In this document: piece by piece, positions 1 through 64,000 of the stretch | Layout: each line of letters begins with the position of its first letter | Position numbering within the stretch: position 1 is the first letter of the stretch | Assembly: GCA_964016885.1 (NCBI GenBank) | Contig: OZ024747.1 | Location: 45,880,001 to 45,944,000 of the forward strand | Length of the DNA: 64,000 nucleotides | Source of the DNA: Eledone cirrhosa | Lineage: Eukaryota | Direction: 5' to 3' | The notes under the pieces: generated by a model | Database searches by the model: none | What the model saw: only the letters and a program-made list of their open reading frames with translations | What the model was told of the DNA's origin: nothing | Program-made: the position numbers and the translations under genes

Positions 1-72
1 AATAGTCTTCTCCGTAGGAACATAGAGTGCTCAACCAACATACCGCCTATGGAAGCATCTTAGCTACCATTA

Positions 73-77
<5 letters not shown>
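1..77 (+). mobile_element. 3' tail of a (TA)n-associated Penelope-type non-autonomous insert, cut by the window edge
   Basis: Contains GAGTGCTC (25-32) and ends at (TA)n. The reverse complement resembles 61403-61495. Confidence 0.45.
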
Positions 78-315
<238 letters not shown>

Positions 316-1029
316 ATAGATATATGTATATAAGTATATATAGAATCTGCGGTGCTGAGACCGGGAAGACCACTAATTATTGGGATACTCATAGCATGGG
401 GAGATGCAGAGTGGTTATAGAGAAATGTAAGATCCTAATGGTGGGGACGAGCAGTTTTGACTTGTGTTTTCAGCAAGGCTTGCTCAATACACAAGCTGAA
501 ATTGCTTGGCACCGCGTTCTGGAATCTACCTACCTCTGCATACAAATAAATGTATATATATATGTGTGTGTGCGTGTGTTTGCGTCTGTCAATTTGTGAG
601 TGTGTGTGTGAGCTTTTGTATCCATTTAATGCGTGAGGTGTGTGAAATGATCAAGAAATGAAAGATTACTGCTCAGTACTGAATGATTCAAATTACATTA
701 TCCCAGAATTTATGACTGAAATATGTTACACAGGAAACACTGTATATGTTTTCCAAGTAGCTCTAAGCAAAATAAACGGTAACCCAGCAATGATACCTGA
801 CATATTCTCTATCATCGTTTTCAAGAATGTTGTTTTCTCCTTTAATATCACCTCTAAAAACATCTGCCACCATTTTATTGTCATAGTTTAGTTTATAGAA
901 CACAGCGGTTACTCTCAGAAGCAAACATTCTAATTTTTAAGAAAGATAACTATTGGCCATTTTCTTTCATGTCTCATATAATGAAAACATTTGAAAGAAT
1001 AATACTAGCTAAAATGATCAGTTAGACGG

Positions 1030-1317
<288 letters not shown>

Positions 1318-1325
1318 TGTGTGTG

Positions 1326-1915
1326 TGTAATCTGAGTTTTTCGAATATTAATAATAATATTCGATTCGTTTGCAATTATGCAAACAGCCTCTTGTAAGCC
1401 ATGTCAGTAGATTGACCCGTCATTCTTGCTCTTATGTTGGCATGTAAACAGAACTGCAGACACTAATGTTTCTGGGTGAATAACTTTCATCAGTACAGTA
1501 TACTACTTACCTGCCAACTGTCGGAACTAGTGAAAATATTTGATATTTTCTGAAATATACAGTGACTGATCGGCCTGATTTGCATATTAGCAGACTGGCT
1601 GATCAGTCAGATCTGTATATTAGCAGATCCACTCATCAGCCAGATTTGCGTATCAACAGATAGGCCAGTCAGCTTCATGTAATCGAGCGATTAATGGCCG
1701 GCTTTGCCATATTCAAATAATTAACAAATAGTTAATCGCTCTACATGGCTGAATACAATAAATGTAATCTGAGTTTTTCAAATATTAATAATAATATTTG
1801 ATTCGTTTGCAATTACGCAAACAGCCTCTTTAAAGCCCTGTCAGTAGTGTCTGCAGTTCTGTTTACATGCCAACACAAGACCAAGAATGACGGAGTCATT
1901 CTGCTATAACTATTT
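1326..1915 (-). mobile_element. Penelope-type pLTR remnant with direct and inverted duplications and an HHR
   Basis: 1326-1410 is repeated at 1763-1847. About 1405-1464 is inverted at about 1845-1905. Flanked by (TA)n. Confidence 0.6.
1453..1499 (-). ncRNA. type I hammerhead ribozyme motif, stem II decayed
   Basis: Minus strand reads ACTGTA-CTGATGA-aagttattcaccca-GAAACA-ttag-TGTC-TGCAGT. Stems I and III pair; the triplet is GUC. Confidence 0.6.
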
Positions 1916-2370
1916 ATTATATATATATATATATATTTGAAAATAGACCGAGAAACAGGAATGTCCATTATCAGTAGTCTGCTGATTATCATTGGTATTT
2001 CTTCGCATTAAAGACTAGATATCTAAAATCAGTGCGAGCGATAACTAAATAAAGTTATCGGCACAGAGCGAATTGGAAGGGGAAAGTGAGCAAACAACAT
2101 GGTAGTAATGCAACGTAAAGAGAGGAAAAGAGAGACATGTCAATGAATCTCGTGGGCTTAAGTCCGACAAATCAAATGACGAGAAGAAGCAGACACGTCC
2201 GAGCCACGCGAAAAGTGAGAGAGAAAAGAATTTCACACAGGTCAGATGGGAGGAAGTGAGAGAGGGGAGTAGCAGAGATTGAGTGAATGAAAGTGTGAGG
2301 AAGAGGTCAGCCGAGAGTGTGTGACCAGCAGCGGGGGTGAATGAAAGCAGGAAGTAAAGGAGAGAGAAGG

Positions 2371-2554
2371 GGGATTGGCAGTATCGGTAGAGGGTCGGAC
2401 GCCATGCTTTGACGCCTAGTTACGGCCCTTGCCATTCTGAGTTCAAATCCCACCGAGGTTAACTTTGCCTTTCATCCTTACGTGTTCGATAAAATAAAGT
2501 ACCAGTAATGCACTGGATAATTGCTGGCCTTGTGCCTAAAGTAGAAACAATTAT
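2371..2554 (+). mobile_element. SINE with Meta/MESC-like core
   Basis: GGATTGGCAGTATCGGTAG...GAGTTCAAATCC...CTTTGCCTTTCATCCTTAC...GATAAAATAAAGTACCAG...TAGAAACAATT; many copies in the window. Confidence 0.85.
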
Positions 2555-3112
2555 CTGTAACACGATATTCTTCACCCCTCCTCCTTCTCTGTCCTGCTGT
2601 GCGAATGTTGTTAGAATTGAGAGATAGTATGGATTCGCTCAGTGGGCTATATGTCGCCCTACCCATTTAGCAAAGTGACAAGAAAGATCTGTTAAAGAAA
2701 ATTCACTCAGAGACGGCAAGGCATTTAACGACATGCTACTTCGTTCGTCTCTGGGTCAAACACTTTTTTACTTCTCTGTTTCTTTTTTTGTTTTTTTTCC
2801 CTTAAAGTTTAACATCATTCCATTGGTATACATCTACTACACAATTTACACCTGAAAATATCACCGGGTTCTTACGCAACCTGGCCACTGAAATGTGCAT
2901 AGTGTTTGCAGGAATAAATAATTAGGGAAATTCAACATACTTGACCTCCTGTCATTTCACTTTATAATGTATTTACTCCATTTCCGCACCACCAACATGA
3001 TTCAACATGAAAGCTGGATGTGTTGCATTACGTCGATTGCCTTTCTGATATTACGTCATGATTAACATTGCGGAATGACCAATTCTACACAGTGGTAAAC
3101 CACCAAATTTAA

Positions 3113-3343
<231 letters not shown>

Positions 3344-4860
3344 AGTGTGGAGCTGAAAGAGAGATTGATGGTGCATATTCTGATAGTGGTGGTCATAGTG
3401 ATGGTGAGGGTTGTGATAATGCTGATAACAAGTAAATTAATAGTATTGGTCTTAACGTTATGAAGGCTGCGGTGGTTGTAGTGATTATCAAGACGGCGGT
3501 GAAGATGAACATGAAGAAGCAGACATTGTGGAAAAGCTTTCTAAATATGAAAATATTAGTTTTTCGTGTAGCTACATTATCTAGTGTGCGTCCTTTATGT
3601 AACATGGGAGTGATTCGAGGGAGTTTTGACAGCTATTTCTAGTAGATCAAATCACTAAATAGACGCTCCTGTATTAGTTCAGAACGTAGATCATGTTTTT
3701 ATTAATATTATATAATCGTATGTTGAATTGGGGAGAGAAGATTTATACTCCAGCCATAACCATTTTTCTTTTGTTTTTATTCATGTAATGCAAGACTACA
3801 TTAATTAAAGTAAAATTTCTAAAAGACATTATTTGCAAGAGATTCGGCTACTATCTGTAGCAGGTCAAACAATAATACAGAGGATCCGTTTAGGAAATTG
3901 GTTAGAACGTTAGAAAGATTGCCTTGCGATATTTGCTCCAATTCTCTCCTCACAGAGTTATAAACCTGCCAAGGTTAATTTCATATTCTATACTTACGGA
4001 GTTAATTTAGAAATATCAGTGCATTACTAGAATTAATACTTCCCTCTTTATCTTTCTCTCCGTCTTCATCTCAATCAGAATCGGCTATGTTGCTCTTCGA
4101 AAAAGGCAGTGGAAGAGCACTAAAAGCACTCGTTTGTCTGGAAACGGATAATGGTTTACCGAGGTAGAATCAACCTCTACTTATATAAACCTGATATACT
4201 ACTGAAACCATCTAAGGATGGTCCAAGGCATTGTACAGTATAGAGCAGATAACACGAATAGAGGGAATATATATTTCAAGCTGATTTGTTAAATGTATAG
4301 CCGACGTGATCCATTGACTAGGTTAAGACATAACTGTTGGGGACATTCAACGACTTCCATGTTGTTGAAATCATTGGTTAACGTCTCCAGACTGAAGACA
4401 ACAAATTCTTCCTCTCTTTTCTTTTATCAGACTCAGGCACTCTGCATAAATAAAGTTATAGTCGCTGCTCTTTCTACTTTCACTAAGCCATATACAACAT
4501 TCAGTTGCACATCAAACAACGGTTGGGTATTTCATTCAAATGCACAAAATATAATCACTATGGTCACTACACTTACCAAACACAGTCACCTCTATCTTCC
4601 CCACTCCCATCACAACCCAAACCCACCCATCCAAAATAACTGTTTCCATAGTGCGGAAATACAAATACATATGTGTTTGTATGAGTGCATCTGTATATGT
4701 GTATGCCTGTTTAGAAGTTTGTCACTAGTACAAATGTAATATTGATATTAGCACAAAAGGAGAGATTTAATTGTCTGACAAATGCATCTCTATTCAATAT
4801 ATTTATTACTACACCAATCCTTTTCTTCGTCTGTATGTATTTTATTATATATACGTATTT

Positions 4861-4907
<47 letters not shown>

Positions 4908-5367
4908 ATCACTACGTATTTTATTATATATATATATATCCCTAAGATCTGTACCAAATAACATGCATAAAATCAAGGATAGAAAGTAGTATTAGAGCTG
5001 CAGAATCGTCATTCACCCGACTCATCTTGGTATAGAATAAGAAGTGTAATGATGATAAATTGCTTCTGTAAATAAGTGATAAAAAACATATTCTGCAAAA
5101 TAGCTCACATCTCTGTTTTCATTTAAAAAAAAAACATGTAAGAATCGTGTAATATCCAGACATTCCTTGTAAATCTGTTTCTATAGGGAAATAAAATTAT
5201 TCACAAGAGAGATTTCTAGAATGTTTGGCAATAAATGATTATTCTGTCCCATTGATATCTAACTAATGTTACTCACTATACACACACTCACACATACACT
5301 CACACACATACAAACACACACAAGTATATACTTACATTATTTATATACATGCATCCATACGCAACCC

Positions 5368-5424
<57 letters not shown>

Positions 5425-5929
5425 AACAGATAAATAAATATAAAAAAAATGCATACATAGACTGGCACTCAACATAGTAATAAATAGTGAAAGGCCTTTA
5501 TCTAGCGGTCTACCATCTCCCTCTCTATTCCACCTTGTTAGAGTAAGCTTGCTTGACAGCTTTGAGTATCTGATTTCGATACAACTACAAGGAAATATAC
5601 GCAACGGTCTTCTCCGATAGTTACGTATCGATGGCAGATCAAAGAAGAAAACACATATTAGATAAAATCCAAGTAAAATTTCAAAATAAATAAATGAACA
5701 GTAAAATTTATTTATACTCATATGATTGGAGAGAGACGAAAATAAGCAAATGATAGTTTAAAATATTTCAACATCTTTGAACAAAACATTTAACTTTATG
5801 TGAACTCGGATTGAGTAAATCTATGATACATGTTTTTTCCAGCAATGACCATCAAATTCTTTTCATCGACATAGTGTAATGATGACTACAGTATCCAGGA
5901 GTATGTTCGTACCACTTTTCTGCTCTGTC

Positions 5930-6220
5930 AAGTGCACATTTGCAACAAAGTGCCCAAATGAACTATTCTTGCTATGTTGTCATGACATCTCTTATATTCT
6001 TTATGAGCTAATGGTGTGCAGTGACTGGTAATCTGCCATACAGTTTCTTCATGTCCCAAATTCTACACTTATCAGTTTCCCCTGTGTGGTCTGGTCTACT
6101 CTATGAAAGATTTAGTTAGTTCTTAGTGTTTGTTCTTCAGCAGCACAGAGTAAGGTTTTTGTTCCCAGTGTTACATCACTTTTCGCCATCCATAACCACT
6201 TCTTTCTCTCTGTTCTATCT
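5930..6220 (-). pseudogene. R4/Dong-type LINE fragment, zinc-knuckle region
   Basis: Manual translation with stops and frameshifts: WLWMAKSD..LLCAAEEQTLRTN..DKCRI..ETVWQITSHCTPLAHKEYKRCHDNIARIVH. Confidence 0.7.
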
Positions 6221-6262
6221 TTAACATCTCTATGGAATTGTCCTATTATTATTATTATTATT

Positions 6263-6690
6263 GGCGGTGGATTGGCAGTATCGGTAGAGGGTCGGACGCC
6301 ATGCTTTGACGCATAGAGTTACGGCCCTTGCCATTCTGAATTCAATTCCCGCCGAGGTTAACTTTGCCTTTCATCCTTACGCGGTCGATAAAATAAAGTA
6401 CCAGTAATGCGCTGGGATAATTGCTGGCCTTGTGCCAAAAAGTAGAAACAATTATTATTATTGTAAGGGTTACGGATTGGCAGTATCAGAAAAGCGTCGG
6501 AAAACATATTTTGTGGCATATGGTGACGTCCCTTTACGTTTTGTGTTGTTCAAATTACGCCGAGATTAGCCTTGCCTTTTATCCTTACTTAGTCGATAAA
6601 TAAAGTAACAGTAACGCACTGGGTCGATTTAGTCGAATTTCCCCTCCCCAATCATTGGTCTTGTGCCTAAATCAGAAACCATTATTTTTT
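6263..6690 (+). mobile_element. two tandem SINE copies, one young (6263-6458) and one older (about 6470-6690)
   Basis: Same consensus as the 2371 copy. Confidence 0.8.
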
Positions 6691-6790
6691 AAATAATAAT
6701 TAAATTATAAAAGGGAATATTTATATTATCTTATGAGAAATATTTATGAAATATATATATATATATATATATATATATCATATATATATA

Positions 6791-7355
<565 letters not shown>

Positions 7356-7653
7356 TGTGTGTGTATGTATGTGCGTGTGTGTGTGGTTGACGGCTGAGAG
7401 AAAGAAGTACTCAATACCGAAGTAAAGTTTTAATATTCATTTTATTAAGACTAATAGTGAGTCTTGTTACTCTGGAGTTTCACCTGATTATTACATGGTC
7501 ATTACACATAATATATATATATATATATATACACATATATAAATATATACATATATATATATGTATGTAAAAGGTAAACAGAAATAACAACACAATCGGT
7601 ACAGTATATGGAAGGTATATATTAGGTTAACGCTTGATATAGCAGGAAGAGGG

Positions 7654-7689
7654 TCTTAACGTTTCGGACGCTAGTCCTTCATCAGAAGA
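7654..7689 (-). ncRNA. minimal type I hammerhead ribozyme
   Basis: TCTT-CTGATGA-A-GGAC-tagc-GTCC-GAAACGTT-AAGA, with palindromic stem III ACGT. Confidence 0.75.
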
Positions 7690-8910
7690 AAGAATGAGAA
7701 ATAAAATAGATTGAGGAGACGGGTGGGATGGAATTGGAAAAAATGTCTTTAGATAAAAATAACAGGTCCATTCATGTTGACATCATACATTATCAACTTT
7801 TCTCCTCAATCAGTTAATATCATGTCAGATGATGCTATTTCAGTTGCCATTTCCATACACATACCTTTTTGATGTTGAAGCTGCTGTTCTCATAATAATA
7901 TAGTACGATGTGATGCACTAATATCGGTGCAGTCAATAAAATGTAGCTTATACTGTTACCTTTAACTGTGTTGTGTGGTCTAAAGAGAGAAAAAATGTAG
8001 TAATGTGAAAAGATTAAAAAAACTCCGTTATTTAATACAAATGTTACTGTATAGAATATATTATTGTAATGCACTATAGTTGCTGCTGTAATGTCCACTA
8101 AAAAAGATTTAAAAAATTCTATCATAAACTAAAAATACGTCTGAAATCTGTTTAGAACTTGGCATGTCATGCTAGTTATTTATTCTATTGTGAAGAACTA
8201 GACTTGAAGCCATAACTGCTTGGTGAACTGTTTTGCACTTCGTGCTGCTTGGGCTTTCTCGAACAAATTACAAATTACCGATGAAAATTTAGCAAACATA
8301 AATATAAATAAATAAATATTGAAATAAAAATAACTAAAAGTCACACAAAAAACCAAAATCATTCTGTATTGAACGAAACAGTATATAGTCTGAAAACAAC
8401 ACTAAAACAATAATAATAATAATTAGAAACGATATGATTTAATTATTTATATTTATTTGCATATTTTCTATGTCCACTTCCCAGTCGCTTGTTTTTATTT
8501 AGTTTTATATTTTTCTGTTTTACTTTTAATTATTTTTTTTAGCTATATTTATGTAAATATCAGGAACCAAATTGTGGTTTACAGCAATTAGAAGTTAATG
8601 AATCATTGTAAGAGAGAAAGGGAGGTAAGAAACATACCCACCAAAAAACACTAACACATACACTCACCAAACAAAGAAACAACGTGACAAAATAAATTGA
8701 ACTAAAATTATTTCAATAATTACAACCAAATTGTTTTAAAACCGACGCATATAAAAATGCATTAAAATAATAACTGCCTATGGGAAACAGAAACATTTTA
8801 ATTTTATTTTGAATTTTTTAAATATTCATTCTATTTTTTAAAGCAATATTATAAATAGATATTTTAGTTTTTTTAAACCCTCACACACACATATACACAC
8901 ACATAGAAAC

Positions 8911-9007
<97 letters not shown>

Positions 9008-9013
9008 TATATG

Positions 9014-9120
<107 letters not shown>

Positions 9121-9265
9121 TTATGTATGCGTGTGTGTGTGTGTATTTGGAAAAATTAAAGCTAAAACAACTAACAGACGCGCCAGAAAATTAATGAAGT
9201 AGATGATAACCATCTTGCTCAACAAGATTTTGGGCTTTAAATGTATTTATATCAGCAAAAACAAA

Positions 9266-9301
<36 letters not shown>

Positions 9302-9343
9302 TCGAAACATAAGTCAATTGCATGAACTCATAATCCTTTATTT

Positions 9344-9399
9344 ACTGCTATATATATTTCGATGATAGCCATTGGATGGCTATAACCTCATCAGACAGT
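9344..9399 (-). ncRNA. minimal type I hammerhead ribozyme in a (TA)n-flanked insert (about 9299-9462)
   Basis: ACTGT-CTGATGA-GGTTATAGCCAT-cca-ATGGCTATCATC-GAAATATATATA-GCAGT, then AATAAA. Confidence 0.8.
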
Positions 9400-9582
9400 T
9401 AGTCAGTTCTTAGATATGCTAGCTCTGTGTTTATATTGTTGATGGTAGCAGAGCTTTGGGACATATATATATATATGTATATATATATATACATGTATTG
9501 TTAAACTTTGTCATGGAAATTATTGAAAGCGATAATATTTACGATTTAGAAATTAATTTTGTATTTAATTAGTAATGGATAT

Positions 9583-9720
9583 AATTGTTTCTACTTTAGG
9601 CACAAGGCCAGCAATTACCCAGTGCCTTACTGGTACTTTATTTTATCGACCCCGTAAGGATGAAAGGCAAAGTCAACCTCGGCGGGACTTGAACTCAGAT
9701 CGTAAAGGGACGTAACTATG
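9583..9720 (-). mobile_element. SINE, 5'-truncated
   Basis: Reverse complement of the SINE consensus. Confidence 0.8.
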
Positions 9721-10154
9721 TATAATAGATATAATGATATCACATTTCACTTCATATCAATGACAATTGAAAAAATTATGAAAATGTTTTCGGATATTTG
9801 GATTATTTCCTTGCGGTTAATATAATAAATTGATTGTTTGTTTATAAGTGAAGCAAAAGGCCAGATATTTGTGTAAAGATGAGGGTAATATTTCTATGAG
9901 TGTTGATTATCAAGGGTATGAATACATATTTTTCTACTCATCCGAGAAGGACCAAACGTAAAATTGTCATCCGTACCAGGATTTGAACGCAGACAATATT
10001 AAGGTTGATGCAAGGAACTATACACCTAACTCTTGCATGGTTTGGTCTTTTATTCCTTATGAGATACTATGAGGCACCATGGTAAAAGGAAGCAATAGAT
10101 CATAATGGATTATCTCATATACGTATATACATGGATATATGTGTATGGATGTGC

Positions 10155-10613
10155 GCGTTTTTACGTTTTCACGCTGGCATTAGTTGGACGGGTTGGTTTT
10201 ATGCAACACACAGGGACACGGTGTACCTATTCTAAAATCCAGTATATATGAAAAAAAAAATCCAGTGCCTTCTAACTCTTGTTGGAAGAATCTCTGCCTA
10301 GTTGAACTCCACCGCTTCCTAATTCTGGCCAGATTGAGCCATCTGGGGCCGAGTTATCGGGTCAAATCCTCGCGCCATCTGACCATTCGTTGCTCTGTCA
10401 TTCTTCTTCACTGCCATGGTGTCCACTTTGTCACTCTAATATTCCATCTGTTGTCTCTGAAACGAGCGACGTGCTCTGCTCATTTATGTTTGTCTTTGAT
10501 GGTCTCAATTATGTTCTTTACACCAGTCTGCTATCGAATCCATACATAAGGTAATGCCGAGCATGATGCGCTCTATTCTACGTTGGCCCACAGCAAGATT
10601 TTCTGCAGAAGTT
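10155..10613 (-). pseudogene. RTE-clade LINE 3' fragment
   Basis: Manual translation: [47 protein letters not shown], typical of the RTE C-terminus. Confidence 0.7.
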
Positions 10614-10621
10614 GTGTTATA

Positions 10622-10750
<129 letters not shown>

Positions 10751-12326
10751 GTTATATATATGTATACGTGTTATTACTATATAAGGAAATAGTGTTTGAA
10801 AACTGCAATGACTGCCCTTTTGGTTATTTAGAAAGTTTCTGTATTAATGTACCAATTAATTTAACCAGTTTCAACTGTGTTTACAGCTTTTCAAAAAGAA
10901 AAAGATTTTCGTTACAGTCTTTCGAAAAAACTTTTTTCCGTTTATGTTTACCTCACGTGGTTGGTCATTTGTATTATTACTGGGTACAAGGGACACAACT
11001 CGATGAGAATATGGTTCATTACCAGTTGCGTCAGTCAGGCTAGATTGTGTTATTTGTAAACCCCTGACGTTTTCATTGGACATGGCAGTAATTGAAATGT
11101 GTATGCAACTGAAGAGCGTATTAAGCCTGGTTGTAAATCTTGTAAATAAGGAATAATCTTTGTACACAAGGCAATATGGCAACGTTAGTATTTTCTCTCT
11201 AGATAAATTATAATTACATATCAGCTAATTACTTGAAACCTCCTTGTTTACAACTGGTATACTCGACATCTACAATTTCTACCTCATTTTTCATCAGTAC
11301 ATTTTTGTTTCCTTTAATCGTTTTCTCATATATTTTTATCTCCACTCCATCTCAATCCTCTTTTATCATGTAAATTGGGTGGCTCATTAACACTCATAAC
11401 ATACAGGCAGAGCATTTGAAAGCGTATAAAAATACAGGTAAGATTCAACAAAACTTTGTAATATTGTGTTAAAGCTTATATCCATCTCTTTTACCCATCT
11501 CATAATTCCCACCGACATGTGTTTCAATTAACTAGATTACCTTCCACCCTCATTTATTAGTCTTCTTATATTACTCGAGTTTTGCTTTGCATTTTAAAAC
11601 TGATACATGGTCTGTATAGATCTATCGATGATATATTCATACGGGCATACAGGTGAATGTGTGCATGTTTGAATATATCTATTCCTTTTTGGGAACTTTC
11701 AATGTCACTTAAACTCCCTGTAAAGAGAATACGCTTGGTGATCCCTCCTGTGTTATTACATAAGAAGACACCAATCGAAGTATGGAATGTATTTACACAT
11801 CAATAAAGTGATATTTAGTGAGACTAACGGCATCCATTGTCCTTCTGTCACCATATAACTGTTATCCACGCTTGTTATTCTTATATTTCCAAAAGCATTC
11901 TGAAGAAACGTATTAATGATTAAGAGCTCAGCAAAATAAATTAGTAATACATTGTTATTTTTATTGGGTATCTTCCTGCAATCTATTAACACCCTTCGAC
12001 GTATAATTATATATATATAATTATATATATAATAACAAATAACGAAACGAAATTAAATTTCGTTTCGTTTGTAACTCACTTTTGTATGACTGACGCTCAA
12101 ACAATTAAGTCAAAGATGTACATCCATATATGTATACTGAAATACTAGTATGTATATGAATACACACACGTATACATATGTAGATGTACCAAGTTTTTTT
12201 TCACTGATCACTTTACTGTGAGTGGCCAGCTATTCTGTATGTAAACACACAGACAAACCGGTTTTTAGAGTCATACTGGTTTTTGAGGAAACACCTTTCC
12301 TCTATTCTCCAGAAAGCCAGACAAGG

Positions 12327-12371
12327 AATATTGAACTAGTTTCGTTGTTGTTACAACTCATCAGCAATATT
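12327..12371 (-). ncRNA. type I hammerhead ribozyme; identical copies at 12796-12840 and 13265-13309
   Basis: AATATTG-CTGATGA-GTTGT-aaca-ACAAC-GAAACTAGTT-CAATATT. Confidence 0.85.
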
Positions 12372-13889
12372 TACCTATCTTCCGGCCTCTCTAGAGAATC
12401 GTAAAAGCACATATCGCTATATGCTTTTTCTATGAAAATTAGTAGTGGGCAGACCAACTTGCATAGAGTGTGAGTAAGTACCGGTTCAACGGAGACGATA
12501 AAAACAAATAACGAAACGAAATTAAATTTCGTTTCGTTTGTAACTCACTTTTGTATGACTGACGCTCAAACAATTAAGTCAAAGATGTACATCCATATAT
12601 GTATACTGAAATACTAGTATGTATATGAATACACACACGTATACATATGTAGATGTACCAAGTTTTTTTTCACTGATCACTTTACTGTGAGTGGCCAGCT
12701 ATTCTGTATGTAAACACACAGACAAACCGGTTTTTAGAGTCATACTGGTTTTTGAGGAAACACCTTTCCTCTATTCTCCAGAAAGCCAGACAAGGAATAT
12801 TGAACTAGTTTCGTTGTTGTTACAACTCATCAGCAATATTTACCTATCTTCCGGCCTCTCTAGAGAATCGTAAAAGCACATATCGCTATATGCTTTTTCT
12901 ATGAAAATTAGTAGTGGGCAGACCAACTTGCATAGAGTGTGAGTAAGTACCGGTTCAACGGAGACGATAAAAACAAATAACGAAACGAAATTAAATTTCG
13001 TTTCGTTTGTAACTCACTTTTGTATGACTGACGCTCAAACAATTAAGTCAAAGATGTACATCCATATATGTATACTGAAATACTAGTATGTATATGAATA
13101 CACACACGTATACATATGTAGATGTACCAAGTTTTTTTTCACTGATCACTTTACTGTGAGTGGCCAGCTATTCTGTATGTAAACACACAGACAAACCGGT
13201 TTTTAGAGTCATACTGGTTTTTGAGGAAACACCTTTCCTCTATTCTCCAGAAAGCCAGACAAGGAATATTGAACTAGTTTCGTTGTTGTTACAACTCATC
13301 AGCAATATTTACCTATCTTCCGGCCTCTCTAGAGAATCGTAAAAGCACATATCGCTATATGCTTTTTCTATGAAAATTAGTAGTGGGCAGACCAACTTGC
13401 ATAGAGTGTGAGTAAGTACCGGTTCAACGGATGAGTTGTAACAACAACGAAACTAGTTCAATATTCCTTGTCTGGCTTTCTGGAGAATAGAGGAAAGGTG
13501 TTTCCTCAAAAACCAGTATGACTCTAAAAACCGGTTTGTCTGTGTGTTTACATACAGAATAGCTGGCCACTCACAGTAAAGTGATCAGTGAAAAAAAACT
13601 TGGTACATCTACATATGTATACGTGTGTGTATTCATATACATACTAGTATTTCAGTATACATATATGGATGTACATCTTTGACTTAATTGTTTGAGCGTC
13701 AGTCATACAAAAGTGAGTTACAAACGAAACGAAATTTAATTTCGTTTCGTTATTTGTTTTTATCGTCTCCGTTGAACCGGTACTTACTCACACTCTATGC
13801 AAGTTGGTCTGCCCACTACTAATTTTCATAGAAAAAGCATATAGCGATATGTGCTTTTACGATTCTCTAGAGAGGCCGGAAGATAGGTA

Positions 13890-13934
13890 AATATTGCTGA
13901 TGAGTTGTAACAACAACGAAACTAGTTCAATATT
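13890..13934 (+). ncRNA. type I hammerhead ribozyme; identical copies at 14359-14403 and 14828-14872, truncated copy at 13430-13465
   Basis: 7-bp stem I, canonical core, 5-bp stem II, palindromic stem III ACTAGT, GUU triplet. Confidence 0.85.
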
Positions 13935-15205
13935 CCTTGTCTGGCTTTCTGGAGAATAGAGGAAAGGTGTTTCCTCAAAAACCAGTATGACTCTAAAAAC
14001 CGGTTTGTCTGTGTGTTTACATACAGAATAGCTGGCCACTCACAGTAAAGTGATCAGTGAAAAAAAACTTGGTACATCTACATATGTATACGTGTGTGTA
14101 TTCATATACATACTAGTATTTCAGTATACATATATGGATGTACATCTTTGACTTAATTGTTTGAGCGTCAGTCATACAAAAGTGAGTTACAAACGAAACG
14201 AAATTTAATTTCGTTTCGTTATTTGTTTTTATCGTCTCCGTTGAACCGGTACTTACTCACACTCTATGCAAATTGGTCTGCCCACTACTAATTTTCATAG
14301 AAAAAGCATATAGCGATATGTGCTTTTACGATTCTCTAGAGAGGCCGGAAGATAGGTAAATATTGCTGATGAGTTGTAACAACAACGAAACTAGTTCAAT
14401 ATTCCTTGTCTGGCTTTCTGGAGAATAGAGGAAAGGTGTTTCCTCAAAAACCAGTATGACTCTAAAAACCGGTTTGTCTGTGTGTTTACATACAGAATAG
14501 CTGGCCACTCACAGTAAAGTGATCAGTGAAAAAAAACTTGGTACATCTACATATGTATACGTGTGTGTATTCATATACATACTAGTATTTCAGTATACAT
14601 ATATGGATGTACATCTTTGACTTAATTGTTTGAGCGTCAGTCATACAAAAGTGAGTTACAAACGAAACGAAATTTAATTTCGTTTCGTTATTTGTTTTTA
14701 TCGTCTCCGTTGAACCGGTACTTACTCACACTCTATGCAAGTTGGTCTGCCCACTACTAATTTTCATAGAAAAAGCATATAGCGATATGTGCTTTTAAGA
14801 TTCTCTAGAGAGGCCGGAAGATAGGTAAATATTGCTGATGAGTTGTAACAACAACGAAACTAGTTCAATATTCCTTGTCTGGCTTTCTGGAGAATAGAGG
14901 AAAGGTGTTTCCTCAAAAACCAGTATGACTCTAAAAACCGGTTTGTCTGTGTGTTTACATACAGAATAGCTGGCCACTCACAGTAAAGTGATCAGTGAAA
15001 AAAAAACTTGGTACATCTACATATGTATACGTGTGTGTATTCATATACATACTAGTATTTCAGTATACATATATGGATGTACATCTTTGACTTAATTATA
15101 TATACAATTATATATATATATAATTACAGTCCAGGAAACAAGAAACAAACAAACAAGAAAATGTAATAACACGATATATATATATATATATATATATGAT
15201 AGATG

Positions 15206-15293
<88 letters not shown>

Positions 15294-15339
15294 ATATATA
15301 GATGATACATATATATATATATACATATAAATATATAGA

Positions 15340-15397
<58 letters not shown>

Positions 15398-15413
15398 ATA
15401 TAATATATAGATG

Positions 15414-15444
<31 letters not shown>

Positions 15445-15469
15445 TATAGATGATATATAAATATATAGA

Positions 15470-15513
<44 letters not shown>

Positions 15514-15852
15514 ATTATATATACATGATAGATGTAATATATATATACATTTATTATTACTATATATATATATATATGATATATGTAATATATATATATT
15601 TATTATTACTATATATATATGATAGATGATAGATGAAAGATCCAGTTTTCATACGTGTTAACTTACATATGCATAAGAAGATAAAATTTGGTATAGGTTA
15701 AAGATTGTTACCCATTATAAGAATATAATAGATTTACACATTTTGTTTAGCAATATATCACCCATACTTTCATTATGCATCGGAGTGTTCATTGTGATTC
15801 AGTCTCTTTCATACTTTTCCTGAAAGGGACATATCTATCTCCATCTCTCTCT

Positions 15853-15957
<105 letters not shown>

Positions 15958-17192
15958 CAGTTTCTTATTTTCATATTGATATATTCTGTAATATGAGTGC
16001 ATCTGTGTTGAAGTACATATCAGATACTCTTATATATGCACAGTGAACAAGTGGCCATGCACATTGAATATTGCTTACAAAATATTTCATTGGATGATGC
16101 ATTATAGAACTGACAGATATCTTTTAATAAAATTCTTATTTAATCATATTCGATTGTCAAAAAATCTGTTAAAAGCTCTCAGATAACTTTCTCTTGAGAT
16201 ATCAATGGTCTTTATTGCTACTTGTGTGTTATGGTTTATGCCTAAGATTATTAACTGTCAATAAAAGATAAAAAATAAGTAAAAATAACAAAACTTACAA
16301 AAAAGATAAATGACATTAAAACGAAATATAAAATAATGTTTTGAAGAAATGATGGCTGTAATGGACACAATGGCGAAAAATAGCCAGCACATGTCTAATA
16401 CTGAAAATGTCCCACAACTAATCAATGGTGTGGTTGATTAAAGCAGGATTGCTATGTATTTCGCTCTGAAAAGTCTACACAGGATGATCTTTGCAATGAC
16501 ATTGATTAAAAGAATACAAAGAATTTCTATGCAGTATTATCGGAGATTTTCGTCGAAATTTTATATTTGCTTCTTTTAACTTTCCTTTTGTTAATTTTGT
16601 TTTCTGTTGTTGCCTCTCTTTACTGTAGGCTTGATTCCAAGATATAATTGTTCGATGAAGAACACCCAGTATCTAACAATCAATAGTAGTCTATTTCAGT
16701 TGGATATGATGATATGGAATATTGAAACAGCATCCAAAATATAATACTACGAATGCTATGCACACGTGGTTGTAAATGGTTGCAACAACAGAGTTGAAAG
16801 CTTTAAATAAAATCAGAATGCATTAGATCTGAACAATTAATGGAACAGTTCTTCCTTAGGGTAAGACTTGGTATTATGAAAGAATAGAATTATTTTTCAT
16901 TATTCATACGTGGTTATAATTATATTCTGAAGAAGTACGCCATGAATATTCATAAATATTCATCACCCAAGTTAGATCAATGTTTCAAGGTTTACTTTTG
17001 CAGCGACACATATTCCTCAATAAGGTTCCCATTAGAATTGAAATATGTAGCCAAAGGCATAGTGTTGTAATTCTGAGTGACTGTCTTAACAGATGATCTA
17101 TATACACCACAATTATAATAATGTAAATTATTGTTGCACTGATTATAAAATCAATTCAACTTGATTGACTTAATATTATTTAAGGTGAAAAG

Positions 17193-17375
17193 GGCGGTGG
17201 ATTGGCAGTATCGGTAGAGGGTCGGACGCCATGCTTTCCAGCATAGTTACGTCCCTTTACGATCTGAGTTCAAATCCCGCCGAGGTTGACTTTGCCTTTC
17301 ATCCTTACGGGGTCGATAAAATAAAGTACCAGTAATGCACTGGGTAATTGCTGGCCTGTGCCTAAAGTAGAAACA
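17193..17375 (+). mobile_element. full SINE with 18-bp target-site duplication (TSD)
   Basis: ATTATTTAAGGTGAAAAG at 17175-17192 and 17376-17393. An older SINE copy follows (about 17395-17580). Confidence 0.88.
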
Positions 17376-17972
17376 ATTATTTAAGGTGAAAAGTGCAGCG
17401 GATAAGCAGAATTTGTAGAGGGTTTAATAAAATGTTATTACGATGTTTGTTCCTGCGTTTTCCATTCTGAGTTCATATTCCACCGAGGTCAACTTTGCTC
17501 TTCATCCATTTGGTTTTGGTAGAATACAGGAGTCTATGTAATCAACTACTTCCCTCTCCACGAATTGTTGACCTGATGATTGAATTCGTATTTAGAGTAC
17601 TAATACGCAGATAAAGTGCCAGATTATTGAAGGTGAGCGATAATATATGCAAAATGTCTACACTAGCTTGCTTTTGTAACGTATATATATATATTTACAT
17701 GACACCAGCGTCCTTGACATTCCTTCCCCTTCCCGTTTTTTTCTTCTTTTTCTCTTTTTTCTATATTTTCCTTTTTTACATTCCGTTCTTCTCAATCTTT
17801 CTTTCTTTTTTCTTTAAACATTAAACTGTAGTTACGATATATTCCATAAATGCAATTATAATTATTGAACAAAATATTACTGATTACAAAGAATCATAAG
17901 AATGGCATGTTTGCAAACGGGTAGCATTTCGAACATTTGATAAATCTATCAGAAGTCCCTAAGTGTTACGTA

Positions 17973-18009
<37 letters not shown>

Positions 18010-18013
<4 letters not shown>

Positions 18014-18140
18014 TAGCCTGATAGTGGGGTTAAGAACCCTCGGAGAAATGGAAAAAGATGAGTATTGACGTACATGGGAGTCGAACCCATATATTTGGTT
18101 ATCCTGACCACTGTGCTACCATTTACACCAACACATCACC
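18010..18140 (-). mobile_element. tRNA-headed short element; other copies at 21015-21372, 24622-24745 and 45196-45400
   Basis: tRNA-like 72 nt at 18066-18137: A box TGGTGTAAATGG, T arm ATGGG-TTCGACT-CCCAT, acceptor stem GATGTGT/GTACGTC. A shared tail runs into (TA)n. Confidence 0.7.
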
Positions 18141-18383
18141 CGTCTTTTTCCATTCTAATTTGAAAGTTCCATGTATTTTATTATGTGCATTTCAAAAATA
18201 AATATCATCCAGGGACGATATTTGCGTTCTCATCACATAAAATAGGGAGACATTATATGAAGCTTAAAAAAGACACTTGTGAGCAAGGTAGTGCCTAAAC
18301 AACATATGATAAATAAATTTATTTATCATATGTTGTTTAGACACTACCTTGCTCACAAGTGTCTTTTTTAAGCTTCATATAAT

Positions 18384-18567
18384 TGTTTCTACGTTAGGCA
18401 CAAGGCCAGCAATTACCCAGTGCATTATTGGTACTTTATTTTGTCGACCCCGTAAGGATGAAAGGCAAAGTTAAACTTGGCGGGATTTGAACCTAGAATG
18501 GCAAGGGCCGTAACTCTATACGTCAAAGCATGGCGTCCGACCCTTTACCAATACTGCCAATCCACCA
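18384..18567 (-). mobile_element. SINE with 15-bp TSD
   Basis: TAAGCTTCATATAAT at 18369-18383 and 18568-18582. Confidence 0.88.
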
Positions 18568-18589
18568 TAAGCTTCATATAATGTCTCCC

Positions 18590-18660
18590 TATTTTATCTG
18601 ATGAGAACGCAAATATCGTCCCTGGATGATATTTATTTTTGAAATGCTCATAATAAAATA
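18590..18660 (+). ncRNA. type I hammerhead motif; mirror copy at 18175-18245 on the minus strand
   Basis: TATTTTAT-CTGATGA-[AAATATCGTCC/GGATGATATTT stem]-GAAATGCTCATA-ATAAAATA. Confidence 0.7.
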
Positions 18661-18693
18661 CATGGAACTTTTCTAACCCTCTTTTAATTTCTT

Positions 18694-18815
<122 letters not shown>

Positions 18816-18844
18816 CATATACATGTATTTATGTGTATATATAT

Positions 18845-19118
<274 letters not shown>

Positions 19119-19313
19119 GTTATTCCGGGTTGAATCGGAGGTAACCACAGTAAGTAAGGTACTCAATACATAGCAGAGTATAAAAGTTTTAATATAGATG
19201 AGATTCTACAGGACTAGAACTGTTTCATTCTTTAGGAATACCTGATGATTTCTAAAGAATTAAACAGTTCTAGTCCTGTAGAATCTCATCTATATTAAAA
19301 CTTTTATACTCTG
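19119..19313. mobile_element. fold-back HHR element, family Y; also 48968-49160, tail only at 28390-28452
   Basis: About 65-bp inverted arms around CCTGATGA (19241-19248), with the shared tail ...CCGATT(C/G)AACCCG. Confidence 0.75.
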
Positions 19314-20542
19314 ATATATATATATATATATTAGTATATTTGAGAAAATGTGATATTCCTCATGGTGTAAGAGGGTACCTGCCGAAATTAAAAGATGAAG
19401 AAACTTTCTAAAGTAAAGTACAAGCAATTCGGATCACATTTTTGAAAGCTGATCTCCAATAATTTGAAAATACAGAAACGTGACGTGTGGAGAGACGATG
19501 TACATATCACAAAATTTGACCCATCAATCCCATGTCAACACATAACTAAATGATGTTAGAATGGATATTAAAGTTGATATCAACAAGAATTGTTATGAGC
19601 AGGATAAGAAGGCATTAGAATTGACTATGAGTTTGAACTTTAGAGCTTCTGATGATTTTAATATGAATAGAGGGAGCATAAATATTTATATTATAGATTT
19701 TGACAGTTGGTTGATCGTGGGTCAATATAAGTGAAACAGGTCAAACAACATGTATTTAATGATACAAAGGATAAGCAAGTTTCCCTTTATTGGCAACCTC
19801 GCTACTTCTAGGTAAAATATATGAAATTATTGATAGGAATGGAAGTGAAGAATTTATAGTTCCCCATCAGAAATGTTACAAGACAAATATAATTTTCTTT
19901 AATATAGGGGAATAAAGAAAGCATATTAAAACGAAGTGATTTATTTAACTGCTATATCAGCCGTAATAGAACAGGACCAAAGGCATTCCAACCGTGACCA
20001 TTTTAATGAAACATTTTACAAATCCTTTCTGATCTGTGCAATATATAAACACACCTAACAATTTATGATAAACACTTAAATAAAAGTGAATAAACAAAAT
20101 AAATGTGATGTAAAAGACTGCTATGGTGAATTAATTTGTAATTCTATTCAAAGCCTTCTTTCTTTTGTTTTAATTGTCAACTGTTTACAAAGCGAAATTA
20201 CAACGATAACAGACCATGAAATAACTATAATTGTCCTTGGGTTGCAAAGGGATTTCCTCTTCGGCATATAAATAAATTTAGTATAATTAATTCTTCGTTT
20301 TGTGAAATTTTCTTTTACTTAGAGAATTACAAGCTGTTGCCGCTAGGTTGTTATTTCTCATTTAACAAAAATTAACTTTTTTTGTATGACATTCAGTAGT
20401 TGGACCTTAACAAGTGTGTAAACATAAAACAATATATACGAGGGCATCTGATTAAAAGGGTTTGTTTTAATTAGAGTGCCTAGTAAAGTTGGATAATTAA
20501 AAGGGAAGACTCTGTTTCGTGCGTCATAAGCTGTATCATAAT

Positions 20543-20714
20543 TGTCTCTACTTTAGGCACAAGGCCAGCAATTACCCAGTGCATTACTGGTACTTTATTT
20601 TATGGACCCCGTAAGGATGAAAGGCAAAGTCAACCTCGGCGGGATTTGAACTCAGATCGTAAAGGGACGTAACTATGCTGGAAAGCATGGCGTCCGACCC
20701 TCTACTGATACTGC
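20543..20714 (-). mobile_element. SINE with 12-bp TSD
   Basis: CTGTATCATAAT at 20531-20542 and 20715-20726. Confidence 0.85.
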
Positions 20715-20953
20715 CTGTATCATAATGCTCCAATTAAAGATGGAAAGAATTGTTTTTGCAGTAGATTTTAATGTTAATAATTGAAATTATATATATATAT
20801 AATATATATATAATTTATATATAATATATATATAATTATATATATATATATAATATATATATATAATTATATATATATATATATATATATAATTAAGCTC
20901 CGTTGCCTACATAGAGCACTCTTTTTTCCTGGACTTTTCCGACGGAATTACTT

Positions 20954-21014
<61 letters not shown>

Positions 21015-21020
<6 letters not shown>

Positions 21021-21258
21021 GAAGCTTTCACCGTATTTTTTGACTAAAGAAATTTTAGCCTGATAGTGGGGTTTAGAACCCTCAGAGAAATGGAAAAAGA
21101 TGAGTATAGACGTACATGGGACGTCAATACTCATCTTTTTCCATTTCTCTGAGGGTTCTAAACCCCACTATCAGGCTAAAATTTCTTTAGTAAAAAAATA
21201 CGGTGAAAGCTACTATTTTCTAATTTCAAACTTGCTCACTGTTTCAAAACATACTTAC

Positions 21259-21298
<40 letters not shown>

Positions 21299-21372
21299 AT
21301 AAGTAAGTATGGTTTGAAACAGAGAGCAAGTTTGAAATTAGAAAATATAAGCTTTCACTGTATTTTTTGACT
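21015..21372. mobile_element. fold-back copy of the tRNA-headed element plus an extra inverted tail piece
   Basis: Arms 21015-21113 and 21121-21219. A further inverted copy lies at 21299-21372. Confidence 0.75.
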
Positions 21373-21715
21373 GAGTGTGTGAGTGTCTGCAAGTATTGTT
21401 AAGGAAAATATATATGATAAATGTATTTATACATATAACACATATAACCATATAAACATTCCCACCTGTTACGTATTACTTTGTGGTTGTTTGGATGATC
21501 TATATTTCTTCTGATAAGAATCCAACAGGGTTTGAAAATCGAATAATGTTTTTTATCATAATTTCAAGTTACAAGGAAACACGTATATTTGACATGTTTA
21601 CATGTCAATATATTGCATCTGTAAATATATACACACATTTACGCGATCTCTCTATATTTTATATATACAGATATAAATGTATCGTATACATCGGCTATTT
21701 AGTGCACAACAACTT

Positions 21716-21856
<141 letters not shown>

Positions 21857-21889
21857 AATTATTACAACAATATGACCCTCCCCAAGTTT

Positions 21890-21925
<36 letters not shown>

Positions 21926-22088
21926 AAACTCGGGGAGGGTCATTACAACAATATGACCCTCCCAAGTTTAACAATATATATATATATATGTAGGAGGTGA
22001 GTTTTATTGTAGTACAATAAAGCAATGCATATGTTGATTTAAAACTGCACTATCCACAAGTGTCTTTAACCTTCATATCATGTCTTCC

Positions 22089-22159
22089 TATTTTATCTGA
22101 TGAAAACACAAATGTTATTGCATGATGATATTTGTTTTTGAAATGCGCATAATAAAATA
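22089..22159 (+). ncRNA. type I hammerhead motif, same family as 18590
   Basis: TATTTTAT-CTGATGA-...-GAAATGCGCATA-ATAAAATA, with palindromic stem III ATGCGCAT. Confidence 0.7.
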
Positions 22160-22187
22160 CATGGAACTCTTTTAACCATCTTTTGAT

Positions 22188-22228
<41 letters not shown>

Positions 22229-22654
22229 CGTAAAATAAGAAAATTTTTTTTTAAAATGTTTTTAAAAAATTAACTTACTTACTTAAATTTTCACTCCAAT
22301 TAATTAGTTTCTGCAATGGGATAAAGACAGTTACGTAATGAACTGTTGAGAATTTCATTGCGTCATCAGGGAGGTCATTCTCAGCCGAGTCTCCAGGCGA
22401 TGCGCGGACACTGGGGACTCATATAAAAATAATAATAATTCGGTAAATGGAACAGCTATCGAGGACTGGATTCCAGCTACTGAAAATTCTCACTGCCACT
22501 GATCATATGGCCGATTCTAAAGAATCAATCACGTGACACAGAGGCTAGTCAGTAGGAATGGGATGGTAAGATGACAGGCGCCTACTAACACCCCCCAAAA
22601 AATTATATATATATATATTGTTAAACTTGGGGAGGGTCATATTGTTGTAATAAT

Positions 22655-22925
22655 TGTTTCTATTAACAAACATCGTAATAACATTTTATTAAACCCTCTA
22701 CAAATTCTGCTTATCCGCTGCACTTTTCACCTTAAATAATTGTTTCTACTTTAGGCACAAGGCCAGCATATACCCAGTACATTACTGGTACTTTATTTTA
22801 TCGACCCCGTAAGGATGAAAGGCAAAGTTAACCTCGGCGGGATTTGAACTCATATCATAAAGGGACGTAACTCTATGCTTCAAAGCATGGTGTCCGACTC
22901 TCTACCGATACTTCCAATCCACCGC
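22655..22925 (-). mobile_element. SINE carrying an extra 77-nt 3' segment, 17-bp TSD
   Basis: TSD CATATTGTTGTAATAAT at 22638-22654 and 22926-22942. Confidence 0.85.
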
Positions 22926-23080
22926 CATATTGTTGTAATAATATTGCCAGAATTAATAACAGAACACACTCACTGTTTGGTTGGTTTTCGCTTCTGTATC
23001 CTCCATATCAGTTAATTGATTCGGTCCTCAATGCTCACCACCGACTGTCCAACGATCAAAAATACAGATATAATAGAGAC

Positions 23081-23165
<85 letters not shown>

Positions 23166-24530
23166 CTTTAAAAATACTTATATTTTTCACGTTTATATTT
23201 TCTGCAATATTTAGCAAGCTGTTATTCAAATATATATTATAATAATATATACTCAAGTATATATTACAATAATATATTCTTTTATTATCCACTGAATCAT
23301 CTTATTTTATGATTTAGTGAGCATATGTTTAGCATGAGCAAAAACATTAGGAAATATAAAGGATAAACGGTTATAGATACAAGAAAATATAAGTTGTGAA
23401 ATATATAAACAACTTTCTCTATTTGTTCATCTTCCATTCAAGTTGGCTAGTTTAAACTAAAAACAAAAAACAAAAAGAAGTGAATAAGATCAACTAAAAA
23501 TAAAAAAATAATTAAATACATGCATTTTCATTATCATTTAAACATTTATTTACCCTTGGGTTTTCTTGCGAATTGGTCTTCTGAAGATTGGCTCAGGGAT
23601 TTAAAGTGGAATCCGAAATATTTTCTGTGTTTTCTTATTTTTTGGTGGGCGGGGAGATTTGCATTAAATTCCCCTTTAAGACAATTCCTCTCTCAACATA
23701 TGTTCCATAAATTATCTTCTCATCAATATGTATGGTTCTGAGTGCAGACTTTGACATTAAATACACTTCAGGTAGAAAAAGAAAATCTCATGAAAACGTC
23801 TAGATAGAAGAGTGTTTTGTTCTTTATTTTTCTTGACATTTTTTTAAATATTGCACGATTTGACCTAATTTGTTATAATGGTCTTGTGGTTATATAAAAT
23901 ATCCAAAGAAGACCGACGAATAACTCAACAATACTAAATCAAGAGACACATAATGTTATCAATAATTGTTTTCATACAGAACTTATATTCTCTTTTGCTA
24001 TATGTATATATAAGTGTGTGTGTTTGTGTGTGTGTATGTGTGTGTGTAATATGGGATAAGAGAGAAACTGGAGAGGCAAATAGTGACATAAATTATATTT
24101 ATTGAGGAATTGTAAAGTTTCTTAAATTGTTATGCCATCAGGAAAGAAATATTCGACATATCGAAACGATTCCTTCTTCGGGGAAAGAGAAAAGTATTTC
24201 TTGTACTTATTCGATAAGAATATTAATATATATATATATATTCATATTCTTATTGTATCTATTTTCCTAAATATATATATATATATGAAAAGAGTCAGGA
24301 CCCCGACGGCTGAGCACCGGCCGTTTCGACAGCTAGATCCGAACTGGTCCACGTGATATCTTACCACACCCTCTTTGTTATATATATGTATATATATAAT
24401 TAGAAAATAGACACATAAAGACAAATTATTTTAATTAGAAGGCAACATAGGCGTGAATGACAAGATAATCAAGATACTCGACAAATTTGATGTGATGTAA
24501 GGATATATGTTTCTGTGTATATATATATGC

Positions 24531-24628
<98 letters not shown>

Positions 24629-25115
24629 ATAGAAGCTTTCACCGTATTCTTTTACTAAAGAAATATTAGCCTGATAATGGAGCTTAGAACCCTCAGAAAA
24701 ATGGAAAAAGATGAGTATTGACGTACATGGGAGTCGAACCCAACCCTTAACGATATCTTCACTTTTATTAATATTACTATATATATATATATATGAAAAT
24801 ATATTAGGCTTCTACATAAACTGGAAATATTCTCCCAACTTGTAGAATACTTATAATGAAACAATTGTTTGGAAAGAGAGATATATTTTAATTTTAATTA
24901 TATCTCATATAAAATAATACAACTGACTTTCCACAAAATACATATAGTTGGCACCCCAGACACTAAATTGGGTTTATACTAACGTATATCCTAATGTTTG
25001 TTGAGTGAGATGGTTACCAGTCGGAGTTTAGCGTAAAGCTTTCTCTGTTATTGTATTAATAATTATATATATATATAATAATAATAATAAACATGGTCGA
25101 TTTGTCAAATTTTCA

Positions 25116-25197
<82 letters not shown>

Positions 25198-25349
25198 GGA
25201 TGGGGAGAGGGAGAGAGAATGTCAGTGAAAGGGAGTGAGAAAATGGATGAAAAACATATATAAGCATTAACAACAAATTAGATTCAAGGAATGCGTTATA
25301 TATACACATTGGCCTAAAAGACGTGTGTAGGTATTTATTATTAATAGAT

Positions 25350-25790
25350 TTATAAGCCGTGCTTTTTGGCTTGTGGGTGCAAATGGTCTGTTAACATTCT
25401 TTGAACTGTATTTCTATCCCAAACAATTTCTTCTGCAATCATCGTAATACTTAATCAATGATATGTCGGCATCACCGCTCAAACCACTTCCACAAATTTT
25501 CATTTGTTGAGATTTTTCTTCGAGAATGTAGTCCGTCTCAACATTTTCTCAGTCCTTATTGAAAGCATTGTGTCCCCTAAAAACATTACGTCTCGATAGA
25601 GTGACATCTCCATAAGGTTGTGTTAAAGAATTAAATATTTCGGGTCAGAGCTCTTGAGTTTCATTCAAAATTCGATCGCGTATCGTTGTTCGGTATTTTC
25701 CCCGCACCACAAACGTAACAGAAGTTATAAATACGTCTGTATATAAACATCAATATCGCCCGACTGATTTAATAGATCATGTTGAAACAA
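25350..25790 (-). pseudogene. Tc1/mariner transposase N-terminal (HTH) remnant
   Basis: Manual translation: YGDVTLSRRNVFRGHNAFNKD*ENVE...SITMIAEEIVWDRNTVQRMLTDHL. Confidence 0.6.
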
Positions 25791-26671
25791 GTATGTAGGC
25801 ACAGCCAAGTTTATAACCAACACTATTATATACATCAATTAGGTACTACCTTACCATGTCGTACATAGGAAAATCAGTACCTTTACTTTTGGGACAGACC
25901 ACGTATATATATATATATGTGTGTGTGGGGGGGGGGTATGTATGTGTGGGGGGGGGATGTATGTGTGTGTGTGTGTGTGTGTGTGTGAATGTGTATTTGT
26001 GCATATGTGTGCATGTGCGTTCATATACATATAGAGGGAGGCGGAGAGATAGAGGAATATAAGGGTAGTGGTGTCAAGTAGCTAAATATTATAGAACTTA
26101 CTCTGTAATTCTGATATTATCACACGTGATCTTTTTGAAAATACCAATAAAACTACGAAAACATGCCAAATGTATATTAATAAATTTTTAATGTTTTACT
26201 TTGATCATAATAAAAAGTTATTTCATGCTCCCACTTAAATTTCATGTTCGTTTCAATGAAACAATATTCAATTTCTTTCATGTTTTCTCTCCTTGTCTCA
26301 TATAACAAAGTGTGGAAATTCGTAATATGTATTTCTTTAATACTACTAAATAGCAGCAACGAAACTTGTACCTACACACACCTATATATACATATACATA
26401 TATATATATATATGTGTGTGTGTGTAATATACACATATATATATAATATACATTCATACATATATATATATTACTAGAAAATGTATTAAATATTGAAATA
26501 TTCGGCTGAATTTGAGGCAAAGGAGTTCAAGTGTGTTTTATCAGCTATAAAACTCCGTAATGATATATGCGACCTATCTATTTCATTTATAAAACGGATA
26601 GTTCTCAACAACCCTCGTTTCAACATTCATATATATATATATTTACATATTTACATATTTATATATACACA

Positions 26672-26771
<100 letters not shown>

Positions 26772-28448
26772 GCAATAATAATAAATGCGACGACTAAAAT
26801 CCAAAGAGGGCTTGATAAGGATAAATATATATCAAATATATAAGAACCATAGAGCAAATATTTAATATAATAACAGATTGAAGTTTAAGCTTTAAAAAGA
26901 AAATCAATCTGTGAACGCAGAAGTAAATATTTCGATAAACATTGAAGGAATTTATGTTAACTTCATATTTTTAGCTTCAACGCATGATTTTGACTACGTA
27001 AAACAATTAGATAATCTAGGCATATAAGCCCCAGACGAGCGATAAAATTGGGTAGCGCCTAGTTGACACTATCCACGTTTTTCCCATCTCCAGTGGCTTA
27101 TGTGCCCAATTTTGAAAACTATTGTTTCATAAGCATAAGCATAAGCCTTCATTGAAGCTGTTAACTTTAAGTTTACACACATTAAAACATTTGTATGCAT
27201 GTATATTTTTACGTATATATGTATATATTTGTTTTTTCATATGTATTCGTATGTTTATGCATGTATGTATACATGTATGTGTGTATGTATGTATGGTTGT
27301 ATATATGTATGCATATATGTATGTTTTGTTTCTATCATCTTTTTGTTATTTTCTCCAATAGAGTGACTAAAGCGATTTCTAAAACAGAAAGAAGTCTCTT
27401 TCATTGGAATTTAGAATATATCAACAAGGCAATTGTATGTGTTCGTGTGTGTATGTGCAGGTATGTATGTATATATGTATGTACGCCTGTATGTATATAC
27501 GTACGCGTGTGTATATATGTATGCAAGTATGTATGTATGTTTAAATAAATACATATACGTTTGTACTAATGCAAGTACGTATGTATAGATAAATACACTG
27601 ATATATTGATATTTAGAAAGATATGTGTTTGGTTGCTAGAGAGGTACATTCACAACCGAATTGATTTGAAACAGACGTTGCAGCATTATAATACACGAAT
27701 TATTTAATAATGAATAAAAAAAGAAAAAATGAATGCCGCCTGTATATTATTTGTTGTTCTATTCCTTAAGGAAATAGAAGGTGCCATAAACATCCATTGG
27801 ACTATATTTAAAAATGGTAAATCTCCGTTAGATTTAATGAGTGATTGTTACAAAGAAATCGCATTGATAAATACGATTATAAATAACAATTGAAGGAGAT
27901 CAAACGAGGAAATAAAATAAATAAAAAAGAACAACTAAATACATATAAAACAACATCACAAACAAATAATAAAAATTCTGCTTAGAATATTCGCGTCAAG
28001 ATTATCAACAACTGTTCAAAATAATATTTGGTATAACGTCTCTGTACTAAGATAGAAGACATATTTGCAGATTATGCCTTGAATTTATAATCAAGTTTAG
28101 CATAGTAGAAAACTCAGCGTATAAATACAAATATTATTTACATGTATCAGGCAAATCTTGATAAAGTATGATTGATTTAAGGGAAGACTTATTGTAAAAC
28201 TTTCAATAGTCAGTAGTAATGAAGGATAAAACCCAGACAAAAGAAAAGATTTAGTGTCTTTCGTTTATCTCTCTATCTCTCTCCCACTCTCTGTCTCCCC
28301 TCTATCCCCCCCTTCTCCCTCTCTCTCTCTATACATATATATACGTATATATATAGAGAGAGAGGGGAAGTGAGTGAGAGAGATATTTACACTCTACTAA
28401 TGCATTGAGTACTTTACTTACTGTGGTTACCCCCGATTGAACCCGAAA

Positions 28449-28494
<46 letters not shown>

Positions 28495-28497
<3 letters not shown>

Positions 28498-29010
28498 CGT
28501 ATCTCCAAAGAAATACGGTTTTAGGAAGCCGTAGCTATACAAACACCGGGAGGCTAACGCCCTCTGGTGATGTCCAGCAGAAGGGGGACAACCGTCTATG
28601 CATTTCAGGCTTAACTGACCTTTGACAGGACGGTCCCTCCCACCGCTTGCGACTGCTGGACTAGAAGACAGCCGAGAATATATACTTTGCTCGTCTGTGT
28701 AAATGAGGTGATTAATCTCATTTGCATATGAAGCTGCATAAGTTGGCTCAACTTATAATTTAAAAAAAAGAGCGAAATCCTATTTCTTATTTTATTATAA
28801 GTATATATTCTCGGTTGTCTTCTCGTCCAGCAGTCGCAATCGGTGGGAGGGACCGTCCTGACGAAGGCCAGTTAAGCCTGAAACGCATAGACGGTTGTCC
28901 CCCTTGCTTCTGCTTGGCATCACCAGAGGGCGTTAGCCCCCCGGTGTTTGCATAGCTACGGCTTCCTAAAACCGTATTTCTTTGGACAAATATTTATACA
29001 TACGAAATAT
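28495..29010. mobile_element. fold-back HHR element with ~185-bp arms and ~110-bp spacer
   Basis: 28504-28688 is inverted at 28799-28986. Adjacent to (TA)n. Confidence 0.8.
28852..28895 (+). ncRNA. minimal type I hammerhead ribozyme
   Basis: ACCGTC-CTGACGA-AGGC-cagttaa-GCCT-GAAACGCATA-GACGGT. The mirror arm has the palindromic form GAAATGCATA. Confidence 0.78.
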
Positions 29011-29146
29011 TTATACATATTGTATAAAGCTATGCTTGAAGCGAAATGCTATTTCTTCTCATATATATATATAAACTCTAGAAGAAGTTTGGTAGAAGAG
29101 CACACAGTTCATAGGACGAGTTAAGTATAATTAGTTACAAGACAGA

Positions 29147-29288
29147 CATACAGATATCTATCTATATATAATTAGTTACAAGATTGACATAAACTGGTAC
29201 TTAAATTTCATTGGTTTGTTTAGCCCAACGAAATTTAAGTACCAGTTTATGTCAATCTTGTAACTAATTATATATAGATAGATATGTG

Positions 29289-29290
<2 letters not shown>
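29147..29290. repeat. short fold-back with ~65-bp arms next to (TA)n
   Basis: TATATATAATTAGTTACAAGATTGACATAAACTGGTACTTAAATTTC is followed by its exact inverse. Confidence 0.75.
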
Positions 29291-29378
<88 letters not shown>

Positions 29379-29732
29379 CAGCTAGATTCGGATTTCGGCT
29401 GTGGTCGAAAACAAAGCAAAACGCAATATCCGAGATATATATATATATTGTTCAAGAATAAAGAAGACAAACGCAGAGATGTAAAACATAAAATCGTATT
29501 TGTTTCACGCTTGGAAATAAATAAATTAGTGTTTCAACGTATCTGATGTAAGTCTATCTTCAGTAAATAGCAATTTTGAAGAGACAGAGAAAATGCTGGA
29601 ATAACAGAGCTTGCGGAAAAAAAAAATTAAGAAAGCTGAAGAGGGTAGGAAAGTAGTCCAGCGTGCGGGAATAGGGGTCGAGGTGGAGTGTACATAATGG
29701 TGGAGATAGATGAATATTATATATCATGATAG

Positions 29733-29921
29733 GGCTGTGGATTGGCAGTATCGGTAGAGAGTCGGACGCCATGCTTTCCAGCATAGTTATGTCCCTTTAC
29801 GGTCTGAGTTTAAATCCCGTCGAGGTTAACTTTGCCTTTCATCCTTACGGGGTCGATAAAATAAAGTACCAGTAATGCATTGGGAAATTGATGGCCGTGT
29901 GCCAAAAGTAGAAACAATTAT
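29733..29921 (+). mobile_element. SINE
   Basis: Matches the SINE consensus. Confidence 0.85.
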
Positions 29922-29925
29922 ATAT

Positions 29926-30120
29926 CGTTTAACGTCCATCTTCCACGCTAGCATGGGTTAGACTGTTTTGCTGCGGGAATGGTCGAGAGACCATGCCTCG
30001 CTCGCGCGGAAGCGTCTCTGGCAGGTTTTTTACAGCTGGATGCCCTTCCTAAAACCAACCACATTTACAGTGTGGACTGGAAACCATTTAACCGTGTCTC
30101 CTACACGGCCACCTTACAGT
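29926..30120 (-). mobile_element. second SINE-like repeat, probably RTE-associated
   Basis: GTTTTTACAGCTGGATGCCCTTCCTAAAACCAACCAC resembles a motif I recall from short retroposons; not verified. Confidence 0.45.
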
Positions 30121-30186
30121 GTGGACTGTTGTGTCAACGACACAGTGGACGGAAAGAGAGAGAAAGGATGGAGTAGATATATATAC

Positions 30187-30218
<32 letters not shown>

Positions 30219-30384
30219 TGATTGAGAGAGAGGGGGAGAAAGGGAGAGAGAAAAAAACATTAAAGGAGTATTCGCATCAGTTTCCGTTAGTGTAATCAAT
30301 TATTTTAGAGTGATTCTATAACAATAATCTTCTCACTCTTCTGGAATGTGGTGTTTTGAATAATAATTGTTGTAAATTTCTATC

Positions 30385-30429
<45 letters not shown>

Positions 30430-30988
30430 TGTAGTAAACCGAAGTCTGTGGTAGATGGGAAAAGTGAGAAAGTGCCGGGTAGATTTCTATGTTCGAATCA
30501 AAAAGAAAGACACGGAAGCGTTGAAAATATCGTATAGATTAAAAAAGATAAACACAAAGAAAAATTACCCAGCCATGTTACTTTTACGCTTGCTGTAAAA
30601 GGAAAAGGAATGGAATATCTCGCCGTACCTAACCTTGGTCCTTCATCAGGGGGAGTAATATTAAGAGAAAAAAAGGCTGGAATACTGAAGAGAAAAAAGT
30701 ATTTGACAAGATCGGTGAGGTGGGCAGCTATGTAGCCCAGCATGTGGAGTTGAGTGTCAAGATGAGTGCGGAGTGTATATATCATTGGTATTGATATATG
30801 TATGCAGACGAGGGTTATTTGGGGGTGGAGGTAAAACATCCACGTGATAAGATGGAGCTGGAGGCAACGGCTGAAAATGTAGAGTTTTCTGGAAAACCGG
30901 GGTTCTGCAGCGAAACGCGCGTATTCAACAGATGGAAATTTTGTGAATTTAAACAGATTTTGTGCGTGTGTATATATATATATATATG

Positions 30989-31064
<76 letters not shown>

Positions 31065-31073
31065 ATGTATGTA

Positions 31074-31157
<84 letters not shown>

Positions 31158-31212
31158 GATAGATAGGTATAAATAAATATACACGGATGTGTATGATTGT
31201 GTATAGAAGATT

Positions 31213-31535
31213 ATATTAATAAAAGGAATTCCAACTTTGTCTGATTTACTCGTTTTATTTACAATCCTTTACAGTACTTTCATGCTTTCGCAATCTTCAG
31301 GTTCATATTCTGTGGTGACAGTCAAGTTTGCAATTTTCAACAGTTGAAAATTGCAAACTTGACTGTCACCACAGAATATGAACCTGAAGATTGCGAAGGC
31401 ATAAAAGCACTTGTTCAGTTAACACTTAACATTTAACATTCTACCATACTATTCCATTCTAATACCATTATACATTTTAAAGGATTGTAAATAAAACGAG
31501 TAAATCAGACAAAGTTGGAATTCCTTTTATTAATA
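31213..31535. mobile_element. nested fold-back HHR element, centre 31342
   Basis: Inner arms 31273-31341 and 31343-31411; outer arms 31213-31270 and 31477-31535. HHR at 31379-31417: TGAAC-CTGAAGA-TTGC-gaag-GCAT-(A/G)AAAG(C/T)ACTT-GTTCA. Confidence 0.75.
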
Positions 31536-31567
31536 TATATATATATATATATATGTATGTATATATG

Positions 31568-31628
<61 letters not shown>

Positions 31629-31629
31629 G

Positions 31630-31660
<31 letters not shown>

Positions 31661-31836
31661 GTATATATATATATATATGTATATATATGTATATATATAT
31701 ATATATATGTATATATATGTATATATATATATGTATATATATATAAATATATATATATGTATATATATATGTATATATATGTATATATTTATATGTGTAT
31801 ATATATATATGTGTATATATATATATGTATATATAA

Positions 31837-32340
31837 AATAAAGTAATTAAGTCAAATAATTGGCTTCGTTTATTAAAGGTGTACTGTCATATATATTTCG
31901 GTGACAGCCATCATTGGCTGTGATCTCTTCAGGCAGTCCGAATTGGTGTGGTAGAGATGGGTACACATGTTGTTGAAGTGTTTTACTCCGTCAATACTCC
32001 GATATGTCCAGCTCCTGGTTGGGTTGTTATTTCTCTGAGGAACTGTAATCATATGATTCCAGTTCCTCAGAAAAATAACAACCCAACCAGGAGCTGGACA
32101 TATCGACTTAACAACATGTGTACCTGTCTCTACCACACCAATTCGAACTGCCTGAAGAGGTCACAACCAACGATGGCTGTCACCGAAATATATATAGCAG
32201 TACATATTTAATAAACGAAGCCAAATCTTAAATATTTGACATAATTACTTTATTTTACATTACTCCGGAGTAACCAAACCAACCTGCGTACTTCGTCGAG
32301 TGCTCCAATCTGCATACAGAGGTGTCGGTAAACAAGCAAC
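31837..32340. mobile_element. fold-back HHR element with ~210-bp arms and unique tail
   Basis: Centre at about 32052 (CATATG). The tail has GAGTGCTC at 32298-32305. (TA)n on both sides. Confidence 0.8.
32147..32201 (+). ncRNA. type I hammerhead ribozyme; mirror copy at 31883-31937 on the minus strand
   Basis: ACTGC-CTGAAGA-GGTCACAACCA-acga-TGGCTGTCACC-GAAATATATATA-GCAGT, then AATAAA. Related to the 9344 HHR. Confidence 0.8.
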
Positions 32341-32356
32341 ATATACTCAAAATATA

Positions 32357-32389
<33 letters not shown>

Positions 32390-32412
32390 ATATATATATA
32401 TGTATATATGTG

Positions 32413-32493
<81 letters not shown>

Positions 32494-32526
32494 GTATATA
32501 TATATAGTTATTTATATATATATGTA

Positions 32527-32577
<51 letters not shown>

Positions 32578-32606
32578 GTATATATATATACGTATATATA
32601 TACACG

Positions 32607-32649
<43 letters not shown>

Positions 32650-32863
32650 ATACATATACATAGTTAATGTAAGTATATATATATGTGTGTGTGTGTGCGC
32701 GCGTGTGTGTGTGTGTGCGTGCGCGTGTGTATGTGTGCGTGCGCGTGTGTATAGGTGCATGTATGTGTTACATTGTTTAGAATCTCAAATCCCTGACCGA
32801 AACATTCGTAAGCCTAGGTGAAACTGTTGGACTGTAGAGAGAGAGAGAGAGAGAGAGAGGGGG

Positions 32864-32943
<80 letters not shown>

Positions 32944-33544
32944 GGGGTAAATACTAAGAAAGCAGAGATCTTGGAAGAAGAAATCGGAAGGGATAGGTTG
33001 TGAGTGTAGCAAGCTGTCAAGGCCAGACATGTTGTGTGTTCCCGAAGTCTATAAAGTCTCGCTAATGTTGGCGCAGATCAGCAAGGAAAAATATTCTATT
33101 GAAACAACGACATGGGAATTATATGGTCATCTCTCGTCAGTAGACAGTTGGAATTTAAAATAAGGGCAAGTTTCAATTGTAAATTCTGAACACTGAACAA
33201 TGTAGCTGACAGTTCTGTCTTCGTCTGTTTGCATTTTTCCCCAGATACCTTCATCAATAGATTACAATCAGCAACGCAAAGTTAAACAGTTTTCTGTGTC
33301 ACAGGAATCCTATTGCACAATTATATAACTCTCGACTTACACATCTTCACTTCATTAAAAAGTCATTATAATCATTATTTTCTTTTTTTTTACCATGGAT
33401 TACTTTTCCTTTATTGCTATACTCAGTTATAGACATCAAACTGATTTTACTGAATTGTTGAATTGTTATTATATCATTGCTGTGGTTGTTGTTGTTATCG
33501 TCGTTCTTGTCGTCGTCGTCGTCTTTGTTGTTATTCTTGTTCTC

Positions 33545-33575
<31 letters not shown>

Positions 33576-35400
33576 TTTTAGCAGCATATTAGCTTTGATC
33601 TAACAGATCTATATCAAAGATATTCCAGCTGTAACCTTACTAATGTTCTAATGCATAGTTTATCTACAATTGCCTTTCGTTATGTGTGTGTTTTAAAAGA
33701 GCAGGGTGTTATTTGAGAGAGATTTCCATCAGATTAAGTGACCAGATAACGGCTCCTTCATTTCTTGATTTTCTTGTTAATCTTTACCTCCATAACCTCT
33801 CTCATGGAACAGATCTGTGACAAATGTCCCACTTATAACCATCACATCTTTGGCTTTTCGGTTATAGTGTGCCTAGGAATGGATTATTTGATAAAGATAG
33901 AATGACCATTGAAGATATTGCATTGCAGATAACTATTGTTAATAGTTATGAATGTAATGGTAGTTGTAGTGTTGAAAGTATAAATAGTGACGATGCTAGT
34001 AGTGGTGTTAAATGCAATAACGATGTAGATGGTATTAGTAACAATGATGAATAAGTAAATGATTGTCAAAGTCGGTAGAGCGGCATTTGTTCCAAGTCTT
34101 TCCTTATATTCTAATTCCAAATCCCGCCAAGGTCATATTCCTCATTCATCCTTCCAGGTGTTGATAAAATAAAGTACCACTCAAGCACTGGGGACAATTT
34201 AATCGACTTCCTCTTCCTCTAGAATTGCTGGTCTTGTGTCTAAATTAGAAATAATTATTAGTTTTTGCATATGAAAATTGGTAGAGCCTTTCAGAAGATT
34301 CTTCATTATATTTGCTCCGTTTCTTTATGGTCTGAGTTAAAGTGCTATAGAATCTAAGGTTGCATGTTTCTTCTTCTTTGTTCAATAAAATACTTGTTAA
34401 ATAATTGGCTCGATTTATCTTCTAATCCCTCAAAATAATTGTTTAACCTTGTATCTATATTAGAAAGAATTAGTAGTTATGATACTGAAAGTGTAAATGG
34501 TTATGCTGGGAGGTGTTTATGTTTGCTGTGGTGAAAGTGAATTATTGTGACACCAGTCTCAAAACTACCTACCAAAATAATCGTAAACATATTTCTTGAT
34601 TTCTAATTCAGGCTAGCAAATTTATGGGAAAAGCAACGCTGATTAAACCAGCGCCAGTACTTGATTTGTTGGTTATTTTATCGACGCCTAGACCAGGTCC
34701 AGCTGGAACTATTCTCCTCTTCCTCTGATATTGGTCATTTTCTTAAAAGAGAGTGTATTGATTGGCAGAATGAAGAGGGCATCAGAAAAGACACCATGTA
34801 GTAATTACACACAATATTTTAAGTTTGGATTTTAACTCTCACCGAACTCAACTTAACATATCAATCTTCCATTTCAATCTTCCGGCATCAATACCGTAAG
34901 TACCAGTTAAATATTCGGACGATTTAATCGATTGTGCCTTTGAAAGACATTAATATTAAAGAAAACAGAATTCTAATGTGAATTAGAACTAGCATCTTGT
35001 CGATGCTGACAATATACTCCACATTATGTTAAATTTTAAACAACTCACAATAGAACATTAAAATGATACACGGTTTACTGATACAAAATGGATCATGTTT
35101 ATCTTTGTGATATGTGTAATGTGTACACCCACCTCCTCACATATATAAAATATGGTGTATAAAAATGTTAATTTAGTGAACCTTTTAACAATCAAGATTA
35201 TTTTCACTAATAAGCAAACACGAGCAACATAATTTTTACCAATATCTTCCGCAGATTAAACTTGTCTGGCCTTTCTAAGCTGGATTAATGTCTCAACTTG
35301 TTATCAAGCAGATTTTAATATGTTATTGGAGGTGGGAGTAATATAAGCAAAATTATTATTGAATAATCCTGTTTAGTAGTTATTATTATCTTTAAAGCAT

Positions 35401-38400
35401 TCATAATTTGGTTTCCCCAAGAACGTCGTCGCTCTTTCTCTCCATTAACCCCCTATAGAACGCCGAGGTGGATGTTCCACCGATGCTAGTTCCCAGCTGG
35501 TAGAGGGCGGTGAGCGCTTGGAGACATTCCAGATTCCAAGCGCTATCCCTCGGTCTTTTCCTGATCCAGGACTGCTGCTCCGTCAAGGAGACGAGCTGAG
35601 GAAAAGCGCGTCTGGCAAACGGCGACCACACCTGTTCACCGTCATGGAAGCACCAGAGATGTCGCATCCTCAGCGCATGTATGCGCATCATCAGCGACGG
35701 CATGCCTAGTCCTCCACGCAACGGGTGTTGACATCTAATGGATCGTCTGACCATAGGAGCACGTCCCTTTCACAAAAAGCGGAAGAGAAGGCGCTCCATT
35801 TTGGTCAGAGTTGGGCGGGGTCAAGGTACGACGGTCAGGCGGTAGCAGATGACGGACGCTATGTACGCATTCGCCACCTGCGCCCGACCTTTTAGAGACA
35901 GCCTCCTCTCGGCCCATTTCTGAGTGAGAGAGGCCACCCTGCTCGTCACCTCGCTCCAGTTTTTCTCAATCTGGAGGTCCGGTCCGAAACAGACCCCGAG
36001 CAATTTAACCGGTCCACAATTTAAGCACCCCACGACGCTGTCGGACGGCATGGACTTGTCTCTCCAGGTGCCTTTTCCTGGTATAGTTTTGCTCCTGTCA
36101 CCGCTTCGTGTTTATTGAGAACGGGGCCGAACATCTGGACGTGTTTGGTGCTCGACACCACCACAGTGACGTCGTCAGGGTAAGCTGACACGGATCTCCC
36201 GCATCCCAGTTTGCGTGGGAACACCCTCATCGTTTCCAATTTGTGCAGTAACGGCGCGAGGGCCAGTACGTACAAGAGGAACGAGAGGGGGCAACTCTGG
36301 CGGACCGAGCACATGATGCTGAAAGGCTGCGACAGGTGACCATTGACCCTCACAATCTAGCAGATGTCACTGTGCATCGCAGCGATCCAGCCCCTAAAAA
36401 CGGCCGCTTCAAGGACGCAGCCAGGTACCGATGGTCGACAATATCAAATGCTTTAGATTGATCCAAGTTGATCAGGGCCCCACCCGTTCCAGGTTCCTTA
36501 ACCACCCTCTCTATGATGTATCGCATGAGATGGAGGGTGTCGTGGATGGATCTGTCCGGAATCGCGCATGCCTGCGCCTCTCCCACCAGATCACTGACGA
36601 CAAGCGCCAATCTCTTTGCTAACACCTTGGTCAAAATCTTAAACTCTGCGTTTAGCAGAGTTATGGGCCTGAAGTTGTCTATAACGTCCCCATTGTCTAT
36701 AACGCCCCCCTTTTCTCTCAGCATCGCCACCACTCCCCGGCTCACAAAAGTGGGAATGCTCCTGTTCTGCTGCAAGTTGCAGTAGACATCTGCCAAGAGG
36801 TCGCCGAACAAGTCTGGCATATACGCATAAAGTTCGTAGGGCTACCATCCAAACCTGGCGATTTACCCATCGTGCAGTTAGACATCGCTTCCCGTATTTC
36901 ACCTGCTGTTATCGGCTTTTCGCAGCACTGCGCTGCAGTCGTCGAGAGCCGCGGCACACCGTCGAGGTATGCACTGAAGTCCATACTCCGATCCGGCCCG
37001 CCGCCGCTCCCGAACAATTGACCAAAGTGTTGTTGAAAAGCCGCACACATCAGCTCGGGTTCGAGCAACCTGCTCCCGTTTTGACCAGGCAAAGACGGAA
37101 TTGTGGACTTGTTGCCATGTCGCGCCTCCACCAACCGGGCCCATTGAACGGCTTTCGTCCCCTCGTGTCTTAGAGCACACGCTCTAGCTCTGACAACGCA
37201 GCCTTCGTGCTTTGCGTTGAAGAATTGGTCGAGTGCCAATCTCACCGCAAGCACGTCGGTTGCGATGCCTGTCCTAAACGCTTCTTCTAGCTTTCTAACT
37301 CTCCATCTACTCTACTTTCCTCTATCACTCCTTTGCTAAACCTTATCGATTCTACTCTAATAGCCCTTTTCAGGGTAAACCACCACCTATTGTTGACTAT
37401 CGCATCCGTCAACGCACGCTTAACTAATTCGCTAATCCGGTCTCTGTAAGCTATGCGCACCGGAAAAGGCGCATTCAGCTTCCAGTATCCGGGCCCTTGC
37501 CTATGGAGTCTATCTAAGTCAAATTCACAGATCACAAATTTGTGGTCCGTGTAGTCGACACTAGCCATATCTGTTTCCCTACAGAATACCCTATCTAAAT
37601 ATGATCTGGATGACCCGATGCGGTTTGCCCATGTCCACATTGGCACATTCGGATAATCCAGTCTATATCTGTCAGACGTCTAAGCAGGTTGTTGAGGCTT
37701 TTACACCCTCCTGCCCTGTGTACTAGCCCCACATAATCCCAGTATGCATCTAAGATACCGTTCCAGTCGCCCACTAACACTAAAGAGCGGGACGTTCCAA
37801 GAAAGTTCTCTAGACGTCTGAAGAAATCTGGCCATCCTGCCCCTCTTGGGGCGTAGACGGCTACTTGTCTGAAAGCATTGCCTTCGCTGCCGGTCACGTC
37901 CAGCACCACCGACTTTCCTTCTGGGTCCAGGAAGATGTCCCATATGGCGAGATCCAAGCCTCTCCGAAAAAGCACGGCAACTCCTCCCCCTGATCCTGGA
38001 CGGCTGGGAGATGCGTATACACCGTAGCTGCCGAAGATCAGTGCGAAGGCTTGTGCTTCGGAGATTCTGGTCTCGCTGATGGCCACCACATCTATGTTTA
38101 GTGACCTGAGGTCGTTGAGCAGGTGACCCTGCTTCCAAGATGACCCCAGGCCACGTACATTTATACTGCCTATTCTAAGTACGGCTATGTTGGATGGAAA
38201 CCGGGGTAAGTGAGAAAGGATCACTTACCTTGATCGTGTGGTGAAGGGACAGTAGAACCGTCCCTTTGGCTGGTCATGGGTGTTTCCAAGATGATGTCCG
38301 TGTATATCCTCTTGGTAACCGACCCTCTGAAGTCTCCAACTGCGTTGGGGAATTTTTCTTTTAAAAGTTTGTAATGTTCTATTTTGATTTCAATGATGTC

Positions 38401-40205
38401 TATGTTTTTCGGGAGAGTTCTTGGTGTTGGTGAGATGTAGTAATTTTTTTCTGTGATGCCTGTGTGCTGCTTTATATGTTGTAAGAGTTCTTTAGTTGCC
38501 ATGTTTATGGCTGTGTACTTTTTGGGGGGAGGGCTGATTTTGTTGTTGTTTTCTTGTTGCTGCTGTTGGGTGTGTGTGTTTTGTTGTGTTTGCTATGTTG
38601 GTGTTTTTGGTGATGCTTGTGGTGGTGTGGTTGTTGTTGGTGGTGATGCTTTTGGTGGTGATGGTGGTGATGTTGCTGCAAGGCTCTTTGCAGCCTTTAC
38701 GCTTCTTTGTTTTCCTTCGTTTTGGAGGGTGAAGCTAGGGTTTTTTTTTGTTTTCTTTTGTTTTTTGTGTCAGACCGTTTGCTACTTCCCTCCCGCCTCA
38801 TACTCCATGTCGGATTCTGTGGCGTCTGGGAGGGGTATGATCTCCACTGCTGTTGGTGGTGGTAGTGGAGCCCGCTCCGGCGATTTTGCCGCCGGTGTAG
38901 CTACTGTGACTCTTGGTGTTGCCGCCACTGCTGCCGCTGTTTTAGTTGTCCGTGTCCTTGGTATGGGTGCCACGGACGTTGCCCTCCTACTCCACATGGA
39001 AGGGTATTCTGCCTCTGTTGCCTGCTCTGCTCTTGGTAGCAGCGGATCAGGCGCCAGAAGGAGGGGGGGCCCACTTCTTGGCTGTCTTCTGCGGGCAGAA
39101 GGCCCTGAGTTGACCCTTCCGCCCACAGAGATAGCACTTTGGGCGCCTTCCTTCCACACTTATAGGGAGTTGGAGTCCTTCCTCGAGGTCCATGATGTCT
39201 GGGATGGCCTCGATGCACTCCTGGGCATTTTGTATTAGCATTTGCATGCCTATTTCTGACCAGTTCTCTCTTCCCATTCTCTGTATTTCCAGTATGGTGG
39301 TCTTCTCCTAGATTCCAACAAGTATAGACGCGGCCAGCCAAGGTATGGGCACATCAGGCGGGACCGAAGTCACTTTGACCCTCACAATTTTCTGCCCGCA
39401 GTAGGAGGGAACCAAGACTATCTCCTTACTCTTTAGGGTTTCTAAAGAGTGAGACTTCGCCTCTTGGGGTGTGGCGAAAAGTACGTCCACTTTGGCGAAC
39501 TTTTTGCCTCGGGTGATGTGGGTTTTGCGCGCCCAGACGCACCCAAAGGCCTTTTTGATCTGAGCCCCCGTGCCTCACTCCACCCGATGTGACATTTTGC
39601 TTACGGAGCAGTAAGTCACCGTGCGAAGCTTCTGGTCTTTGAAGAAATCAGGTGGAAGTTTCAGGGAAACTCTATTGTCATTTCTTGACACAATGGCTCT
39701 TGCGACTGCCATCTCCCCCTCTGTGACTAGCACTGTCTCTATATTTCGGGCCACACCTGCGAAAAAAGTGGCCCCTTTTCAGCGGCACCATTATTGCTGC
39801 CGCTACCGCCGCTACTGGTCTTGTTGTTGGTGCTGTTGCTGTTGCTATGGCTACAAACGGTGTTGTTGGTGTTGTTGCTGTTATCACTGTTGCTGTTATC
39901 ATTGTGTTTTTGGTGTCACCGTTGTTGTTGTTTTCGGTGCAATTTGTATTGCTGCTGTTGGTGTTGTCGTTGTTTATTTTCTTGTTAGTGGTGTTAATAT
40001 CGTTGTTGCATTTGTTGTCATTTTTTTCTGTTGTCTGTATTTTGGTTGTCGCTGTTATTGTTGTCGTTGGTGTTGTAATTTTTTTTAACTTAGTGTTCTG
40101 AGTGTTGTTGTCCTTGTTCACGTTGTTTGTGGTGGTGTTTGTTGTATGAATTTCACTAACCCTCTTCTCAACTTTTACGCCTCGGTCACACGACAGCAGA
40201 TATAT
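35401..40205 (-). mobile_element. Tx1/L1-clade LINE, frameshifted, 3' end missing
   Basis: (CAA)-rich 5' region; ORF1 with CYLCGRKGQLRAFC knuckle; APE endonuclease (SINVRGL, ISETR, VYAP, LVGDWN); RT (PGLDG, FRPITLLN, LDQSKAFD, VRQSCPLS, AYPDD). Confidence 0.9.
37595..38224 (-). pseudogene. LINE ORF2 apurinic-like endonuclease domain
   Basis: The 209-aa ORF carries APE motifs and is frameshifted downstream. Confidence 0.85.
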
Positions 40206-40444
40206 TGCTGAGGCGTTGCTCAGCCATGTTTTTTTTTTAACTTTTAAAAGTAAAATATTTAGGCCAAGAGGCACACATATTATACTTTCCCCTTCACAGG
40301 GCAAATTCCAAGGGATTATATTCCTTACACAACAAGAACAATTTAACAACAAATAATTATAACAGGTAAATAAAGCAACTTACTGGGAGCGAACCAAAAA
40401 GATGTCCGACAGACCAATAATAATAATAATAATAATAAAAATAA

Positions 40445-42872
40445 TGAAACAAACATATATGGGAAAATATAACAGTTGAACAGTTGCGTTTGGCTCTTAG
40501 AAAAACCAGCAAATGGAAATCCCCAGGAAAAGACAAAATACAAAACTTTTGGATAAATGCCTTCACAGAGTCTCATGAGCTGTTAGCCCAACTTTACAAT
40601 GAAATAGTTAAGGAGCCAGAAAAGATACCATCATGGCTAGTTAACGGCATTGCATTCCTGCTTCCGAAGAATGATGAGACAAACAATCCCCAAAATTACA
40701 GACCGATAACTTGCTTGACCACAATGTATACAATTTTAACATCAGTCCTAACTGAATATACATATGACCACATGATAACAAATGACCTATTTCCCAATGA
40801 GCAGAAAGGGTGTAAACGAGGCTCATATGGCTGTAAGGATCAGCTTTTGGTTAACAAAATGATACTGGATGATTGTCATAATAGACACAAAATCTATCAA
40901 TTGCTTGGATAGATTATAAAAAAGCATTCGATAGTTTGCCACACAGTTGGATTGAAAAATGTTTAGAGATTTTCAAAATATCTCCTGTTGTCAGCAGGTT
41001 CCTGTCATTCAGTATGAAGACATGGAAAACGACACTCCTTTTGAATAGTGAAAAACAACTCACTGGAAGCTGGAGAAGTTAATATTAAATGTAGAATTTT
41101 TCAGGGTGACTCATTATCACCGCTTTTATTCTGCATCGCAGTTATACCATTAAGTAAAATGCTCAATGAAACAAAACATGGATATAAAGTCTATGACAAA
41201 ACCATTAAACACTAGTTCTACATGGATGATCTGAAACTATTTGCAAAAAATGATGAACAATTTCAAAGGCTATTATCCACTGTGGAGAAGTTCAGTGATG
41301 ACATTAAAATGGAGTTTGGACTAGATAAATGCGCCAAAGCAACGTTCACCAGAGGAAAGCTGCTGAAAAGTTTAGACATTAATCTTGATCGGGGGAATGT
41401 GATAAGAGAACTTGATCAAGAGGAAACTTGCAAATATCTAGGTGTTTGTGAAGGAGACGGAATCAAGCACTCGACAATGAGGGAAAGGATAAGGAAGGAA
41501 TGTTACCGCAGAGTAAGAGCAATCTTAAGAACGGAATTGAATCAAGGAATAGGATCGATGCCATAAACACGCTTGCCATACCAGTAGTAACCTACAGTTA
41601 CAATGTCATCAACTGGTCAAGCACAGAGATCCGTAGGCTCGATACAAAAATTTGAAAATTCTTAACCATGCATAGAATGCATCACCCTAAGGCAGATACA
41701 GATAGAATATATCTCCCTAGGAAAGAAGGAGGACGTGAGTTAATCCAGTTAGATATTGCGTTTAAAACTGCAACAATTGGATATCTAAGGGAATCACATG
41801 ATTGGATGATCGAACTCGTTTTGAAACACGAAAGCATCAAAAGATCATTCTCCATTACAAAAGATGCACAAAGATACAGTAATGGACTACAAATTTCAGA
41901 AGTCCCATTTACTGCTGAAATGGAAAACACAGAAAAAACAGAGCAAGTAAAAGTAACTGCAAAGAAAGAACTGCTACAGAAACTGGCTAAGAAATAGCAA
42001 GAAAAGCCTCTGTATGGAAAATACCCAGAAAGAGCTAACAATCCTGATGTTGACAAAACTTTAACCCATCAGTGGTTGGCATCCTCTGGACTGAAATCGG
42101 AGACTGAAGGTCTGATTATATCAGCACAAGATCAGTGTCTGCCAACAAAAAATTACCAAGCCAACATAATAAAAAATGGATGCAACCCATTATGCCGTGT
42201 ATGCAAAAAACAACCATAGACCATTGATCATATAATTTCAATGTGCAGTCCTATAGCTCCAACCGAATACCTAAACAGGCATGACTGAGCTGCACAATAC
42301 ATACAATGGATAATGTGTAAGCATTTTGACCTGCCCCATCAAAAGAATTGGTGGGAGCATCAACCACCTCCCATACTTGAAAAAGATCACATCTCAATCT
42401 TGTGGAACTTTAGCATCCAAACAGACCGAAAAATAGATGCAAATAGGCCTGATATAATATTGAAGGACTTTAAAAAGAGGGTATGCCTGCTAATTAATAT
42501 GTCCGTTCCAATATAAAAACATTTGAAAAGTTGAGCAAGTATAAGGACCTGGAGATAGAAATTGGAAAAATGTGGAAATTGAGAACTAAAACAATACCAG
42601 TGGTTGTGGGCGCTCTAGGAATGATACCTAAGGGGTCTAATGATCGCAAATCCCAGAAAACACGCGTATAGGAGAAATAGTACTAATGGGAACTGCCCAT
42701 ATACTAAGGAAGATTCTGTCAATATAAGTACATCACAAGTCTAAACACCTAAATATGCATGTGTGTGTGTATGTATGTTCTTTCTTGAACATGGCAGACC
42801 TTGTTGTCTTTTGAGGTCACTGGTTGTGACTTGGTGATAACTCGTATGAACATAAAGCAAGATAAATGCAAC

Positions 42873-42910
<38 letters not shown>
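40445..42910 (+). mobile_element. R4/Dong-type (RLE) LINE, 5'-truncated and decayed, inserted in (TAA)n
   Basis: WKSPGKD, NYRPITCL, EQKGC, DYKKAFDS, FQGDSLSP, YMDDLKLF, CRVC..HII..C, RHD, RPDII. (TAA)n at both ends. Confidence 0.9.
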
Positions 42911-42912
<2 letters not shown>

Positions 42913-43490
42913 GTGGTCCCGATTGTCATAGGCGCACTAGGTACTATCTCAAAGAGTTTCCAAGGATGGTTAAAGAAAATTGGTCCCGCCCCGCTTTTTG
43001 GATCACTTCAAAAGGCATCCTTGCTGGGAATAGCAAAAACCCTGCGATACGTCCTGAATATCTGAGGCTGCAGGTAGTGGCTTGATATTCATTTCAACAA
43101 ACTTTCCAGTTAACTAACATCAATGACTCAGACTCAAAGAACCATAATAATAATAATAATAAACTAAAACAATACCAGTGGTTGTAGGCGCTCTAGGAAT
43201 GATACCTAAGGGGTCTAATGATTACTTATCGCAAATCTCAGGAAACCCGCGTATAGGAGAAATACAAAAGGTAGTACTAATGGGAACTGCCCATATACTA
43301 AGGAAGATTCTGTCAATATAAGTACATCACAAGTCTAAACACCTAAAGATGCATGTGTGTGTGTATGTATGTTCTTTCTTGAACATGGCGGACCTTGTTG
43401 TCTCTTGAGGTCACTGGTTGTGACTTGGTGATAACTCGTATGAACATAAAGCAAGATAAATGCAGTTGTAATAATAATAATAATAATAAT
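42911..43490 (+). mobile_element. two more R4/Dong-type 3' stubs, each ending in (TAA)n
   Basis: 42911-43160 is a different family (VVPIVIGALG). 43161-43490 duplicates about 42584-42910. Confidence 0.8.
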
Positions 43491-44625
43491 GGTTTCATTT
43501 ATTGTCCACAGGGGCCGACATATAGGTGACAATACAAAGACAGTGTGGGGGGGGGGGTACAATAACATGGAGTAAAAATACATAACAAAAATAATTAACA
43601 ATAAAATATATATAAAAAATATGCAAACATATAAGAATATATAGAAATATAAAATAAATACCCCAATAGTGGGGGCAGACAAGTATCCAGGTGCGATTGA
43701 GGTGCCTCACCAATCCTGAACCACCCAATGTTTCGAAGGCACCCAGGAAGGGAACCTCTCTCCCTCTCAAATTAACTAGCCTACAGGCACATGCTCAGAG
43801 GAGGCCCATACACACACGCCATTATCGCTACATTCATCCACCTATCAGCAAATGTACAGGGGGCAGCAATTCTCTCTCCGCCATCACCTTCCTTTCAAAG
43901 TGAAACTCGAAAAAGTCGATGAGGGATTGGCCTGAAGAGAAAAGTGTCTGCCTTCAGTCATTTCAACCTGGTCCTCCCTCCACAAAACCTATTTTGGTAC
44001 CACCACCTGACAGGAAATTTGCCTACCCTTCCCAGACAAAAGAACGTGGTGGGGCGATCTTCACTATGGACTCGGTCGATAACCTGGTCCGTTCTACATG
44101 TGACAACAGCTGTTCGACATAACTTTACATCGCTTCGGCCCACATTTTCCCACGTTTGATTACCTTCCATGCCTAGGCCCTTTCCATGCCGAGGCCAAAC
44201 GTTGTTTTTTGTCTCTCAAGACCATGCGTAAACATAGCTTCGTTTTAGCTGCCGCAGCAGCGAATGTGCTTTTGTTGGTGTTAATTACGTTATTGTTGTT
44301 GCTGCTCTTGTTGGTGTTGGTTGTGTCACTATTCAGGTTGTTGTTGCTGTTGTTGCTGTTGTTGCTGGTGCTGGTCCTTGTGGTGTCCTTGTTGTTGTTG
44401 TTGTTGTTATTGTTGCTGTCACTTGTTTCGTTTTTGCCGTTGCATTCAGTGCTGCCATTGTTGGTGTTGTTTTTGTCGGTAGTGCTGCTAATATCGTTTT
44501 TGTTGTTGTTGTTGTTGTTGTTCTCGTCGATGTTACCTTTTGTGGTGGTAGTAATCACATTGTTCATAAGGGAGGTAGTGGGGGGTCAGTGTCTCTACTC
44601 TCAACGTTTCAGCTGTTCTCACGTG
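43491..44625 (-). mobile_element. internally deleted Tx1/L1-like element, 5' region fused to ORF2 3' end
   Basis: 44160-44625 resembles 39700-40205. 43491-44150 is similar to the reverse complement of 47800-48410. Confidence 0.7.
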
Positions 44626-44903
44626 ACAGTAGGCTCAAAGTTGGGGAGACCTGCTCCGTCATTGCTTTTTTACGAAGAACAAATTCTTTACACAAATCAA
44701 AGTTCTAATATGAAGGCTCAAGATACAAATATTATGGTATGTCATTTGCAGAAGGCAAGATGGGTGCCTTATTACCTCTTTTGAGCAAAATATTTACAGC
44801 AAAATAAAAAATACACAATTTAGATCCACAAACAGAACGGAGCTCCAAACTGCAAATCTTCATATACCAAACAACAAAGATAATAAAAATTATATAATAT
44901 ATA

Positions 44904-44948
<45 letters not shown>

Positions 44949-44959
44949 TTTGTTTTATC

Positions 44960-45150
44960 ATGAGTTAAGGCTCTATTGATTTTTCCCTGGATTTCTCTAA
45001 ATTCTGTTGGATAAATCTATATCCTGATTACTTTTGAATTGAGTCTGAATTATTTTTCCCATATCTTATGTTAACTATTTTCCCATTTTGACGCTATAGT
45101 CACATATATGTTATGGAATACTGTTAGGTTCTCGCTACAACAATTTCTAT
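44960..45150. repeat. dispersed ~190-bp repeat; second copy at 63820-64000
   Basis: GAGTTAAGGCTCTATTGATTTT...CCATTTTGACG(C/T)TATAGTCAC...AATTTCTA occurs in both. Confidence 0.75.
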
Positions 45151-45157
45151 ACTTTTC

Positions 45158-45199
<42 letters not shown>

Positions 45200-45394
45200 C
45201 GCCGTATTTTGACTAAAGAAATTAAAGAGTATTGACGTACATGTACGTCAATACTCATCTTTTTCCATTTCTCCGAGGGTTCTTAACCCCACTATCAGGC
45301 TAAATAATTTCTTTAATTTCTTTCGTCAAATTACGGCGATAGTTTACATTTCTAATAATTTTAAACCCACTCGCTGTTTCGAAAACATTCATAC

Positions 45395-45445
<51 letters not shown>

Positions 45446-45448
45446 ATA

Positions 45449-45484
<36 letters not shown>

Positions 45485-46539
45485 TGTATGTATGTATGTA
45501 TGTATGTATGTATTATGTGTGTGTGTGTGGGTGTGTGTGCGTGCGTGCGTGCGTGAGTGTGTGTGTGTGTGTGTGTGTGCGTGTGTGCGTGTGTGTGTGT
45601 GTGCGTGTGTGCGTGTGTGTGTGTGTGTGCGTGTGTGCGTGTGTGTGTGTGTGTGTGTGTAGGCAGTCGGAAACGATCACAATCATACACACATGAATAA
45701 TGAAATAATATATACATTTTGATAAACGCATACACACTCACACACACATATATATATAGACACAGTCAGACACACTCACACTCACACACACACACACATA
45801 TATTTATATATATTATATACATATATGTGTGTATGTAAACATATACACATACAAATATGAGTGTGTGTGTTCAAACCAACTACCAATCATAGTCACACAC
45901 ATTTCCTCGTGCGTGGTTGGATAGCTTAGGAAAGAGAACCATATGTTCATATGCATTTGCTTCTTGTTGAGACCCACATTCTAAGTGGAACATGAATTAT
46001 TGATAACATGATTGTGTATGCATGACATTGTGAGGATATTTTATTACTAAGCACTTACAATCTATGAAATATCCAAAGGTTGTAGGTTATGGTAAATACT
46101 GAGAAATGTTCATTTGTTTATCTTTTCTTTTTATTTCGTCTGTATGTTTTGTTTTAACTGTAAACTTTTTTAATATCATTAAGATACATAGCTCAATATA
46201 TCATATAAAATGGATGTTTTGATTAAGGAAGGGCAGCCTATATACTGTAGTTTCGGTTTTTGCTATTAGTATTAACGTTATTATCATTATTTTTAAAGAA
46301 GGTAACACTCCGAAAAAAGACGTTTTAAGGTATTAAATTACCATCAATTATAATCTGAGTTACAACCGCGTTGATGTCATCTTTATATTTCATTTTTCTA
46401 CCGTCAGAAAAACTAAAGAACAAATCAAACACAAGGGTTATATTAAATCGACTAAAACTCTCTCCAAGTGTAAATGTTTGTGTTTATGTTTGAAATCATA
46501 ACAATTATTACCAAAAGAGCAGAGGGTGAGATAATAGGT

Positions 46540-48413
46540 TACAATAGCTGAAAATTAGATCATGGAATTTTTCGTTAAAATCCATTATCTTCTGTGCTGA
46601 ATCACTACAATGTCCAACAACCCATGTTCATTCGTTAAAATAAACGGTCACCTAAGGGAACCATTTCATATCAAGAGCTCTCACCTTCCCTTCCATTCTT
46701 TTCTTTCTGTTGCGTTGGAGATTTTGCTGCATAGGATTGAGACTCTGAGGGGCATCTCACTTGAACCGAGACAGAGAAAACCCGCCTCTGCATAAGCGGA
46801 CAATTCCCCCTTCAAGATGCCGGCACAACAGTAATCGGGGTGGTTTTTACCATTCTGGAAGGTAATAAGGAGGTAACAGAAGCATGCATTACACATAACA
46901 AATCAGTGGACTTGGACTCGACCCTTTAATATTTGCCTTTCATCCTTACGGTGTCGATAAAATAAAGCATTAGTAATACACTCAGGTCGATGTAATCGAC
47001 TTCTCTTCCCCCTTCAAATTGCTGGCCTTGTGCCAATTGTAGAAAAAATTATTATTATTAGAGCAGGGGATTAGCAGTGTCGTTAGCAACGGACAACATG
47101 TTTTATAGCATAGGGTTACACTCCTTTACGATCTGAGTTCAAATGAAGCTTTCCATCCTTACGAGGTCGATAAAATAAAGTACCAGTAATGCACAGGGAT
47201 TTTCAACTTCTTGTGGAGGGGAGGTGGTCCATCTGCTGCTAGCACCCTCGACGCGGATGTCTGGGCATACCGTGGCTAATGATGCACAAAAATGTGCCGA
47301 GGCTGCGGCATCTCCAGATATTCTGCCTTAACGGTGAACAGGTGTGGTCGCCGTTTGTGAAACAGCCTTTTCCGCAGCTCATTTCTTTGACTGAGCTGCA
47401 GTACTGGGTCAAGAAGAGACCGACACCGGGTGCTTGGCATCTGGAATGTTGCCAGACGCTCACGGCCCTCTATCAGGCGGGCAGGGCGGTCAGTGGAACT
47501 TACACTCTCGAGTTCTATACAGGATTATCGGTTGTTGGCAAATGCGACGACGAACTCAGAGAGGATATAGCCGTCGACCAAGTCGAACTGACCATTATGT
47601 TCAAGAAGAATTTCAAGCCGGGGACTATGGATCACTTCCAGAAATCAATCTCTTCGAAGTACTAACGGGGGGGGGGGGGCATTGCTGATTCGAGATAAGC
47701 TCTACAGACACGGAACTGCTGTCATACAGACCTGCCCGAGATGCGCACAGAGCGACGAAACCGTTCTGCACGCCCTCGTTCAGTGTCCATGCATTGCTGA
47801 CTTGCGGAATTATTTCAAACAGCTGTTGCTGCGTATAGAAGCGATCCGGCTATCGACCGAGTCCATAGTGAAGATCGCTCCGCCACCTTCTTTTGGGTGG
47901 AAAGGGCAAGCAATTTTCCTCTGGTGGCTGTAGCGAAAGACGTTGTGTGGTGGACCAGGTTGAAAGGACTGAAGACAAACATTTTTCTCTTCGGCCTGTT
48001 CCTCATCAACTTTTTCAGGTTTCACTTGTAAAGGAAGGTGATAGTCGAGAGAGAAGTGCTACCCCCCCCCCCCCCCCCCCCCCGAATAGTACATTTACTA
48101 AAAGGTGGATGAATGCGGCAAGAATGGCCCGTGTGAATGGGCCTACTCTGGGTATGCGCCTGTAGGCTGGTTAATTTGAGGAGGAGAGGGGTGCCCTTCC
48201 CAGGTGCTGTCGAAGCTTTGGGTGGTTCAGGATTGGTGAGGCACCTGGTTCGGCCCCCTAATGGGGAATTTTCATTGTTGTATTTTCCTTGTTTATTGTT
48301 ATTGCTTTTTATATTGTTTGCTCGATTTTTTGGTAAAAATCCCCACTGATCCCGTCTCTTGTATTGTCCTCTATATTTCGGCCCTTAATAAAATATGAAA
48401 CAATTATTATTAT
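46540..48413 (+). mobile_element. Tx1/L1-like 3' fragments interrupted by SINEs (about 46930-47197)
   Basis: SFVKINGHLREPF; EQVWSPFV; TCPRCAQSDETVLHALVQC. Ends AATAAAATATGAAACAATTATTATT. Confidence 0.8.
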
Positions 48414-48429
48414 AAAGATGAAAAGCAAA

Positions 48430-48876
48430 GCTGATCCCGCCAAGGCTACCTTTGCATTTCACACTTACGAGTCGGTAAAATAAAGTACCAGTAATGCACT
48501 GAGGTCAATTTAATCGACTCCCCATCCCTTCAAATTGTTTGCCTTGTACCTAAAGTAGAAACAACTGTTATTATTATTGGTTAACTTTGCCTTTCATCCT
48601 TACGGGGGTCGATAAAATAAAGTACCAGTAATGCACTGGGTAATTGCTGGCCTTGTGCCAAAAGTAGAAACAACTATTATTAGTTGGTGGATTGGCAGTA
48701 TCGGTAGCGGGCCGGACGCCATGCTTTGCAGCATAGAGCTACTGCCCTTTATGATCTGAGTTCAAATCCCGCCGAGGTTAACTTTGCCTTTCATCTTTAC
48801 GGGGTCGATAAAAATTAAGTACCAGTAATGTACTGGGTAATTGCTGGCCTTGTGCCAAAAGTAGTAGAAACAATTG
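48430..48876 (+). mobile_element. cluster of three SINE copies
   Basis: Consensus matches; the full copy is about 48684-48876. Confidence 0.8.
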
Positions 48877-49033
48877 TAGTTTCATCATCCTGTGGTCATC
48901 GGCTTGATCTTCTTTTTCATTATCGTTGGCGACATCAAAATACTTCTCAATGTCAATATATATATCTTTAATATAAAAATGGCTTCTACAGGACTAGCGC
49001 TGTTACATTCGAAAGAAATCATCAGGAAAGGTT

Positions 49034-49078
49034 TTCCTGATGATTTCCTTCGAATGAAACAGTTCTAGCCCCGTAGAA
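49034..49078 (+). ncRNA. type I hammerhead motif, family Y; mirror copy at 48985-49029
   Basis: TTC-CTGATGA-TTTC-cttc-GAAT-GAAACAG-ttctagcc-CCGTA-GAA. The other copies have CTGTA, giving an ACAG/CTGT stem III and GUA triplet. Confidence 0.65.
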
Positions 49079-49167
49079 GCCATTTCTATATTTAAAATGT
49101 ATACTCTGCTATGTATTGAGTACCTTATTTACTGTGCTTATCCCCGATTGAACCCGAGACACACACG

Positions 49168-49237
<70 letters not shown>

Positions 49238-49249
49238 TATATATATATA

Positions 49250-49296
<47 letters not shown>

Positions 49297-49518
49297 CGAA
49301 GAGGGTGTGGTAAGGAACCAGATGGACCATAACGCACCAGAGTACTCAATTCTGAGGGTAGTAGACGGTTATTTCTGGTCCAGAAATAGCCCTCGAAACG
49401 ACTTGAGCTCTGCCGTCGGGGTTAAACCTTTTCATATATATATATATATATATACATACATATATATATATATATACATATATACGTACATATATATGTA
49501 AATATATATATATATATT

Positions 49519-52249
<2,731 letters not shown>

Positions 52250-55200
52250 ATATATATATATATACAATCGATAGAAAAAATCATTACGAAAATGTCACTC
52301 TCCACTCTCTTTATTTGATATGAAAGTTATGAAACGTTTGAATGTACCCAGAATATTTTGTAGATGAATATTCTTATATTCTTGAATTAATGATGTTGGA
52401 GATATTTTGTAACAAGAGTTCAGTCTGGTCGAGAAAATTCCTTTTATTTGAAATGCTTTCTTTCTCCAACATACGTAGGTAAGGGACATAATGAATTCAG
52501 CTTTCAATTAATCAAAATTTTGTTTTTCGATTCTGATAAGTCATCTTAAATTTGCTAATACTTTTCTTTCTCCATAGTTTTATATATTAATATAAATAGT
52601 AATGTTAGGTGTTGTCTGGAATCAAATTAGAGTTTCTTTCTCTAAAGTAATTTACCTTAATATATTATGATTTGCCATCTCCATAAAACAGACAATATTT
52701 TTCCCATCAATGTGAACATGACAAAAGATGTAAGTCTTTTACACCTTGCATTATATCCCAAGAGAAATAGTATGAGAACACTAAATAATGCAGCAATATT
52801 TCTTTCAAACTATGTATTACTTTAATCAGAATACATGTTTTCATATATTTATTCCAATAATATTTTGGCATTTTGCCACTGATATTTCCAGCAGCACTTC
52901 AATTCCAGTATAATTTTCTTAGCATTCTTCCTTTACTTGCCTTTTCTTCGAAACTTTGATGTTACTTCTTCTTTATTACATGTAGTAAATTCAATCTATA
53001 TTGATTAATAAATGGGTTCTTATCAAATATATGAGCCTATTTACTCGAAAATGCTATCAAGAACTTTTGTCCATGATTACTGATTCATTTTGATCAATTC
53101 AAAATTATGTTTGCCACAACATCTGTATTGCAGCATAGAGGATTTTCATATAAGCTCTATTGTCTCGGAGAAAAGCCAGATGAATTGGCAGGATATTATC
53201 AGCATTCTTCGAGCTTCTGTCACTTGCCCTATCCCTTTAGATTTGTTAGAACTCAAAACACAATGTCTACTAACTTCTAATGACACGAAAGGGAAGACGT
53301 TTATTGACAAAATGCCACAGTATAACTCTTGAGGAATAACAATTGACTTGGGAATGAACCGAGCTGAAATCACATAATATCAGTTTACTTTTGTTTCCAT
53401 TTCCATTAATGTTAGCTGTGGTTATTGATGGAATATGTGATGGAATGAATCTTTATTATTTAATATAAATTATTGCTTTCATTTTAGAAAGTAAATTGAA
53501 ACAGAGACAATTCTTCCACACGCTTTTCACAAATGTCTTAAATTGTTGAACTCCCCAAACAAGATGTCGGTGTTTCATTTACGGATCCATCTCTGTGTCA
53601 TTGTAGTGAAATAAGCAGTAAAATGATATTATAATGTGTATATGCTTGATGTGAGTGTGTGAATGTGCATATGCGTATCAGTATATACGTGTACGTCTAT
53701 AGTTTTCTTGCGCATAAATGTGTAGATACGGAGTTATTGTTTCGTAGTTAGGAAATGCAAATACTGTTGCAAGCAAATCTAATAGACCCAGATAAAAATA
53801 TTCACTCTTTCATTGAATTTTCATTGCAAACCAGTCTCTAAGGATTAGTTCATTGTAAAGAATGTTATCTTTCTCTCAATACTTTTATTGTAGTTATTAC
53901 AAGCATTTCTATATATCATTGCTCGAATAGTTCTTTTAGTCATTCCCAATAACTCTAACCTTCAGTCTATATAACAATAATCTCTAAGGAACAGAAGACC
54001 TAATAGCAAGAAACAATTGATTTACAAGTCCACTAGTATTATTTTTGTTGTTTCAAACAAGTATGAATATTTTACATGTGTCTTCAGGTTCTTTAGTAAT
54101 CTATTACTTGATATGGCATTATGTGTATATAAGGTGAGTAGCAAACAATACTAAAATGAATAAATTATAACCAATACTACGAGTAATTTAAAATGATAAG
54201 TATAATGAACAGCAAAAAGTTTAAATCTTCACACTCAGCTACATCACGTGTTATGTATGAAGGTGATAACACATGCTTTAGGTCTAAATTGCTGTAGATT
54301 GTTTACAAGGCACACGTGCACTCCTAATTTAATTATTGGACATGTATCTGGGGGTTGTACTGGCTACACATATACATAGCCCACATCACAATATGGAAGA
54401 TAATATCAGTCGACATACAGTTTCATTTACTAACAAATTATATCCATAATCCTACCAACAGCCACCGTTGTCTCCAGTAATACTACAGTAGTATTTGACC
54501 GTATAAATTGAGTAGTACGAACTCTCGCCGAAACTAATCCAAAGTAACCACTTTTCATGTCACTCTTACTGAGTCCTTTATTTTTTTACCCCCTATTAAG
54601 TTGACGAATATCCTCTAGTGACGACCTTTTCAAGCGCATTCTGCTTACATTTTGTGTACACTTGATTCGATAATAGATACGTAAAGAACCAGAACAAATA
54701 CCGCAAAATATTTTCTCCAACACTCTCTAATAATTCCGTCAAATATATCGCCCTGGGCTTATACTAATATTCTATAATTAGAATTGGAAAAGGCTAAATG
54801 TGAAACCAGATGTAAAGAGTTGGAACAAATGCCGCAATACATTCTGTTTGAAATTCAAACCATTCTGCTAATTCGCCCAGAAAACATAGTACTAAATATG
54901 CTTTTCTAACCAGAAAAGAGGCTCACTAAAAAATAAATGTATATGCACTTTCATTTCAATGAGACAAGAAAGTATTTACTACATCCAGAATACACAGATT
55001 ATATTCCGATTCAGATTTATTATACTTACTGTAATGTACTTGTGAAAATAGAAATCTGTTTCAAAATATGCATTACAGGATGACAGGTGCGGTGGGTTGG
55101 CAGTTCAAATTCTGCCGATGTCAACTTTACTTTTCAATCTGCCTGAATCAATTATATAAAGTACTAGTCAAATACTGATATCGATATAATCAACTTTCGC

Positions 55201-55484
55201 TTCACTACAACTTGCAAGCCTTGTGTCGAGATTAGAAATCATTATAAGAAGACAAAAACAGAGCAAAGAATAATTGGAAGCCGTTTATAATAATAAAAAT
55301 CTGTTTACTCCGTTCGAGGAAAGAAACATATAATACAAATAGTTAAATAACAGAAAGCTGTGAAAAAGGAACGAAAAACAATAATATGAATAGTTGAACA
55401 AGTAGAAACGTGATTGAAAATATGGCTAAAGAATGTCGCGGGAAATTGATGACAAGAAAAAATGAAATGTGACACAATCAATAT

Positions 55485-55742
55485 TTAACACTTTTGACTC
55501 TAAACCACCTGAGACCGCCCCTGGTTCTACATTACTAATCTGCTTATTTTATAATGTTTACAATGAACGAACTTCCTCCCATCATAGTGTTATGTAAGAA
55601 TATGTGTCAATTTATATTCCAGCCATCAGTTAAATAATAAGAAAATTAGTTATTTTCAAATTCCTGATGGTATTCAAGTGAAAGGTTATTTGAAAACCAT
55701 AGGTAGTTTCTTTCATTAGAACTTTTATCATTAAAAGGCTAA
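55485..55742. mobile_element. possible piggyBac-type MITE
   Basis: TTAACACTTTTGA...TTAAAAGGCTAA resembles decayed TTAA-CCCTTT...AAAGGG-TTAA ends. Confidence 0.4.
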
Positions 55743-56279
55743 ACAGATTGAACTCGGGCGAAGTGGAAATAGAAATTCTAGGTCACTGCCTGAGAAGTGC
55801 AGGTCACATTGATGAAACCGAAATATTTTTATTGAATCATAAGTCTAAAACGTTTCAACGAGAAACTAATGCAGAATATGTGGAGGTTATGAATCTTCGA
55901 TTAATCACGTTGTTTCTGGCTGCTGAGTCTTGGCCAAAAGTGAACATATATACATACAGGCATGACAGATTTGGAACTTTTATATACTTGAAATGATGCC
56001 AACACAGGTAGAAACGAGATTATATTCACATACAGCAGAAAGGGTCTTAGAGAATAAAACAGTGTGGAAACTGTGAGATATGACAATCAACACATAGTGA
56101 TCAAAGCAAATCACATGGATTTTGTCAAAAAATGCCAGAAATTTTCAATCAATACATTAGATGCAACATACGCTAATATATCTATGTAGGAAATGGACAA
56201 TTTATCAAAATATAAAGATCAATTTATAGAGATAACCAAAATTTATAAAAAAAATGAAAACAGAAACATTCTCTATAAT

Positions 56280-56445
56280 AATTATTTCTTCTTTTGGAAC
56301 AAGGCCAGCAATTACCCAGTGCATTACTGGTACTTTATTTTATCTACCCCGTAAGGATGAAAGGCAAAGTTAACCTTGGCGGGATTTGAACTAAGACTGT
56401 AAAGGGACGTAACTATGCTGGAAAGCATGGCGTCCGACCTTCTGA
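56280..56445 (-). mobile_element. SINE
   Basis: Reverse complement of the consensus. Confidence 0.8.
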
Positions 56446-58434
56446 TTAAACAATACAAGCGATGATCAAAATATAAAGACAAAACACAAATCAATTTATT
56501 CCTATGCATGACATATAGAAAATCACATGATGAGGCATTGAGACCATTACGTAGATAGTTATAAAAGCTAGAAAACCAAAATAAAACATTATACACACCC
56601 TTCATCAGCAGAATCTTAAAAACGCAATTGACAAAACTATATTGTCTGTGATCAGCTATATGATACAGCAATACGTCTGGCTAAGTTCTAAGATGAAGTC
56701 CCACCAAGATCTCCCTTAACTTTCATCCTTCCATGGTCGCTTGGATGTTCTGCTGAATCAAGGATGAGATAACCGAGAAGGTGAATGTGTCCACTCACGA
56801 CTGTATGTGCTCCTAAAACCCTTGGCGAAAGCATGGTATATACTACACCATGATACTCAATTGCAAATGGCGGTTGTAGTTTATTTTGTTGTTACTTCAG
56901 GTTGATTCTTGCTTAACAGAAACCATTACAAGCAGTGGTTAATAATAACTAATTCTAGAAATCAATTAATATTATGAGACAGTATAAGTAGATGTGATTG
57001 ATGTATCATTTATAATTAAGACAGGAATTAGAAAAGATACTCGTACATATACATCTGTCTGTCACTCTTTTTTTCTATCGTTTAAACTATTTATGTCTCC
57101 AGTCCACTTTTAGAGAAAAGATACAAATGTTATGATGTCCATGCATTTGCTAGGACGTATGAAGCACAAGTAAAATATCATTAATGGAAACTTGAACACG
57201 CCACAATTTAGCCTAATTAATCAGAAGCAACAGAAGTATCCAAGTTTACTGAGATCAGTAAATAAACAGCAACAGCAACAGAGATTCTAATGGTTGCTAA
57301 CATTTTAATGTCAATAGAAATGTCCTTTGGTTTTGAAAATTCGGGTCAACGTTGTCATATCCTTTCTGCTTTCATACGATAAACATCAACTCTAGGTCAG
57401 GTTATTCCCATGCACATTTGTTTACATACATCAATGTGAGAATTAATTATAGCTAACATTATTATTTTTATTATTAGCAGCGCTGACGACGAAATATATT
57501 TATTTGATTCAGCAAAATGAACTTCAGAGGATTATTTTTTCCCCAGTAGAACATGTACTGATTAATCATCATTTTCGTTATGTTTATTCAAAAGGGAACA
57601 TTTTTTTTCTATTTCCCAACATTTCTTGGTCTTTCAATTATCACATGTTCAAATGAAATGTAAACTCCAGAAGATATGAAAATAAAATAAAAATAAAACA
57701 TTAAATAAATATTTGTAATAAAAAAGCTAAACAAAGACAAGCAGGGAAACAAGCAAATGAACAAACTCATAAGCAAACAATCAGCTAGACTGACAGCGGG
57801 CCTTTTGTGAAATATCAGCTTAATTGCAGAAAATGTCTAAGGTGAAGATAAACTTTGTTAAACAGCTTAGCAGCTTAAAGTGAAACACTCACTAATTGGC
57901 ACATGAATGAGGGGAGGGAATAACACTTTTATTTTCTTCAAAAGTAAAATATAAATTTTAGAAATAAGAAAAAATATAAAATGCATTAATAATATACATT
58001 GTTTACTTAGATTTTCAGGTAAATGTAAAGATGTCGATAATTTTTGAGTTTTGTGTTATTTAAACATCGAAACTAAACAAATAAACTCAATAAAGAAACA
58101 CATAATTTGAAGGATTTCAAAATATATATTTGTCATAACAGAATAAACAATATTAATTGGTCGATTTGAATTTTGAAGAAGTAATTTTTTTTTATTTTGT
58201 TAACTAGTGTAGAAAACTATGTGTGCAGTGGCACATTGTATGATAACAAGACTGAACAAATCGACGGGGCATTAGATTATCATCAGTTATTGTTGCTAAG
58301 GCTTTGGTCAGCTCAGGTTGAAATTCCTTTTATTCTCCAATTAGACGAACCAATGAGCACTTTTATGTACATACATATATAGATACATACATATATATGC
58401 AAGTGTATATGTATGTATGTATGTATGTTATGTC

Positions 58435-59320
58435 ATGCTACTGGTAACATGTAACCCAGTACAACCTATAGTATCGACAGGTCGTCGGCAGACTAAACCG
58501 GCAACCCCACCAAGATTGCTTGGTGAGGAGGATGATATTCGAACACCTTGCGGAATGAAATACAAGACCCGGTAAAGAGCGGAGAAACTCAGCAGAGTCG
58601 ATGGCCATCCAAATAGTATTATGTTTTCTCACCTTGGAGTGAAAGGCCCCCAGTTGTTGTCGCAACATCTTTCTAAGAGAGAACAATTCTGAAAAAAAAC
58701 CTGTGGCTTCGGAATCATCCGATGATGTTGACCAGTTTTCCTTTTAGGGTAGTGTTTTCGATGCTCAGAGAGTGGGATTGGTCGAGTGCAAGGCCTTTCT
58801 CCACTTAAAAAAACTTCAAAGCACAGGCATTGCTTGTTCAGGTTCTGTTACAGGTTCGTGTGGCTGGCCGTAGCCTAAAACTGCACTAGTTTCTATAATC
58901 TGACAAGCGATTGCAATACTCATAGCAGAGTTTACAGCCATCATGTATGTATGTATGTTTTGTATGTATGTATATATGTTGTTTTTTGTGGAGCGAGAAA
59001 ATCCTAGTCTTCATTAAAACATCTCTTTAGGTGAGGGTCACTCTGATATAAAACCTGCGACTTCGTTTGTATCCAATGGTAGACCAGTGTACACCAGTTA
59101 TTATCTTTTGGGGAAATGTTCAGAGAGTGGGACTGGCGCTGTGCAAAGCCTTTCTTCGATTAAAAAGCATCAAGCACAATATTCGACATCTTTTGCGATG
59201 CGTAGCATTGCTGGCCATAGGCAAGTCCCTAGCAGGAATAAAAAGCAGCGTCCGTGATGCACATGCTTAAATATCAAGTGATAACATTGCTCAAAATCAA
59301 GTTGTACCCATCTTGCATAT
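58435..59320. mobile_element. (TATG)n-associated dispersed repeat; related pieces at 60245-60440 and 61780-61990, inverted
   Basis: 58435-58620 resembles the reverse complement of 60245-60425. AGAGAGTGGGA(T/C)TGG..TG(T)GCA occurs at about 58767, 59122 and inverted at about 61830. Confidence 0.55.
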
Positions 59321-59344
59321 ATGTATTTATGTATGAATGCATGT

Positions 59345-59820
59345 ATGTATGTTCTTCTGGTTTTATAATTTCACAAAGTGTTACCAATAGAGAGAGAGTC
59401 GGTTTCTAACATAGACACAAGACTCTCTCGTTGGAATTTACACAGCATCAACTAGGTAGATATGTATGTATGCATGCATGTGTAGATATGGATGTTATTG
59501 TATGTGTGGATGTGGATGTTTTGAGTTGCATGTGTGCATGTGTATATGCTTTGTATCTATACATGTGTATATGCAGTTATTAGATGCACATTTTTTGGAA
59601 TGTTTTACATATTTTTACTGTTCCATTAATGGATTGTACTTGTAATTTCCTAACTAGTTGTGTTCTTTCTGTTCCTGTGAAGCCCAGATTCTCACGATTT
59701 GTATTGAGGCAGTTACTAACATACCCCAGTGCCCCAATAATCACAGGCATAAATCTGAAGGTGTAATCAGGCTGGAGTATCTGCAGATTTCTCATCAGTT
59801 CTGCATAAATATTTGTAATG
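59345..59820 (-). mobile_element. RLE (R2/R4-like) LINE 3' stub in (TACA)n
   Basis: YAELMRNLQILQPDYTFRFMPVIIGALG...INGTVKICKTF is a typical RLE C-terminus. Confidence 0.7.
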
Positions 59821-60097
59821 TATATATGTACGTATGTATGTATGTATGTATGTATGTATGTATGTATGTATGTATGTATGTATGTATACTGTAACAGCAG
59901 CTCGGGCCACCACACGTGTAGATGAGTCGCAATGATTCACTGTCTTTTTCATAAACGTAGACCAAGGACTATATTCAAAGTTACAATGTTAAAGAAAACT
60001 ATGTATAAAGAGTATTTAATTTTTTTATAAAACATTTAAAAAGGTTTTTAAAGGTTCAAAAAATGATTTAAAACGTTTTTCAAAAGTTTCTTGTCTA

Positions 60098-60175
<78 letters not shown>

Positions 60176-61307
60176 GACAAGGACAAGTGCACAATAAATC
60201 CCATACACACGTCCACACCCACACAGTATATATAGATTTACACACTATTGGATGGCCGTTGACTCTTATAAGTTCCTCCGATCTTTGTCAGGTTTAGTTA
60301 TTCGTCCCGCGGGGTGTCCAAAATCACCCTCCTCGCCGAGCGATCTTGGTAGGATTACCGGTTTAGTCGCCGATGACCCGACCATGCGACATGTTGTATT
60401 GGGTTGCATGTTATCAGTAGCCCTTAGAGCAACCTGACAAGGACCGTGAGCTGTTATAACAGTATCTTTCTAAAAGAGGGAAACTTTAAAATGAAACCTG
60501 CAATTGATGTGATTACTGGTCACCTAGCCTAGGCTTGTCACCAGACAATAATCACTGAAACTTAGAGAGTGGTGCCCGTGTAGTACAAGCGTTTGCCACT
60601 ATAATCCAATGATGTACAGATGTCTCTTTTGTGATCTTCTCATCTGTCATTTTTAAAGCTGAAAGTCCTATGGTGATGGAGGAGTGTTGACGTGTGCAAC
60701 CAGTTGGAAGCACACAGTTGCAAATCTGCAGATAAGCGGCAGTGGTCTTATCATAACATCGTTGTTGTGTCATTCTGTGACGCGGCTAACTCCGGTGAAG
60801 ACGCCTGTGTCTCAGAATAAACTACATTCATTAAGCCTTTATTTCTGTTCTTAAAAAGGTCTGAAAACATTCCTATTCTCTTTCTCAGAATAAACTACAT
60901 CCATTGAGCCTTTATGTAGACGGCAATTAACTGCTTTTTGTTATTGATTTCAGTAACTAACTGAAAACTATAATTGAGTGCAGGTGCTCTAAGAATCCTT
61001 GTAGTTCTACCAAGGAATAGAAACTCATTAAATACCCAAAGAAAAAGTGTTCTAATAATTAAAAAAGAAACAAGAGTTAGTTGGAGGCAAGAGAAAAATC
61101 AATAAAGCAGTACAGATTTGCAGGGTTACAAGAAATCTTATATTTGTGGAGTTTTTTGTTGTTATATGTAAGAGAATAATATTTATTGTGTACACATACA
61201 TAGACACACATTCATATAGGCATGTCTTTGTGTGTGTATGTGTGCGTGCACTTGTATGGTATTACTTGTATATAAATACATAGATTGATGCATTTTTATT
61301 GTCATAT

Positions 61308-61361
<54 letters not shown>

Positions 61362-61531
61362 AAAGAGAGAGAGAGAGAGAGAGAGTGAGAGAGAGAGAGA
61401 GACGGGTGCAAGATAATTGCCTCCGTAGGTGGTATGCCTGGTGAGCACTCGATGCTCTAGCAGAGCAGAGTATAGTAGTATAAGAATAAAGGAACAAAGA
61501 ATCAGTGTCGCATCATAACATATTTAATAAC

Positions 61532-61578
<47 letters not shown>

Positions 61579-62704
61579 GGTGGCTGCCAACTCGTTTTCG
61601 AGTACGGCCACTACTTTATATCCATGTAGGAGAACCCCTACCGATGCGCTGAACGAGTGTGACTTTTAGTCCAGCCAGCGACTTGAAAACACTAGTACAA
61701 ACACTACACTTGTGACAATTATTGACACATAGTGCTGGGCCCATGGTACCATGTGACGACAAGTGCAGAGAGATCTCCAGATATAAAGCAATGCCTGTGC
61801 CGTGAAGCTTTTATAGTGAGCAAAGGCACTGCACAAAGCCAGTCCCACTCTCTTAACCAAGATGATATTTACCAAAAAGAAGAACAAGTCAACATCATTG
61901 GATACCATCAGGGTTGCAGGTGTTATATCAGAGTTTTCCTTCTCCTAGAATTCTGCCTTGACAAAAGCTAAGGGTTCATCTCTCCCGTTATATAATACAT
62001 ACATACATACATACATACATACATACATACATACATACATACATACATACATACATACATGTGCGTGTGTATACATAAGTCGGTATTAGAAATCCAATAC
62101 GAAAGAAAAATACAATAACAGTATTAGTTTAAAGGATGATAGAACAGGGAAAATGTCTTAACATTTCGGACGATTGTCCTTTATTGGAAAAGAGCAAAAT
62201 AGAGAAAAGTGGATATACGAGACAGAGAAAAAAAAGGGAAATTGATGAGAATTTTAAAAGATAAACGGAGAAAAGGGAATAGAGGGGACACCTATGTTGC
62301 TGATAATCAACCGTCTTTAGAAAAGGAAGTCAGAAAAGGTATTTAAAGGAAGACTGAAACGTTAAATAGTTGATAAAAAGAGAAATGTATTTAGTATTGT
62401 TGAAATAAATATACATGTGTGTAAGTGTGTGTGCGCTTATTTGTGAGAGTCGAAAAAACGTTTTCGTACGTTGGAGTGTAGCATTTTTCGAGCAATTATT
62501 GTGTGGTGTTATTTTTTTAATGTGTGTTTGTGTGTGTTTGTGTGTGACATAGTTCCTGTGAGTGAGGGTCAGAGTCCAACGAAGTATTACGGACTTGTTA
62601 TGGATGGTTGTGGCCGAAGCGACGCGGTTCGGATGACATAGAATTATGAAAATCAAATCATCTGGCGTGCGGCTACGAGTGGGACTGTAAAAGGGAGGAA
62701 TTAA

Positions 62705-63605
62705 TGAAGAGATGTAGATATATGGATGGACATACATATATGACGAGATGTAAATATATGGATGGACATACATACATGGATGGACATACATATAGGACGA
62801 GATATAGATATATGGATGGAGATACATATATGAAGAGATTTAGATATATGTAAGGACATACATATATGGATGGACATACATATATGCTAAGATATAGATA
62901 TATGGATGGACATACATATATGAAGAGATGTAGATATATGGATGGACATACATATATGACGAGATCTAGATATATGGAAGGACATACACAGATGATGAGA
63001 TGTAGATATATGAAGGGACATACATATATGAAGAGATATAGATATATGGATGGACATACATATATGAAGAGATATAGATATATGGATGGACATACATATA
63101 TGAAGAGATGTAGATATATGGATGGACATACATATATGACGAGATCTAGATATATGGAAGGACATACATAGATGATGAGAAGTAGATTTATGAAGGGACA
63201 TACATATATGAAGAGATATAGATATATGGATGGACATACATATATGAAGAGATATAGATATATGGATGGACATACATATATGACGTGATGTAGATATATC
63301 GATGGACATACATATATGACGATATATAGATATATGGAAGGACATACATATATGACGAGATGTAGATATATGGAAGGACATACATATATGAAGAGATGTA
63401 GATATATGAAGGGAGATACATATATGAAGAGATGTAGATATATGGAGGGACATACATATATGATGAGATATAGATATATGGAAGGACATACATATATTAA
63501 GAGATATAGATATATGGATGGACATACATATATGACGAGATATAGATATATGGATGGACATACATATATGAAGAGATATAGATATATGAAGGGACATACA
63601 TATAT
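62705..63605. repeat. 36-bp minisatellite, about 25 units
   Basis: Unit ATGAAGAGATATAGATATATGGATGGACATACATAT. Confidence 0.9.
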
Positions 63606-64000
63606 GTATGAAGTAAATTAGCAGGCATTTTAGTATACCTGTAGTTAATTGTTTTGTCTCTCCACGCTCTGAAGTTAATTCATTCTTTTATCTTTTTATG
63701 GCTGTTTATATAGTATCAGTTCATGGCGGTGAATTATCGGAATTTTAGACGTCGGTTTTTTGTTCCGGCATTTGTAGTTTTTTCCAAATTGAAGGATGAG
63801 TATTTAAACTTTATTTTATTCAGAGTTAAGGCTCTATTGATTTTTCTCTGGATTTCTGTGGATAAATCAATGTCTTGATTTTTTTTTAATTGAGTTTGTA
63901 TTATTTTCCCACATCTTACGTTAATTATTTTTCCATTTTGACGTTATAGTCACTTATATATTATGAAATACTGTTGGCTTCACGCTCGCAATAATTTCTA

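Follow-up and report, generated by a model that had tools for sequence, protein, structure and literature searches.

Within the window, a 64,000-nt stretch of contig OZ024747.1 from Eledone cirrhosa, lies an array of about 6.5 copies of a 469-bp unit (2.99 in the left arm and 3.56 in the right), which are at least 99.5% identical and flanked on both sides by (TA)n. An earlier note on this DNA had recorded the same copies and surroundings but described one tandem array beginning at 12034. The units instead form two inverted arms, minus then plus, which diverge from a 5′-to-5′ junction with a GA overlap, and the left end lies at about 12029, with a single mismatch in the long end at 12033 (Table 1). 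The outer ends are in different phases of the unit, as had been noticed; these phases are not random, however, but are the two fixed 3′ ends of the family, at unit positions 305 (long end) and 231 (short end). The 74-nt ‘tail’ present at one end only contains a 13-bp hairpin (unit positions 265–293), is nearly invariant across subfamilies and probably spans the interval from one start site of reverse transcription to the other.

Table 1 Features of the array, in window coordinates
Feature	Coordinates	Strand	Remarks
Candidate target-site duplication, left copy	12018..12029	+	12 nt; overlaps arm end; low-complexity, uncertain
Left arm	12029..13431	-	2.99 units; ends outward (3′) at unit position 305, the long end; 5′ end at unit position 310
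74-nt ‘tail’	12029..12102	-	unit positions 232-305; at left outer end, missing from right outer end
Hammerhead copy	12324..12376	-	predicted cut 12334/12333
Hammerhead copy	12793..12845	-	predicted cut 12803/12802
Hammerhead copy	13262..13314	-	predicted cut 13272/13271
5′-to-5′ arm junction	13430..13431	.	arms overlap by 2 nt (GA)
Right arm	13430..15097	+	3.56 units; ends outward (3′) at unit position 231, the short end; 5′ end at unit position 441
Junction-shortened hammerhead	13430..13468	+	without 5′ strand of stem I and first core bases
Reference monomer, cleavage site to cleavage site	13459..13927	+	unit position 1 is 13459; GC 36%
Type I hammerhead	13885..13937	+	predicted cut after GUU at 13927/13928
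Hammerhead copy	14354..14406	+	predicted cut 14396/14397
Hammerhead copy	14823..14875	+	predicted cut 14865/14866
Candidate target-site duplication, right copy	15093..15104	+	12 nt; 5-nt overlap with arm end

The unit is non-coding, in line with the first impression of it: when it is circularised, no ATG frame runs beyond 23 aa and no frame exceeds 60 codons, so that neither a reverse transcriptase (RT) nor a GIY-YIG endonuclease is encoded there. It is highly self-paired, with a predicted fold of z = −9.96 (computed on the copy 13928–14396) and 67% of its bases paired in the circular fold prediction, and its GC content of 36% agrees with the values under 50% described for non-LTR retrozymes. 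The unit had been thought longer than typical animal retrozymes. It does lie just above the 150–450 bp given in passages of PMC7229834, yet falls inside the 51–972 bp given in parts of bioRxiv 10.64898/2026.07.22.740005 and is not exceptional.

Every unit bears a type I hammerhead, with six complete copies in the window (three consecutive per arm) and one that is 5′-truncated. The motif parses as in the earlier note (AATATTG-CTGATGA-GTTGT/ACAAC...CAATATT, predicted to be cut after GUU), into stem I with a UA bulge, CUGAUGA, a 5-bp stem II, GAAA and a palindromic stem III (ACUAGU). It had been called minimal there, but is a canonical type I motif, because stem I continues past the UA bulge (AGG/CCU) and aligns to Rfam Hammerhead_HH9. 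An Rfam search returned that family at E 4.8e-8, although the score of 37.7 bits is under the gathering score of 52; no Rfam family reached the gathering threshold in the window. Matches to sraA and miRNA families at the level of E-values were rejected as hairpin matches below gathering. In a motif scan the core occurs only in sense polarity. It is unchanged in 19/19 units spanning approximately 14% divergence, and a stem II pair is swapped with compensation (U-A/A-U) in nine of these. Covariation over the whole unit is weak: changes on both sides are seen in two pairs, a number that shuffled data also reach (484/500), and one of these pairs lies beside an alignment gap. Folding models predict an 8-bp intermolecular stem III in the dimer. 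The cut triplet is GUU, which would be expected to be cleaved at a lower rate, in the window's subfamily and GUC in the most divergent subfamily. GUU is counted among the cleavable triplets in passages of PMC3138052.

Dispersed multimers, which had been anticipated for the unit, were recovered when the genome was searched with it (of 331 candidates, the 34 that were scored gave 312 unit matches), and the family comprises 9,301 hammerhead cores genome-wide. The reference unit has 100% matches on many contigs. A DNA search of the genome with a 466-nt variant gave no match, which does not indicate absence, as very common words are skipped in such a search. Animal non-LTR retrozymes are recognised by dispersed tandem units of a few hundred bp in which two or more complete hammerheads follow one another, and the window family, with three per arm in the array, agrees. 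Subfamilies are 86–98% alike; because the family is thus old and resident, the viroid-like circular RNA that the note had offered as an option, an outside agent, is not needed. No LTRs are present at the aligned loci, the flanks of aligned insertions fit (TA)n or AT-rich targets, and flanks and junctions differ at each locus except for the duplicate pair L164/L165, which was counted once in a position-ordered sample of 38 distinct insertions (39 loci). Near-identical DNA is present in sequencing runs under four organism codes; no RNA run was listed among them, which carries no information on expression. In four runs of unknown kind that were assembled into contigs, the unit-to-unit joint is present in all, with a C at the cut in X6. 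Contigs of run X1 include loose (TA)n ends at position 231 (1 contig) and 305 (12 contigs). We do not claim a host range, since X1 may derive from the sample that supplied the window, and X3, X5 and X6 each or together yield a few low-depth contigs.

The layout of the window array is that of the family. All 53 adjacent arm pairs run minus-then-plus, giving a 5′-to-5′ junction. Both outer ends were resolved in 49 of these 53 two-arm insertions, and 46 of the 49 have one end at unit 226–235 and the other at 302–305, inside (TA)n (44 identified by script, plus L046 (305/235) and L050 (233/305) under stricter alignment). The three exceptions have their second end at 218, 218 or 125. Two long or two short ends were never paired among the 49, and no outer end of a resolved two-arm insertion lies at the cleavage site. 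Genome-wide, a pattern for exact junctions of position 305 with (TA), which itself selects for TA, matched at least 1,995 insertion ends, whereas the reversed control had 0 matches. The short-end pattern, which misses one subfamily, gave 818 forward matches, and junctions of the cleavage site with (TA) numbered 0. In the first set, 8 of 34 loci have one arm only.

The 5′ ends are evenly spread around the unit (n = 106, KS p = 0.31), two of them within 5 nt of the cleavage site where 2.0 are expected; because they do not pile up at the cut, cleaved linear monomers were rejected as the main template. In no case among 44 retrozyme insertions do the two 5′ ends lie 12 nt or less apart, as against 7 of 15 for an autonomous Penelope-like element (PLE) of the same genome. 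Since the two 5′ ends of the retrozyme are unrelated, fold-back synthesis of its second arm was also rejected. Animal non-LTR retrozymes are described with target-site duplications of more than 4 bp in passages of PMC7229834, PMC7761336 and bioRxiv 10.64898/2026.07.22.740005; here the best candidates are pure TA, and hence uninformative, in 34/50 cases, and shared flank words of 11–13 nt occur in 10 of the 16 loci with a non-TA word.

Units of the same arm differ by 0.28%, those of sister arms by 0.30% and those of separate insertions by 5.2%. In 21 of 25 loci the sister arm was at least as near as any arm from elsewhere, ties being counted as not closer, and an arm of another locus was closer in four. 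Rare variants occur in every pass of both arms in L055 (8/8), L060 (4/4), L061 (11/11), L062 (7/7) and L063 (9/9) and in 8/8 passes of one arm in L057, and all 14 full units of L157 are identical. Variants other than homopolymer changes are mostly confined to one locus. As a mutation arises in one unit, a variant in all units of both arms implies a single-unit bottleneck followed by re-multimerisation. Insertions at least 99.5% identical to the window unit hold 10–13.5 units per arm with almost no differences, 65 of 88 arms are longer than one unit, and in L100 and L104 arms of less than one unit share a haplotype across the inversion. More mixed arrays also occur: L152 has approximately 31 hammerhead cores in one arm, with 11 distinct units among 14 sequenced and recurring variant sets; L037, L051 and L058 carry a variant in alternate units, L037 also having duplicated unit pairs; insG24 is found in only 6/8 passes of L054; and two variants are mixed in L056. 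The presence of one haplotype per insertion favours multimers made at birth, and a minority of arrays may have grown further after insertion.

The autonomous PLE mentioned above is young, with a 1,278-aa frame and a 4,286-bp period. Fifteen of its insertions were chosen for showing minus/plus match pairs, and all 15 have the layout of the retrozyme, with inverted arms and ends at 508–511 and 571–575 in (TA)n. The frame matches the window's RT/GIY-YIG frame (tblastn, E 2.8e-12, 23% over 436 aa) and its Atlas neighbours carry RVT_1, HTH_animal and GIY-YIG at 0.96–0.98; Pfam gave no family in the frame or its C-terminal piece. Judged by the tblastn match, the Atlas neighbours and the layout, this element is a PLE, and the label ‘Neptune-like’ derives from a CX4CXXC motif before the GIY-YIG region, as described in passages of PMC8557442, not from a tree. 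Tail lengths are 74 nt for the retrozyme and 60 and approximately 41 nt in two PLE families. No homology to the unit was found in the window's PLE family, the young 1,278-aa family or all loci compared. Against the pLTRs of two PLE families, out of 26,363 and 42,858 candidate PLE-like matches, the unit showed no similarity above shuffles (147/200, 50/200 and 156/200 shuffles score as high).

Two traits of PLE integration recur in the retrozyme family: an inverted, 5′-truncated second arm with a one-sided tail, and insertion into AT-rich or (TA)n DNA. According to parts of PMC11167929, cDNA synthesis by a PLE in vitro proceeds on both target strands and begins at two internal sites between which the tail lies, and passages of PMC8557442 describe PLE copies as inverted and 5′-truncated with the tail at one end. 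The endonuclease-bearing PLEs of these sources (Poseidon_Ac, PMC11167929; the Neptune and Naiad clades, PMC8557442) also share two internal start sites downstream of the hammerhead. They are approximately 3–4 kb long with a 30–40 nt tail and a minimal hammerhead, whereas the window family has a 469-bp unit, a 74-nt tail, a canonical hammerhead, no RT or GIY-YIG gene and many rounds per arm. Chlamys non-autonomous elements such as MRC1 (passages of PMC8557442) are likewise dependants of PLEs with multicopy head-to-tail insertions, but their 3′ ends are similar to that of the partner element, and they occur in green algae and belong to a clade described without canonical hammerheads.

The inversion between the two arms, together with the pairing of two fixed ends, points to a Penelope-like mobiliser. 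A further comparison is offered by twin priming of L1, in which two target strands prime cDNA to give an inversion joined by microhomology, the first primer sitting on the poly(A) end and the second annealing at variable internal sites. In the window family, by contrast, each start has a fixed internal position and each arm is a multimer.

We consider it likely that the window array was inserted recently, that it belongs to an animal non-LTR retrozyme family and that a PLE mobilises this family in trans, a putative circle having been reverse-transcribed from two internal starts, one per target strand. The shape of the insertions suggests that a PLE enzyme copies a small RNA circle in repeated turns into the two sides of a DNA break. 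The earlier note had already proposed a retrozyme with rolling reverse transcription, which fits the dispersed multimers, the single haplotype per insertion and the 5′ ends away from the cleavage site; it had missed the inverted layout and paired ends that point to the mobiliser. We propose the following sequence of events. The array would be transcribed and cut by its hammerheads into monomers of 465–470 nt, which a host ligase would close into circles. The footprint suggests that the PLE protein binds the circle near conserved positions 224–305 and introduces one nick into each strand of a (TA)n target, the two being approximately 11–13 bp apart. The nicked strands would then prime reverse transcription internally, one at 231–235 and the other at 302–305, as the observed ends imply, and both cDNAs would circle the same kind of monomer for fewer than one to more than 10 rounds. 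The cDNAs would stop at unrelated places and be joined via the short overlaps or filler seen at the junctions, so that two arms point away from each other and just one of them ends in the 74-nt tail. We hold it about as likely as not that the family documents, in nature and in full, how a PLE enzyme performs rolling-circle, target-primed reverse transcription on an RNA circle made by the ribozyme. On this reading, a protein dimer would start two cDNAs at fixed sites separated by 74 nt, each on its own target strand and nearly always from a single RNA molecule, and recruitment may be by structure alone, without pLTR homology.

The same PLE-type twin priming might have acted on an uncleaved linear multimeric transcript, with no circle and the hammerhead a mere passenger. 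Insertion by a PLE in vitro did not depend on cleavage (parts of PMC11167929), only one of nine frog retrozyme dimers was cleaved and eight were not (parts of bioRxiv 10.64898/2026.07.22.740005), the youngest subfamily has GUU, donor arrays that are already homogeneous would yield homogeneous copies, and variants recur in every other unit of L037, L051 and L058. We nevertheless find this account unlikely: the five loci with a variant in every unit of both arms, together with L157, need a single-unit bottleneck and re-multimerisation, most non-homopolymer variants are private to one locus, and the hammerhead core is invariant across the diverged units, with a compensated stem II pair.

Less probable still is that short PLE-mediated insertions of about one unit were later expanded by unequal crossover or slippage, with gene conversion evening the arms, a satellite-like route of growth proposed for retrozyme arrays in parts of bioRxiv 10.64898/2026.07.22.740005. 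The recurring variant sets of L152 and the duplicated unit pairs of L037 are in keeping with it, but the least diverged insertions are already long and nearly without differences, most arms exceed one unit, and unequal crossover requires a pre-existing repeat, while the sub-unit arms of L100 and L104 share their haplotype across the inversion. We regard as very improbable a single integration of an outside viroid-like replicon, or an assembly artefact, even though the unit is strongly self-paired, (TA)n inverted repeats are hard to assemble and near-identical DNA occurs in runs under four organism codes. Viroid-like replicons are copied from RNA to RNA, have no genomic DNA copy and often carry ribozymes in both polarities; here there are thousands of dispersed genomic copies in diverged subfamilies, with cores in one polarity by motif scan and flanks and junctions distinct at each locus apart from the one duplicate pair, and a protein-coding PLE shows the same layout.

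A PLE-copied circle thus remains our preferred reading, and the retrozyme itself is of a known kind. Animal non-LTR retrozymes, as described in passages of PMC7229834, PMC7761336 and bioRxiv 10.64898/2026.07.22.740005, likewise consist of non-coding, self-paired tandem units of GC <50% with one type I hammerhead each, lack LTRs and share their genomes with PLEs. RNA circles have been demonstrated for coral, mussel and axolotl retrozymes in the sources consulted, whereas the circle of the window family is putative; a pLTR homologue was reported for 24 of 57 Xenopus families, and none was found here in the two PLE families examined. What is new, relative to the published descriptions compared, is the insertion footprint of inverted arms, two 3′ ends that are fixed and occur as a pair, and a tail on one side, where those accounts describe head-to-tail repeats and a mobiliser that is only hypothesised. 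The footprint is absent from the accounts compared: uses of ‘invert’ in the passages of PMC7229834 on ‘invert’ or ‘TSD’ refer to invertebrates, and the words ‘tail’ and ‘orientation’ are absent from the available text of bioRxiv 10.64898/2026.07.22.740005. The 2020 review among the sources states that retrozyme repeats show no motif pointing to a mobiliser.

In the parts of the retrozyme literature considered, arguments on which enzyme moves these elements draw solely on hammerheads in common, on co-occurrence and on kinship of pLTRs, and the origin of the arrays, by rolling-circle copying or later satellite-like growth, is unsettled. Many insertions of the window family bear the mechanical signature of PLE integration, which also constrains PLE biology, in that the two start sites act together, each serving a different end of the insertion. 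If a PLE-copied circle is indeed responsible, the mobiliser of animal retrozymes would be identified from genomic footprints, retrozyme arrays would be born as multimers, the one-sidedness of the PLE tail would be explained, and a 469-nt substrate would be at hand for the integration of RNA circles into genomes.

The earlier note had read this region as a single tandem array of about 6.5 copies of an apparently non-coding 469-bp unit. The copy number was borne out by Tandem Repeats Finder and alignment and no coding content was found in the unit, but Tandem Repeats Finder resolves two arrays rather than one, arms that diverge from each other and overlap by GA at their junction. Because the arms point apart, each outer end is where the hammerhead-sense strand has its 3′ terminus. 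Across ~3,070 bp the array shows just 4 departures from the reference unit, a near-absence of change that marks the insertion as very recent.

Features of the window and of the second Penelope-like element (PLE) family
Feature	Position	Strand	Remark
Left arm	12029-13431	minus	2.99 units, by alignment
Right arm	13430-15097	plus	3.56 units, by alignment
Degenerate 33-bp repeat	1565-1660		
Hammerhead-like cores	28858; 32152		
Hammerhead-like cores	7685; 9394; 31932	minus	
Non-LTR retrotransposon fragment	35400-38230	minus	
RVT_1 match	36350-36841		within 35400-38230 fragment
Endonuclease-like frame	37595-38224		within 35400-38230 fragment
Non-LTR retrotransposon fragment	40448-40912	plus	
PLE	49621-52249		RT and GIY-YIG matches, GIY-YIG slightly under cut-off
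RT/GIY-YIG frame of PLE	50300-51526	minus	
36-bp minisatellite	62704-63606		25 copies
Second PLE family	L039:6412-8045; L134-L151		adjoins locus L039

A hammerhead had been assigned to each unit; six are complete, while one more is shortened by the arm junction. The core (CUGAUGA and GAAA) is accompanied by a 7-bp stem I lengthened through a UA bulge, a 5-bp stem II and a 2-bp stem III within a palindrome; unit position 1 is the base following the predicted cut (window 13459). The Rfam check proposed at that stage gave a match to HH9 (E 4.8e-8), although with a score below gathering, and a search of the window at the gathering threshold matched no family. The unit is predicted to fold far more stably than shuffled sequences (z = -9.96). 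The ribozyme is conserved in the family, with a cut triplet of GUU in the window's subfamily versus GUC in the most divergent one. A stem II pair is swapped from U-A to A-U in 9/19 units, probably by a single event, and covariation outside this pair is weak.

The search for dispersed copies, also suggested earlier, returned 331 candidates in the 3.0-Gb genome, 34 of them scored. Set A comprises the window and 33 other loci visible among the matches listed, and is biased to copies near-identical to the window unit. Exact-pattern searches of the genome count 9,301 hammerhead cores and find position 305 joined to (TA)n 1,995 times (control, 0); the first 30 such junctions in contig order are all family members, whose matched parts are 86-100% identical to the window unit. 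For set B (39 loci, 38 distinct), 11 of these 30 were extended and 9 more added. The retrozyme family is real, young and abundant. Two insertions 18 kb apart (L164 and L165), identical in arms and junction, probably stem from segmental duplication or from a duplication in the assembly. The unit is also present in low-depth contigs of three sequencing runs with other organism codes (X3, X5 and X6; the GUC form in X6), for which relatives, diet or contamination are possible sources.

Two arms are found at 26/34 set A loci, and all 53 adjacent arm pairs over sets A and B run minus-then-plus. With 4 pairs that have an unresolved end left out, one end lies at 225-236 and the other at 300-306 in 44 of 49 two-arm insertions, as scored by script, and in none (0/49) do both ends belong to one class. 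L046 and L050 also paired a long with a short end under stricter alignment, the exceptions having their second end at 218 (L058, L113) or 125 (L103). Set B was chosen for a long end, so that its informative test is the absence of two long ends; in set A, without selection on ends, 24/25 are paired. At four further set B loci, read by eye, the second arm is very short and its end falls at 233-235. A genome pattern search for a 3′ end at the cleavage site gave 0 matches. Arm junctions are mostly blunt or 1-5-nt overlaps, some carrying fillers or long overlaps at an internal hairpin. The flanks share words of 11-13 nt in 10/16 informative loci, and the shared word is pure TA in 34/50 loci.

This layout matches that of PLEs, and the non-coding unit thus has a PLE integration footprint. 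In the available text of PMC8557442, PLE insertions are partial tandems with an inverted 5′-truncated copy and a 30-40-bp tail, frequently at a single end. The accessible part of PMC11167929 describes a purified PLE protein, modelled as a dimer, that nicks AT-rich DNA on both strands and extends each of them, synthesis beginning at two internal RNA sites bounding the tail. A 732-bp inverted repeat characterises the window's own PLE; each 3′ end lies in (TA)n, and a tail (~41 nt) is confined to the left side. The family of this element is older (protein identity 91-94% among the best 102 of 26,363 candidates). The second family, whose 1,278-aa frames are open and whose proteins are 99% identical, is very young and Neptune-like in having a CX4CXXC motif before the GIY-YIG region. 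It shows a 4,286-bp period, a 60-nt tail, full-length tandem copies and a hammerhead-like motif at period position 313, and hand-picked two-arm insertions (15/15) have one end at 508-511 and the other at 571-575, both in (TA)n. Pfam gave no match to the 1,278-aa frame, and no sequence likeness to the unit was found in either PLE family. We regard PLE-type mobilisation of the unit as highly probable.

Two arm 5′ ends of the 1,278-aa PLE (L148:3658 and L149:5982, period positions 352 and 346) adjoin its predicted hammerhead cut, after 347 in our parse, which hints at cleaved PLE RNA as a possible template. The dispersed hammerhead-like cores of the window are unrelated to the unit, with like ones at other loci, and probably belong to the terminal repeats (pLTRs) of other PLE families. 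Among the non-LTR fragments, a further RT-like frame had no Pfam match.

We consider the following model, with its circular template, probable as a whole. The array would be transcribed and the transcript cleaved by the predicted hammerheads; the monomers would be ligated into a circle, which a PLE protein may bind, and reverse transcription would begin by twin priming. The units of an insertion are homogeneous: set B divergence is 0.28% within arms and 0.30% between sister arms, as against 5.2% between insertions, no other locus is closer than the sister arm at 21/25 testable set B loci, and all 14 full units of L157 are identical. Rare variants in set A recur in every pass, in both arms at five loci and in the single arm of a sixth; L054 carries a variant in 6/8 passes. 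Homogeneity and variants in every pass together call for passage through a single unit and then repeated rounds of copying, both of which a circular monomer would provide.

Cleaved linear monomers are ruled out as the main template, because the 106 5′ ends are spread evenly round the unit rather than accumulating at the cut. The main rival, in which the template is a linear, uncleaved multimer, draws on the dispensability of cleavage in a PLE assay (in the part of PMC11167929 available) and on the failure of most frog dimers to cleave (available text of a 2026 preprint, bioRxiv 10.64898/2026.07.22.740005); we judge it unlikely. A spacing of 12 nt or less between the two 5′ ends occurs in 0/44 retrozyme insertions versus 7/15 PLE insertions, the latter a hand-picked, biased sample (the seven come from L138-L140, L142-L144 and L151), as if both PLE cDNAs ran off one RNA end or one folded back. 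This contrast is consistent with a template that lacks a free 5′ end, and it speaks against the second retrozyme arm having arisen by fold-back synthesis. Counting against a pure single-template picture are a variant in alternate units at three loci and the recurring variant sets among the ~31 units of L152, an arm with ~31 hammerhead cores (G000:C1 ~5738086-5752750) that is possibly a satellite in the making. L056 (1044-5172) is likewise at odds with that picture, being chimeric, five passes of a 466-nt variant preceding a window-type variant; the switch, near a 23-nt deletion, with the other arm wholly window-type, suggests template switching or recombination.

For animal non-LTR retrozymes, the available portions of PMC7229834 and PMC4209133 put forward circular templates and treat PLEs as strong candidates, and that of PMC7761336 reports no motif in the repeats identifying the mobiliser. 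The same 2026 preprint, in its accessible text, adds co-occurrence and pLTR kinship with PLEs and ascribes retrozyme arrays to local amplification. Nowhere in the openly available main-text passages covered are retrozyme insertions described as two inverted arms with paired ends. The unit family works like the animal non-LTR retrozymes and, judged by the criteria open to testing, is one of them; its value lies in its mechanistic footprint.

Follow-up and report, generated by a model that had tools for sequence, protein, structure and literature searches.

An extended hammerhead stem in an abundant protein-free retrozyme of Eledone cirrhosa, a probable RNA-level rod in arrays of Penelope-like layout

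Viroids and viroid-like circular RNAs that carry a hammerhead are small, highly paired circles with a ribozyme, and the circle predicted for the element described below resembles them. In animals, the closest described systems are the non-LTR retrozymes of coral, mussel and axolotl, characterised in the parts of the account used here by tandem units of 150-450 bp with one type I hammerhead each, a GC content below 50%, no coding frame and a highly self-paired predicted circle in which the ribozyme is free (PMC7229834). They are known as both linear and circular RNA, and their target-site duplications, when present, exceed 4 bp (PMC7229834). Vertebrate retrozymes, with units of 51-972 bp, are treated in the cited sections as non-autonomous Penelope-like elements, which co-occur with RT and GIY-YIG elements and are linked to Penelope by pLTR homology (10.64898/2026.07.22.740005). 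In the portions cited of both sources, the copying of retrozyme circles by Penelope-type enzymes is proposed and not demonstrated (PMC7229834; 10.64898/2026.07.22.740005). The EN+ Penelope-like elements themselves are reported to leave an inverted copy and a tail at one end only (PMC8557442), and the anole element (PLE) to nick both strands and to begin reverse transcription at two internal start sites (PMC11167929).

Here we describe an array in a window of 64,000 nucleotides from Eledone cirrhosa (contig OZ024747.1, positions 45,880,001 to 45,944,000), to which all window coordinates refer. It is a tandem repeat of a 469-bp unit (99% matches, GC 0.36), laid out in two head-to-head arms and flanked by (AT)n (Table 1). 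The hammerhead unit predicted by the first-pass annotation recurs across the arms with one type I motif in each, every unit having a single core that is confined to one of its two strands. The window array contains no stop-to-stop frame of at least 180 amino acids and no RT plus GIY-YIG frame; the element is not an autonomous Penelope-like element. As far as sequence can tell, it appears to have every feature of an animal non-LTR retrozyme that was testable here, from the tandem units with one type I hammerhead, low GC and lack of a coding frame to the self-paired circle with a free ribozyme. The differences are a unit just over the animal size range, although within the vertebrate one, a GUU triplet in most Eledone cirrhosa copies, and head-to-head arms with fixed ends at two points, together with a skew to A>G, none of which the cited parts of the animal account describe (PMC7229834). 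In a search of mostly open literature, neither two-armed arrays nor A>G footprints were found reported for retrozymes. Unlike viroid-like RNAs, the element carries a ribozyme in just one of its polarities, and the predicted circle leaves it unblocked; the element is also genome-encoded and spread as DNA copies.

The explanation that we favour, and consider likely, is that the long rod across the predicted cut site is the extended stem I of the hammerhead in an abundant protein-free non-LTR retrozyme; the rod would form in RNA and close a monomer or circle, which a Penelope-type RT in turn would copy into (AT)n.

Table 1. Coordinates of the array and its parts in the window.
Feature	Position	Strand	Remarks
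Left arm	12029..13431	-	3.0 units; tail-bearing outer end (RNA 3') at unit position 305; inner end at 310
Right arm	13430..15097	+	3.6 units; unit position 441 (in ribozyme core) at the inner end, 231 at the outer, tail-less end
Head-to-head junction	13430..13431	.	2-nt overlap (GA) common to both arms
Rod, 5' strand (extended stem I)	13862..13896	+	Stem I proper 13890-13896; GGUA bulge 13886-13889
Type I hammerhead core	13897..13927	+	CUGAUGA 13897-13903; GAAA 13918-13921; triplet GUU
Stem II of hammerhead	13904-13908/13913-13917	+	5 bp
Stem III of hammerhead, palindromic ACUAGU	13921-13926	+	Read from the sequence
Further intact hammerhead cores	Starts 14366, 14835 (+); 13302, 12833, 12364 (-)		Read from the sequence
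Rod, 3' strand	13928..13957	+	5' end of predicted monomer
469-nt monomer, cut site to cut site	13928..14396	+	Predicted multibranched circle, closed by the rod
Hairpin GAGGAAA/TTTCCTC	13959..13976	+	Both-side changes at 4/7 pairs (12 monomers)
Hairpin TCTGTGTG/CATACAGA	14008..14027	+	Within the long arm that GTATGACT/AGTCATAC closes
Long TA/CA-rich hairpin	14072..14143	+	Ends 15 nt short of the no-tail end point
Tail (70-74 nt), bounded by the fixed end points at unit 231-235 and 305	14159..14232	+	
13-bp CGAAAC hairpin within tail	14192-14220	+	
Octamer ATGCAAAT	14266..14273	+	Found in 11/12 aligned monomers, families A and B
Hairpin AAAAGCATAT/ATGTGCTTTT	14302..14327	+	Adjoins the rod
Left flank AATT(AT)5AATTA	12005..12023	.	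Near-repeat AATT(AT)6AATTA at 15106-15126

The core has CUGAnGA, GAAA and NUH at a three-way junction with an open stem I, which makes the hammerhead type I, and because its triplet ends at 13927 the cut is predicted between 13927 and 13928. In Rfam the core matches Hammerhead_HH9 (RF02275; E 9.6e-8, 37.7 bits against a cut-off of 52); no match in the Rfam scan of the window reached the gathering score, and by score the motif is not a member of HH9. The two have in common the type I topology, the bulged stem I and the CUGAUGAG...CGAAAC core, while the window motif differs in a shorter stem III, a U at the cut site and the sub-cut-off score. Some Rfam miRNA and sRNA matches in the unit, scoring far under their cut-offs, were discarded. 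In the folding model the pairing probabilities are 0.63-0.94 for stem I and 0.89-0.99 for stem II; stem III, with a 2-nt loop, cannot be formed by this model, which predicts instead an alternative pairing of the core with stem III (0.92). Being only 1-2 bp long and palindromic, stem III probably needs a dimer for cleavage. A weak palindromic stem III is also described for axolotl HHR_Amex1 (PMC7229834), and of nine Xenopus retrozyme dimers one cut in vitro, according to the part of the study used here (10.64898/2026.07.22.740005).

It had been proposed in the first-pass annotation that stem I is prolonged into a long rod across the cut site. Indeed, all the strands named there are present and form a duplex of 28 bp (13862-13896/13928-13957; 12+6+3+7 bp, -31.4 kcal/mol) with a 4x2 internal loop, a UA bulge and three G-U pairs in the rod proper. 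As to register, AGATAGG/CCTTGTCT is an alternative to the predicted GCCGGA/UCUGGC plus AGG/CCU. The unit is also as rich in hairpins as had been described, all five being found (at 13959, 14008, 14072, 14193 and 14302). Three of them have one G-U pair each, one of these also an A-C, and two are pure Watson-Crick; two of the five, in the form first written down, leave loops of 1-2 nt and are predicted one pair shorter or shifted.

Folding energies were compared with shuffled sequences on both strands. The region 13855-13965, which was picked for its rod, folds at -36.1 on the plus strand (z -4.10, 1/200 shuffles as good) and at -21.0 on the minus strand (z -2.09, 4/200). As a circle, the whole unit reaches -152.0 on the ribozyme strand (z -9.94) and -114.5 on the opposite strand (z -4.75), with 0/60 shuffles as good in either case, which bears out the strand asymmetry anticipated from the first look at the sequence. 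In the folding model the circle is highly self-paired and leaves the ribozyme free. G-U pairs account for 14 of its 156 pairs on the ribozyme strand and for 4 of 144 on the opposite one. When G-U pairing is forbidden, the strand difference is gone (-108.5 vs -105.6; at most 5 kcal/mol in 6/6 monomers); the difference thus rests on G-U pairs. Low z values are by no means exceptional in this genome: unrelated fold-back hairpins bring 2 of 11 control stretches of 469 nt from the window to z -9.4 and -23.7, the other nine lying between -3.1 and +1.0.

Such hairpins raise the question of whether the pairing is a DNA-level by-product of microsatellite palindromes and fold-back copying, in an array that is merely a recombination-expanded satellite. 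The TA/CA-rich composition of the 14072-14143 hairpin, the folding of the opposite strand (z -4.8) and the perfect fold-back hairpins common in the window would all suit such an origin. It is nevertheless largely refuted, and we hold it very improbable, given the dependence of the strand difference on G-U pairs, the compensatory changes in a sister family, the thousands of dispersed insertions with fixed ends and the strand-specific A>G skew, all of which point away from DNA. The strand difference borne by G-U pairs and the compensatory changes support the rod as an RNA-level, strand-specific structure, which likely forms as RNA in the cell. Real and RNA-level as it probably is, the rod looks ordinary for animal retrozymes and alone adds little, compact self-paired circles being the state in which these are described.

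Exact core patterns were searched in the 3.0 Gb genome with reversed patterns as controls, and 6,269 GUU and 3,254 GUC/GUA cores were found, about 9,500 in all (reversed controls 0). Among the fetched loci, the monomers of the window's own family (family A) fall into subfamilies 86-100% identical to the window unit, while those of a sister family (family B) measure 420-444 bp and are about 61% identical to it. The family B loci L103, L127, L179 and L239 have the core CUGACGA or CUGAUGA, a U-U at the base of stem II and the triplet GUA; in L239 the TA-rich hairpin is greatly expanded. The core and the stem III palindrome are kept in both families. An HH9 profile search of the genome returned only an unrelated hammerhead family (family C, L069-L098), with the core variant UUGAUAAG, a rod of its own (about 30 bp, z -6.1) and both tandem and inverted copies; as its rod is the stronger one, long rods recur among the hammerhead repeats of Eledone cirrhosa. 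A 99-base query found no diverged rods, a negative that carries no weight. The unit was also found, with its end points unchanged, in contigs of four sequencing runs from four organisms. In run X4 from organism B, a 503-base contig spans the whole unit (window 13840-14308) with three substitutions, all A>G.

The covariation that the first-pass annotation expected among diverged homologues is seen between the families and is weak within one of them. In sequence-only alignments of family B to the window fold, 15-16 of 144 pairs have changes on both sides (slid controls 3-9), and, with two columns of slack allowed, 101, 78 and 55 of the 144 pairs reappear when three B monomers are folded independently. 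Over 12 monomers, both-side changes occur at 24 of 141 pairs against 13.8+-2.3 in shuffles, mostly from the single evolutionary split between A and B and with the window copy as reference structure. The ribozyme strand folds lower than the opposite strand in 11/11 other monomers. Inside family A the signal of structure is weak: 29 of the 59 shared pair variants preserve the pair and 30 break it, and variable columns number 53/252 among paired and 45/157 among unpaired ones. Stem I proper covaries cleanly between A and B and the outer rod is out of register; because of these register shifts, the column-wise covariation of the outer rod (16/28 pairs) is distrusted. In each B monomer, however, the rod refolds independently with letters different from those of A (z -2.3 to -3.0), L127 being the sole case of three without a strand difference (z -2.32 vs -2.46).

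The question of what the rod is for was answered by the first-pass annotation with selection at the RNA level and a rod that would hold the monomer ends together for ligation; in the strict form of this view the hammerhead itself would re-ligate the circle. In the folding model the two ends of a monomer, 5' and 3', are indeed brought together by the rod, in linear and circular folds alike; family B retains the rod in other letters, the G-U pair U15-G420 of the unit is unchanged in 12/12 monomers, and type I hammerheads with tertiary contacts are described as able to ligate (PMC7229834). In the predicted fold of a tandem transcript, though, the rod arises locally over every cut site and would therefore hold neighbours together after cutting; for a monomer to close, the strands of a -31 kcal/mol duplex would have to be swapped. 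Moreover, the axolotl and mussel retrozymes are reported, in the part of the study cited, to self-ligate to 1-3%, against 30-80% with RtcB (PMC7229834). Nor does conservation of the rod single out ligation, because the rod also stabilises the fold for cleavage. That the rod exists for the sake of re-ligation by the ribozyme seems unlikely to us; it may plausibly present the ends to a ligase.

To find out how the element spreads is a matter of its ends. Here 140 insertions were collected from 39 best BLAST matches (the window included), 47 core-pattern sites and 60 sites found by a 305-end pattern, split stretches being merged. Of these, 98 have the head-to-head layout, and 86 of the 98 combine an arm ending within unit positions 298-308 (at 305 in almost every case) with an arm ending within 226-236, statistics to be read with 60 of the 140 sites having been selected by their 305 end. 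In the remaining 12 one end is cut off, broken or elsewhere, and in no case among the 98 do both arms share one end point. Exact 305 ends number 2,352 in the genome, over which thousands of insertions with fixed ends are dispersed. Family B ends at points homologous to the two of family A, and contigs of run X1 have the same three ends as the window family. Inner ends, on the other hand, are scattered over the unit: 48 of the 86 junctions overlap by at least one base and 12 are flush. No pile-up of inner ends was seen at the predicted cut site (9/196 vs 5 expected); several run past it, and both arms cross it in 60 of the 86 insertions. The flanks of the fetched insertions are AT-rich or (TA)n, and the near-duplicated flanks of the window array (19/21 nt, inside (AT)n) are a candidate target-site duplication of about 20 bp.

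With its two fixed ends, inverted arm and (AT)n target, the element appears to behave like one mobilised by Penelope. It resembles the EN+ elements in the inverted, 5'-truncated copy, the one-sided tail, the AT-rich or (TA)n target and the two internal starts, and differs from them, as far as the cited parts go, in lacking a reading frame, in a tail of 70-74 nt instead of 30-40 and in arms that are multi-unit arrays (PMC8557442; PMC11167929). The insertion ends also give exact predicted start sites (unit 231-235 and 305). RT plus GIY-YIG reading frames exist in the genome and within the window, a co-occurrence also described for vertebrate retrozymes (10.64898/2026.07.22.740005). As to an autonomous partner, no similarity to the unit was found in 47 GIY-YIG loci (50 fetched, three excluded for holding copies of the unit), with 150 of 10,597 candidates scored; the link to Penelope is accordingly an insertion signature here, without pLTR homology in the 47 loci, unlike the pLTR homology of the vertebrate case (10.64898/2026.07.22.740005). 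In one RT-GIY-YIG family with a CxxC linker (L232, L233 and L236), the copies likewise have two end points, spaced about 55 nt, ahead of (AT)n, and bear a minimal hammerhead-like motif; L231 has a frame of 1,096 aa.

The G-U pairs were taken by the first-pass annotation as a sign of selection on RNA. That the structure is strand-specific and RNA-level holds, but selection has a rival in editing, because at paired sites the fixed variants lean towards A>G. Variants were called for 124 of 139 insertions, with the majority base among their closest insertions as reference; 15 were dropped for want of close neighbours or as mosaic (L059). Of the 71 private variants that all copies of an insertion carry, 27 are A>G and 8 are T>C (p 0.001); some of these events may come from unsampled parents, and selection may add to the skew. 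The A>G changes lie at 19 distinct positions, and T>C at most at 8. At paired sites the fixed counts are 22 A>G and 4 T>C, with 2 C>T and 6 G>A; the excess of C>U that mere tolerance of G-U would also predict is not found. Single-copy variants (n=332) show 32 A>G and 37 T>C, and A>G against C>T differs between fixed and single-copy variants (p 0.001). The paired share of fixed A>G is marginal (22/27 vs 64%, p 0.07). ADAR has a 5'-neighbour preference, and the 5' neighbour of paired A>G is U or A in 18/22 and G in 1/22, again marginal (p 0.05 and 0.07). Five of the 27 lie in the rod (unit positions 5, 26 and 414). Some rod G-U pairs may thus be marks of ADAR-type A-to-I editing instead of selection. 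This reading has to reckon with read-through transcripts of two-armed loci, which are double-stranded too.

The fixed variants occur in both arms in 44 cases and are confined to one arm in three. The simplest reading is that one RNA monomer was edited while folded and copied many times from two start points, and the shared variants point to one template per insertion. Against the one-template model counts L059:1044-5172 (G000:C3:73498500-73508000), because its arms belong to two different subfamilies, the left one 96% identical and the right one the window's own, with a mixed copy near the junction; a template switch is possible.

A template in the form of an uncut linear multimer, with a slow or dispensable ribozyme and hairpins that serve protein binding and the two start sites, has to be weighed against this. 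GUU hammerheads cut more slowly, and GUU cores exceed GUC/GUA in the genome. GUU is, all the same, listed as an active hammerhead cleavage site (PMC3138052). Stem III is minimal, and in homogeneous arrays a multimer would also yield shared variants. In the parts cited for the anole PLE, unprocessed RNA is the main substrate in vitro and insertion is independent of ribozyme cleavage (PMC11167929). An edited multimer, however, would give single-copy edits, and the skew is confined to fixed variants, as expected when one edited monomer is copied many times; arrays of up to about 31 units and the core and palindrome kept in both families likewise speak for a processed template, and the uncut multimer seems to us a doubtful one.

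For the favoured retrozyme reading, a life cycle can be outlined. The array would be transcribed, and the rod would fold locally and position the core, the short palindromic stem III probably needing a dimer to cut. Cut monomers would exchange rod strands and be closed, a host RtcB-type ligase being a likelier agent than the ribozyme. The folded RNA may occasionally be A-to-I edited, A-U becoming G-U, and fold-keeping changes are probably also favoured. A Penelope-type protein would nick both DNA strands and initiate synthesis at two places inside the unit, both lying 13-15 nt on the 3' side of a long hairpin; copying would run round the template, and the two cDNAs would join at their 3' ends into head-to-head arms. 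The A>G skew suggests that the RNA was folded and edited in the cell, and the proposed cycle becomes amenable to test in vitro. A more tentative extension, which we put forward as possible only, is that the element owes most of its heritable change to host A-to-I editing of the folded circle, ADAR converting A-U to G-U pairs in the rod and the hairpins and the edits being stamped into every unit of both arms by Penelope-type rolling-circle copying from two start sites set by the hairpins. If true, the arrays would be a genomic record of RNA structure in vivo and a read-out of reverse transcription on a circular template. A caution follows that G-U-rich stems in retroposed DNA may arise by editing and not by selection alone.

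As to transcription, the octamer ATGCAAAT is a possible candidate for a promoter element; the other five copies of the window array read ATGCAAGT at this place. Newt satellite 2 is driven by an snRNA-type promoter, according to the part of the report used here (PMC2220036).

Several other features were observed in the window. A truncated Penelope-like element at 49737-52172 has an RT plus GIY-YIG frame (50303-51526, minus strand) and is flanked by 647-bp inverted repeats, 99% complementary. A lone hammerhead-like motif with a 7-bp stem I, CTGACGA...GAAACGCATA, lies at 28858-28888 (plus strand). Two near-perfect fold-back hairpins occupy 18235-18385 and 31901-32185, with arms of about 70 and 130 bp, respectively. 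An Endonuclease/exonuclease/phosphatase frame (PF03372, E 1e-12) at 37595-38221 on the minus strand is probably a LINE fragment, and a 36-bp tandem repeat of 25 copies is found at 62704-63606.
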